Source: Felis catus (Eukaryota). Taken from it: a stretch of DNA of 64,000 nt. Below, in pieces: positions 1-64,000 of the stretch; the stretch's first letter is position 1; each line of letters opens with the position of its first letter. The notes under the pieces are model-generated. The model searched no databases, was not told the DNA's origin, and saw nothing but the letters and a program-made list of their open reading frames with translations. Made by a program: the position numbers and the translations under genes. The stretch is taken from the NCBI RefSeq assembly GCF_018350175.1, contig NC_058368.1, forward strand, positions 100,628,001 to 100,692,000, in the 5' to 3' direction.

Positions 1-792
1 GCCAAAAATACTTATGAAAACAACTGCTGTGCCAAAAATACACACATATTAAATTTAAGTTACAGAGTAACTCAGCAAGACACTTAAAGTAGAGTTTCCA
101 GTGGCTCATGGGTCTCAGATAACAGTCAGGCAGTAATGTGAGATTAGACATATTTTCTTTTCTACTTTTCCGTTCATCATTGCTCTTTTATGAGTACAAT
201 AATATGTATTTGGGGCTAGAAAAAAAGTTGGGTGATAATAAAATGAGAAAATAATGTTTGAGAACTACATTGGCTGGTCTTATACAGAGATGGTCCCCAA
301 GGCCAGCATTGCTAAGAAGACAGAAAAAAATATCCCTCAGGAGCCCCACACCAGTAAGCTATCAGGACTACTCTTGCCTTAGCCACAGAGGACCAGCTTT
401 CACTTGTGTATTCATGCCCAGAGTTCATAGCATTTTCTTGGAAGCCCTACGGCTGTGTACCCAAAGTGGCAGGAAGATAGTCAAGCAGATAATACTGACA
501 CTCCTAAAGTTGATGGTAGTTGACAAAAACCTCCCAAACATAAAGCCCTACCACCGTGCTCAGCTCTGGTCTGCAAGGAGACTCCCTCGTGAACTCTGAA
601 AGTTCCTAGGTGAAGCGAGAAGTTTAATCCTTTTGAGACTGATCAACTCAAGATTTTAACCTGCAGTTTATTAAGGGGTTATAGTGCGGGCATTCTGTAC
701 CTTGGCTCTGCAGTCCCTAGGAGATCAATAGGTAGTCTTAAGTGGGTCTAGAACCCCTGAAAACATAAGAAAAATTTTGTATGTGTGCGCAT

Positions 793-827
<35 letters not shown>
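793..827. repeat. (CA)n microsatellite
   Basis: Direct CA run. Confidence 0.95.
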
Positions 828-829
<2 letters not shown>

Positions 830-1499
830 GTGATTTTCAGTGGATTCTGAAATGAATCTATGCTCACAAAAAGTTAAGACCTATGGATCTCTAATCCCTA
901 GTATCATTCATCTTGTTTGAAAATCCTGGAAGGTCTTGGAACAGTCGTCTAGCATTCTATGCATGGATAGTTAACTGCATTCAGATGATTCCCAAAAGTC
1001 ACAGTAAAAGCTGGCACAGCCATGGTCGTAGCACAGGGATCTGTACTTGAAATACAACAGCGTGTCACGAATCGCTAAGCTAATTTCTATGGCCCTTCCG
1101 TTGTTTTTAAGATCAAGGTAGGAAAAAATAAACCCTCTGAATTTCACATCCACGTACCAAGGATGGGTATAACTTTGGTGTGAAGTGACCACCCCCCAAA
1201 CCATCCTTCGTAGAGCCGCCAGAACTACTGTCCTCAACCTAGTATCCGATCAAATAAGTTACCCTTCTTGAAACCTTGTAAGCACAGCTTTCTAACATTT
1301 ACTGTGAGAAGTCCAAACCATGGTTCAAGGTGTTCCGTGATCTGCTCCTGACATTTTTCAGCTTCATCTCCACTACCTCCGGTCTGGCACCCAGGGGTCC
1401 AGCCGGGTCAAAATGCCCGATGCATGAGGCATGAGGCTTCCACATTCTGCGACCATATACACAGCATGGCCCTCTTTCAAAGTCCCTCTGCTTCATAAA

Positions 1500-1730
1500 C
1501 TCCCTCTCATGCTTTAAGACACAGCATAGAAAGGATTCCTTGAACTCTGCCCGTAATGTGACCCATTTTCTCCCTTGTCCCTCAACTTTTAGCTGCCCCA
1601 TTAGCTTTTATCACACCGCACCATATCTGTTGGGTTGTAAGCTCCTTGAGTTCAGAAATTGTGTTATTCATCAGTTGGTCTTGATTGTCAGATACATGAT
1701 AGGTAACCAATAAGTATTTAGTCAGTTGGA
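1500..1730 (+). mobile_element. L2 LINE 3' end fragment
   Basis: tgtaagctccttgag...ttattcatc...ataggtaaccaataagtattt resembles the L2 terminus. Confidence 0.55.
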
Positions 1731-3329
1731 TATTCTGTGGGTGTGGGCAAATGAGAGACCCATGCCAAGGGCCTATGTAGCATGGGAGTGAATAGGTGGC
1801 TCAAGTGATTGCCTTACATCAAAACCACGACCTCTGATTCTGAAAGATGTTTGCATTCCACTGGAGCTGTATGATCCTCCCCCCGACCTGCTCTTGCATG
1901 AGATGATGGACATGGGACAGTAAGGAGGCAGGGCACTTGGGTGGGTGTCTGCACTGTGAACAGATACACCTTTGCAGCGACCTACAGCCACAGAGCCTGG
2001 TCTTCAGGGAACTTCCTTTAGTGTACTTGGGAAGGACATGGTCCTTTTCTCATTCTCTGATACATACTTTCGCCTCTCTTCCCCATCTTAGCAAGCATTG
2101 GCTTTGACTCCAATAAAGTTCAAGAACTGGAAGAAAGGATTAAAAAGAGAAGCTCAAAAGTTCTTTCTTGACGGTCCCATGATGAGATGGCTTTGTGGTC
2201 TCAGAATATGTGCCTAACATGTATTTAAAATATGACCTTTATTCTCTTGGGCACTTTCACAACTTCTGAGGTCCCCCTGGAGAGCATGTGATGTGATGAC
2301 ACCTCCAGCTACTGCTCTGCCTCAGGCCCATTTTTTCAGCATCTCACTCCCTGAATACCCCTGGGACCCCAATGCTTTCTCAGGCAGTCTTCTTGAACAA
2401 GATGTAGAGGAGCTTTAGTCCAGCTTTCTCTCTACCTGGCCTCTCTCTGGTCCAGAAGTAAGCTCAGCCATTCTTGCTGCCTGCCATTGGTGAGCATGTG
2501 CCTAGTTCCCCTCTGTTTCTGCCTGAAACAGAGTCAGGCATGGATTTTGCCCTCAGATTCCTCAAGCTTGGGTCAGACAGCACTCCACCGTGCCCTCCCA
2601 ACTCCTAAAGACATATCGTGAGCTCTCTGGGGGCTTCTGTAAGCCCCTCTCACAAAAGTGAAGGTAAGAGGCAATCTACATGCTTCCTCTTTGAAGTGAA
2701 ACTCGGAATCTCAGCACAGCCCCTCTGGATCTTCAATCTTCCTCTCCTTCTCAGACCCTCCTCTGGAAGGCAGCATCTGTTATATCTTGGTATTTATTAT
2801 ACATTCCCATTTCACATCTTATTATGGTAAGAACCTCAGGGTTGCTGTGAGAAATTCCTAACATAATCCAGATAGAGCACAGTATTTTTCAAACCCTTGT
2901 AGGAGTAACCATGGTGTTCTCAGTGCTGACACAAAGACTTTTACTTTGAAATATAGACCTGTTTAAACACCTGTCCTTTTTAGCTTTTTTTTTTTGTTGT
3001 TGTTGTTACATATTTTTTTTTCCTTTAGGGAAAGATTCTTTTCTGGTATTGATGAAAGAAGATGACTTGCTAACTTATAAAAGACACTGTTCCATTTCAG
3101 ACTTTCAGCTGTCAATTGAGAAGTGTTGACGTTAGGATCCTTTTGCATTTTCCTTCACATTCACTGAGGTGAAATGAATCAAGTTTCCACTTCCAATCCA
3201 AGTTTCCATTGGAGGTGGTGGTTCTTCATTTCTTATTTATCTACCTCCTGAAGGGTCAGTTTTGTCTTCTGACAGGAAAATTCCTTCCTTCTGATTAGTG
3301 CATATGGTCCACCTTTCAATGCTTATGTG

Positions 3330-3433
3330 GGGGCACCTGGTTGGCTCAGTTGGTGAAGCATGTGAATCTTGATCTCTGGGTTGTGAGTTCAAGCCCCACG
3401 TTGGGTGTAGAGATTATTTAAAAATAAAATCTT
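3330..3433 (+). mobile_element. Short older carnivore SINE (SINEC_old-like)
   Basis: ggggcacctggttggctcag...gttcaagccccacgttgggtgtagagatta plus A-rich tail. Confidence 0.9.
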
Positions 3434-5271
3434 GAACACTGATGTTTACATTTGTGAGCACCCAAACATTTTAGAAGAGGTGACATTCATTCTACTTATA
3501 TGTCTAGCGAGACTTTAGTCTGACCCCACAAATTCAGAATTCAGCCTAAATCAATATTCACATAGACTAGAAGGTGGAGTTTGTGACAGTGTAGCAGAGA
3601 AGCTTCTTTGCTAAAAGAACATAGGAATTCTACATAGAGTCGAACAGAAAACGTTTTCTTTGTAAACATCTAAGGTTATATAAAAAGGGGAATATAGTAT
3701 ACTAGAAATGAAAAAGGAATACAGTGATTTTCACAGATGCTGTGGAGGCCAGGGGAGCATATCAGGCAGAAGAGGACCCTAGTGGGGCCTAAGGGTTGGA
3801 GGCTCAGGGAACAAGTTAGAGTTTTAACAACCACAAAAGGCCAGTAGAGATGGTCTGCTGTGCACGTAGAGCAGATAGCTGGTAATGAGATCTCCACTCT
3901 TGGCAAACGTGCATGGAACATTTACTAATATTGACCATATGTTAGCCCATTAAACAACTCTCAGTGAATTTCAGAGTATTACAATCTTACAGAATACGTT
4001 GTCTGAACCCAGGAGAATTAAGGTAGAAATGTGTAACCGAAAACCAACTATGGAATCCCCATACATTTTAATAATAAGAAAAATAACTTCTAAATTAGCA
4101 ATTCAAAGAGGAAATTACAAGGGAAATGAGATGATATTTTTAAATGAATGTTAATAAAACATTACCTATCAAAATTTATAGATGCAGCAAACACATTGCA
4201 TAGAAATGCTTTTAATTTAGAATATCAAAAATACCAGAAAACTGGAAAGTCTAACAATCAAATAGCTAAGGACTCTTCTCAAGAAGTTAGAAAAAGAGCA
4301 GGAAATTAAACCCAAATGCAGGAAGAAGGAAGAAAATAATAAAGACAAGTAAATAAATAAAACATAAAACAAATATACAGTAGAGGGAATTATCAAAACC
4401 AAGTCAGTTCTTTGAAAGGACATGAAATTCAAAATAATCCTATCAGAACTATCAAAAAAATGAGAGAAATGCATAACCAGAGTCAAGGATGAAAAGGGAA
4501 ACATTATTACGTATACTGCAGATATTGTAAAAATTATAAGTAGATAGCATATGCTTTGATATGTGATGAGAATGATATTTCACTTCTCTCCAAAAAACAT
4601 AACTACAGTTTAACCATGAGAAAAACATTAGATAATCCAAACTGGAGGATATTCTACGTAATACCTGACCAGTACTCTTCAAAATGGTCGAGGTCATAAA
4701 AACAAGGAAAGTCAAAGGATGTGGAGTATGACAGCTAAAGGTAATATGATACCCTGGATGAGATCCTAGAACGGAAAAAAAGACTTCAGGGAAAAACTGA
4801 TGAAATCCAAATCAAACACGGAGTTTAGTTAATTAAATGTATCAATATTGGTTCCTTAGTTGTGACAAATGTGCCATAATAACATACAATGTTAGTAATA
4901 GGGGAAATTGAGTGTGAAATATTATGGGTAATCTTTGTCCTATCTTTGCAACTTTTTTGTAGATCCAAAAATATTCTAAAATTAAAATTATATTTAAGAA
5001 AAATTACAAAGGGCTACTATAAACTATATAATGCCACTAAATTACAAATTTAGATGAAATGGACAAATTCCTGGAAATGCATAACTTATAGATACTCACA
5101 TAAGGAGAATTAGAATATATGAACAGTCCTATAAATATTTAAAATTAGGTTTGTAATTTAAAACCTTCATAGCAAAACTTTGGGCCTGAGAACTGTACCA
5201 AATATTTAAGAAAGAAACAATGCCATTCTTGCACAAACTCTTCTAGAGAATTAAAACAGATGGAATACTTT

Positions 5272-5492
5272 CTTTTTTCTTTTAAATTTTTTAATGAGTC
5301 TTCATTTTTGAGAGACAGAGAGATACAGAGAATGAGCAGGGGGAAGGGCAGAGAGAAAGACACAGAATCCGAAGCAGGCTCCAGGGTCTGAGCTGTCAGC
5401 ACACAGCCTGATGTGGGGCTTGAACCATGAACTGTGAGATCATGACCTGAGCCAAAGTCAGACGTCTAACCGACAGAGCCACCCAGGCGCCC
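5272..5492 (-). mobile_element. SINEC (felid Fc2-type)
   Basis: Reverse-complement SINEC body ending gagccacccaggcgcccc. Confidence 0.95.
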
Positions 5493-5709
5493 TTAGAGGG
5501 AGTGCTTTCTAACTCATTTTTATTCTATAAAACTTGACAAGAACATTACAAGAAAGGATCATTGTAAGTCCATCTTAGTAGTAACAGACACAAAAATCTT
5601 AAACAAGAGCCCAGCAAACTGAATCCAGTGATATATAAAAAGGTTAATCCAACACAACAAAATTAAGTTTATTTCAGTAACGCAAAATTGGTTTAAAATT
5701 TGAAAATCA

Positions 5710-5822
5710 GGGGCGCCTGATTTCATTTGGTGGAGTGTGCAACTCTTGATCTCAAGGTTGTGAGTTCAAGCCCTACGTTGGGTGTAAAAACAAAATCTTT
5801 AAAAAAGATTAAAAAATGAAAT
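5710..5822 (+). mobile_element. Short older SINEC
   Basis: ggggcgcctg...gttcaagccctacgttgggtgta; flanked by aaaatttg(a/g)aaatca TSD. Confidence 0.85.
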
Positions 5823-6244
5823 AAAATTTGGAAATCAATCCGTGTAATTCATCATATTGATAAAATAAAAGAGACAAATAATGGAAGCATCTCAACAGAT
5901 ACAGAAAAGCCCTTATTTATGATAAAATAGATAAGCTAGAAATAGAAGAGAACTTCCTTAATCAAACATAATTATAAATATAAAAATAAGAAAACTATAG
6001 ATAAAATATTCGAATTGAGAAGTAGGTTTACAAGGTCACTGGATACAAGCGCAATATACAAAGTGGAAGTGTATTCACACAGACCAGGAACAAACTGTTA
6101 GAATTTTTTTTTTAATTGTAAGATACCATATATACTAACACCAAAAATTCCTAGATACCTGGAAATAGACATATCGAAAGAAGATATAAAAATACTGTGC
6201 ACAGAAAACTATAAAATATTACTGAAGCAAATTAAAGGAAACTT

Positions 6245-6640
6245 CTGGAATCTGTGTGGAGTTAATTTCACTAGCATGGGAGGTAAACATTTAACTTAAT
6301 TTTTTTTCCAATTAGTGTAGCATATGTTTTCAGCACATTTCCTAAAAATTCCTTTGCTGATTTGCAACATCACATTTCTCATACACCAAAATTTTATTTA
6401 TTTCTGGGGCAGTTTCTGGGCTTGTTCTGTTGATTAGTCTAATCCTGGATTAATCGTAAATATTTAAATATGATAACCTCATAATAGACTTCATGATTCA
6501 GTCAAGCAGTTCCATCATTGCTGCATTTTTCTAATTCCTTGGCCATTTCTGTGTCCTTACTTTTGGAGATGAGGGTTGGAATATCTTTGTTGGTTCTTCT
6601 GAAAATACCAATAAGAATTTGCACTGAAATTGCAAAAAAT
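6245..6640 (-). mobile_element. Old L1 ORF2 fragment, antisense
   Basis: Reverse complement resembles the C-terminal part of L1 ORF2; highly diverged. Confidence 0.55.
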
Positions 6641-6939
6641 AAATACAATTTTAAAAAATAAAAAAATAAATAGATACTTAAAATTTTTTTTTTAATTTTA
6701 AAATTAAAAAATAAAAATAAAAGAAATAAGACAATCTATTGGTTATCCAGAAGAGGGGAGGAATTAAAGCCTGTTTATGATACTGACTTTTCCCACCACC
6801 CAGTAATACATAGTATATAACTCACTATTCTTGGCAACCCCGTGGTAAAACGTGTTACTACCCATGATAACACATGAACTTGAAATTGCCAAATCTTTCT
6901 TTGCGATAAGAATGTTTCTTAATTCATGGAAGATTTTGT

Positions 6940-7135
6940 TTTAGAATGTCCTAGTTTCAAATCACAGCTCCATCTTTTTCTAGCCAGGTAACTATGGAAG
7001 GTAGAATTAATCTCTCTGAACTTCAATTTCTTCCTAGAAAATCCTTTTTCTAAGGTTTCTCTGAGACTTGAAAGAGACTCTATATAAAGTACTTAGCACA
7101 TTGCCGGGCACATGGTTCACATTCAGGTTGTACTA
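6940..7135 (+). mobile_element. MIR SINE
   Basis: cctagtttcaaatcacagctcc...ttaatctctctgaacttcaatttc...taaagtacttagcaca. Confidence 0.75.
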
Positions 7136-7242
7136 GTATGATAGAGCCCCTCCCTAAGGAAAGTGGTGAAAACCTCAGGACAAGAGAAGGCAATCTGGCT
7201 ATTGCATGTATGTGACCTTCCTCACGACCTTCCTCACGACCC

Positions 7243-7323
7243 TGTAACATAGACTGCCCATTCAGACTGTATATTACCATATATGGGAGACCAAGGAGCA
7301 AAAATTGTACAAAAGACAACACA

Positions 7324-7371
<48 letters not shown>

Positions 7372-7512
7372 GCTGCACTTGGGGCTCAGCCTTTTGGGGT
7401 CTTAGCCCATTGAGCCCGTGCCGGCACAAATAAAGCTCTTTCCTGGTAAGAAAATCCTCGGTGTCCGCCTCTCTACTCTCTACACACTCTCTGTGTGTAA
7501 CTGTCCTCTACG
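7243..7512 (+). mobile_element. ERV1-like LTR (partial or solo) containing a (CA)n tract
   Basis: ggggctcagccttttgggg...aataaagctctttcctgg resembles a gammaretroviral R/U5 region; 5' boundary uncertain. Confidence 0.6.
7331..7368. repeat. (CA)n microsatellite
   Basis: Direct CA run. Confidence 0.95.
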
Positions 7513-7613
7513 CTTGTCGTCATTTGGTTGCTGTTGTTGCTTTTATTCTCCATAGCACCTGGTTCAACTTCTTCTGCATGAAGGCACTCAATAAATATTG
7601 GCCAAATGGATGT

Positions 7614-8053
7614 TGTTAGAAAGAAAACCATGGGCCCAAAATGGCATCCCTTAGGCCAAGTCTCCAAAGGAGTTTAATATCTAATCTAGATGCAGTTTTA
7701 ACCTCCCCCAGAAATGTAGTCTTAAGTCAAGTCAGGAATTTTCTGATAAGCACCAGTGAGGTCACCTATCCCATGGGCTCTTCCCATCCCCCAAAGGAAG
7801 ATGAGGTCATCTGCATGATAAGCCCCCCTGCTCTCCCCACTCACCCCAAGGGAAGGTGACCTTGCTGGGAACAATCCTTTTCTTTTGCTAATAATCTTCT
7901 TGCCCTGCCCTCCTTCCTGTTAAAAACTTCCATTTTGTACAACTCCTTGGAGCTCCCCTCTCCTTGATAGATGGGATGTGGTGTGATTCATCAATTGTTT
8001 CCTAAAGCCAGTCACATCTCTAAATTCACTCAGTTGCATTTTGTTTCTTAACA
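7614..8053 (+). mobile_element. Solo LTR, ERV1 class (MER34/MER39-like)
   Basis: Starts TGTTAG, ends TTAACA; degenerate TATA (cctgttaaaaac) and polyA-like (cctaaagcc) positions typical of this group. Confidence 0.75.
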
Positions 8054-8332
8054 GTGCATACGCATGCGTTTTGACCAGTGACATTTGAAATGAGGAATTA
8101 AAATTCTCTTTAATCCACCTGTGATTTTATAGAAATAATGCAGGAAGTGAACCATGCGCTTTCTCCATAGCCTGAAGGAAAATGCACTACAACTTGGCCT
8201 TCTCTTCCCCGGGTGGTACTTCCAGACATGTAAGTAGGGCTCAAGGGTGGCAACAATAAATTCTTAGCCTAAAAAAAAACTGAAAAAAAAAAAAATACTG
8301 CACACAGTATTAAAAAGGGGAGGGAAGGAGGA

Positions 8333-8447
8333 GGAAGTCCCTGGCTGGCTAAGTCAGTGGAGCACACAGCTCTTGATCTCAGGGTTGTGAGTTCTAGTCC
8401 CATGTAGGGTGTAGAGATTACTTCAAAATAAAATCTCTTTTTAAAAA
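8333..8447 (+). mobile_element. Short older SINEC
   Basis: cctggctggctaagtcagtggagc...gggtgtagagattac. Confidence 0.85.
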
Positions 8448-8499
8448 AGTCCCGTTACTTTTTCTAAAACAAACTTCCATAAAAAAAAGTTTAGAGAGA

Positions 8500-8700
8500 G
8501 GGGCGTCTGGGTGGCTCAGTGGGTAAAGCGTTTGACTCTCAGTTTGACTCTTGATTTCAGCTCAGGTCATGATCTCACCTTTCCTGAGTTCAAGCCCGGC
8601 ATTGGGCTCTGCTGTCACAGCAAGGAGCCTGTTTCAGATCTTCTATCTCCTTCTCTGCCCCTCCCCAGCTTACTCTCTCTCTCTTTCAAAAATAAATAAA
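8500..8700 (+). mobile_element. SINEC
   Basis: Full body with CT tract and aaaataaataaa tail. Confidence 0.95.
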
Positions 8701-8705
8701 TGCCT

Positions 8706-8912
8706 GGGCGCCTGGGTGGCTCAGTCGGTTGAACGTCCGACTTCGGCTCAGGTCATGATCTTGCAGTCTGTGAGTTTGAGCCCCGTGTCGAACTCCATGT
8801 TGACAGCTCTGAGTCTGCTCTCTCTCTCTCTCTCTCTCTCTCTGTGCCCCCTCTGCTCATGCTCTCTCTCTCAAAATAAATAAGCAAACTTTAAAAAATT
8901 AAAAATTAAAAA
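8706..8912 (+). mobile_element. SINEC inserted in the tail of the previous SINE
   Basis: gggcgcctgggtggctcagtcgg immediately follows the previous tail. Confidence 0.95.
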
Positions 8913-8919
8913 ATATGTG

Positions 8920-9012
8920 AAAATATAAAAACTATTCTTGGCCTTTGGTCTATACAAAAACATGCCAGAGGCTGGATTTGACCTGTGGGTCATAGTTTGC
9001 CTACCGGTGATC
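8920..9012 (+). mobile_element. MER58-like hAT DNA transposon end
   Basis: aaaactattctt...ggctggatttgacctgtgggtcatagtttgcc. Confidence 0.65.
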
Positions 9013-9052
9013 TAAAGGCAGGGTAATATGGTAACTAAAAGGAGGATCTGTA

Positions 9053-9297
9053 GAGCACCTGGGTCACTCAGTTGGTTAAGCATCCGACTTCAGCTCAGGT
9101 CATGATCTCTCACTATGTGGTTTCAAGCCCCACGTCGGGCTCTGTGTTGACAGCTCAGAGCCTGGATCCTGCTTCGGATTCTGTGTGCCCCTCTCTCGCT
9201 GCCCCTCCCCTGCTCGTGCTCTGTCTCTCTCTCTGTCAAAAATAAATAAACATTAAAAAAAATGTTTTTTTAATAAATAAACGCCAAAAAAAAAAAA
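9053..9297 (+). mobile_element. SINEC
   Basis: Full SINEC body and A tail. Confidence 0.95.
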
Positions 9298-11041
9298 GGT
9301 TGGGGGGAGGAAGTTTAGAGGGAAATAGATCTTATTTGGCCTATCTTGGAGATAAAAAATTCACTTATTTCAAAAACTGACTAAGACTTACCGGAGAGAG
9401 TCATTTATTTTTGCCTGCAAGCCAGTCTTGAGGACTTAGCTGTTACCACAGACAGAAAGCTCAGACCCTGAAAAATATATGACGATCTGAGGAGGTTCAA
9501 GTGAGAGCAATGCGGTCATGAACGGGGGGCTTTGCTAGCCCTAATTCCCTGGGCTCCTAACCGAGCAGGCTTCTCGCAGGCTTCTCGCATCCTGAGCATC
9601 CTGAGCGAGCAGAGACCCGTATCTTCACATTAGGCGCCAGGCGGTAACACCACCCCCAACAGAAAACCCTCGGGTTCATTCTGTATTCAAGGTGGGCTGC
9701 TATGGAACAATTTGTTTCACAACCAAAAGTTGACAGAACAAATCCAAGACATTTCTGTGTACATGTTTACATGTGCTGCGATTGGCATCCACGGTGGGTC
9801 TGAAGGTGTGCCTGAAGTCCCTTATGCTTTTTGTAACATTTTCAAATTCATTGCTGTCTTCCAGATGACAGGAAATTCAGGTCTGCCTTCCTCCTGGGAG
9901 ATCTTTATTCACAGACAAGTCAAAAACCCTTGACAAAAGGCAACCAGGGGAACTTGTTGACCTTTTAGCTGTCTGGCTAACATCAGTGCAAGTATTGTTC
10001 CCTGATAAAACAAGAAATTCAATTTAAGGGGAAATTTAGAAGGCATTTGAGGGCTCTCATTTTAGTTTACCTCTTGGGCTGTCTTTCAAACGGACCACAA
10101 ATGTAAATAAACAGGAGCTGCCTTTCTCATTCCACGGAGCCAATAACAAATATCTGACCTCACAGCTTGATGTAAATGAGACATTGTCTTTTTTCTGATT
10201 TCTTTCTCCCTTCGGCCATTTGTTGAATTTTTTCTCACCCTTTCCCTCTCTCTCTCTAACGCGCACGCACACGCACACTAATTATTCACAAGCTAAAGCT
10301 TCATTTCTTTGGCTAGATCCTTTCTTTTCTTGCTACCATATTATTTGTTACAGCTTGAAAAGCTCTATTCTTTAAAAACGAAAAGAAAAAAAAAGAAACA
10401 AATCACATCCCAACAATGCACTCTCAAATATTCATTGCTTGTGTGATGTGTCCGCAAGGAAGATTTAGCTACTCTTTTCCTTACATGGTGGCTTATTTAG
10501 TTTGTAATCATTTTTATTTTACCAGACATTGTATAAGCAAAATATGCTTCTCGATTAGAATTGATGAAACATCCATTCATCCAACGATTATTAAGTGTCA
10601 GGCACTGTGCTACAGGTATAAAGTCCAGTAAGACAGAGGTGCTAAAATGCATGAATTGCACTCGTAACTATAAAAGGAAACTCCCCTACATGAAGCACTC
10701 ACAGAGTATTCAATTTCTGCTTAATAGCGTCTCATATTCCCATAATTTCTACAGAGACTTCACATTTGCACCAGTCCAGCTATACTCAGCACTTTGAAGT
10801 AATCTAATAGTTCCATGTGCTATGGGGGTGCCTTGAAAGACAGTGGAAGAAAGAGGAAAAAGAAGTCATTTTTAGGTCTATCAAATCTTACTTTATGAAA
10901 GTAGGTTTGAAATGCTTGCATGACAGAGTACAGCAAAGCATCATAATGGGGGAGAATCTGAGAGTCTCTGGAAGTCTCTAGAAGGGTCAGTTACTAAAAG
11001 GGGCTGTGCTCTGAGTGCCTGCCTTAAAAGATATCTACCTT

Positions 11042-11252
11042 GGGGCGCCTAGATGACTTAGTTAAGCCTCCGACTCTTGGTTTGGGCTCAGGTCATGATC
11101 TCTGGGTTCGTGAGTTCCAGCCCAGCGTCGGGCTCTGTGCTGGCAGTGCAAAGCCTGCTTGGGATTCTCTGTCTCCCTCCGTCTCTGCCCCTGCCCTGCT
11201 CTCTCTCTGTCCCTCTCAAAAATAAATAAATTGACATAAAAAAAAAAAAAAA
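11042..11252 (+). mobile_element. SINEC
   Basis: Full body; TSD-like aaaagat(a/t)tct flanks. Confidence 0.95.
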
Positions 11253-11338
11253 GATTTCTCCCTTTCTTCAGCACAAACACTGATGGTGGAAGAGGGAGAT
11301 TTACTTTACCTTCTTTCTTTTATTTTTCTTTGTGTTTT

Positions 11339-11555
11339 TAAGATTTTATTTTTAAGTAATCTCCGTACCCAACATGGGGCTCAAACTCATGACCCCAAGA
11401 TGAAGAGTCACATGTTCTACCGACTGAGTCAGGCAGGCACCCCAACTTCTTCCCTTTACCTTTTTTTTTTCAAGTTAATTTTTGAGAGAGAGACTGAGAG
11501 AGCAAGTTGGGGAGGGGCCTAGAGAGAGGGAGAGAGAGAATCCCAAGCAGGCCCC
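11339..11555 (-). mobile_element. Short older SINEC (11339-11443) plus partial SINEC (11461-11555)
   Basis: Reverse-complement SINE motifs. Confidence 0.85.
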
Positions 11556-11858
11556 GTGAGTTCCAGCACCCCCAACTCCCCTCCGTGAGGGGGCATGTTA
11601 CAACATGCATTGAACACCAATTTTTTTTTCATTTTATCCTATTTGATTTTTTAATTTCTGGTTTTAAGCCATTATGTTGATTTCAAGACCCACTGGCACA
11701 CCATCTGTGCTATAAAAAACAATCTTCACCTATCCATCTACTCACCTACCTCCCAACACACGCACACGCACACCCCTAGCTTGCTCTGTACAGGTTTGAG
11801 ACTGCTGATAGATACTAAGTCCGTGGAACAGAGGGAAGCTGTATGACATAACCAGTGA

Positions 11859-12300
11859 GGGGCACCTGGGTGGCTCAGTCGGTTTCAGAGTCCAACTTTG
11901 AATCAGGTCATTATCTCATGGTTCATGAGTTCAAGCCCCGCATTGGACTGACTGCTGTCAGCGCAGAGCCCGCTTCAGATTTTTTTTGTGTGTGTGATTT
12001 TTTTTAACGTTTATTTATTTTTGAGAGAGACAGAGACGGAGTGCAAGCAGGGGAGGAACAGAGAGAGAGGGAGACACAGAATCCAAAGCAGGCTGCAGGC
12101 TCCAAGCAGTCAGCACAGAGCCCGATGCGGAGCTCGAACTCACGAACAGTGAGATCGTGACCTGAGCCAAGTCGAATGCTCAACCGACTGAGCCACCCAG
12201 GCGCCCCCCACTTCAGATCTTCTGTCCCCTCTTTCTGCCCCTTCCCTGCTTGCACTCTCTCTCTCTCAAAAGTAAATAAATCTTTAAAAGAAAAAAGAAA
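11859..12300 (+). mobile_element. SINEC split by an antisense SINEC
   Basis: Body resumes after the insert; TSD ccc(g/a)cttcagat. Confidence 0.9.
11980..12208 (-). mobile_element. Nested SINEC
   Basis: Complete antisense copy inside the 11859 element. Confidence 0.95.
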
Positions 12301-12301
12301 A

Positions 12302-12520
12302 GGGAGCACCTGGGTAGCTCAGTCGGTTAAGGGTCCGATTTCCGCCCAGGTCATGATCTCACCATTCATGAGTTCAAGCCCCATTTTGGGCTCTGTGCTG
12401 ACAGCTCAGAGCCTGGAGCCGGCTTCGGATTCTGTCTCTCCCTGCCCCTCCCCCACTCCCCCACTTGCACTCTGTCTCTGTCTCTCCCCAAAATGAATAA
12501 ACATTAACAATTTTTTAAAC
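12302..12520 (+). mobile_element. SINEC
   Basis: Full body following the previous A tail. Confidence 0.95.
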
Positions 12521-13039
12521 AAAACAAACAAAACAATGAAATGCCTACCACACGTGAAACTTTCCACGCCCGCTTAGAGGTAGACCGGGATACTCAGAGC
12601 AGAATTTAAGATCCTTTTAATGGGAGTTGTGCAAAGGGCACAGGGCTTCACTCTCTAGCTCTCTCTACTGTCTACTCCTAGATTGGAAGGAAGAGTATGA
12701 ATCCGCAATGCCTACCCTATTGTCTCTCTCTGGTTTTGCCCCCACCCTCTCTCACACCGTGTGGATGTTTGCATACGTGTGTGCGTGTGTGACGTGACTA
12801 CATTTTCTCTTTGCAGTAAGGCTTGCATCTGAGGTCACACCTTCCATCCTAGGTGACACCTATAATTAACCAACCTGTTGAGTGCGTATATTGCCTTTCA
12901 CAATAGCTGGCAACCTTTATAGCTCTGGCCCTGGGTGAGCCCTGCCAACTGTGTGTTTACATGGTAAATTACACGCTCCTTTCACAATGGCTTCACCACA
13001 GTGGGGGTCAAGGTTGCAACAAAACTACCTACTTTGTTG

Positions 13040-13145
13040 GGGTAACAAAGGATAGGAATCACAGTGGGGTTCATCTTTGTATTTCCCAAGTTGGGCTCAG
13101 AGCCTGGGAGGTAGCAGTTGCTCAATAAATGTTTATTGAATGGCT
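13040..13145 (+). mobile_element. L2 3' terminus
   Basis: ttcatctttgtatttccc...gcctgggaggtagcagttgctcaataaatgtttattgaatg. Confidence 0.75.
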
Positions 13146-13756
13146 AGAGTGGGGATGGAGGGAGTAGGTTGATGGATAACATTTAAAGCCCTTCCTACAT
13201 CCTTTGCCTCACCCAGGCTGAGGTTCATAGGACAGTCTCTCAATGGGGAGAAATCTGCCTTTTAGGGAAATTGTTTTGTTCCATTTTAATTATTTGGACT
13301 TCTTTGTAACTACTCTGTACTTGTAAATTAGGACACACAGGACTACAAATGTATATTTGTTTGTTCAACAAATGTAACTGTGTCCCCACTATGTGCTTAG
13401 CCCTCAGCTAATGAAATCCCTGCCTTGAGCCCTCGATATCTATTTGAAAGGGATCAAATAATTAGTCATATGCAACACATATGTGAGATTCCACATCCAA
13501 GTAGATTGTGGGATTCCCTGCTTCATCCACCTTGGTGATCACCCCAATCTACCCCCCCCCCCCCCCCCGCCATGGCCAAGGTTTTCTCATTGATCCTGTC
13601 CATAGGTAAGTCCACTTTTGTTTGAAGAAACCATCACAATGGGATTCAAGTTTAAGGACACTTCTTCTCCCATAGCCCTTTAAACATGTCCCAGCCTGAG
13701 ACGATTACAATGTCTAAATTTTAAATAAGGATTTATAGTTTATAAAAGCAGTCATA

Positions 13757-13821
13757 ATATCCATCACTATGCATATTGTAACCTGAAACCAATAATGTAT
13801 GTCAATTATACCTCAAGAAAG
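13757..13821 (+). mobile_element. Very short 5'-truncated L1 3' end with TSD
   Basis: tgtaacctgaaaccaataatgtatgtcaattatacctca flanked by aaagcagtcata direct repeats (13745-13756, 13822-13833). Confidence 0.75.
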
Positions 13822-14224
13822 AAAGCAGTCATATAGATAATCACACTTAATCCTCATAACAATTCTGTGAGGTAGGCGGGATCCTACAGGAGCAGAGTGA
13901 CATTGTCCAGCTCTTTTCTTTGCTGGTCTTAATTCCAGTCCTTGGCTTTGGTGAAGTACAACTTTGTTCCTTGTACTGTTCCAGGGCTGCTTAGTATTGT
14001 TAGTAAATTGCTGGATAATCTCAGCATTGGCCAGCTTCTGACATCAGCCAACGCTTACTCCTCACAGCCTTCTACAGTCTTAGGAGTGTTAATTTAATTT
14101 CCCTTCCATCCATATGGCCCTGTTCCTATTTTTGAGTCTAGCCAATGTATATTGGCCATCTCTACTCTAAAGTGATGAAATATGGTACTTAATGAATCAT
14201 GTGCAGAGCAATGATACCACTCTC

Positions 14225-14800
14225 GTGGGGTTGTATTCTTCTAGAAAAACATACTAAAGAAAAGGAATACTCGCATGCATATTTCACTGAGTATTTATTT
14301 CATAAGAGAGAGCAAGAGATTCAGAGAGATTTGTGTAAAAGAGCCCCCTAGGAGGGAGCAAAGGGACAGGAAATGTGGAAGAAAGGAATGAAAACATCAG
14401 CCCGTCAAATTCCACTGAGCCATCAAAAGAACAGGTTAAATGCTAGTGAATAGAGCTCTTTCTTCCTATACATGATGCCCTCGTACTGACCCCATCCTGA
14501 ATGGAGTTCAGTGTCCTCTGTATCTACCAGTTGTGGGGGATATTTCTACCACTGTTAAATTGAACTATGAGTCAACTTGAGCTGGAAAACTTCAGGTATA
14601 ATGATTCTGATTTGGCTGAGACAGTGTCTGAGCATGTCATGCCCTGCACGGACTTGTCCTCACCCACTGGGAAATTGACTCCCTCGTGTGATGCCAGGCC
14701 CTGTAGTCCTCGTGTGGAGAATGCATTGTTTTGCAGTGGCCACGAGAGCCATTGTAGATACGCTGTCAACCTGTAATGGCCAAGTTTAATAGTCCGCTTC
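14225..14800. mobile_element. Old MaLR (MLT1-like) LTR
   Basis: Resembles MLT1 layout by eye; subfamily and strand not resolved. Confidence 0.35.
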
Positions 14801-15019
14801 GAAGTCAGGTCACAGCCTTGTAGCTGAAAGTGGGAATTGCCCTTTCACATTGGAGTGGCAGGTAGGTACACCGGAAAAGGATGAAACATGTGGGCAGACA
14901 GCTGATTTAAAAAGAGTCAAATGCCCTTTCAGAGCTATTGGTTTCTTTGGCTCTACAGCCTTTTCAAACTCTGCATTTTGTGGAGACCGTAGGGCAAGGA
15001 ATAAAAGTCTAGTCAGGTA

Positions 15020-15238
15020 GGGGTGCCTGGGTGGCTCAGTCAGTTAAGCGTCTGACTTTGGCTCAGGTCATGATCTCACTGTTCGCTGGTTCGAGCTCCG
15101 TGTCGTGCTCTGTGCTGACAGCTCGGAGCCTGGAGCCTGCTTCGGATTCTGTGCTTGTCTTTCTCTCTCTGCCCCTTCCTTGTTCACACTCTGTCTCTTT
15201 GGCCCTCAAAAATAAATAAACATTGAAAAAAATTTTTA
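15020..15238 (+). mobile_element. SINEC
   Basis: Full body; TSD aaaagtcta(g/a)tca. Confidence 0.95.
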
Positions 15239-16135
15239 AGAACAAAAGTCTAATCATTTATTCTCATTTGATCGGCTACTCTACGTTTCCCTAAAAGTTG
15301 ACCCACTTGGCTCCAGATCTTACTTCTATGGTGAAGGAGCCATATTGTTTCCCTGCCACCCTCAGGAATCTCATGCAGACAAAACCCTACCCTCGTTGTC
15401 ACTGCATGAGCATAAGCCCAGCCCACTGCACTGCATGTGGGAAGTGGGGCTTGTACATTTCTGCAAGACCCTCAGGTGAATTGTCTATGAAGTCAACGAA
15501 GCACAAGCTTGACCACCACAAAGCCCTGGACTTAACTTTTCGTTCATAATTCTGTATCAGTTTGCTTAAAGAAGGCCTCCAAATCGATAAACTTTAAATT
15601 CCAAAGACCTGGATCTAGTTGTGGCAAAAACAAAGTCACTGGAACAAAGAATATAAAGATATTCTTACCCCCAGTAAGCCTCAGCACCCATACTTGATGT
15701 TCATCTTTTAGTGATATTTACATGGTGTCTGAAAGAGAAACTGAATACTTAAAGTGTTTGCACCGTCTGGGATTCTATGGCCTGAAGCCCCATCCCCATT
15801 AGACTTTCTCAAATAATGATCAATCCAGATCCAGGAAGCCTCTCTGGAACAGGACAGGTATAGAAGTTAACAGAGAAGATCAGATAGTTCTCACTTTTTC
15901 ACGTGGGATTTCAAAAGACGGGCTTCTTCCCTTATGAGTCCCCTTTCATTTGCTAACATCACGGTCAGTGCACAAGGCTTAGTCGAATTGGCTGCTAAGA
16001 TCCTAAGTGATGTGAGAAAGTTGACTGTGGAGGCAAATGTCCTCAAGGGCAATATCACGTAACTTCCGGTTTCCTTTACTGTGAAGAGCCCAAGTGCCCA
16101 GTTTTTTGTTTTTGTTTTCCTTTTTGTTTCTTTAG

Positions 16136-16245
16136 AACAAGCCAATTGCCACCGGCAGCCTATTCCATTTGAAAACAGTAGCATCAACTGCAGATTGGTG
16201 AAAATCCGGCTGCAAGTTCCCATCTGCCTTCAGGTACAAAAAGAG
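16136..16245 (+). other. Candidate exon 0 of putative spliced transcript (alternative donor after 16233)
   Basis: Long T-rich tract ending tttag at 16135; donors CAG|gtacaa and GAG|gtaaaa; open frame EQANCHRQPIPFENSSINCRLVKIRLQVPICLQ(VQKE) ends in phase 0. The acceptor tract is partly a TTTTG microsatellite, so it may be incidental. Confidence 0.25.
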
Positions 16246-16930
16246 GTAAAAGAGGCACTTTGATTTTCAAAGAAGAGGTGTTCGCGCTTAATTAGAAGTC
16301 AGTGAAATCCAGGGAGACTCTGTAATTATTTTAAAGACCCCTTGTGTGAAATCTGCAGTACCCTTGTGAAATATGCCACTGTCACAGCTGCCCTCTGATG
16401 AGGCTTGGGTTCCAATCTGTGCCTCTCCAGCAGTCTGTGCGACCATCGCTGCCAGGTGGCATCAGCCTTCTCACAGCGTCCTCCTCCTGTCTGCCATGAG
16501 GGAATAAAGCCGCATCTCCCTGGGAAGCTTCTACTGGTGGCTCAGAAGAAATCTGTCTGCGGAGAAGAGATGGCAAGCGTCCTTGGAAATGTGAATTATT
16601 GCTGTCATCAGCACATTGCCTCCCCTTTGTATTGAACCTTTGACATTGAAACAGTTTGCTGCTACGTAGTTTCGATGTGTGTCGTTTGCCTTGGGCTTGC
16701 TGAACTATGGAGCTTCAGAGCTAGTTGTATGTGGCTTTGTGGGAAGCCGAAAAATCTTCGGAGACTGCGTGGAAAGGAAACCGGCAAACTGATACTCAGG
16801 GAAGTTGCCTGAAATGTTTGCAGTTACCAATTTATTATTTATTTTAAGAACGTACCCCCAGAAATAACTATTCTAACTGAACTGGCGCTAAAATGAAAAA
16901 AACAAAAAATTGACATCTTTGCTACTCCAG

Positions 16931-16969
16931 AGACAAGTAGACAATCCTATCTATGCTTTACCCTTGGGG
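16931..16969 (+). other. Candidate micro-exon A (39 nt, phase 0-0)
   Basis: Acceptor catctttgctactccag|, donor GGG|gtaagc; open frame RQVDNPIYALPLG. Confidence 0.45.
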
Positions 16970-17068
16970 GTAAGCATATCCTCAAAGAAAGAAAAAAGAA
17001 AGCAAAGGAAAGGAAAGGAAAATGCTGAGAGCATCTGTTTGCTTCGGCCTGCATCTTCTGTGCTCCAG

Positions 17069-17110
17069 GGACAGTGTGGCAATTGTGCTGACAAAACAGA
17101 GTTTATGGAC
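17069..17110 (+). other. Candidate micro-exon B (42 nt, phase 0-0)
   Basis: Acceptor gcatcttctgtgctccag|, donor GAC|gtaagt; open frame GQCGNCADKTEFMD. Confidence 0.5.
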
Positions 17111-17281
17111 GTAAGTCATTTGTGCCAATATAGCTTCTGCATAAAGCTGTGGGTGCAGTTGGTGACTGAGAAACCAGCCATTTTGCAAGAAGACATGTTT
17201 TCACCTTCAGAAGATCCTCAAAGATTTTCCCTCAACCTTTCACTATTAAATAATCCATATTTGGCTGTTTTTTCTTCCTAG

Positions 17282-17398
17282 ACCATCGGAAAGACCTTGA
17301 GGCGATCCTTGATCAATTTATATCCCAATGTCGTATGACATCGAGGAAGAAATTTTGAACTGCTCCAAAAATCACTTTTGAAGGAATTACCTATGATG
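17282..17398 (+). other. Candidate exon C (117 nt) with one in-frame TGA in the phase-0 frame
   Basis: Strong acceptor ggctgttttttcttcctag|, donor ATG|gtaagc; 4 CpGs in 117 nt; frame 0 reads TIGKTLRRSLINLYPNVV*HRGRNFELLQKSLLKELPMM. Confidence 0.55.
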
Positions 17399-18167
17399 GT
17401 AAGCATTTATAAAGCAGAGTAAATACATAAGGTTTCTACCTACATTAGTGCTCCCTAGCCATCATATGTGACCATTAGGGAAATACAGTACTCACAAAAA
17501 ACAAACAAACAAACAAACAAACAAACAAATAACCTTAATCCTTTGGAAGAAAGTTTAAGCAGCCAAGTCATAAAGTCATTTTTCTACCGGTGGCTCTGCA
17601 TCAACCCTCCCAAAACAACATTATTTTTGGGGGTTTTTTTTCCAAATATTTTCTTTCTTTGACTTGAGGTTTTTTTTTTTAATATGATGGAGAAAGAAAT
17701 GTAATCCAAGTGCAAGATAATAGAGAATAATTCATTTCCATGACTGTGCTTTGTTTTCCTTTTCACATCTGTGACAATCAGTCTTCAATACGTACAGTGC
17801 ACTTAACTCATAGAACTGATCTTTCTCTGCAGGGCTGGGACTGAGGGGAAGGTGAAAACGCACAGAGACAAGCACTCTCAGGGCCCTGCCGGGGCCCTTG
17901 AACTTTGCTCCCTTCCTGCCTTCCTTGCTTCCCCTGAGCCCCAGCCTGATGGGTCCCAGTCCCATAGAATTGACAGTCAATCTGCTAAACTCACATTCAA
18001 GTAGCTGTTATTTTGTCTAATCACAACCGTCAGGTGACAGTTAATTCCTCGCTCTCCATTCCGGTGAAAGATAATGATAATGGGAGGGCTCTCTTCTCAA
18101 ATTCTAACTACAAAGAATTATGCAAATACTTTCTATCCTATATGGGCAGAAAACTCAGGCCATTTAT

Positions 18168-18393
18168 GGGGTGCCTGGGTGGCTCCGTCAGTTAAGCGTC
18201 CTCCTCTTGACCTCTGCTCAGGTCGTGATCTCACAGTTTCTGAGTTTAAGCGCCACATCAGGCTCTACGGTGATGGCAATGGCCTGGGGCCTGCTTGGAA
18301 TTCTGTCTTTCGCTCTCGCTGCCCCTCCCCTGCTATACTCATGCGCGCTCTCTCTCTCTCTCAAAATAAATAAATAATCTTAAAAAAAAAAAA
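18168..18393 (+). mobile_element. SINEC
   Basis: Full body and A tail. Confidence 0.95.
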
Positions 18394-18675
18394 AGGGGTG
18401 CCTAGATGTCAGTTAAGCAACTGACTTCTGCTCAGATCATGATCTCGCAGTTTGTGAATTCGAGCCCTGCTCTGTGCTGACAGCTCAGAGCCTTGAGCCT
18501 ACTTCAGGTTATGTGTCTCCTTCTCTCTCTGCCCCTCTCCCTCTTGCATTCTCTCTACCTCTCTCTCTCAAAAATAAATAAACATTAAAAAAGAAAAAAG
18601 AAAAGAAAAGAAAAGAAAAGAAAAGAAAAGAAAAGAAAAGAAAAGAAAAGAAAAGAAAAGAAAAGAAAAGAAAAA
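18394..18675 (+). mobile_element. SINEC with expanded (GAAAA)n tail
   Basis: Directly follows the previous tail. Confidence 0.95.
18592..18675. repeat. (AAAAG)n pentanucleotide repeat, about 15-16 units
   Basis: Direct near-perfect run. Confidence 0.95.
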
Positions 18676-18804
18676 ACTCATGCCATTTTTACTGAGACAG
18701 TTTTCTTCTTAATTTTGTGTGGAAATTATCTTGTGTGCCAATTATTGTATGATTCTGTTTTCCTAATGACAATAGATGGTTGATGTCAAAAACTGTAACT
18801 TTGA

Positions 18805-19025
18805 GGGGCACCTGGGTGGCGCAGTCGGTTAAGCGTCCGACTTCAGCCAGGTCACGATCTCGCGGTCCGTGAGTTCGAGCCCCGCGTCAGGCTCTGGGCT
18901 GATGGCTCGGAGCCTGGAGCCTGTTTCCGATTCTGTGTCTCCCTCTCTCTCTGACCCTCCCCCGTTCATGCTCTGTCTCTCTCTGTCCCAAAAATAAATA
19001 AACGTTGAAAAAAAAATTAAAAAAA
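18805..19025 (+). mobile_element. Young SINEC_Fc
   Basis: CpG-intact body; perfect TSD aaaaactgtaactttga. Confidence 0.97.
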
Positions 19026-19281
19026 AAAAACTGTAACTTTGACTACAAGATTCAGGATCACTTTTTCTCATCATTGTGATTAAAGCGAATGACAAGACCA
19101 TGGCTTTCAAAGCCTTCTACATTCTTACAAATTCTTTGATTGGTCCATATTCGTGCCTTAGTTCTGATGCTGAAACCCACTGTTTAGATTGATCTCTACG
19201 CAGAATTAGCTCAGGCAAGTGACGATCCTTCTGCACTTTGTGTTACCTGAATAGTGATCAGTAATGAAAAGATAACAATTT

Positions 19282-19502
19282 TTTCCTTTTTTTTTTGTTT
19301 TTGTTTTTGTTTTTTGTTTTTTGAGAGCAAGAAACAGTGCAAGCAGGGGAGGGGCAGAGAGAGAGAGGGAGAGAGAGAATCCCAAGCAGGTGCTACACCC
19401 GGCACAGAGCCCAATCCAGGCTCCATGTCACGACTGTGAGATCATGACCTGAGCCAAAATCAAGAGTGGGACACTTAACGGACTGAGCCACCCAGGTGCC
19501 CC
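19282..19502 (-). mobile_element. SINEC
   Basis: Antisense body with a TTTTTG-type tail. Confidence 0.95.
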
Positions 19503-19934
19503 AAAAAGTTAAAAACCTTTTGCTGTAACCAGATGTTAACTAATATTGAAAGCATTTAGAAAAGATGACAATCTTAAATCTTGTGTTTAACAATACGTAT
19601 CAAATTATGGTTTGAAAATCTATTGCTAATATCACTGTAAAGTCTTAGACGGGACCTTTAAGGCATGGCTGATGTGAGAAGTTACCATTGCTTTTCAATC
19701 AAAGCGTAAAGGCTGAGTCCAAGGCAAAAAACATAAATTATGATTTCTTGGCATGGTGTGTTTATGAGGCAAGGATTCTGTGGAGAGAAATGCTTGGAGG
19801 TTCATTTCTGAGGCATTTCAGAAAAACTAAACAGAGGAGTCCTGGACCGTTTTCAGATGGGGAAGAATTCCAAATTATCCTTTACAAGGGTGGGCCTCAC
19901 AACCTCCAGTGAGGGCTTGTCTTCTTGTTTTTAG

Positions 19935-20051
19935 ATACATCCAAATCTTAGTCACTTGTCCTTTTCTCCAGAATCCACCTGGAGAATCTTTCCTTTTACC
20001 ACATCATGTTCTTCCTCAGCATATTCAGTGGATGCTGCTACAATACCAGGG
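19935..20051 (+). other. Candidate exon D (117 nt, phase 0-0; alternative acceptor at 19971)
   Basis: Acceptor cttgtcttcttgtttttag|, donor GGG|gtgaga; open frame IHPNLSHLSFSPESTWRIFPFTTSCSSSAYSVDAATIPG. Confidence 0.35.
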
Positions 20052-21087
20052 GTGAGAATTCATTCTACATTGACCATAGCTTGAGTGGTTATAGGCTAAA
20101 AGAAATTGTCAGCAATATAGACAGGGTTCCAGCATAGGAGATGGGAGAAAAGAGGCATCTCCCTGCTCGGGGTTGACGCAATGCTCCTCACACCTCTCAG
20201 GCTGCAGGGAGACCAGGTGAAACACTGTCTCCATTCATGACTCCCAGCCTTCACGTCAGGTAGAAGCTTCTAGAAGATTCCCCCCCCCCCCCCCAGCAGA
20301 AGCACGGGCTCTCTGGAGACCATGGTGATCTAAACTGTGGAAAACACTATCCATCAGAGAGATGAACACGCCCCGAGAGCAAATCCAGCAGAAGCCTCAC
20401 CACTTTTTTCTTTTCTGAAGACACCTCAAAAGCCTTCTCTCATCGCTTATAGAAAGCGGTAAATTAGGTCAGCCGGCTCAGAATGTGGAAGGTTCTGGCA
20501 GGCAGGGCAAGCTGAGTTACTGTCTTCTGTAACCTTCCCTCTCGCCCAAGAGTCATACATAATGGAGAAACAGGTAAATAAGAATTAAATACCTGATGTC
20601 TCTTTTCTCTTCTTTCTGTCCTTTGATTACACCACTATTTTATTTATGATTCCCCAAAGAGAAGAAAACATCCCTTATGTGCCATTGCTTTTGTAAATTG
20701 TTAAAGAATCACAAAAATGAAATACTTCACAACGGGTTTTTCTCTATTGCCTCTTTCCTGCTGTCCTGAGCCTTTAAAGTGATGGTTCACCTGCACAGGC
20801 TCCCCTCCGCCACCGCCACCCTCTCCCCCTACCTCCCAATAAAACTGGCCTTCATCTCGCTGTATCTTATTTCCCAAAGGAGATCAAACGGATCCAAAGT
20901 TGATGCGAGGGTTGGTGTTCACCAGCCCTGTGTCTGTGTTTTGCTCTACATAATACTGTTTTGTGTCTCAGGGGCAGTGTTTAAAGTAGACAGAGCACAT
21001 TTCTTTGTTTTGTGTTTGCGTAAGAATCGAGTAAGCAGCTCCACACCATGAGCAATAAATAGAGAAAATGCAAACAGCTCAGGTTTG

Positions 21088-21205
21088 ATTTTTTTTTTTT
21101 AATTTCTATTTTAGGTAGGCGTTCCACACCCAACATGGGGTTTGAACTCACAACTCTGATATCAAGCACTGCATGCTCTACTGACTGAGCCAGCCAGGCA
21201 CCCCA
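21088..21205 (-). mobile_element. Short older SINEC
   Basis: ccacacccaacatggggtttgaactc...gagccagccaggcacccc. Confidence 0.85.
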
Positions 21206-21514
21206 GTGGTTTGAAAGATTATATTCCCAATGGCTTGGGTGGGAGGGGGGGTGAGGAGAAAATGCACATCGGAATTATCTGGGCAATCTCTCAAGGTTTC
21301 ACAATTCTTTGCCCAAATAAGTAATATTAGATATAAGGCTCTCTTGCTCTGAATCTCTTTGGAAGTTTCTAGCATTTCATTTTTTTCCTACAAACAAAAT
21401 TTCAGGATTTTTTTTTTTTATATATATCACATATCCTCATCACCAGGAAACTTAAGAGATTGGGGGGATACAGGTTTTTCTTTCATGTAATCTTCCAGCT
21501 GGAGAGAATTTCTC

Positions 21515-21743
21515 TTTTTTTTTTTTTATAAATTTTTTTTAACGTTTATTTATTTTTGAGACAGAGAGAGACAGAGCATGAACGGGGGAGGGTCAGAGAG
21601 AGAGGGAGACACAGAATCTGAAACAGGCTCCATGCTCTGAGCTGTCAGCACAGAGCCCGATGCGGGGCTCGAACTCACGGACCGCGAGATCATGACCTGA
21701 GCCGAAGTCGGACGCTTAACCGACTGAGCCACCCAGGTGTCCC
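21515..21743 (-). mobile_element. SINEC_Fc
   Basis: Antisense body; TSD gagaatttctctt. Confidence 0.97.
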
Positions 21744-22114
21744 GAGAATTTCTCTTAATAGAAAGGATTTGGAGTGTGAATAACAGGTTAGGTGATGTCA
21801 AGAAGAAACCAACGTGATACCTGAATGCTGAGGCCTTCATGGAATAATTCGTAACAGATTTAAGTGGCGGGAATACAGTGAGAAATAAACTCCGCCAAAA
21901 ATGACAGGCAGGATTCTTTTCTGACTCAAGGTTAGTTACCAACATTTCTGACTTTCTACCCTTCGAGATTTGGGGGGAACACCATTCTGTCAGAGCAGAA
22001 TAAGGCATACTTGAGGAAGAAATAAAGCACAAAAGACAGGGCAAGGTACACAGAGAAGTCAGTAAGGGGTATTTTACTCATGGGAAGGCAAGTCTCGGAA
22101 CTCAGGAAAAGTGT

Positions 22115-22310
22115 GGGGCACTTTAGCTCAGGACTTCAGCTCAGGACATGTTCGCACCGTTTGTAGGTTCGAGCCCCGTGTCAGGCTCTGCTGACAGCTT
22201 GGAGCCTGGAGCCTGCTTCAGATTCTGTCTGTCTGTCTGTCTGTGTCTCTCTCTATCCCTTCCCCACTTGTGTTTGGTCTCTGTCTCTCAAAAAATAAAT
22301 AAATGTTAAA
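22115..22310 (+). mobile_element. SINEC with rearranged 5' end
   Basis: Body from gacttcagctcagg onward; duplicated agctcaggac. Confidence 0.85.
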
Positions 22311-23030
22311 AACTTTTCTTTTTAAAGGTGCAAATTTCTCTCACATTCGTTCATTGAATTCACTTCTCTGCAGTCTGTCGAACATGACAACCTAGAGCTT
22401 AATTTTCCTCAGTGAGTCTCTGCCCTGTGTGCCCTCACGGTGTGTGAACTGTAGTTTTCACAGATAGTCTTTATTTTACCCCATAACGATGTACGTTACA
22501 TGTATGTATGTTACAGCGAACTATATTATGCTGTGTATCTACTCATATCATGTACCTAAGAATCGTACAGGCAAAATCATGTTCTGTATGGGCACTTTAA
22601 GAGATTTCGAGAGTACTCTTGGCTTTATTCAATTTTCATTTTACACACTGTACAGATTAACCCCCGTGAATGGTCACCGTCATAATTATCCTGCTTTAAG
22701 TTCGGGTGCCTAAGCACAGACAAATCACAGCTACAGCACCAGAAAGATCCCACAGTTGCATTCGTGCGAAGCCTGACAGGGATTTTTGAGGAATCCCAGA
22801 AGATGAGTGAAAGGTACCAATTTCCAAAAGGAGGATAAAGATATATTCCAGAAATTTAAAATTTTAAGTCTCATTTGACATTGGTCTCCAGCAAGAAAAA
22901 CAATTTTAAGATATTTAAGTAACTCGGAAGCATTTAGAAAATGGTTACTGTCAGCCAGCATGATTGCTCTAAGAATAATTCATAAGAGGCAAAGCTAATT
23001 TCATTTTTCAATCATACTACTCACCTGACT

Positions 23031-23230
23031 TTTTTTTTAAAGTTTATTTATTTTTGAGACAGAGAGACAGAGCATGAACGGGGGAGGGACAGAGAGAGGG
23101 AGACACAGAATCCGAAACAGGCTCCCAGCTGTCAGCCCAGAGCCCGACGCGGGGCTCGAACTCACGGACTGCGAGATCGTGACCTGAGCTGAAGCCGGAC
23201 GCTTAACCGGCTGAGCCACCCAGGTGCCCC
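23031..23230 (-). mobile_element. SINEC_Fc
   Basis: TSD actactcacctga. Confidence 0.97.
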
Positions 23231-23369
23231 ACTACTCACCTGATTTTAAAGAAAAGCCATAAAGATGGTATATCATAATTTTGTGGCATGCTAGTGGGGA
23301 AAAAATGAATAATATTAGTTGATGAATTGCATCAAATTAGACCAAGCTTTCAGTTGAACTTTCACTAAT

Positions 23370-23830
23370 TTGCACTTAGTTCCATCCTGTCCAACATTTT
23401 TATTTACATCATGGATGAAGTACAGAACAATTAAGCCTTATTGGTGGATTACAAAAAGCTAAACAGAAGAACAATTCAGACAATTAGTATTAGCAGCATA
23501 ATCCTCAGGAAACTGAATTTCAAAAGCAAAGCTAATAAGACTTGATTTAATAAGGAAAAATGTAAAACTCCTCACTAAGGTCCAGATATTAACTCTCCTT
23601 ACACAGAAGTGGGGAGATCTGTCCTAAACACAGATCTTGGGGAAAGAACTGGACTTTACGTTGACTGAAACTGTGACATGAGCCAATCATGTGATGACTC
23701 AGCCACAAAAGCAACAGCAATCTTTGGTTACCCTTCCAGTCCCCAAGCAAAAGGGAAGTTATCTGCCCACCAAGCTCCATAGTAGTTGACACCACGTGGA
23801 GTATTGTGTTGACTTCAAGGTGACATATCT
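23370..23830 (+). mobile_element. L3/CR1 LINE ORF2 fragment
   Basis: tttaataaggaaaaatgtaaaactcctcactaagg resembles FNKxKCKxLHLG; ccacgtggagtattgtgtt resembles PHLEYCV. Confidence 0.65.
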
Positions 23831-24880
23831 TCAGTCTAACTCATCTTCAACATGACAGCCCTTCACATATCTGATGACAGGTTCCAAGCCACCTTCTCCA
23901 AGGTAAGTATCCCTCTTCTTAATAGAACAACATGATGTGTCACCAAGACGGTTCCTTGTTAATAACATGGCCCCCTCCATGTTTGTCAATATTGCTTTGT
24001 AAATGTGTCCCACAGGATTGGACAGAAAGTTCCAGATGCAGAATGGCCAGCATAGTATCATGTCAGAACCTCATGTGTCCTGTGCAAATTATTCTTATAT
24101 TAATCAAGCCTGAGATAACAGTAAAACTAAGTGCCTATATCATATAGGCGTTTAACTTACAGTAATGCTACTATTACACATTTCAGCAAAAATAAATAAA
24201 AAGGAATAAAGAAAAAATAAATAAAAATCAAGCAAACACATGACTCAGAATAAACACAAGATGAGAACGAGGAATCTGGACACTGATGGGTCATAAATCT
24301 AATATTTCTTATAGTATGGGCTAAGTGTGGTTCAGGAGTTTAAAGATGTGTATTTTTTGTGTTGCTTAGCCTTACCCCTAAATACATTGCTGTCCTTTAT
24401 GGGAAATTACAGAGTTTCAAGTTACCTTGGACGCAACAAAAATGTCTTTTATGTGACTTTTGAGAACCACATAAACCAAACCATAAGAGACTCAAAAACT
24501 GAGAATAAACTGAGGGTTGATGGGGGGTGGAAGGGAGGGGAAAGTGGATAATGGACATTGAGGAGGGCACCTGTTGGGACGAGCACTGGATGTTGTATGG
24601 AAACCAATTTGACGATAAATTTCATATTTTAAAAAAGAGAGAGAACCACATTAGAAACAGCTCTTCTATATATCTTTTTTCTTCTTGGAGTCACCTCACA
24701 TCGTTGAATTTACAGGCAATTTTTAACATGACCAAATGCTTGCTAAATCAATTCTACTTTAGTTTATACTATTAGAGTTGTTTTATTTTGTTTGTACCTA
24801 AGTATAGGATTTTATGTTTATTCTTATTACGTTTCTGCCTATTAAATTTGACTCATCATTCCAGACTTTTGCTTTAGGGG
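23831..24880 (-). mobile_element. L3/CR1 LINE ORF2 fragment, antisense, interrupted
   Basis: Minus ORF ends RYVKGCHVEDELD, like the CR1 C-terminal KYLKGCH motif; aataagaataaacataaaatcctatacttagg near 24800-24830. Confidence 0.6.
24473..24640 (+). mobile_element. Felid L1 3' end (5'-truncated)
   Basis: aactgagaataaactgagggttgatgggg...gagcactggatgttgtatggaaaccaatttgac; TSD gagaaccacat. Confidence 0.9.
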
Positions 24881-25054
24881 ATCAAGGTGCTATTATATTC
24901 AGTCTTGTACTACCTATTTTCCGTGATAAACCAAAACCTGACCTCTCCTTCTTGGTAATTAAGACTTTTGCATTAACTACTATACTTAACATTGAAAAAT
25001 GCACATTTTTTTCCCATACTGTTGGTATTTAAGATTATGTCTTAAAATCAGTGG

Positions 25055-25877
25055 GATCATCAAGAGAATAGGACAGGCTGCAGTTGCAGAGAATATATTT
25101 GCAAAAGACACATCTGATAAAGAAGTATTATCTAAGATATACAAAGAACTCTTGAAACAAGAGTTCAACAATATGAAAATGAACAATTCAACTTAAAAAA
25201 TGGGTCACAAAACTTAACAGACATCTCACTAAAGAATATTCAGATGAAGGGGATGAATCCCTGGAATCTACTGCTGAAATCATTATTGCACTATATGCTA
25301 ACTAACTTGGATGTAAATTAGAAATAAACAAATAAATGAATAAATAAAATATTCAGATGACAAGTAAGTATATGAAAATATTTTCAACATTATATGTCAT
25401 TAGGGAATTGCAAATTAAAACATCAATGAGATGCCACCACCTACCATTAGAATGGCCATTATCCAGAACGCTGACAACAGAGGATGACAATGATGTGGAG
25501 CAACAGGAACTCTCATTCACTGCTGGTGGGAATGCAAAATGGTGCAGCTACTTTGGGAGACAGTGTGATGGTTTCTTACAGAACTAAACACGCTCTGATC
25601 ATACATTCCAGCAATCAAGCTCCTTGGTATTTATCCAAGTGAATCGAAACCTTATAGTCACACAAAAACCTGTACACAAGTGTTTATGGCAACTGTATTC
25701 ATAATTGTCAAAACTTAGAAGCAACCAAGATGTCCTTCAACTGATGAGTGGATAAACAAACTGTGGTACACCCAAATAATGGAATATTATTTAGCAATAA
25801 GAGGAAATGAGCTCTGGAGCCATAAAAAGACTTGGAAAAATGTAAATACATATTGTTAATTGAAAAAAGCCAGTCTA
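25055..25877 (+). mobile_element. L1 (L1MA/MB-type) ORF2 end and 3' UTR
   Basis: gagaatatatttgcaaaagacacatctgataaag...ggaattgcaaattaaaaca...ggataaacaaactgtggtaca. Confidence 0.9.
25248..25347 (+). mobile_element. Short carnivore L1 3' end nested in the older L1
   Basis: attattgcactatatgctaactaacttggatgtaaatt; TSD aatattcagatga. Confidence 0.85.
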
Positions 25878-26085
25878 GGGGCGCCTGGGTGGCTCAGTCA
25901 GTTAAGCCTCTGACTTCGGCTCAGGTCATGATCTCACGGTCCGTGAGTCCAAGCCCCGCATCGGGCTCTGTGCTGATGGCTCAGAGCCTGGAGCCTGCTT
26001 GGGATTCTGTGTCTCCCTCTCTCTGCCCCTCCCCACTCACGCTCTGTCTCTCTCTCTGTCTCCCTCTCTCTCTCAAAAACAAAAA
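25878..26085 (+). mobile_element. SINEC
   Basis: Full body. Confidence 0.95.
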
Positions 26086-26345
26086 CAGATGAACATAAGA
26101 GAAGGGAAGCAAAAATAATATAAAAACAGGGAGGGGGACAAAACATAAGAGACTTTTAAATATGGAGAACAGAGGGATACTGGAGGGGTTGTGGGAGGGG
26201 GGATGGGCTAAATGGGTAAGGGGCATTAAGAAATCTACTCCTGAAATTATTGTTGCACTATATGCTAACTAACTTGGATGTAAATTTAAAAAAATAAATT
26301 AAAATAAAAAATAAAATATAATAAAAAATAAAATAAAAATATAAT
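26086..26345 (+). mobile_element. Carnivore/felid L1 3' end abutting the SINE tail
   Basis: gatgaacataagagaagggaagcaaaaataatataaaaacagggagg...gcactatatgctaactaacttggatgtaaattt plus A tail. Confidence 0.9.
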
Positions 26346-26762
26346 ATAATGTTTGATTATAATGTCAACAAAAGGCGGTGAAAGTCCTCAGACAGATAAA
26401 GTCAGAGTGGACTTCCTGTTAATGGTGTGCAATTACATGAAGACTTATGTTTGAAGGAAGACAAGATAGCTGAAAGACAAATGTTTGTGATTCCATTAAC
26501 TGAAAGTGCAATTCTTACCATCTTTTCGGTCATATGTATCATTTTAAAAAAAGCTATCCAGAGGAAATAGATATTTTTACAGAAACAAATTTCTAGTTAC
26601 AGAGATTCAATGGAAGTTTTAGCTTGGTTTTATGCATCATGAAGGAATACAGATGTTCCTCTGTGATTACGGGGGTTATGTTTTTATACAATTCCAATTA
26701 TGTTTATGATATAACTGTGAATGTGACACCATTTTTATCTCAGTGTAAGAAAGCAGTGGGTT

Positions 26763-26980
26763 GGGGCCCCTGGGTGGCTCAGTTGCTAAAGCGTGTGACT
26801 TCGGCTCAGGTCATGATCTCGTGGTTTGTGAGTTCGAGCCCCACATTGGGCTCTGTGCTGTCAGCTTTGGATCCTCTGTCTTCTTCTCTCTCTCTGCCCC
26901 TCTTCTGCTCACACATGTTTGCATTTGTGCACTCTCTCTCTCTCTCTCTCTCTCTCTCACATAAATAAACATTTAAAAAA
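26763..26980 (+). mobile_element. SINEC
   Basis: Full body. Confidence 0.95.
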
Positions 26981-27122
26981 GAATATTGGCCAAATCAGTT
27001 TCGTACTTCATAGAGGTAAGCAACAAAAGCCAGCTTTGGGAATTAGAAGTTAACTAACAGGATGTTGGTGTTTCCACTGCTGGCATTAGAAGTTTGAGAA
27101 ACGCTTTAAATGCAGAACAAGT

Positions 27123-27334
27123 GGGGTGCCTGGGTGGCGCATTCGGTTAAGCGTCCGACTTCAGCCAGGTCACGATCTCGCGGTCCGGGAGTTCGAGCCC
27201 CGCGTCGGGCTCTGGGCTGATGGCTCAGAGCCTGGAGCCTGTTTCCGATTCTGTGTCTCCCTCTCTCTCTGCCCCTCCCCCGTTCATGCTCTGTCTCTCT
27301 CTGTCCCAAAAATAAACGTTGAAAAAAAAATTTT
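27123..27334 (+). mobile_element. Young SINEC_Fc
   Basis: TSD aatgcagaacaagt. Confidence 0.97.
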
Positions 27335-27585
27335 AATGCAGAACAAGTAATCTCTGGTTTTAGACACTACTTCTCTGCAAAGTCACCTGGTTTTCCAGAG
27401 AGAAAAACAGAATGAGCTAGGGCCAGGGCCGAAGCCAAAACAATAGACAGTAGGAAGGGATGATTACACTCTCACTGCTGGTGGTTTTTAAATCGTCTCC
27501 TCAACAAAACAAAACAAAACACCCAAACAAACCACTGTAAGCTGCTGACCAATTTGGCAAAATAAGCCAGATACAATACAGCAAA

Positions 27586-27781
27586 TTTTTTTGATGTTTT
27601 ATTTATTTTTGAAAGACAGAGCATGAGTGGGAGAGAAGTAGAGAGAGAGAGATGGGGACAGAGCAAAGCAGGCTCCGTGATGGCAGCTCAGAACCCTATG
27701 TGGGGCTCAAACTCACAAATCATGAGATCGTGACCCGAGCCAAAGTCAGACGCTCAACTGACTGAGCCCCCCAGGTGCCCC
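27586..27781 (-). mobile_element. SINEC
   Basis: Antisense body. Confidence 0.93.
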
Positions 27782-28557
27782 GCAAAATATTTTCTGTAGT
27801 CAACTTTAAAACAAACAAAACATACTCCGTGTGATTGTTATAAAGAGCAAACTCAGTGACGGAGCAGTTGCAGAAGAGGGAGTAGTTTATAGATGTATCA
27901 GAAACAATTTGAGCCCTATGGGCAGGGATCTGGAGCATCAAAGTCCATAGCTGGCAGAGAATTCATGGCTTAGGCCCCTGCAAATGGCAAGCTGGGAATG
28001 AACTATCGGCTTAAAGCCAGGAGTGAAGACGGACGACCCTGTCCATGAAATGAGAACCAGAAAATTTGTCATCACTTTCCAGACAAACAGTAAAGAAACG
28101 TCCTATATACGTTTCTATGAGAACTACGAGAGAAAAAAATCCGCTCTTGATAAGCCAGAATCCCAAGTCGCACTGCACACGTGTGTGCGGTTCTCATGCA
28201 TGCGAGCCCTGTAGTGCCCTTTTATACCCAGGAAATTAACGTGAAAAGTAGTTTGGAATCAGCAAAACCCATAAGGTTCTGGCAGAGAAAAGTGCAACGT
28301 AAAGATGAGCTCGTAGTTGAGGATTATAAATCACCCAAGGAAACACACCCCAAGAGGGAGATTTAGCAGACACAACAGACCAAAGTATTAACACATCCTA
28401 AACTATAAATAATAGCTTTGAAAGAGGCTTGAAAGTAAATATGTTGAAATATCCTCAGAAAGATCAAGAAAGAAATAGAAATTATAAGACAGGAATAGGA
28501 CCTTTCAGAAAAAAAAAAAAAAAACAACCAGCATATTTGAAAAAAAAATTGACATTC

Positions 28558-28733
28558 TTTTTTTTAAATATGTATTTATTTATTTTGAGATAGAGAGGAG
28601 AGAGAGGAAGAGAGCAGGCTCCCTTCTGTCAGTGTAGATCCCAACACAGGATTCAAACTCGTGTACCATGATACCATGACTTGAGCCAAAATCAAGAGTT
28701 GGATGCTTAACCAACTGAGCCACCCAGGAACGC
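28558..28733 (-). mobile_element. SINEC
   Basis: Antisense body. Confidence 0.93.
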
Positions 28734-29109
28734 CCCCCCCCCCAAAAAAAAATTTGCCATTCTAGAAATTTAAAGAAAAGGACCTCTGAAATGAAAACTC
28801 AATAAACCACAGAGAAGAACTGAAGGGAGAGTTAGTCAATTAACAGATGGAGTTTGAGGGAAATTGCCATAATGCATCACAGAAATAAATAAATGGAAAA
28901 TACCAAAGAGAAGTTAAAAGACGTACAGGGTAAATGAAAAACTTCAAGAAGATTGTTAAAAAGAGAGAATATAAAGAATGAGGGAGACAATATTTGGGTA
29001 GTTAAAGGCTGAGAACTTTCTAGCGTTGAAAAAGGGCATAGTCTTCAATCACAGAATGAAGGAGCGTGGTAAATCCCAAGAAAGATACAAAACAAACCTG
29101 ATATGGAAA

Positions 29110-29678
29110 TGTTGGGGTTCAGAGCTGACAGCCAAAACTTACTGAGAAGTCTTTGGTGCAAAAAAGTGGTTTTGTTAAAGCACGGGGACAGGACCCATGG
29201 GCAGAAAGAGTCCAAGGGGTCATGAGGAGTGGCCAGTTACATACTTTCAAGTTGGGAGGGTGTTAGGGATAGCACAGCCTCCAAGGTATTTTGGAAACAA
29301 GGTTTCCGGGATCCTGAAGCCATTAACTATTGTTAGGAAAGTTCATTTGTAACTGTTTAGTAAAAACTCGGGCATGAGACCCTTCAGATGTATATCAGTG
29401 GGCCATATGCTTGGAGGATAATTGCCAACATATATCTTAGGCGATAGAGATAAAGGAGGTTTCCAAAGGAATTATTATATGTTAAAGTAGGCTTACGGGA
29501 TCCTGGGGGATCTGGGGAGGGTCAGGCTAAGATCAACTTTTGCCCTTAGCAAAGTATCAACATTGAGGCCACTGAACTCCCAGAGAAAGTCCACTCTGAC
29601 TGTTTCAAGGACTTGTCATTGGGCTGTAGGCAGTAAAGAAATTTAATTTTTTCTCTTTTGCCTTTGTTTCCCACATCA
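29110..29678 (-). mobile_element. Solo ERV1-class LTR (carnivore LTR-like) inserted in L1
   Basis: TG...CA termini (tgttggggttcagag ... tttcccacatca); composition distinct from the flanking A-rich L1, which resumes afterwards. Confidence 0.7.
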
Positions 29679-29816
29679 AAACCCACATGTGGACACTCAT
29701 AAACATATTACAGAAAATCAAAGACAAAGTGAAAACCTGAAAAGAGAAGACAGTTTACTTAGAATGGCAATCAGGTTCAGAGAGAATTCTTAGCATCAAT
29801 AAAAGACAATAGATTT

Positions 29817-30004
29817 GCGGTGCCTGGGTGGCTTAGTCGGTTAAGCATCCTACTCTAGATTTTGGCTCAGGTCATGATCTCACAGTTCGTGAGTTCAAGC
29901 CCAGAGTCTGGCTCTCTGCTGACAGCTCGAAACCTACTTGGGATTCTCTCTCTGCCCCTTCCCTGCTCTCCTCCACCCCTCAAATAAATAAGCAAACAAA
30001 CAAA
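29817..30004 (+). mobile_element. SINEC
   Basis: Full body. Confidence 0.93.
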
Positions 30005-30149
30005 CTTTCGAAAAGACAGCAGAATGATATCTCCAGAGGTGAATGAAAGTATTCTCAAATCAGAATTCCGTAAAGAACTAAACTATTATTCAAGAATAAA
30101 AGTGAACAAATGGTTTTCAAAGATTAAGAGATTATACTACTTAGAGACT

Positions 30150-30500
30150 ACCATGGTTAATTTTATGTGTCATTTTGGCTAAGTCCTGATATCTGGTCAA
30201 ACATTATTCTAGATGTTTCTGTGAAGGTATTTTTAAGATGAGATTGACATTTATAGTACTAGGCTCTGAGTAGAGCATATGACTCTTCATTATGTGGACG
30301 AGCTTCATCCAATCAGTTAAAAGCCTTTAAAGAAAAACCAGGAAGAGAAAACAAAACAAAACAAAACAAAACTCTCCCCGAAAGAGCTGGCATTGTGCCA
30401 GCAGATGCCCTTCTCGCTCATTTTGTAGCTCCTCCCTGGGTTTCCTCCACAATCATGTGAGCCATCACTTAAAATCAATCTCTCCCTCTCTCCATATATA
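30150..30500 (+). mobile_element. MLT2 (ERVL) LTR
   Basis: atggttaattttatgtgtca...tggtcaaacattattctagatgtttctgtgaaggtattttt...catccaatcagtt...ccacaatcatgtgagcca. Confidence 0.85.
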
Positions 30501-30631
30501 GATCTCTATTAGATGGAGAAAGAGAGAGAGAGAGATAATACATTGAAAATAGCATTATCAGAACTTATTCCTTGCTGTTTCAAAGGAGGTACTTTGGAAA
30601 TTGAAAAACTTATTGGGAAGTACCTCAAAAG

Positions 30632-30850
30632 TGGCATCTGGGTGGCTCAGTCGGCTGAACATCTGACTCTTGGTTTCGGCTCAGGTCATGATCTCGTGGT
30701 TTGTGAGTTCGAGCCCCATGTCAGGCTCTGCGCTGACAGCATGGAGCCTGCTTGGGCTTCTCTCTCTCCCTCTCTCTCTCTCTGCCCCTCCCCCATTCTT
30801 GCTGTCTCTCTGTGTGTGTTTCTCTCTCAAAGTAAATAAACATTAAGAAA
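30632..30850 (+). mobile_element. SINEC
   Basis: Full body. Confidence 0.95.
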
Positions 30851-31651
30851 AAGAAAGTACGACAAAAAAAGGATTTATTTTGAAAAGTAATACTTAAAAG
30901 AACTTTATATTCCTAATATCCATAGTAACCAGTTTACTGGTTTAAATCGGTGCTTTGTTCATAGTAGACATGTAACAAAAACCTACTGACTGAAATAAAT
31001 TTTAAATGCATGCATACACTTTTTTTAAGCTTTTCAAATGTCAGTTTTAATGTAAATACAGAGTAGGTCAGGCTTTATTCCGTATATCCCCCCTCTCCCC
31101 TGTGAAGGAAGGAATGGATTAGAACAACAATGAGGAGAGCAATTGATAACATACTGACAAACGTAGATAAATACTTACCAAAAAGGAGAGTCACATCAGC
31201 ACATGGAAAACAGGAGGGAGGAAGTCAGAGTAAAAACAGTCTAAGATTCTTTTATTAACAGCCTTAGCCTGATTCAGTATGCGTTTAAAAATTTAGGAAT
31301 AGCCACTTAAAACAGCTTTTGGATCACTTCTAAAAGAGCAGACTTAGAATAAAGAAAATTCATTAAACAAAGACAGAAAAAGAGAACTAGTAAGGCAAAG
31401 TAAAAAAAAAAAAAAGAGAGAGGGGGGGGATTTGAAAGCACCAACATCAATAACAACAATAATAATATCAGTAATCTCTATAAATGTCAACAGATTAAAT
31501 TTGCTTATTAAAGATGGAGACTCTCAGATTTAGCAAAATACAAAACCAATATGAATCTATATCTTAGACATGCAAAGATTAAATAAAAGAGCAAGTTCCA
31601 GAGAGAATAAAACCACTCGTGTAAGTTTTTAAAAGTCACGAAACAATTCTA

Positions 31652-31833
31652 TTTTTAAGTGATTGATTTGAGAGACAGAGACAGCATGAATGGGGGAGGG
31701 GAGAGGAAGAGGGAGAATCCCAAGCAGGCTCGCGCTGTCAACACAGAGGCTGATTGGGGGGCTTGAACCCGCGAAACTGTGAGATCATGACCTGAGCTGG
31801 AAGCTTAACAAACCGAGCCATCCAGGAACCCCC
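31652..31833 (-). mobile_element. SINEC
   Basis: TSD tcacgaaacaattctat. Confidence 0.95.
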
Positions 31834-32441
31834 TCACGAAACAATTCTATATGTAACGGAGAAAGATATTCATATGTACTGGAAATACAAAAACATGGGC
31901 ACACGTCTACTTCAAATGGCAGGTGCCCCTGGGGAGAGCAGAAAAAGGATCTGAGAAGGGTACAAAAAAGAAATAACACAGTGTGTTTTACAGAGTAGTT
32001 GTTTTGGTGGCGATCCCCTGCAGTCTCAGGTGAGTCTTATTTGGTTAAACACCTGTTCTACGCCAGGGCTCGAAATGAGTTCTACGCTGTCACCTGGAAC
32101 AGGTTAAGAAATTAATGTTCCCGAGCAAAGAGAAAACTCACATACCGAAGACGCTGGGTCTCCCTCTCTCCACCATCCGACAGACAGGGGTGAGTCTATG
32201 CGTTTCTGTTTTTTGCTTTTCTTATGGGGCAAGGGAAGAGAGCTATCTTGTCGGTGGGGGAATATACAGACTCCTGGTGCCACGAGGCTGGGATTTGGGA
32301 TATCGGGTGGTTTATAGTGTTATCTGTGAACATCACCTGCCTTTCACGTGGAGGAGCTTGAGGCTCATGGAAGTTTGTTAGAGACCACCAGTGCCATGAG
32401 AAGCTTGGGGGTATTCCCTCCAGGAAAAAAAAAAGAATATT

Positions 32442-32648
32442 GGGGTGCCTGGGTGGCTCAGTTAGGCGTCTGCCGTCGGCTGGGGTCTTGATCTCATGGT
32501 TCTTGTGTTTGAGCCCCACATTGGGCTCTGTGCTGACAGCTTAGAGCCTAGAACCTGCTTTGGATTCTCTGTCTCCCCCCTTGCTCTGTGCCCCTCCCCT
32601 GCTTGTGTGCTCTCTCACTCACTCAAAAAAAAAAAAAAAATTTAAAAA
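32442..32648 (+). mobile_element. SINEC
   Basis: Full body. Confidence 0.95.
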
Positions 32649-33634
32649 GAAGAAGAAATAATACTAACACGGCATACTAACAGTTCTTAAATCTGAGTGG
32701 CACATATATGCGTGCTTATTACGTTACCTTCTGCACTATCTCTGAAAGAAGATACACAAAATAATATTTGAAAACACCCTTTTCCGTCCTCCAATCCCAC
32801 AGCTCCCCTAAAACGTTAGCACTGCTAAGATCTTGATATTTTTACAGGTCATATTTTTTGAAGGATTAAAACATGCATATATACAAATGTCAAAAAAATA
32901 CACATATATACAAATATAGAATATGTTTCCTGGAAGAGGGCTGTTCCTGTCGACTCTGACTTTAATCTTTACAAAGGGAAGTGAGTGTGGTTTGAGTATG
33001 GGCGATACACACACGCTCTCTCCTGATGCCGATGTCTCTCAATCTGGTTTTTTGCTTCCTTCAACACTGAAGACAAGAACCAGCCTCCTTTCCTCGTTGG
33101 CTAAAGCATTCGTTCACAATCTTTTTATTTCTCACTTTTCAGCCAGCCCTAGAATGTCTCCTCTTTCTCCCCACTGTAGAGGAATAAAATAAAATACCTC
33201 ATTTTACACCTATTAAAAGGAGTTTTTATTTATCCCACAACCCCTGAACTTGGAGATTTTTTTCAAAAGCATCTCCCCTGGCCACCCCCTTCCCTTCCCA
33301 AGGCCACTGTTTGATCTAGTGACATTTTTATATGGAAAACATTTTAAGCAGCTCCAGCTGCTGATTTTACAAAGAATAAAAACAGAAATGATCGGAGCTT
33401 TTGGCAAGAACCCTTAGACCTGAGCAGCAAGCCACTGATATATTCCTGCTGCACAAGTGATTTGTTTTGTTTTATGAACTTGAGAAAGTAACCCTTTCTC
33501 ATGGCAAAATAGTTGGTAAAACGCTAAGACCCGCACACCAGGGGGGAGCACATATTCTGTTCCTAAGCAGCTTTTTAAAATACGTTTTATATGAGTATCT
33601 GAATTACATAAAGCAGGCTTACATGCTCTCCCTT

Positions 33635-33708
33635 GGTTTTTTTTTTTGTTTGTTTGTTTGGTTGGTTGGTTGGTTGGTTGGTTGGTTGGGGTTTTTTTTT
33701 TTTTTTTT
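33635..33708. repeat. T-rich compound (GTTT)n/(GGTT)n repeat
   Basis: Direct. Confidence 0.9.
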
Positions 33709-33806
33709 GGTTTAAACTCTTCTAAAAGTGGGTGTGAAATAATCCTTCTGCTTTTATTTCTGGGTTGGCTTGGATGATGAGTTAGGTATTAAATATGACT
33801 GGTTCA

Positions 33807-34024
33807 GGGGCGCCTGGGTGGTGCAGTCAGTTAAGCGTCCGACTTCAGCCAGGTCACGATCTCGCGGTCCGGGAGTTTGAGCCCCGCGTCGGGCTCTGGG
33901 CTGATGGCTCGGAGCCTGGAGCCTGTTTCCGATTCTGTGTCTCCCTCTCTCTCTGCCCCTCCCCCGTTCATGCTCTGTCTCTCTCTGTCCCAAAAATAAA
34001 TAAAAACGTTGGAAAAAAAAATTT
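33807..34024 (+). mobile_element. Young SINEC_Fc
   Basis: Perfect TSD aaatatgactggttcag. Confidence 0.97.
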
Positions 34025-34756
34025 AAATATGACTGGTTCAGATGTCACCTATCGATGTAGGGCGTGAATGTCAGCATTTAGATGGAGAATAATTGGATTC
34101 ATATCTGTGTTATGTTTTCAAATTGCTGGGTCAGTCCTGGGTCTCCTGCTGTAAATTCTTCACCGCAGGCGCAAGTAAAAGGAATGTGACAGATTTAATA
34201 CCTAGAATAAGTTATTAACTGTAAAGATGCATAAAACAGTGGCACTGCTGAGCAGAGAACATTACCCTGGTCGTAATTCTGCAAATGACAATTAAAGTGT
34301 TTTTTTTTATATCGCTGAAATATTTTTCTGTATTAACTCTCCTGCTTTACTCACGTGGGTTCTTTATGTCTGATCTCATGTGGAACCATCACTCTTACTT
34401 GGGCATGTGACTCATGAATGTTTAAATTCTAACACCCCAGTGTGAGAGAATGACTTCGATAAGAGAAGGGAGGTGTTTATAATATTTCATGGCCCAAAAG
34501 GTCAAGCGGCTACCATTGACTGCAACCATGATCTTTCCTGAGAACAATATCTAGGTCAAAGCCCATCCTAAAGGCTCGGTAACATGTCCTTTGTCATGGC
34601 ATATTTCCCTTTCTGTCATGGAGAGGGAGCTCGAGTGTGGCCCACCAATTACTTAGACGGTTATTAGGATGGAAAGCAGAGAGGAGTGGGGGTTGGAGGA
34701 AGAGAGGAAGGAGGAAAAGGGAAGAAAGGAGGGAGGAGAAAGGAAAAGAAGAAAAC

Positions 34757-34975
34757 AGGGGCACCTGGGTGGCTCGGTCGATTAAGCATCTGACTTCGGC
34801 TCAGGTTATGGTCTCTCAGTTCTTGAGTTTGAGCCCCACATCAGGCTCCGTGCTAACAGTGTGGAGTCTGCTTGGGATTCTCTCTCTTTCCCTCTCTCTC
34901 TCTCTCTCTCTGCCTCTTTCCCCACTTGTGCTCTCTCTCTCTCTCTCTCTAAGAAATAAACTTAAAAAAGAAAAA
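34757..34975 (+). mobile_element. SINEC
   Basis: Full body. Confidence 0.95.
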
Positions 34976-35507
34976 AGAAAAACAAAAAGGCAAGAAGAAA
35001 CGTAAGCCAAGATTCCAGAAGGAGAAGACACAGTTGTTTTTCACACCTTTCTGCCAGCATCAGCGTCTTGAGTGGTGGCTGGTGCTGGGAAATAGCTTGG
35101 GGTTTTCAAATGTTAGCAAATGACCCGCCTGTGCCTGTGTTGTAGGCCGCCTCCAAGCACTACTCTGAGAAAAATTTCCCTTTCCACAGCGTCTTTTGCC
35201 CTACAAGCCCAAGATGAGCGAGGAAATTCAACATCACGATTACGTTCACTCCACCATTTATCTTATTAGTTAAATATTAACTGAATACCCCCTGCACGAG
35301 GAGCCGGTACCTGTTAATAAAGAGCATGACTCTAAGTAACGTGAGAGTTTCTCAAACTTTAGTCATTCGGCACCAGCTTTTCTATTTAGCGCACATTTAG
35401 ACCAGCACTGTTTTAAGCACTTTATGGATATTAGCCCATTTAATCATAACAATCCAGTGCTCTCCTTTGTTACAGATGAGGGAACTGAGGCTCAAAAAAG
35501 TAAGTTG

Positions 35508-35722
35508 GGAGGCTCCCGGGTGGCTCAGTCAGTGAAGTAACCAACTCTTGGTTTTGGCTCAGGTCATGATCTCACGGTTTTGTGAGTTACAGCCCCACAT
35601 CAGGTTCCATGCTGGCAGTACGGAACGTGTTTGGGATTCTCTTTCTCCCTCTCTCTCTGCCCCTGCCCACTCACACTGTCTCTCTCTCTCAAAATAAATG
35701 AATTAATTAAAAAAAAAAAAAA
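35508..35722 (+). mobile_element. SINEC inserted in an antisense MIR
   Basis: TSD aaaaaagt(a/g)agttgg; flanking acagatgagggaactgaggctca is the MIR core. Confidence 0.93.
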
Positions 35723-35939
35723 CTGAAAAAAAAGTGAGTTGGCCCGGATCACACCTTCACAAATTTTGCAGTAGCCACATCTCATGTCATACGTTATTCA
35801 TCTACTTACATTCTTTCAATGATTCCCTCCTTTCTACTTACAGGATATTTGGGAGATCTTACCACTGCCATAGGTGGAAAACAAACAAGATTGTGAGTTT
35901 AATGTGATCATTGTATTTTTAAACATGCATAAAGATAAA

Positions 35940-36812
35940 TACATAACACCACTTCATGCTCATTCCCGTGGCTAAAATATGAAAAAGGAGAGGAACAAGT
36001 TTTGGTGAGGATACGGAGAAACTGAAACTCTCACACTGTTGCTGATGGGAATGTAAAACGGGGTAGCCTCTGTGCAGTTTGTGACTCTTCAAAAGGTTAA
36101 TCCCCCTGCTGGACATGTTACCCAGAAAATTTGAAAATGGGGACTCAGACAAATACTGGTACAGGGATGTTCATAACAGCCCAAACTGGGAAACCACCAA
36201 TGTTCATCAACTGGTGGATGGATAAACAAAATGTGGTACATCCACACAATGATATGCTATTTGGCCATTAAAAAAAAAAATGGCGGGGCGCCTGGGTGGC
36301 TTGGTCAGTTAAGCGTCCGACTTCGGCTCGGGTCATGATCTCGCGGTCCGTGAGTTCAAGCCCCGCGTCGGGCTCTGTGCTGACAGCTCAGAGCCTAGAG
36401 CCTGTTTCAGATTCTGTGTCTCCCTCTCTCTCTGCTCCTCCCCTGTTCATGCTCTGTCTCTCTCTGTCTCAAAAATAAATAAACGTCAAAAAAAAAAATT
36501 AAAAAAAAAAATGGTGCCAGCACATGATACAAAATGGATGAACCCTGAAAACATTATGCTAACCATTCTGAACAAAGCCAGAAACAAAAGGCTACACATG
36601 ATTCCATTCACAAGACATATCCAAAATAGGTAGATCCCTTAGGACAAAAAGTAAATTAGTGGGTTTTGGTAGCTGGGGGAGGGGAACAGCGGGGAGTGAC
36701 TACTTGATGCTTATGGGATTTCTTTTTAGAATGATGGGAACGTTGTGGAATTAGTAGTGATCAACAACATATTTTGTCAGTGTACTAAAAATCACTGAAT
36801 TGGATGCTTTAG
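35940..36812 (+). mobile_element. L1MB-type 3' end
   Basis: ggatggataaacaaaatgtggtacatccacacaat...ggatgaaccctgaaaacattatgctaa...tgtactaaaaatcactgaatt. Confidence 0.85.
36285..36510 (+). mobile_element. SINEC_Fc
   Basis: Full body inside L1. Confidence 0.96.
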
Positions 36813-36867
36813 AACATAAACCTGATAATACAGCTCAAGGAAAACTGCTACTTAAAATGAAAATAAT

Positions 36868-37056
36868 AGGGACACCTGGGTGCATCACTTGGTTGAGCCC
36901 CGACTTCAGCTCAGGTCATGATTTCACAGTTCATGGGTTCAAGCCCCGCATCAGGCTCTCTGCTGTCAGGTCAGAGCCCGCTTCGGATCCTCTGTCCTCC
37001 TCGCTCTCATCCCCTCCCCCCTTGCGTACTCTCTCTCAAAAATAAAATACATTTTA
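36868..37056 (+). mobile_element. SINEC
   Basis: Full body. Confidence 0.93.
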
Positions 37057-37384
37057 AGAAACAAACAAGTAAAATTTAAAAAAATGAAAATAATAAACAC
37101 ATATTCCAAAGGCATTTCAGAGACACTGCAAATATTTCATTCATAAGGCAACTAGTTTTCTTTGCCAATCCGGAATTTTCTGATGAAAATGGAAACAAGA
37201 CACCCCCCCCCAAAAAAAAAACGAGTGGTGAGGTTAGTAAAAATAAATACATCGATTTTGACATTACATTTTGAAAGATGTGTGTGTGTTCAGCTAAAAT
37301 AATTTCACACACACTAGCAGAAGTAAAGGTATGAAAGTTAGAGAAATACCATTGACTGTCATGGTGAGGAAACCCAAGTAACAA

Positions 37385-37490
37385 CAAGCCTGGGTTTCCA
37401 TCCCAGTTCTGTCACTTAATATGTGAATTGGGAAGTTCCTTAATGTCTCTAAAACTCATGCTTATCATTTGTAAACAGAGATAACAGCTC
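37385..37490 (+). mobile_element. MIR fragment
   Basis: cctgggtttccatcccagttctgtcactt...cttatcatttgtaaa. Confidence 0.7.
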
Positions 37491-39214
37491 CTGGTCGTAC
37501 CAATATCGAGGAATCCTGGATTATTCGCTTTAGAGAGTAACATGTCTTGAGCCCCGGCTCCTAGCTAGCAAGGCAACATGCTAGAAACATTATGTGTAAT
37601 TTCATTAAATCCTCACACACTTCCTGAGACCCAATTTTAACATATGAACCAAATGGATACTCCTTGCTGTGCACAGTTTACCCAGTACTATTGAAAACCT
37701 AATGCCTTCTAATCTCGAATCCACTCAAGCAATGCTTGATGCAAAATGATTACCTTCTTCACATTCCTTATGTTAAGATTCTGTTATCTTATGGACCATA
37801 CTTTGTTTGCAAGATTTCAAAACATCAATTTATGATAAAGTAAAAAAGTTAATGGCATTATTCTAATCTTTCCTGAAAGCTGTACCAAAAAAAAAAAATG
37901 ATGTATATTTTATTTCTATTTTATGTTTGACCGATCACTAGTGTCTTGCATACAAGCTCAAAGGTTTATCCCATAGAACGCTGAAGGAACTTGCCCCAAA
38001 TCTATAAAATTTGCTAAAAAGATAAACTACAGAAACCATTACTCAACATTTAATTGACACTGGGGTCTTCGTGTGTCCTGTTGGCATCTGAGAGGCTCAC
38101 TCTTGTACAACAGCATTCATTAGCTAAAAATAAATTTCAAAGGTGCAGATTCAGTGACAATAATAATAAACAAATGCCAAATTATTAAAATATATTATAC
38201 CCTCGCTCCAGCGATCGAAATGAGCTTGGAGTCTCTAAAAGTCCATGTGGCAATAAAAGTATGGCCCCCCAATGCATCAGAAATGTGAGTGTGAAAACCC
38301 TTTTTCTTTTAAAGAGTCTATAGAACATGTCCTGAGGTAATAATTCAAATACTAGACGTAGTATTGCTTCTATCTTTCGGTCTCACGTTTGATTGAACGC
38401 TTAGGAAACCTACCTCACAGGGAGATGCTGTGTCGGCCAGTCAACTCCGTAAAGCAGTCAAGGTTACTGAAACAGGCTGTGTTTATAAGACAAGGTCAAA
38501 AAGAATTTAAACCAGTCTTAGTGCATCTGAGTTAAGCCCTACTTTAGTTTTTGTTGTTGTTTTTTTTTTTCCCCGAAAGTTCCCGGTCTGTCCTTAATTA
38601 TTTCTATTCAACTCACCCTTTACACATACAGAGAGCCAAGTAGGGAGAATTGGGCCCATGGGTTTTACATTTTCATTAAAAGCCAGAGGTAACATACAAC
38701 CAACTTGAACTGTGGGTGGCAGCTCACGTTGCGATTTCTTCAGAGGAAATTTGACTGAACACATGGAGCTGGGCTGTGCAGCAAGATCACTGTTTGCTTT
38801 GTAAGTGGGCGCATGTAAAATGGTTTTTGGCAAGCCTTCACTAAAACTTCGTACATTGGTCCACAGCTGAATTATTGTCCTTTCTGCTACCTTTTAGTTA
38901 CCAAAATAAAAAGGTCAGATTCATGACACTTAAAAGGCAGTGCAAATGTGAGCTCTGTTAGTAATAACTGCTTGTAACAAATTTCTGTTTCTATTAACCA
39001 CGTTAGGCCTGCGTTATTTCCTACAGGTCATTGATTCTGTGAGCTCATCGAATGCTCCCCGACAGTGCTGAGCCGTTATATATGCATATCTGTAAATACA
39101 TGCAAATATATACAAATTACCAAATCATTTAACCTCTGTGTCTGTGTTTCCCTCAAAGTACTACACTTTGCAAGCTCCTAAAATATAAAGGCATACGTAT
39201 ATGTATATATGCAT

Positions 39215-39240
39215 ACACACACACACACACACACACACAC
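39215..39240. repeat. (CA)n microsatellite
   Basis: Direct. Confidence 0.95.
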
Positions 39241-39739
39241 TAAATTATAAACAAGTGAGAAAAGTATAGAGTGTATGTGTCTTATAGCACACACATTTCA
39301 TGGGGCAAAAGACAGTTTAGTTCAAACTTTAAATAATGGCAAAATGCTTAGAAAGTATCATCTGCTTACAATTACAAAATACTGAATACATTTATTTTTC
39401 AACGTAGATAGGCACTCCCATATTTCATAAGCGGTCTTCTATTAGATTTGTCCTCTGTAAATTGAATCAAGAAAGAACAATAACAATTAGGGGCTCCCTG
39501 GGGGAACATTTTGCCAATCAAATTTTTTTAACTCCTATATGAAAAAAAACACGTAAGTTATAAAATGAACTGGAAAAAACATGACCTACGTGACAAAGTA
39601 AGACCTAAACAGTGAATATATAAAGAATAATTTAAATCTATACGAAAAAATAATTGGTGATTTGTCTCAACATGAGTCATTCTGATTTTGTGGTTCAGGA
39701 GGTAAAATGACCGCACCTTTCCTGAGAAGAGTCAGCAAT

Positions 39740-40090
39740 ATTGTATCACGATGTAAATATGTCCACCCTTAGATGCAATAATTCCAACTCCAGGAATTAA
39801 TCCTAAGGAAATAACCAAATGAAAGAACAAAAAGCTATATGCACACAAACCATATAAATAAAAACATTTGAATATATAAATATGTATATGCACATTTATA
39901 TGTGTACATGATGGCGTTGTATATAATGCCCCCAAAACTTGACTCTTATCTCAAAAAAAAACCCATCAGGATTAATTTATTACGATACTCTTATAATGAA
40001 GTAAGTAAACTATTAAAAAATGATTATGCAGAGTTATATTGATCAACAGGAAAATTCAAGTATATTATTAAGTAAGAAACCAAGTTTTAA
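39740..40090 (+). mobile_element. Old L1 (L1ME-like) 3' fragment
   Basis: gcaataattccaactccaggaattaatcctaaggaaataa. Confidence 0.7.
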
Positions 40091-40105
40091 AATAGTTTTG
40101 GTCTT

Positions 40106-40320
40106 GGGGTGCCTGGGTGGCGCAGTCGGTTAAGCGTCCGACTTCAGCCAGGTCACGATCTCGCGGTCCGTGAGTTCGAGCCCCGCGTCGGGCTCTGGGC
40201 TGATGGCTCAGAGCCTGGAGCTTGTTTCCGATTCTGTGTCTCCCTCTCTCTCTGCCCCTCCCCCGTTCATGCTCTGTCTATCTCTGTCCCAAAAATAAAT
40301 AAACGTTGAAAAAAAAATTT
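40106..40320 (+). mobile_element. Young SINEC_Fc
   Basis: TSD aaaatagttttggtct. Confidence 0.97.
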
Positions 40321-40337
40321 AAAATAGTTTTGGTCTC

Positions 40338-40545
40338 AGGGCACTTGGTTGGCACAATCAGTTAAGTGTCCAGTGTGGGCTCAGGTCATTGATCTCTCCA
40401 TGAGTTTGAATCCTGTGTTGAACTCTTTGCTGACAGCTTGGAGCTGGGAACCTGCTTCGGATTCTATGCCCCCCCCCCTGCCCCTCCCCTGCTCGCACTC
40501 TTTCCCTCTTTCTCAAAAATAAATAAACATAAAAAAATTAGAAAA
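40338..40545 (+). mobile_element. Older SINEC sharing the same target site
   Basis: Followed by a third copy aaaatagtttggtc. Confidence 0.93.
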
Positions 40546-40819
40546 AATAGTTTGGTCCCATCGTTTTGTAAACAAAAAAAAAAGTGCATAAAATAACATT
40601 TTAATCTCTAAGCAGTGAACTTTCCTATGATTTTTTTCTACCTGTATTGTTTAACTTTTTTGCATTGTACTTATTATGCTTACAATTACAAAAATACCTC
40701 AACTTGATCATATTTACATTCTCTTTCCCAGTTTCTAGAAGAGCACACAATTATCGCTTGTCATTTTGAAGATTCCCTTCTCTCTGTTTGGGAACATTGG
40801 ATTTCTAAATAGCAATTTC

Positions 40820-41026
40820 TTTTTTTTTTTTTAAGTTTATTTATTTTGACAAAGAAGAGACAGCACGAGTGGGCAAGGGGAAGAGAGAGAGGGATAGAGA
40901 GAATCCCAAGTAGGCTTTGCACCGTCAGCCCAGAGCCTGATGTAGGGCTCAAACCCACGTATCATGAGATCACGACCTGACGTGAAACCAAGAGTCAGAC
41001 ACTCCACTGACTGAGCCACACAGGCA
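40820..41026 (-). mobile_element. SINEC
   Basis: Antisense body; TSD-like gcaattt(t)ct. Confidence 0.93.
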
Positions 41027-41425
41027 CACTTAATGTGCAATTTCTAACTTGCCCTTGACATGTGGAACACAACAGATCAATCGGAACGATAGAACAGTGA
41101 CAGGTATTTATGTTTCTTTTTCTTCCCCAACTCTTGTAGTACAGTTCTGTGAGAAATACATACAGTATTTACTCAGTAAATACTGCTTCAAATGTAATTT
41201 CGCGAGGACTCTGGAAGGTTTCCTGCACTGTTCATGGTAGTCTGATACTCATTTAAGGGCTAAGTTGAGTTACCAAAAAAAAATGAAATAAACTATACTT
41301 TGCTGAGGTTTTTTGTTTGTTTTGGTTTTGGTTTTTTTTTTTTTTCTAGATCAAATGAATTAACACAAAATCGAGTAAAACCATAATACATAGGAGGGAG
41401 AGATTTCCTTCATTTGAAAATGATT

Positions 41426-41654
41426 GGGGTGCCTGGGTGGCGCAGTCAGTTAAGCCTCCGACTTCAGCCAGGTCACGATCTCGCGGTCCAGGAGTTCGAG
41501 CCCCGCGTCGGGCTCTGGGCTGATGGCTCGGAGCCTGAGCCTGTTTCCGATTCTGTGTCTCCCTCTCTCTCTGCCCCTCCCCCGTTCATGCTCTGTCTCT
41601 CTCTGTCCCAAAAATAAATAAACGTTGAAAAAAATTTTTTTTAAATAAAAAAAA
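41426..41654 (+). mobile_element. Young SINEC_Fc
   Basis: CpG-rich consensus-like body; TSD gaaaatga. Confidence 0.97.
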
Positions 41655-42682
41655 GAAAATGACATGATTTATAAAACACAAAAGCCATCACCCAGTAGAA
41701 CAGCGATTTTCCTACATTATTTAGCAATCATGAAGCAGGACCCTGGGAATTTGGGGGGGGGCATTTTTTAAGAAGCTCTTAACTAGAGTTGGCATATGAG
41801 TTGAGGGTTTGAGTTCAGAGCACCGTGAAGATGTTTTTCTCGTCATCTGGTGAGAAACGTTGAGATCAGTAAGTAGGAGCTCACTAAACATGATGGAAAG
41901 CAGCGTTTTCAGTTTGTGTAGGAAGAGGGCAGAGCATGGTCATGTTCACCTTGTAGACTTGTTCCCCTGGACCCTCTAACATAATACCAAAAATTATATC
42001 ATCCATTCATCAAATATATTCATCCATCCGTTCTCAAAATGTAATTCAGGTCCTCAGATGTACTAGACTATTCTTTGCCACTGACTCGTCTTTGACTAGA
42101 GAAGTCACTCCATGGCACAGTTTTACATCCTTATCTGTAATGTTAAGATAATATACAATCCTTGAAGAGTTTAGTTCAGACGACTGGAATGATGTCATGT
42201 GAGGATCAGTTGCATTTTTTTATTGCTGCATTCTTCAGGTGGAGGAGGAGTTTTTTCCTCACTCCAAATTTTGTTGTGCTAGTCTGAAAGTAACGCATGC
42301 TGGTTGAAGGAGAAATTATGGCAGTCCCTAAGGAATAAAAGTTAAGCGAACTCACTCTCTGCCACCTTCAAATAACTGCATTAGTATTTTGGTACGTTTT
42401 TCTTTAGACAGGAGATTGCGAAAGGAAGCCGTGGATTCCGATTGCTTTGGTTCACACTCGATATACCAGTTCTAACTTTGTGACCTTGAGCATGGGACGC
42501 CAAACAAGGGACTCGGTTTGAGTTTCTCAAAGTGGCAGGACGGTGTTAGAGCAGATGCCTTACTGGTGGTTATGATAAATATATAGGTTAATGTATATGA
42601 AGTTCTTAGAACAGTGCTCTTGGACATCATCTCCAGTTAACAAATTTAAGCTGCTATTTCCTTTTTAAATTTATGAATTAAT

Positions 42683-42908
42683 GGGGCACCTGGGTGGCTC
42701 AGTCGGTTAAGCGTCTGACTTCGGCTCAGGTCATGATCTCGTGGTTCATGCGTTCGACCCCTGCGTCGGGCTGTGTGCTGACAGCTTGGAGCCTGGAGCC
42801 TGCTTGGGATTCTGTGTCTCTCTCTCTCTCTCTCTCTGCCCCTCCCCTGCTCATGCTCTGTCTCTCAATAATAAATAAATGTTAAAAACATTTTAAATAA
42901 ATAAATAA
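42683..42908 (+). mobile_element. SINEC
   Basis: TSD taaatttatgaattaa. Confidence 0.95.
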
Positions 42909-43047
42909 ATTTATGAATTAAATAGATGGAATCATAGTGTTTGGTATTCTGCTTTCTCACTTGACATGTATCTTAAGCATATTCTCCATTTCCTTTTATT
43001 CAACATATCTTTCCGTGTCAATTAATATAGAGGAATATAATCCCCCT

Positions 43048-43470
43048 TTTTTTTTTTTGAGAGAGAGAGCAAGCACAACACAGGGAGGGGCAGAGGGAGA
43101 GGGGAGAGAGAATCTTTTTTTTTTTTTTTTTTTTTAATGTTTATTGATGATTGAGAGACAGAGAGATACAGAGCATGAGCACAGGAGGGGCAGAGAGAGA
43201 AGGAGACACAGAATCCAAAGCAGGCTCCAGGCTCTGAACTGTCAGCAAAGAGCCCCACCCGGGGCTTGAACTTACAAACCATGAGATCATGACCTGAGCC
43301 AAAGCCGGACGCTTAGCTGACAGAGCCACCCAAGCACCACGGGAGAGAGAATCTTAAGCAAACTCCAGTGTGGAGCCCTATGAGGGGGCTTGATCTCACA
43401 ACCAAGAGATCATGACCTGAGCTGAAATTGAGAATCAGCCACTTACCTGACTGAGCCACCAAGACGCCCC
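43048..43470 (-). mobile_element. SINEC containing a nested same-orientation SINEC (43116-43339)
   Basis: TSD gggagagagaatctt around the inner copy. Confidence 0.92.
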
Positions 43471-44732
43471 TGTGTAATCGTTTTTAATCACTACACAGCA
43501 TTCAATTCTATGGATGTACCAAGTTGTTTAGCCAATGAAAGAAAACAGTCCTAACGGATCTATTATTTGATAATATAACCTCATCATGAAGATCCAAATT
43601 AAGTTATTAAGCCAAAAAAAAGTGAAAGTATACCTGCTACTAAATTTTGAAAGTGTTTTACTGGCTTCAAAAACTAATGTCAAAAGAAGGAGGAGGAGAG
43701 AGCACACCCTGATCACAAAAAGTATATAATGAAAAAAAACAACAAAAAAAAAAACTAATGTGCAATCCTTATAATGCTCCTGATTGTTTATCCTCAGAAA
43801 AAAAAATCTTTAAAAGCCAATCAAACTCTTTTTAGTTTTGGCTGGTTTCACCACCTATTAGATATTCCTGTAGATGGCTTCCAAAGGTGAACTGTCAATC
43901 GGTCAATTCTGTTTATTCACAGTGTGTGAAAATAACCAAGAAACAGCAGCAATTTATAAACTAAATGAAACAGCAGCCATTTATAAACCAAATTTTAATA
44001 AGAAGAGGACCCAATCAGGCTGATCTCAGATATTGGTGCTAAAAAAATACAGAAACCATTTCAGTATATATTTCTTTACAGAAACTTTTTGGTGACAGAG
44101 CGCTGTGAAGTTTAGGGTCTCATGGATATTTTTATTGCTATTTGATCATATTTACAGTGCCGTTGTTGAAAAAATCATCTGGTTAGCCATATCACCCAAG
44201 ATTTGAGTTCATGGTTATATCGGGCTCCCAGGCCAGCTTTCCAAGTTTTAAAGCCATCTTCTTATAGTCTCGGGAGGTTATATATATAGCCAGCAATATT
44301 ATTTTAACAATCTTAAAGAACAGTCCAAAAAGTTCTCGATTCCAGAAACATTTCAAATCTCTGTTTCACTAGCTCTTCCCATGTTTACCAGTATTTGGCA
44401 ATGTAGATAGCAATGACATCTGACAGCAGTATTTGTCTACACGGATAGGGGATGATTAACTTTAAATAAAGTTACTACTATTTCCATTTTCTCCTGGCCC
44501 AGTCCAAGTTCTTCAAAATCATGGGTTTGTGCTAAATTTGAAATTTTTGTGTAACCTGACCTACCTACAGGCTCAGCGCTTTGGACTTGGCCAGGTTCAT
44601 TCGCAGTCTTGGTAGACGACAGTGGACAAGTATTTTCAGAGCTAGAACTTAGTTTGGGACCGTGGAATGGGCAGCCTTAATCAAGATACCCCACATGTTC
44701 AACTTTTTTTTTTCTTTTTTTGCATTATCCTA

Positions 44733-44895
44733 ACCCGTGGTTCCTAAACTAGCCATGACTGGGAATTACTTGGGAATTTTTTAATGCAGATTCTTAGACC
44801 CAACCTCGAACGTACTGAATTAGAAACTCAGGAATGGAACCCAGGAATGTGTATTTATAACATCTTCTCCCCAAGAAATACTAATGCAGATAGTA
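44733..44895. mobile_element. MER5-type hAT MITE
   Basis: gtggttcctaaact...aatgcagattcttagaccc...tactgaattagaaactc...ggaatgtgtattt. Confidence 0.75.
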
Positions 44896-45112
44896 GACAC
44901 CTACCTCTGGTCTGGGATTTGAGACCCACTTCTCTGCCTAGGTTTGGCAGTATACTCATGTAACCAAATATTTCTAGCAACTTCCTGTGGGTTTTTCTGT
45001 GGGTAATACAAAAGAAAGTGTGCATAAGCCCTGTGCCCAAGCTTACTGAGCCAGTTTTCCAAAATAGACTCCATGAGATATTTATCGGTGTTGTATTAAA
45101 AAAGTGATTCAT

Positions 45113-45306
45113 GGGACGCCTGGGTGGCTCAGTCAGTTAAGTGTCCAACTTTGGCTCAGGTCGTGATCTCATGGTTTGTGGGTTCCAGCCCTGTGTCAGG
45201 CTCTGTGCTGACAGCACAGAGCCTGCTTGGGATTCTCTCTCTCTGCCCCTCCCTAACTCGTGCTTTCTCACTCTCTCAAAACAAATAAAGAAACTTAAAA
45301 AAAAAA
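45113..45306 (+). mobile_element. SINEC
   Basis: TSD aagtgattcatg. Confidence 0.95.
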
Positions 45307-45891
45307 TTAAGTGATTCATGATCAAATAAATGTGGCAAACTCCAGGACAAACAAATTTAACATACTCTTTTCTGAAGGATTTCTCGCGTCCTTTACTATG
45401 TTACGACTTTCCAAGAGGGAAGTTAAACTTCTTTGTACATGGAATTCTTTTTTCACAAGAGCAACTCTTAGAACTAGCGTTCCAAAGAAGACAGTTTTGG
45501 AAATGTTGAACTAAATTATCAGTTTCTTATAGACAGTGTCTGTGACTTCATATATTTTAACCCCCTCATAGTACCTAAAGCAAAGCTTAATAACACGTTA
45601 GTTTAATGAATTCTCACAGTCTAACAGGGTAGGTTTATCATCCAAGAGGACAAAGACTGGCAAAGCCCACAGAGTAAACTTGTCATTGGTTCCATTGCTT
45701 ATTTGTATTTCATCTCTCCTTTTGGAGTGTTGGCTCATATTGGTGCCCCCATTAAAGCAATAATTCCCTTCTGAATCTTCAATTCATTGGTCTCCTACCC
45801 CTGTTCAAAAATTAGGCTTCTTCATAAATGTTGATAGGCTAAAAAGCAAGCTGTTACATGTCAACTGTATTTCGAGGAAAGAAGATTTTTC

Positions 45892-46082
45892 GGGGCGCCT
45901 GGGTGGCTCAGTTAGTTAAGTGTCTGACTTCAGCTAAGGTCACGATCTCGTGGTTTGTGGGTTCAAACCCCATGTCGGGCTCTGTGCTGACATCTCGGAG
46001 CCTGGAGCCTGCTTTGGATTCTGTGTCTTCCTCTCTCTGCCCCTCCCATTTGCACTCTCTCTCTCTGAAATAAATACTAAAA
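45892..46082 (+). mobile_element. SINEC
   Basis: Full body. Confidence 0.95.
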
Positions 46083-46230
46083 TTTTTTTTTTAAACTTTT
46101 CATTTTTTTAATTAAAAAAAAAAAGGAAGTTGTGGCTGCAGAATGACACTGGGCACGTGACCATGGACACCGTAGGAGCCAAGGTCAGCATGCCTCAGGA
46201 GGTGAAAATGGAACATACATGCACCAACCT

Positions 46231-46912
46231 TTTATTATTTATTTATTTTTTATTTTGAGGGGGGCAGGGTGCACATGGGCAGGGGAGAAGGGCAGAGGGA
46301 AAGAAAGAGAAAATCCCAAGTAGGCTGCATGCTCAGTGCGGAGTCCAGTGCAGGACTCAATCCCACACCCCTGGATCATGACCTGAGCCAAAATCAAGAG
46401 TCATTCGCTAGGGGTGCCTGGGTGGCTCAGTCACTTAAGCATCCAACTTTGGCTCAGGTCATGTTCTCACGGTTTGTGGGTTTGAGCCCCGCGAGGGGCT
46501 CTGTGCTGACAGCTTGGAGCCTGGAGCCTGCTTTGGATTCTGTGTCTCCCTCTCTCTCTGCCCCTCCCCTGCTCACTCTCTGTCTCTCAAAAATAAATAA
46601 ATGTAGGGGGCGCCTGGGTGGCGCAGTCGGTTAAGCGTCCGACTTCAGCCAGGTCACGATCTCGCGGTCTGTGAGCTCGAGCCCCGCGTCAGGCTCTGGG
46701 CTGATGGCTCGGAGCCTGGAGCCTGTTTCCGATTCTGTGTCTCCCTCTCTCTCTGCCCCTCGCCCGTTCATGCTCTGTCTCTCTCTGTCCCAAAAATAAA
46801 TAAACGTTGAAAAAAAAAATTAAAAAATAAATAAATAAAAATAAATAAATAAATGTAAAAAAAAATTTTTTAAGAGTCATTCACTCAACCAACTGAGCCA
46901 CCCAGGCGCCCC
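46231..46912 (-). mobile_element. Outer antisense SINEC of a triple nest
   Basis: Split at aagagtcattc(g/a)ct; outer TSD tgcacca(a/g)ccttt. Confidence 0.9.
46411..46871 (+). mobile_element. Middle SINEC with a young SINEC_Fc (46607-~46840) in its tail
   Basis: Inner TSD ataaataaatgta. Confidence 0.92.
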
Positions 46913-47821
46913 CGTGCACCAGCCTTTTGAATCAAAGCAGATCAGAGCTTGTACAGAAATATATGGACACCAAGAAGGAGAATAATCAAAGCCCCAGGAA
47001 GATAGCTTACTAGTCCCGCAGCCCATTCTAGCAGAAGTGTCTTGCTAGGCATTTGCTGCCAGGCTGTAGTAGAGGAAAACATTGGACGGCATGGCAATGT
47101 GAACTTGGCAAACGAAAGATGAGAAGAAAATCAAAATAACAGTTTCTGTCATCAATTCTGCTTTCCCAGGACTTGTTTGATATTGTTTGTGTGCTTGATT
47201 CTAGGAGGCACGAAAATGCTTCCATTTTACTGGTGAAGGGCCAGCTGGAGTAAAAATCAAATGACTAAGAGCTGAGGTTTTACATCTTATCTTTTAATAT
47301 AGGGAAGAAAAGAAAAAAAGACCGTATCTTAGAGTGGTTTGAAACCAAATTGTTTTTCCTAGGCTGCATCATGCTTTGATGAAATGGGGGCGGTTTTCAT
47401 GATGTCATCCACATGGTTTAAATAAACAGAGTGCTAACATTAACAAGCTGCAATCCTAACAGAACCAGTGGGGGATTATGGTAGAGCTAATTTGATCAAT
47501 TACTTTTAGTTCCAGAGGTCTCTGGATGAGACAGAAGCCAGTATACACATTTTGGCAGATGAAAAATCAGTTTGGTCAACATGTACCCTCATGGTAATGA
47601 ACATTCTTTCAAACTTCATTTTTCATCCCCAAGATGAATCTCACTAATGCCAGTCACTGCTGTTCAAAAGCAGCCAAAAAGATAACTGTAAATACTTTTA
47701 GGAGCCAGAAACGTGCATTCCATGGGGTAGACTGACTAGTCTATTGGCTCCGCCATTGTGCCTTTATGTGTTGCATCTTTCATTTTGTTCTCGTTAGTTT
47801 CTTATTAAAAATGAATTGGAT

Positions 47822-48030
47822 GGGGGGCCTGGGTGGTTCAGTCAGCTAAGCACCTGACTTTGGTTAAGCGCCCGACTTTGGCTCAGGTCATGATCGCACG
47901 GTTTGTAAGTTCAAGCCCCGTGTCGGACTCTGCTGTCAGCGTAGAGCCCACTTCAGATCCTCTGTTCCCCTCTCTCTACCTCTTTCCTGATCACACTGGC
48001 ATTCTCTCTCTCTTTCAAAAATAAATTAGC
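47822..48030 (+). mobile_element. SINEC with internal ~18-19 bp duplication
   Basis: taagcacctgactttggt-taagcgcccgactttggc. Confidence 0.92.
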
Positions 48031-48288
48031 ATTTTTTAAAAGTTAATTGGAGCTAGAAATAACTATGTGAGGTTTTTAGTCACCGAATGCTAGACCCTCG
48101 TTAAGACTTGATATTTGGTAGGCATACATATTACTCAATTACATGAAACTAGTAAACACTTTCATGTCCGTGAAGTATATGAATGAGCTGAACCCTGAGC
48201 TTCAGAGACTTGACTTGGATTTATCAGCTTTATGAAATGTTAAATCTACAGAAGTGGTTTTTGTTGCTGTGTTGTTGTTTTTGTTTTG

Positions 48289-48308
48289 TGTGTGTGTGTG
48301 TGTGTGTG
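48289..48308. repeat. (TG)n microsatellite
   Basis: Direct. Confidence 0.9.
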
Positions 48309-48504
48309 TTGTGGGATTTTTTTTTCTTTTTTTGGTGTGTGTGAAAGAAAGAAATGCATAATAAAAGAAAGAGAACTAATTCCACGATGGCCCACTATAT
48401 ACCGGACACTAGCTTGATGGACGGGGTACAAAGTTGTGTAAGTCATGGGCCCTGACCTCACTCTAGTAGGGGAGGTGATGGGGACTAAACACTGCAATAT
48501 TAGA

Positions 48505-48714
48505 GGGGCGCCTGGCTGGCTCAGGTTGTTTAAGCATCCGTCTTTGGCTCAGGTCATGATCTCACAGTTCGTGAGTTCGAGCCCTGCGTTGGGCTCTGTG
48601 CTGACAGCTCAGAGCCTGGAGCCTGCTTCAGATTCTGTGTCTCCCTCTCTCTGCCCCCTGCCCTGCTTACACTCTGTCTCTGTCTCTCAAGAAGTGAATA
48701 AACATTAAAAAAAA
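48505..48714 (+). mobile_element. SINEC
   Basis: TSD aa(c/a)actgcaatat. Confidence 0.95.
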
Positions 48715-48729
48715 TGTTTTTAAACTGCA

Positions 48730-49800
48730 ATATAAGCTATATATGCCACAGAGGAAGCTTAAAAAGATCTTGAGAGGAATCACAAGGTGGCAAGACTTTA
48801 TCTGGGTGCAGGAGTCAAAAAATCCTGAAGAGCCTTTGTTTGAGATGGCCAGGCCAAGATGTAGGCATTAAGGAAGAAGTCATAGGAAATAGCAAGAGGG
48901 GAAATGAATTATATGCAGGGAATACCAAGGAGTTACCTTTGGTCTGCCCAGATAAGTGTTTAGGTATAGGGGAAAAAATATGGAGAGAAAGTTAAGTTGG
49001 AATCATTTTTGAAAGACTTGGCACTCCATGGAATTTGAAATTGGACAAAATAGCATAAAGGAGTTGTTGAACGTTTTTGACAAGAGGGTGTCAGAATCAG
49101 AAAAATTAACCTAGAGGGATGCCAGGGTGGCTTAGTTGGTTAAGCATCCAACTTCAGCTCAGGTCATGATCTTGAAGTTCGTGAGTTCGAGCCCCACACT
49201 GGGCTCTGTACTGACAGCTGAGAGCCTGGAGCCTGTTTCGGATTCTATGTATCCCTCTCTCTCTGCTCCCTCCCCACTCCCCCAACTCCCACTCTGTCTC
49301 TGTCTCTCTGTGTCAAAAATAAATAAACACTTTTAAGAAAAGGAGACAATATTTAAAAAAAAAAAAAAAAAAAAGGTTGAGAGGGAAGAAAGATTAACCT
49401 AGAAATGGTATTCAGACTTGTGGAACTGGGAGAGCCCAGAGGTGGAGAAAGTCAGAAACTGTTATTACGCTAGGTCTAGTTGAAAGGTAATGAGAGTTGG
49501 AATTGGAGTGGTGGCAGTGGGAATTGAATGAAAATAGAGGTACTATGACAGGAAAATCTATAGGACTTGACGCTGGTTGCATCTCGTAATGAGATTAGAG
49601 AATCAAGAAGGTGGATTTCAGCAACAGGTGGATAAAAACGGTGGTGTCAACATTAGTGATACGAAGAAATGAGAGAGATTGTTTTGGTGGGTTTAGTGAG
49701 GAACGTGTGGGATTGAGACACTCCAACTCAGAAATGGATATAGCTTAGAAAGTTTAGTTGAGGGGAGGTTCAGTGGGATTTGGAGAAGCAGCTGATTCAC
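48730..49800 (-). mobile_element. Degraded L2 LINE, antisense
   Basis: G/A-rich L2 antisense motifs (ttttgacaagagggtgtcagaatcag, ggtggcagtgggaattgaa, taggacttgacgctggttg). Confidence 0.55.
49116..49374 (+). mobile_element. SINEC
   Basis: Full body; flanked by attaacctaga. Confidence 0.95.
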
Positions 49801-50444
49801 TATGGAATGTGAGGTCCTCCAGCAAGAATTTTAGGTTCTTGTTCAGCAATACTCAGTGAGCTTTTCCTATGTGCCAGGCACTGTGCTGGGCATGGTTGGG
49901 AAGCTAAAATATACAAAACTGAGGCGTTCGGGAGTTTAGAACTTAGTAGTTCGTCCCTTTGGCTCTATCACTTGTTTGCATAACCTGAAGCAGTGAACGT
50001 TTCTGGGATACTCCGCCTGTTTTTACCCTGGGATTATGGCGCCCTATGTGTTTCACCACTTAAGCGGTAGCGTTGGGTTTTCAGGTGTAAAATTGTTTCG
50101 GATCATGGGGGAGTTGATGGGAAATGCTATTATGAACATTCAGAAGGACTAATGGAGGCAAGAAATGAGGTGAAAGCCAAAGTCCCAGTCAGAATGGAGA
50201 AGGGCAGCACACAAGAATCATTTTAGAGAAGTCTCTGAGGTTAGAACCGAAGCCAGAGCTTTCCACCAGTGCGTCACTTTCCAGGGGCAGGAGCCAGTAG
50301 TGTCTCTGAAACGCTCCCACGCCATTTTAGCACTGGATCCAGAGGCCAGAGAAATTATATATAAGTTTCCAAAAAAGGGACTCTGTACATTAGGAGACAG
50401 CACAGAAGTGTGAAGACTGTAGGTGTCGTCTTTCGGGACTGGTG

Positions 50445-50720
50445 TTCAGTCATTCAGTTGATACTTGAGCACCTACTGTGCGCTCAGGGCTACTTGTTGA
50501 GCACACAGTGGTGTGCAAAACAGACACGGCCCCTGGTGTCATGAAGTTTATAGTTCAGTGAGGCAGGCAGATATTAATCAAATCTCCACCAGACTGCCAG
50601 GGCGCTATAAAAAAAGAGAGGCAAAGTTCAGCGAGAGCCTCTTGTGGGAGGCCCTTCATTGAGAGTGGGAAATCAAGAGGCCCGCTCCAAGGAAATGGCA
50701 TTTGAGCAAACCAGGAATGG
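50445..50720 (-). mobile_element. L2 3' end, antisense
   Basis: cattcagttgatacttgagcacctactgtg...cagacacggccc...gaagtttatagttcagt. Confidence 0.65.
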
Positions 50721-51774
50721 AGCCAGCTTTCAACAAAGTCCTTTATTGTGGTGGGGGGTGGACCACGACTCAGATCTATCCCTTTGCCTGGCAACTAGAG
50801 CATCCAAGTGCAGAATCCTGAATGAACAAAATATCCAAAGGTCCCAAAACGCCAGAGCTGAGCCCAGTGACTGCAGTACAGAGCAAACAGGAAATCATTC
50901 AACGTCTAGCCATGCTGATCTCAGAGGTGCTGCTGCATGACGGTAAAAACCATGTGACGCGAGGCCAGTTGTTGAGTCTCTGTGGTCCTCACTTTGTTCC
51001 TCTGTGAGGTGGAAACGGTAAGAGTATCCCTATGGCTGTTGGGAAAATGAACTAAGATAATCTACAAAACTCAGAACACAGTTTGTAGCACTATCCCTGA
51101 ATAGATGTTCGAGATTATCATCGTTTTAGGTGAGATTTTTTTATTAAGATCACATTCGTCTATCCTAAAATTCATGCTTTTAAAACGTGTACGTCAGTGT
51201 TTTTAGTACACTCACAAAGTTGTGCAACCATCACCACTGTCTAATTCTGGAACATTTTCGTCACGCCAAAAAGAATCCCGTACCGTTAGCAGTCATGGTA
51301 AATTTTGCAGTCAAGGATTTTTTGATCCTGGAAGAAATCAGCTCTCCAAGAAGGAACAGCTCATTATTACTTGCTGTCTGCCTTAGTAAAAAATGTTACA
51401 TGCTTTAGAACTGCAGGCATGGAGGTTCTTTCACGGTAAGGCAGACATGCTCTCTCCACTCTCACGTCCCCTTTTGCAAACTCTGGTTATCCCCCTCTCC
51501 GGGTTGAAGCTCAGTTTTGTCCCCTCCTTTCTACTGAACGCTCCTATTTCGGCCTCCCAATGCCATCCTGCAACATTAATACAGAGACAGGTAGAGTCCA
51601 GAGGGGCAGGAAACTAGTGAGTTGCCTGTCTTGTGTCCCCTTCTTGTGATGCCTTCCAAGCGCAGGGCCTGGAAAATGGTAAAAGAACAAACACTTTCCC
51701 TTCTCTGATCTCTTGCTTAACTGTGAACCCTGTCATTTTTGTGGATGGTAGCAGCCCCAAGGAGGGAAATATCC

Positions 51775-51985
51775 AAGAACTAGTGACAAAAAGTGAGTTC
51801 TACCTCCTTAGGAGCTCTGTGGCCTAAAGCAAGTTGCTTACCTCCTTCAGAGTTTGGTTTTCTTCACCTTCAAAATAAGGATAATAACACAAGCTCAATC
51901 TGTCTTCTAGAATTGTGTGAAGAGGAAATGAGCTAATGTATGTAAAAGTGCCTTGTCAAATGTTGTATAAATGAAAGCATTATTA
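51775..51985 (+). mobile_element. MIR
   Basis: ctctgtggcctaaagcaagttgcttacctcc...gaggaaatgagctaatgtatgtaaaagtgcct. Confidence 0.75.
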
Positions 51986-52817
51986 CCCAGAAGTGAGAAC
52001 ACAGCCTCCAGATAGCATCGGTTATAGTTGAATAAGCTCCAGAAAGTAAATCTCTTTATACAACACTTGTGGGTAAAGCCTGCCATATATAGTTTGTATA
52101 GGGAGTGTAATTTTGCATTTGGGGTATAGCTTCATTCAGGAAGTCCTGTTTGCAAAGACTTTATTTGAAAATGAGCTAACAAATTAAAATCACCTACATT
52201 CAACTCATTCACACATAGGCATATTTAACAAGAACTTATAATTTCCCTGCTTGAATATCTTACCCCCGAACTAAATCTAATATTCAGTACCATATACTTC
52301 AAATCAATATCTGAGCGAGAATTTTTATCTAATTCATCTCGAGCACTTAAAAAATTCCAGGTACTATGCAAAGCCTTACTTCACTTACTCCTCATAACAT
52401 TCACATGAGAAAATAATCATTGTTCTCCCATTTTTCAGGTGAAAATAAAATGAAGACTTAACGAAGTCAAGGTCACCTATAGTTAAGAGATTAAGCTGGG
52501 GTTGAAACTATAGTGTGTTTGGCCCCAGATCTTACCCTCTGAACTCCCATGCTTGTGATGTACAAGAGAAAAAAAGAATTCTCAAGAATCGGAGGGTGCA
52601 TTCCTTCTGCATTTATTTGTGTGATTTATTTTCACATTTCGTTAAAGGATTATCTTGGACAGAATCCACAAAAGAAAAAAAAAAGGATTAAAAAAGATAA
52701 TTGATTTATGGACAAGGGTTCGTTGATTCCCATTTGAGATTTATTTAAGAAATGAGGAGGAATTTACTGAGAGTCATGATTGTTATCAGTTCTTAAAGGG
52801 AGTTGGGGTTGGGGGGG

Positions 52818-52915
52818 GAGGGCGCTGGCTGGCTCAGTTGGTGGAGCATGTGACTTGATCTCAGGGTTTTGAGTTCGAGGCCCATGTTGGGTGTAGAGAT
52901 TACTTTTTAAAAAAT
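52818..52915 (+). mobile_element. Short older SINEC
   Basis: TSD ttaaagggagttgg. Confidence 0.9.
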
Positions 52916-53611
52916 CGTTAAAGGGAGTTGGAATATCTACTTTTCTGAAAGGCACTAAGCAAGGTAAATTTCATCTTCTGTAGTCTCTACTAAATTCAGT
53001 TAGGAAACTAGACTCAAAGGAGTGAATAAGCCTTGTTAAACTATAGTCACTCTAGAATAGTACAGCATATAAATATTTATTTTAAAAATTCAAATACTAA
53101 AAGAAAAGAGAAAAAATTAAAACTCCCTTAAAAGCCCATAGTATTATGAAAAAAGACAAAAAAAAACTTTAAAAAGTTACTAAAAAAAAGAGAGAGAAAC
53201 GAAGTTAGCCAATATTTCTAACATCTCTAGATACAGTTATAAGTTAAAAATAAATAGATGAATAAATAAACACACCCATATACCCACTCTTAATCAGATC
53301 ATTTAAATAACATCATGGATGTTTGTTTTGTGTAATGATGTATATACAAATTAATATAGGAATTAAATATTACCTTATGGGTAAATAAATATTTTAATGG
53401 GTAAATATATTACAGACATGATAGATAGATATTGTTGTGAATTGTTCTCAGCAGTAAGGGTAAACTTTTTTGCAGAAAGAATAAGACCAATCGAAACCAT
53501 GTTCTAGAAACATACTTGAATGTCACACTCATACCGCACTCTGACATCTTTTATAGTCTTGATTGGTTTTTTTTTAAGTCTCACCATCTTTCCAGTTACA
53601 AACTTGCTGGG

Positions 53612-53832
53612 TTTTTTTATTTTTATTTTTTAACATTTATTTATTTTTGAGACAGGGAGAGACAGAGCATGAACAGGGGAGGGTCAGAGACAGGGAGATA
53701 CAGAATCTGAAACAGGCTCCAGGCTCTGAGCTGTCAGCATAGAGCCCGACGCAGGGCTTGAACTCACGGCCCGCGAGATCATGACCTGAGCCGAAGCCCG
53801 CCGCTTAACCGACTGAGCCACCCAGGCGCCCC
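53612..53832 (-). mobile_element. SINEC_Fc
   Basis: TSD aaacttgctg. Confidence 0.97.
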
Positions 53833-55829
53833 AAACTTGCTGTTTTCTAATTACCCACTTGGTTCAATCCTTGAGATGACATGAACTACACTTTTACAAA
53901 GTATAAAATTAAAATTCGTATTGCCTCCAAATCACCAGTTCAAAATAAAACCCAGCAGTGAGAGTTTTTCCATTAAAAGCTGTATTCTCTTCCTCTTACC
54001 TTTTTCATGCTTCATGCTGGACAGAAGCACAGATTCTAACATGAACAATGAGTGTCGAATTGAACCTCTGATGAGCAACCTAATTCTTTTTCCAGAAGGT
54101 GAGACTACCAGTTTGCCCAGCAAGCTTTAAAGAGGATTTTTCAGCAATCCTGCCAACTCAATACTTCCTTTGTATCAAATGTGGTTTCTGACTTCTGTTC
54201 CAGTTGGAGAATTAAGTTTGAAACACTGTCTGGAGTGTTCTGCCTCAAAGTGGGACGTGCTGCCTTGTTTGGTAGATGTCAGGAGCCTATTAAACACAAT
54301 CACCCAGTAACGTATTCGCTATGGAAGCAGCTGAATCATTCAAGTAATGCCAACAAACCAAATGCTTCTGTGAACAAAAGCTGGGTTCTATCTGTGCTTC
54401 AGACAGGCTGAGACCAAGTTAGTGTGCAAAAATTCAAGCAACTCATGGCTAATTATCAGTAGAGAATGGCTCAAAGAGTGGAAGACGTTTTCACAGATGG
54501 TGTTCACTGTACGAAAACAAGCACTTTGGGACATACACACATGCAAACAAACTTAGATTCTTAAGTTTTTCTTACTTAAGGCATGCCTTAAGAATCTGAA
54601 TCAGGAATAAATCCATTCTAAAATTTTCCATTTTAATGAGCCTTCCAGATACTTAGCTATGGAGAGCAAAGTCTGCTGCCAAATTTTACGTGGATATATT
54701 ACTCCCCAAATACATTTTAGTAAAATAAAATTGATGCTAATGAAAGCCTAGATTTTAAGTCTCGTACTTGGAGGTACTTATTTAAAAGCCATAAATTATT
54801 TCAAGAAAATATTTAAGTTACCTCTGTTTTCTCTATAATTTGGTTTACTCTTCATTCGGGGTGAGGGTTAACAGGGAGACTACCTACATCAAACGTATTT
54901 GTTAAGCTCATGTTCACATGGGCTCCCAGAATAAGGAGAATTTCAGTAACTTTATTTGGGAAAGTATTATCCCTGTTTCTCCTTTCCTTTCTCTTTCCAA
55001 GACATGTCTCATAGGTATTATCGTTCTCAGTTTCCAATTTGCTCATTCGAAATAAATGATGCTCGAACTCAGAGAATCATTTAGAGCCACTGAAAACATT
55101 TATTAAAAGGGTTTATAGTTAACAAACCAAACTTTGCCATCACAAACTTTCACCAGAATAAATGAAACAACAAATGCCTTTGGAGAGGCTGGAAGACACA
55201 CAGACTTAGAAAACTTGGCTGTGCTGCTTGATGAGGGAGTGGAAAAAGAATTGGGCTGGAAATCAGAGAACCCAGATTCTTGTCTTGGCTTCACTACCTA
55301 TTAGCACAGTAGACAAGAGAAAGCTGTCCATCCCACGTAAGCCTCTATTTTTTTTTTTATTTAAAAAGAGGGGTGGAGGTGGGCAGAGGAATAGCCACTA
55401 GTACGTATTTTGCTTCCTCTCTCTGATCAATACCCCATAATCAGCACACGATCCCAAATTCTGAAGCTCTTCATCCGTTGCCCGCTCTGCCACTGAACCT
55501 TAAATGAAACCTGCGTCCCCAGTGAGAACACTTCCATCAGACCAACACTCCTCCAATCTCATATTTTTAAGAAAAAAAATCTTCTCGGGCCTGTGGTGTC
55601 GATCTTTTAATTCATTTATCCCACACTATAAACTCAAATTTCCATTCTTCCAGCATCTCTGCTTGATAACTCCAACTAAAACTGCCTGTTGACCTTACTA
55701 GAGGCTCCAAGCCATTGATGTGTCTGCTTTCTCCCATCTCACCAGTCCCCTCCTCTCTTCACTTCCCCTGAATTCAGCTTAGATTGCATTATTTGTCATT
55801 CGACACCTCTTGTTAAAAACTCTTGCAAA

Positions 55830-56055
55830 GGGGCGCCTGGGTGGCGCAGTCGGTTAAGCGTCCGACTTCAGCCAGGTCACGATCTCACGGTCCGTGGGTT
55901 CGAGCCCCGCGTCGGGCTCTGGGCTGATGGCCTGGAGCCTGGAGCCTGTTTCCGATTCTGTGTCTCCCTCTCTCTCTCTGCCCCTCCCTCGTTCATGCTC
56001 TGTCTCACTCTGTCCCAAAAATAAATAAAAAACGTTGAAAAAAAAATTAAAAAAA
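55830..56055 (+). mobile_element. Young SINEC_Fc
   Basis: Perfect TSD aaaaactcttgcaaa. Confidence 0.97.
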
Positions 56056-56479
56056 AAAAACTCTTGCAAATACCTTGTACCTCCTTATTTTTGCCACACA
56101 TTCTTTGCGACAAGCTGATCGTGGATATGGCCAACATTCCACTTTCTCCAGGCCTGCATGTGAGCACTTTGGGTTACGGAAAGCCGCAAAACAGGGCAGA
56201 TGGAAATCACTACAAATTCGTGACCACCAACCTCAAGAGGATCTTCAACACGGCAGGGCAGTTTTCTCTCCTACTCTGCCTGAAAGGTATTTCGGGCTTC
56301 TCTGCTGTCCTCAAGCCCACAACATTGTTACTATCTGCAAAGGACCACATCTCCCCCTTCAGAATGGTTACAGAAATCATCAACAACAGCTCCCCAACCT
56401 ACTTTCAGCCAAAATGGAAGAAGCTACCTATGTCTGAACTAACCTGACCTCCACTTGTTATACACAGGGCAAAATGAGG

Positions 56480-56645
56480 ACCCGCCTCATCAGCATCATC
56501 TGTGGAGTTTTAGACATGCCACTTCTCAGATCCCACTCCAGACTTACTGAATCAGAAATGCTGGGAGAGAGTGGGACAGCAGTCTGTGTCTTAAAAAGCC
56601 TTCCAGATGATTCTGGAACAGCTAAAGTTTAAGCACCACTGCTCT
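56480..56645. mobile_element. MER5A hAT MITE
   Basis: cagcatcatctg...ccagacttactgaatcagaaa...ccttccagatgattctg...aagtttaagcaccactgc. Confidence 0.85.
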
Positions 56646-57061
56646 GGCAAAACCATTCCTCATCTTCTCTAAGGCTAACTACCAACCTAAGCCCTGGATC
56701 TCGTCCCCTCTTATCTTTTCAGGAACTTTTCACTGTCTCTTATGGCTTCTCTGCTCCATATATTCATCCTGTCCTTCTCATTCCTTGTCATTGTCATGAA
56801 ACATGCTCCAACCTCTTCTGTTCAAATGATCGCCTTACTGGAGATGCTTCACTTTATCGGAGGTTCCCCAAACACTTTGTGCCCTTGACTTTCAATACAG
56901 ACTCTTCAGACTTTTCTTCTTCTCTGGCCAGTTCTTCTCTGTCCCCTTTGCTGCCTCATCTTTTTTCTCTGCCATTAAGTGTTGAAAATTTCCCTTGTCT
57001 ACTTATACCAGCAAGTTCCCCAAGTAAATTATGCTACTTTCACTAATGTGAAGACCATTTA

Positions 57062-57278
57062 TTTTTTTTTCAACGTTTATTTTTTTTATTTTTGGGACAG
57101 AGAGAGACAGAGCATGAACGGGGGAGGGGAAGAGAGAGAGGGAGACACAGAATCGGAAACAGGCTCCAGGCTCTGAGCCATCAGCCCAGAGCCTGACGTG
57201 GGGCTCGAACTCACGGACCGAGAGATCATGACCTGGCTGAAGTCGGACGCTCAACCGACTGCGCCATCCAGGCGCCCC
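57062..57278 (-). mobile_element. Young SINEC_Fc
   Basis: Perfect TSD tgtgaagaccattta. Confidence 0.97.
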
Positions 57279-57514
57279 TGTGAAGACCATTTACAAACAA
57301 ACCTATATAAACAGTCCCAGCATCTGCCTGGCTCCCATCAGTTCCTAAGTATCTTGAAGGCATTTCAAATCTGCCATGTTCAAATTTCAATTCATGAGCC
57401 CCCTCCACCAAAACTAGGTGCTCCATAGTATCCATTTTTCCGATACAAAGGCACCATCTTTCTTTGTCGCTTTACATATCCAGTCCCTTACCAAACTCCA
57501 TTGATATTGCTTCT

Positions 57515-57731
57515 TTTTTCAAATGTTTATTTATTTTTGAGAGAGAGAGGGATAGAGAGACAGAGTGTAAGTGGGAGTGGGCAGAGAGTGAGGGAGACAC
57601 AGCATCTGAAGCAGACTCCAGGCTCTGAGCTGTCAGCACAGAGCCCAACGCGGGGCTTGAACTCATGAACCCTGAGATCATGACCTGAGCTGAAGTTGAA
57701 CGCTCAACCGACCAAGTCACCCAGGCACCCC
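57515..57731 (-). mobile_element. SINEC
   Basis: TSD cattgatatt(g/a)cttctt. Confidence 0.95.
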
Positions 57732-59749
57732 TCATTGATATTACTTCTTAAATGTCTTACAAATCTACTTAATTTTCATGATACCCACCACAAACACCAT
57801 AGACCAAATCTCTACCATCTTTCCTTTGGATTACTGATAGAACCCCTCAAATATCATTCTTTGCTCTAATCCTTTTCCTAAAACACTTGAATGGCTCCCA
57901 TTAATCTTAGGATAAAAATTGAAGTCCTTAACTTGAGTTACAGACCCTGCACAAGGCATCCCCTACCTGACTGGCCAACCTCACTCCTATCACATTCCCC
58001 ATCACACTCTACTCTGTCATCACGCTGGCCTTCTTTCAGTTCCTAGAACACTCCATCCCAACCAGGACCTGTACTGCCCTGAACTTCTCTTCCTTCCCTC
58101 CCTTCCTACATAACACTTACCCTTCCTTAAAATCTCAGCTCAAACATCACTTTTTCGAAGAAACCTTTCTGAAGCAGCCTGCTATGCGTCACACTGCAAC
58201 TTTATATTTATGTGACTATTTGATTAATGACCATCTCTCCTGTTATAATCAAAGCTACATGCAAACAATGTCTATATCTTGTTTGCTAAGCATAATATCC
58301 CTAGTACTTAGCATAGCTCCTGGGACTTAGTAGGTACTCATTAAGATATGTTGAATGTGTGGTTCTAATTATGAAATAACGTAATGGTAACATGGCATAT
58401 TTTGCCTACTTTGTGTCAGAATTAATGATCCTAAATGTTTTTAATGAACTCACATCACTGTACATGCTTAGAGAAGAGCTACACGTTCATTGCTAAGAAG
58501 AGACGGTTACTGGAACATAAAGTGATTTCTACGTATGAGTCACAGTCATAAGAGGCCAGTCTCGGAGTGAGAAGGAGTGGACATTGGTTAAGTACAAGAA
58601 GATAGGGGAGAGAAATGAGAATATTACCACACAGCATCTCTGATATCCCCTAGCTTTGCTGCCAAGATACTATCTGAAGAGCAAAGTTACATTCGTGTCA
58701 GGCCTCAAACCTGGTTGTCACTGGCTGGGTACTGCTTCAAGCCTACTCTCTCTGGGCCAAGTACGGTCAAGGCTTTCAACCATGAAAAGATGAAAACATC
58801 ACTCTTGGACCTTCCCTCTCTCACCCTGAAAATGCTTTTGTATATTTTATAAACCACAGAGATCACGAGGCAGATGAGAAGACGCAGAATGCCAGGGAGT
58901 GGGGGAGAATCGAAGTGCTTAAGCTTAGGAAGGCAAACCATCCAAGTTTGCCAATTACTTATTTCTGCAATATTTCAAAGTATCAACCACAACTGATACA
59001 CCACTACCGTTAAAAATCGCAGTTTGCCATTATAGACATAATTCAGCTGTGTGGGTTCAGATAGAAACTAGATGTGGGACAGGACCACTAACCGAAAGAA
59101 AGATGTATGAAGTCTATGTAAACAATAAGTCAGAAATCTTTCTAATGCTGTCAGGTAACCAGTATGTCACATTTTCCCCCATGAGGGGAAACAAAATCTA
59201 ATGATCACTGACTCTATCTGAAAACAGCCAAAATCACATCAACAGATGGGTGGTTGTCAATTAGCCATTTGTTAACCGGGGTGGATGTCTTGGCAGCTCT
59301 CACGCATCCCCAACAAAATGAAGGAGGGAAGGCATGAACGAGGATGAAGGCGTGAGTTCTCCTGAATCTCATTTTTAATTTTTCATGACATTTTATATTC
59401 TCGATAGAAAAATAATTTGGTGGGAAAATAATGACCGGAGAAAAAGAGAATCGTGTCCAACATAAATCGGAGTCTCTCCAAGGCCTTTATGGGTTGGCGT
59501 ATTTCTCAGAGAAGTTACCTTTCTGACTTGAGATCTGCTGTTGTCAGAAACATCAAAGGAAGAGACGGCAGCCTTAAGGAGCTCTTTCTAGTTATAAAAA
59601 TTGCAAGCATTTTAATGTATAATAAAATCTGATCGTTGCTGTTCTCCGAATAGTACTGATTCTCATACCGGTTTTTTCATTAGGACATTAACAAATGTTA
59701 ATGTTCGAGAGCAAATCTGAAGACCGAAAAGAGAGCGAAACTATCTCTA

Positions 59750-60780
59750 AGATGAGTTTCACCAACTTTAGACCGAAGTGTATAAGAATCACCAAGATAT
59801 ATGTTAAAAATGGGGATTCCAAGACATGTCTCCATAAAATGTTAATTTAGTAGAACTGAGGTATGGTCATGGAACATGAATTTTAATAAGTACTCCAGAG
59901 GATCCATCTGCAGACTACACTTTAAGAATAACTGTCATGGAAGAAAGGAATTTCGATTGCTCTTAGGCTTCAAATGTTTCAGTTTAAAAAAAAAATGAAA
60001 ACCTTAGTTCTTCAAAACATAGTATAAAGGAGAGACAGAATATTTTCATATCCTTTACTTTTTTTTCATACGATCTATTACCAGCACATACCCATCTAGG
60101 TAGACCAAGTGTTTCACAGACTCTAATGGTCACGAAAATCCCCTGGGGAACTTATTAAAATGTTGATTCTGAGTCAATAAGTCGGGCGCAGAGCCCATAT
60201 TCTGCAGTTCTAATGAAATCCCAGGCGATGCCTATGCCTCTAGATTTCAGACCACACGTTGAGTAGCAGGGTTCTAGAGAATGGTACTCCAGCTTCACAG
60301 GGCACTAGAATCCCATGGAGGCCTAGTCAAAACACAGATTGCTGCCCTCATCCAAGCATCTGATTCACAAGACCACAGAGGTAGAGACTGGAGCCGTGCA
60401 GCTGCAAGTCAAGGACTGCGGGCAGCCACCAAGCACTCAAAGAAACACTATGGAGCCTGGCTCAGTGGGTTAAGCATCGACTCTTGACCTCAGCTTGAGT
60501 CTTAATCTCAGAGTCATAAATTCAAGCCCTGTGTTGGGCTCTGCAGTGGGCGAGGAGCCTACTTCAAAAAAATAAGTAAATAAACAAATAGCCAAAAAAC
60601 AAAGCAGAAACAAAGGCCAGCTCCAAGAAACACAAAATAAGTTCTCCCCAGGGCCTCCTCTGGAGGCCTGGCCCTATCATCACTTTGAGTCGGGGTGATG
60701 CCTGTGGGTTTGCATTCCTAACAAACGCACGAGTGATGATAATGCTGCTGATCCCAGGACGATGCTTTGTAAATTATCAT
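59750..60780. mobile_element. Cluster of MER5-type MITEs, one split by a MaLR-like fragment and a short SINEC (60451-60590)
   Basis: Repeated MER5 motifs (agaatcacc, gaccacacgttgagtagca, aaaacacagattgctg, tttgcattcctaacaa). Confidence 0.6.
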
Positions 60781-62424
60781 TCTGGGCCATATTCTTGCGG
60801 AGGTACTATCACTAATAAATATCTTTCAACACTTAGATTCTCTTTTCTCAAACTCACTGGAGAGGTCTGGGAAACAGCAAAAACATGATATCTCCATGAA
60901 TCGTAGAGGTCAAAATCGTTATCTCCCATGATTTCCCTCCTCTGATCCTTTTGGAACAGTAAAGGACAGGAAAGGTACAGGACAGTGCAGGCCTTCAACT
61001 CAAAACAGACGAGTAAGGACTCGTTTTAGGCGAAGATTAGAGTTCGTGTACTTGGAATTTATACTTCATTTTGCCCTAGTACAAAGCTTTGAAATGATGT
61101 CACTTTACTCGAAAATCTGTAACCTAGTGATCCATAACCAGTGTCATGATAGAGTAACAAGATGGCGGCTCGCGTGGAGCTTGTGCCGAAAGTGGGGAGG
61201 GAATCGTAAATAAATAAATAAGAAAACAATGCCATTTCGTAAGTGATTCGGACAAAGTAGTGTGAGGTGATGAGGAAATTATTCCTTCTTTACATTGGGT
61301 GGTTAGGAGAGGTTTCTCAGAGAAGCTACATGGGTGACAAGAAAAAGTCACCCATGGTGTTCATTAAATGACCTCGCCACCATCATTTATTCTTTTAGCG
61401 TGTGGGTAAGGCATCGTAGACCATTCGTGATGAGAGAGGAACAGGAAAAAATGTGGAAAATCTAACAAATTGGGAGCTGCTTGGAAAATAGGACCGGTGG
61501 GTACGAACGGTGCTGTGGGATTTGGGTTGCCAGAAACTACATGAAGATGTGAGTTTTTCTGGATGCGTTATATACTGAGCCACATCTCTCAACTATCTTT
61601 AAAACCCATGCTTTAAAGCCATCATGCTCCAATCTGGTGAGGTTCTAACCCCAGCTGAGTCGTTGCAGTAGTGAAACACTTAATTATTTTCAGGTTTGAG
61701 CAGCTGCGAGGCCCAGCCCCACAGGCACACACTTCAAAGACTTGGCAGTTGTTCGCAATCTTTCCATTTCTGAAGCAACAAAGAACAGCACTGAACTCCT
61801 GCCAGTCTGGACAACATGGTCAGTCAGGGTTTACCCAGGACCCCCACAAGGCAGACCCGTGTCAGGTTCTTTGGCGAATCGAGAGGAATGCCATGCAGCA
61901 TCCCAGCACCCCAGTGCAAACCACACCCAGCATCCATTTCCTCTCCCTCCTCCACCGAGTCCCACCCCCATTTCTTCCCATCATTCATTTGGATAGATTC
62001 AATTTTAAAGGCGGGCAGAATATCCCAGTCACTCAAGAACAATAGTTGATTCACATCTTCCTGATTGGTTAGATTCTCAAGTGCATCCATACGTAAGTGG
62101 GGGAAATAGGAAGGATATAGGTGCCAGTTTGCGAGTCCCAGCATTACCCTTGGCTAAATGTGTGAAGAGAGGACATTTTTGATTAAGTCGTCTTCAATCT
62201 GCTTTCCTCTATTATTCTTCCTCCCTCTCCCTCTATTATTCTTCCTCCCTCTCCTGTAGGCTTTACACAACACGCTTTTGGTCACCCACATGTGTATTTG
62301 TCCTCCATGACATTTCTAAACTCCGAAATTTCCTCGTTCTCCTTTCTGTGTCACAATCTACTATTCTCTTGGCCATTCTTTTGAATCTCCATTAGGTAAC
62401 TGGCTAGTCTGAAAACTTCATTCT

Positions 62425-62838
62425 AGAACCATGCTTCTCAAAGCGTGATGCCTCTACCAGCCACAGCTGCATAACATGGAAACATAAAAATGTAAATTCT
62501 TTGCCTGTTCCCTACCTGATGAACTGTGGGAGAACGGGGTCATAATCTGTGTTTTTATATGCTCTTCATGTGAGGGGGCACCTGGGTGGATCAGTGGGTT
62601 AAGCATCCAACTTCGACTCAGGTCATGATCTCAAGTTCATGGGCTCAAGTCCCGCTTCAGGCTCTGTGCTAACAGCTCAGAGTCTGGAACCTGCTTCAGA
62701 TTCTGTGTCTCCCTCTCTCACCGCCCTCCCCTACTCAAGCTCTGTCTCTCTCTCTCTCTTAAAAATAAATATTAAAAAAAGTTTAATATATGCTCTTCAT
62801 GTGATTCTTATGCACATTTAGGATTGAGGAACATTGCT
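62425..62838. mobile_element. MER5A split by a SINEC
   Basis: gcttctcaaagcgtg...aatctgtgttttta...gtgattcttatgcacatttaggattgagga. Confidence 0.75.
62575..62780 (+). mobile_element. SINEC
   Basis: TSD tatatgctcttcatgtga. Confidence 0.96.
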
Positions 62839-62880
62839 ATTGGGTATAAATGAGTGATAGTGGATTATCGTTGCTTCCAG

Positions 62881-63037
62881 ATTCATGTATATTCTCTTTA
62901 AAGAGGACTTCTAAGTCCTGTTCTAAAAGTACGATGATATGAAAACTGGGGAAAGGTGTCACATTGCATATCACAAAGCAGCCCACATCGTGGCTACTGG
63001 CTTTCACCGCTCTGAGAATAGATCTGATGACAAGGAG
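62881..63037 (+). other. Candidate non-coding exon
   Basis: Acceptor ttatcgttgcttccag|, donor GAG|gtgagt; stops in all three frames. Confidence 0.2.
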
Positions 63038-63890
63038 GTGAGTTTCAGACAAGGACTTCTGAATGCACACCCAAAAGCCATCAGAACATCTTGCTTGGCA
63101 TCCCTGACAGATAGATTAGAGTACTGTGGCATTCAGCCATAGCCCCAGTGTTCAAGAGAGAGAGAAAAAGAGCTCCTAAAACATCCTCCCTCGAGATGTT
63201 AATGGCCGGTCTCTAATCGCACGTCATTTATTGAATGTGAAGGCAGGTCTGATACGAACAAGGTAGGATGACCCGGCAATTCATTTTACTTCTCAGTATC
63301 ACAGACATGTTTCTGTGGACTCTGCGGGGTCAAAGAGCTTAAAACATTTATCTAGAATAAGACAAACATGTAATTTTCTTCTGGCTTTATTCTTTTATTT
63401 TTTTTTAATGATTAATTAAGAGACATTCCTCTACTTAAGAAATTTGACATAAGGCAGTATCAGCCCTCACGGTAATTCATAAAAGCTGAAGTCTACAAAA
63501 TTATGCTTGCTTTGGAAACCTTGGGCCAGAATTTCCAGCTGAGAAAGAATTTCTACCAATTCTTACGTACCCCCAAATCTTTTCTGTATGGTAACATCCT
63601 TCCAGGCATAAATTTTCCATCCGTACTCAGCCTTCTCTATAAAGCCTTTTAGAGTGATGTGTCCTCTGGCTTGCAGCATCTGAAAGTCAAGCAAACAAGC
63701 TTTCCAGGGCTCGCATTGAGTTAAGAAAACATTTTCTGCATGACATTTAGGGCCAAATTAGGGACCAAAATCCTCATTCTTTTACTCAAGACTAGGTTTA
63801 TGTCTCCACAGGCAATGTGAAATGGAGTGTGGAGAAGTGATCTCATGAAATAAATTAATTTAGACAGGATGCCTGGTTTGTTCATACCCC

Positions 63891-63895
<5 letters not shown>

Positions 63896-63926
<31 letters not shown>

Positions 63927-63932
63927 TGCACG
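63896..63932. repeat. (TG)n microsatellite with alternating purine-pyrimidine extension
   Basis: Direct. Confidence 0.95.
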
Positions 63933-64000
63933 CATTTAACAGCAGGTTAGGGAAACAATAACACTGAAGAGATGAAGGGAAAGTCTGTACCAGCAGTCAG

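Follow-up and report, generated by a model that had tools for sequence, protein, structure and literature searches.

Probable non-coding DNA with strong splice-like sites behind a compact cluster of exon-like segments in the cat genome

The window that we analyzed is a stretch of 64,000 nucleotides from Felis catus (contig NC_058368.1, positions 100,628,001 to 100,692,000), with a GC content of 32-45%. Approximately 21% of it was masked by self-BLAST, mostly as tRNA-derived SINEs, which we take to be the cat-type family. On the basis of the letters alone, it had been predicted that the plus strand hides a locus of four short exons, here called A to D (Table 1), whose lengths are all multiples of three (3n) and which splice into one frame. 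Every coordinate, AG/GT site and length (39/42/117/117) held on re-checking: the acceptor AGs end at 16930, 17068, 17281, and 19934, and the donors start at 16970, 17111, and 17399 (GTAAG) and at 20052 (GTGAGA). Frame 0 is indeed the only one that stays open through A as well as B, and the joined A-D read contains one stop in that frame, the TGA at 17336, with six and three stops in the other two frames. The NPxY and CxxC motifs attributed to the spliced read are also present, in frame 0 of A and of B, respectively. The sequence had further been described as lacking recognizable repeats, and within the window A-D overlap no repeat detected by self-BLAST and have no second copy; the C-D intron contains copies of SINEs as well as an (AAAAG)16 array.

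Table 1. Positions in the window of the exon-like segments, the short putative introns, and the candidate upstream and downstream features
Feature	Length	Position	Strand	Remarks
U1, upstream exon candidate	110 nt	15366..15475	+	Frame leading into A open; contains ATG
Putative ETS site overlapping a bZIP-like half site		16057..16069	-	Matches CGGA-N4-ACGT; candidate enhancer/promoter element
U2, upstream exon candidate	110 nt (98 nt if to 16233)	16136..16245	+	Strong acceptor, weak donor; open; phase fits U1 and A
Segment A	39 nt	16931..16969	+	Bounded by AG and GTAAG; frame 0 contains NPxY
Putative intron A-B	99 nt	16970..17068	+	Frame 0 without stops
Segment B	42 nt	17069..17110	+	Frame 0 contains CxxC
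Putative intron B-C	171 nt	17111..17281	+	Frame 0 without stops until the acceptor TAG
Segment C	117 nt	17282..17398	+	TGA in frame at 17336-17338; C donor 60 nt further on
Segment D	117 nt	19935..20051	+	80 nt if the stronger acceptor at 19972 is used
Possible terminal exon (speculative)		20297..20843	+	Strong acceptor at 20297; AATAAA at 20838

The internal acceptor of D at 19972 scores 11.6, versus 8.8 for the site at 19934, and yields a non-3n exon, so that the 3n length of D hinges on picking the weaker site. Moreover, the lengths of the two short introns are also multiples of three, and neither contains a frame-0 stop ahead of the TAG at the B-C acceptor, so that the unspliced DNA reads through as well: its frame is open for 129 codons, starting at 16892 and closing with that TAG at 17281. 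The region equivalent to 16892-17281 (+) is open for 144 codons, via compensating indels, in P0008, one of the homologous ORFs described below. The long open unspliced frame in both the window and P0008 is probably the result of selection by ORF calling.

Splice sites were scored with approximate frequency matrices rather than with MaxEntScan. By these matrices, the donors of A-D rank 15, 75, 22, and 37 among the 3236 plus-strand GTs, and their acceptors 44, 15, 10, and 60 among 4435 AGs. Exon-like pairs above one threshold number 25 on the plus strand of the window and 20 on the minus strand, and A-B-C is both the top three-exon cluster and the sole three-exon chain inside 600 bp on either strand. 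A three-exon chain inside 600 bp occurred in 2/150 order-4 Markov strands, and an all-3n chain in 0/150, at thresholds that were fixed after the data had been inspected. Of 200 Markov null strands, 10 matched the summed score of A-B-C at 600 bp (0/200 with all three segments 3n), 117 at 1.5 kb (9/200 with 3n), and 153 at 3 kb (42/200 with 3n). The cluster thus exceeds chance only modestly, and the excess vanishes at wider spans. In a scan of many windows across the genome, several clusters with this score would be expected by chance, and an all-3n cluster would be uncommon though possible. For the 105 codons of A-D, the probability that the best of the three frames contains no more than one stop is P ~0.06. 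Elsewhere on the plus strand, the window contains a lone 59-nt exon-like segment with a strong acceptor, a GTAAGT donor, and two open frames (8171-8229; tested ORFs in its vicinity had no Pfam match), and a 72-nt segment with a very strong acceptor and all three frames open (2755-2826).

The cluster can be extended in both directions. Joining U1 and U2 to A-D gives a 535-nt chain whose 178 codons include a single stop (P ~0.002 before selection). At an acceptor score of at least 8.5 and a donor score of at least 6, this is the best frame-consistent chain; six exons were reached in 2/250 nulls, and an equal length in 0/250. The donor of U2 is weak (6.1 or 4.4, depending on the site), and when the donor score is raised to at least 7, U2 is lost and the best real chain becomes ordinary, with its exon count equaled in 75/250 and 121/250 nulls. 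It is chiefly the six-exon chain that speaks for coding ancestry, and this chain depends on the threshold. Downstream, the acceptor at 20297 is very strong and lies 245 nt past D. The CGGA-N4-ACGT match on the minus strand at 16057-16069 is unique in the window, for a pattern that was composed after the site had been seen, and precedes the U2 acceptor by 66 nt. Between U1 and U2, the minus strand carries a 60-nt exon-like segment with strong sites (15669-15728), and a divergent minus-strand transcript running from the element near 16060 via this segment is conceivable.

Codon use in A-D gave no sign of a protein. Scored with a human codon table, on which AT-rich genes fall below the average CDS, frame 0 of A-D has a codon log-likelihood of -0.20, compared with -0.21 +/- 0.10 for the non-coding null and +0.22 for the average human CDS. 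The six-exon chain scores -0.11, a value equaled by 12% of nulls, and the score of U1+U2 is equaled by 3.7%. Read from the ATG of U1 to the TGA, the U1-U2-A-B-C frame encodes nine cysteines in 116 amino acids, against a 3.5% background (p=0.02).

Searches of protein collections also returned few relatives. Against 1.84 billion representatives, a phmmer search with the A-C read-through, which reported matches down to 37 bits, gave only three matches, none of them to a named gene. Word-indexed searches of proteins of at least 274 aa left 0/353 candidates for frame 0 and 0/112 for frame 2 at E<=10. For proteins of 37-273 aa, a profile search, with a profile weighted to the A-B region, recovered P0003 and P0005 alone among 8000 scored. 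The queries put to these large collections were confined to frames 0 and 2 of A-C, with the introns included; through A-C, frames 1 and 2 contain 10 and 6 stops. Pfam gave no match at a family's cut-off, whether in the six frames of 13-25 kb or in seven further peptides and 219 of 315 non-repeat ORFs (at least 45 aa) from elsewhere in the window, where nine weak matches had E values of 0.007-0.05. These Pfam searches therefore identified no neighboring gene, nor did the parts of the window that they covered reveal any known coding exon. The best of five PDB searches had E = 0.56, and in the ESM Atlas the unspliced ORF had no usable match, while P0008 had a single, uninformative one of 0.78. 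An exact look-up of six window ORFs in a 15-billion collection, a weak test, found 0/6. Two candidates were set aside along the way: P0004, a repetitive 359-aa ORF matching near the end of intron A-B, was taken as a chance match, and an alternative ancestral frame (A in frame 1, a 43-nt B, and C in frame 0) would require additional lesions in the window and is supported by none of the matches.

The most plausible reading of P0003, P0005, and P0008 is that they are ORFs called on another mammal's DNA, because their alignment to the window is continuous from upstream of A through both introns. The comparison with this homologue was made from translations, and it concerns one lineage, possibly itself a gene loser, sampled through a called-ORF collection that favors long open frames. 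Over A, the translations of P0005 and P0008 place eight codons opposite 35 nt of the window, a net change of -11 nt, and NPxY is gone; their residues at the AG and GT of A are incompatible with those dinucleotides there, and shifted sites are possible. P0003, again judged by its translation, tracks the +1 frame of the window just before the start of B or in its first codons, and frame 0 thereafter. This switch of frame inside B implies a B of 43 nt (+1 nt) in the homologue, where its AG and GT are compatible with retention and the G at donor position +5 is not. Given the length changes in A and B and the alignment of the introns, indels appear to fall in exons and introns alike. Excess conservation of the reading frame had been proposed as a check on the four-exon model. 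P0008 is identical to the window at 10/14 residues in B and at 33/63 in the two introns, not a significant difference (Fisher p=0.16; one lineage, from translations), and the 3n lengths of A and B do not appear to be kept. Scans of metagenomes for orthologous DNA were empty. The locus of A-D would be best explained as single-copy DNA that predates the divergence from another mammalian lineage and that has been evolving without protein constraint. In P0003, the minus strand of C (17293-17328) is joined to the plus strand of intron A-B (16994-17125), which would reflect either a small inversion in the source or a chimeric contig.

Taken together, Pfam, the homology searches, codon use, and the frame of the homologue show no conserved coding potential at A-D. 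The original prediction, of an unannotated gene, lncRNA or unitary pseudogene, is thereby divided. The splice-site cluster does go somewhat beyond chance. The protein part of the proposal is not supported, since codon use is non-coding, there is no annotated homologue in the collections searched, and, judged by the translations of the homologue, neither NPxY nor the 3n lengths of A and B are kept.

Sequencing runs were consulted for signs of transcription. Part of 15300-17480 is contained in 20 of the 24 runs listed. In the five recorded as RNA, the locus shares of 0.40-0.74 are proportional to contig size over genome size (ratios 0.8-1.6); these runs (X2, X4, X5, X9, and X11, labeled metatranscriptomic) behave as host genomic DNA would. 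Several runs guessed to be RNA lie 3-6-fold above the size expectation; they were chosen as top holders, and their shares exceed the 0.05-0.12 that a spliced RNA could supply. The locus shares are accordingly evidence neither for nor against transcription. No Rfam family reached its gathering score over the window. Eight matches fell below threshold, none of them a SECIS element; one, at 21127-21199 on the minus strand, is a tRNA match of 26.9 bits (versus 29) in a SINE-like head.

We favor the reading, with a probability of roughly 0.62, that A-D are non-coding DNA with strong splice-like sites, being either unused decoys or lineage-restricted lncRNA exons beside an ETS-bZIP-like motif. Between decoy exons and a low-level, lineage-restricted non-coding transcript, we would divide the odds about evenly. 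Since the cluster goes somewhat beyond chance, a real spliced unit is possible. On the former view, A-D would never have been committed to splicing; on the latter, they would be internal exons of a transcript that starts at a CpG-poor enhancer or promoter carrying the motif at 16057-16069, is spliced in the order U2-A-B-C-D, ends close to the AATAAA at 20838, and yields no stable protein. A stop that lies more than 50-55 nt before a junction leads to nonsense-mediated decay (the 50-55 nt rule). By this rule, the TGA 60 nt before the C donor would make the RNA prone to decay, as a frame-0 ribosome would halt at 17336. The 3n lengths and the single stop would be a coincidence, selected by the scanning of many windows. 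Against this reading stand the failure of any null to match A-B-C at 600 bp with 3n lengths in two separate tests (0/200 and 0/150) and the six-exon chain, with its one stop in 178 codons and, at one threshold, no equally long chain in 250 nulls. In addition, tiny exons separated by introns of 99 and 171 nt resemble an old compact coding gene more than a typical lncRNA.

These same observations bring in the idea of a unitary pseudogene, in which U1, U2, and A-D, perhaps together with the terminal exon at 20297, were coding exons of old, and the TGA in C is a lesion that possibly arose by CpG decay of a CGA; the other mammal would have lost the gene independently, and earlier. We consider this unlikely, though by no means negligible. 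Four symmetrical 3n segments, a 3n cluster that none of the 200 nulls reproduced at 600 bp, the long chain with its single stop, and a B that is kept somewhat better than the introns (not significantly so) all point toward it, and an exon-intron layout in apparently single-copy DNA and a disabling lesion (TGA 17336) are both present. However, with a single lesion across 178 codons the loss would have to be recent, and intact copies in sister lineages and coding-like codon use would then be expected; we found neither. No intact protein-coding relative emerged from the protein, Pfam, and PDB searches, in which phmmer matches extended down to 37 bits, the queries to the large collections covered frames 0 and 2 of A-C with introns, and the proteins searched were annotated or called ones, and at a donor score of at least 7 many nulls (75/250 and 121/250) reach as many exons. 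As far as the available rows of Table S4 of Hezroni et al. extend (30 of 78 chr5 places), no human lncRNA is placed at chr5 110-130 Mb, an interval estimated from the putative position of the window near 100 Mb of felid chromosome A1, in a part syntenic with human 5q23; the available portion of the supplements likewise has no rows for six candidate neighbor genes.

It is improbable, in our estimation, that the locus is an unannotated gene of six or seven exons without a relative in the searched protein libraries, whether as a 116-aa cysteine-rich orphan or as a gene of ~200 aa whose loss in cats came through a single nonsense mutation and whose loss in another mammalian lineage was independent. 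A young orphan gene of cats or carnivores, with U1-U2-A-B-C encoding the 116-aa protein, the TGA in C as its natural stop, and D and the downstream sequence serving as 3' UTR or going unused, strikes us as quite doubtful. The frame open from the U1 ATG to the TGA, the nine cysteines (p=0.02), and the U1+U2 codon score (matched by 3.7% of nulls) would suit such a gene. They are set against the weak U2 donors (6.1 or 4.4), the broken frame of the homologue, the absence of such a protein from the 1.84 billion representatives (phmmer, A-C read-through), and the absence of the six window ORFs from the 15-billion collection by exact look-up, a weak test; furthermore, if D is spliced, a stop 60 nt before the junction predicts decay. 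Finally, an intact gene with its TGA recoded by selenocysteine or readthrough is scarcely credible: the single in-frame TGA is followed by C, with a CxxC upstream, but SECIS families are absent at the Rfam gathering score in the window and at E<=5 in 17200-25000, no homologue with Cys at the TGA position was found, and codon use is non-coding.

Returning to the non-coding reading, we compared the locus with known systems, and found no paper on it in the literature searched, where it has no name to search by. According to PMC3098058, decoy exons exceed real exons approximately tenfold, and the decoy (pseudo) exons of mammalian non-coding DNA are AG...GT segments of <400 nt with good consensus and no coding signal. 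A-D, in a window with 20-25 such pairs per strand, resemble these; unlike isolated decoys, A-B-C are three within 470 bp and all 3n, which is rarer. The exon structures of lncRNAs turn over fast, according to PMC4408788, and A-D are like the lineage-restricted spliced lncRNAs described there in lying in old alignable DNA, with splice sites and exon lengths that are apparently not kept in the other mammal and a candidate CpG-poor motif upstream. They differ in that their exons and introns are unusually short, and in that the locus is known here from DNA alone. Lost coding genes are a known source of lncRNAs, as set out by Hezroni et al. (2017; PMC5577775). Like the cases treated there, the locus consists of several exon-like segments in a consistent frame, with a single stop, in apparently single-copy DNA; unlike unitary pseudogenes, it has non-coding codon use, and our searches found no intact orthologue or protein family. 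As for the predicted site at 16057-16069, the main text of PMC3464117 reports that the CGGA-N4-ACGT motif localizes to human proximal promoters; the cat site is one base off the most enriched 12-mer of this ETS-CRE composite, and its variant does not occur in that main text.

On the favored reading of A-D as non-coding DNA, the locus would be of small importance: it would add another to the unannotated loci of decoy exons or lncRNAs, and would illustrate that runs of 3n exons appear by chance when reading is genome-wide. Were it an unannotated gene, it would represent either a mammalian gene without an annotated relative or a recent gene loss in the cat lineage. Far downstream of A-D, the highest CpG observed/expected ratios of the window (0.78-0.85, at ~40% GC) occur in non-repeat DNA at 59251-59750 and 60751-61500, and these two segments are possible unmethylated regulatory elements.
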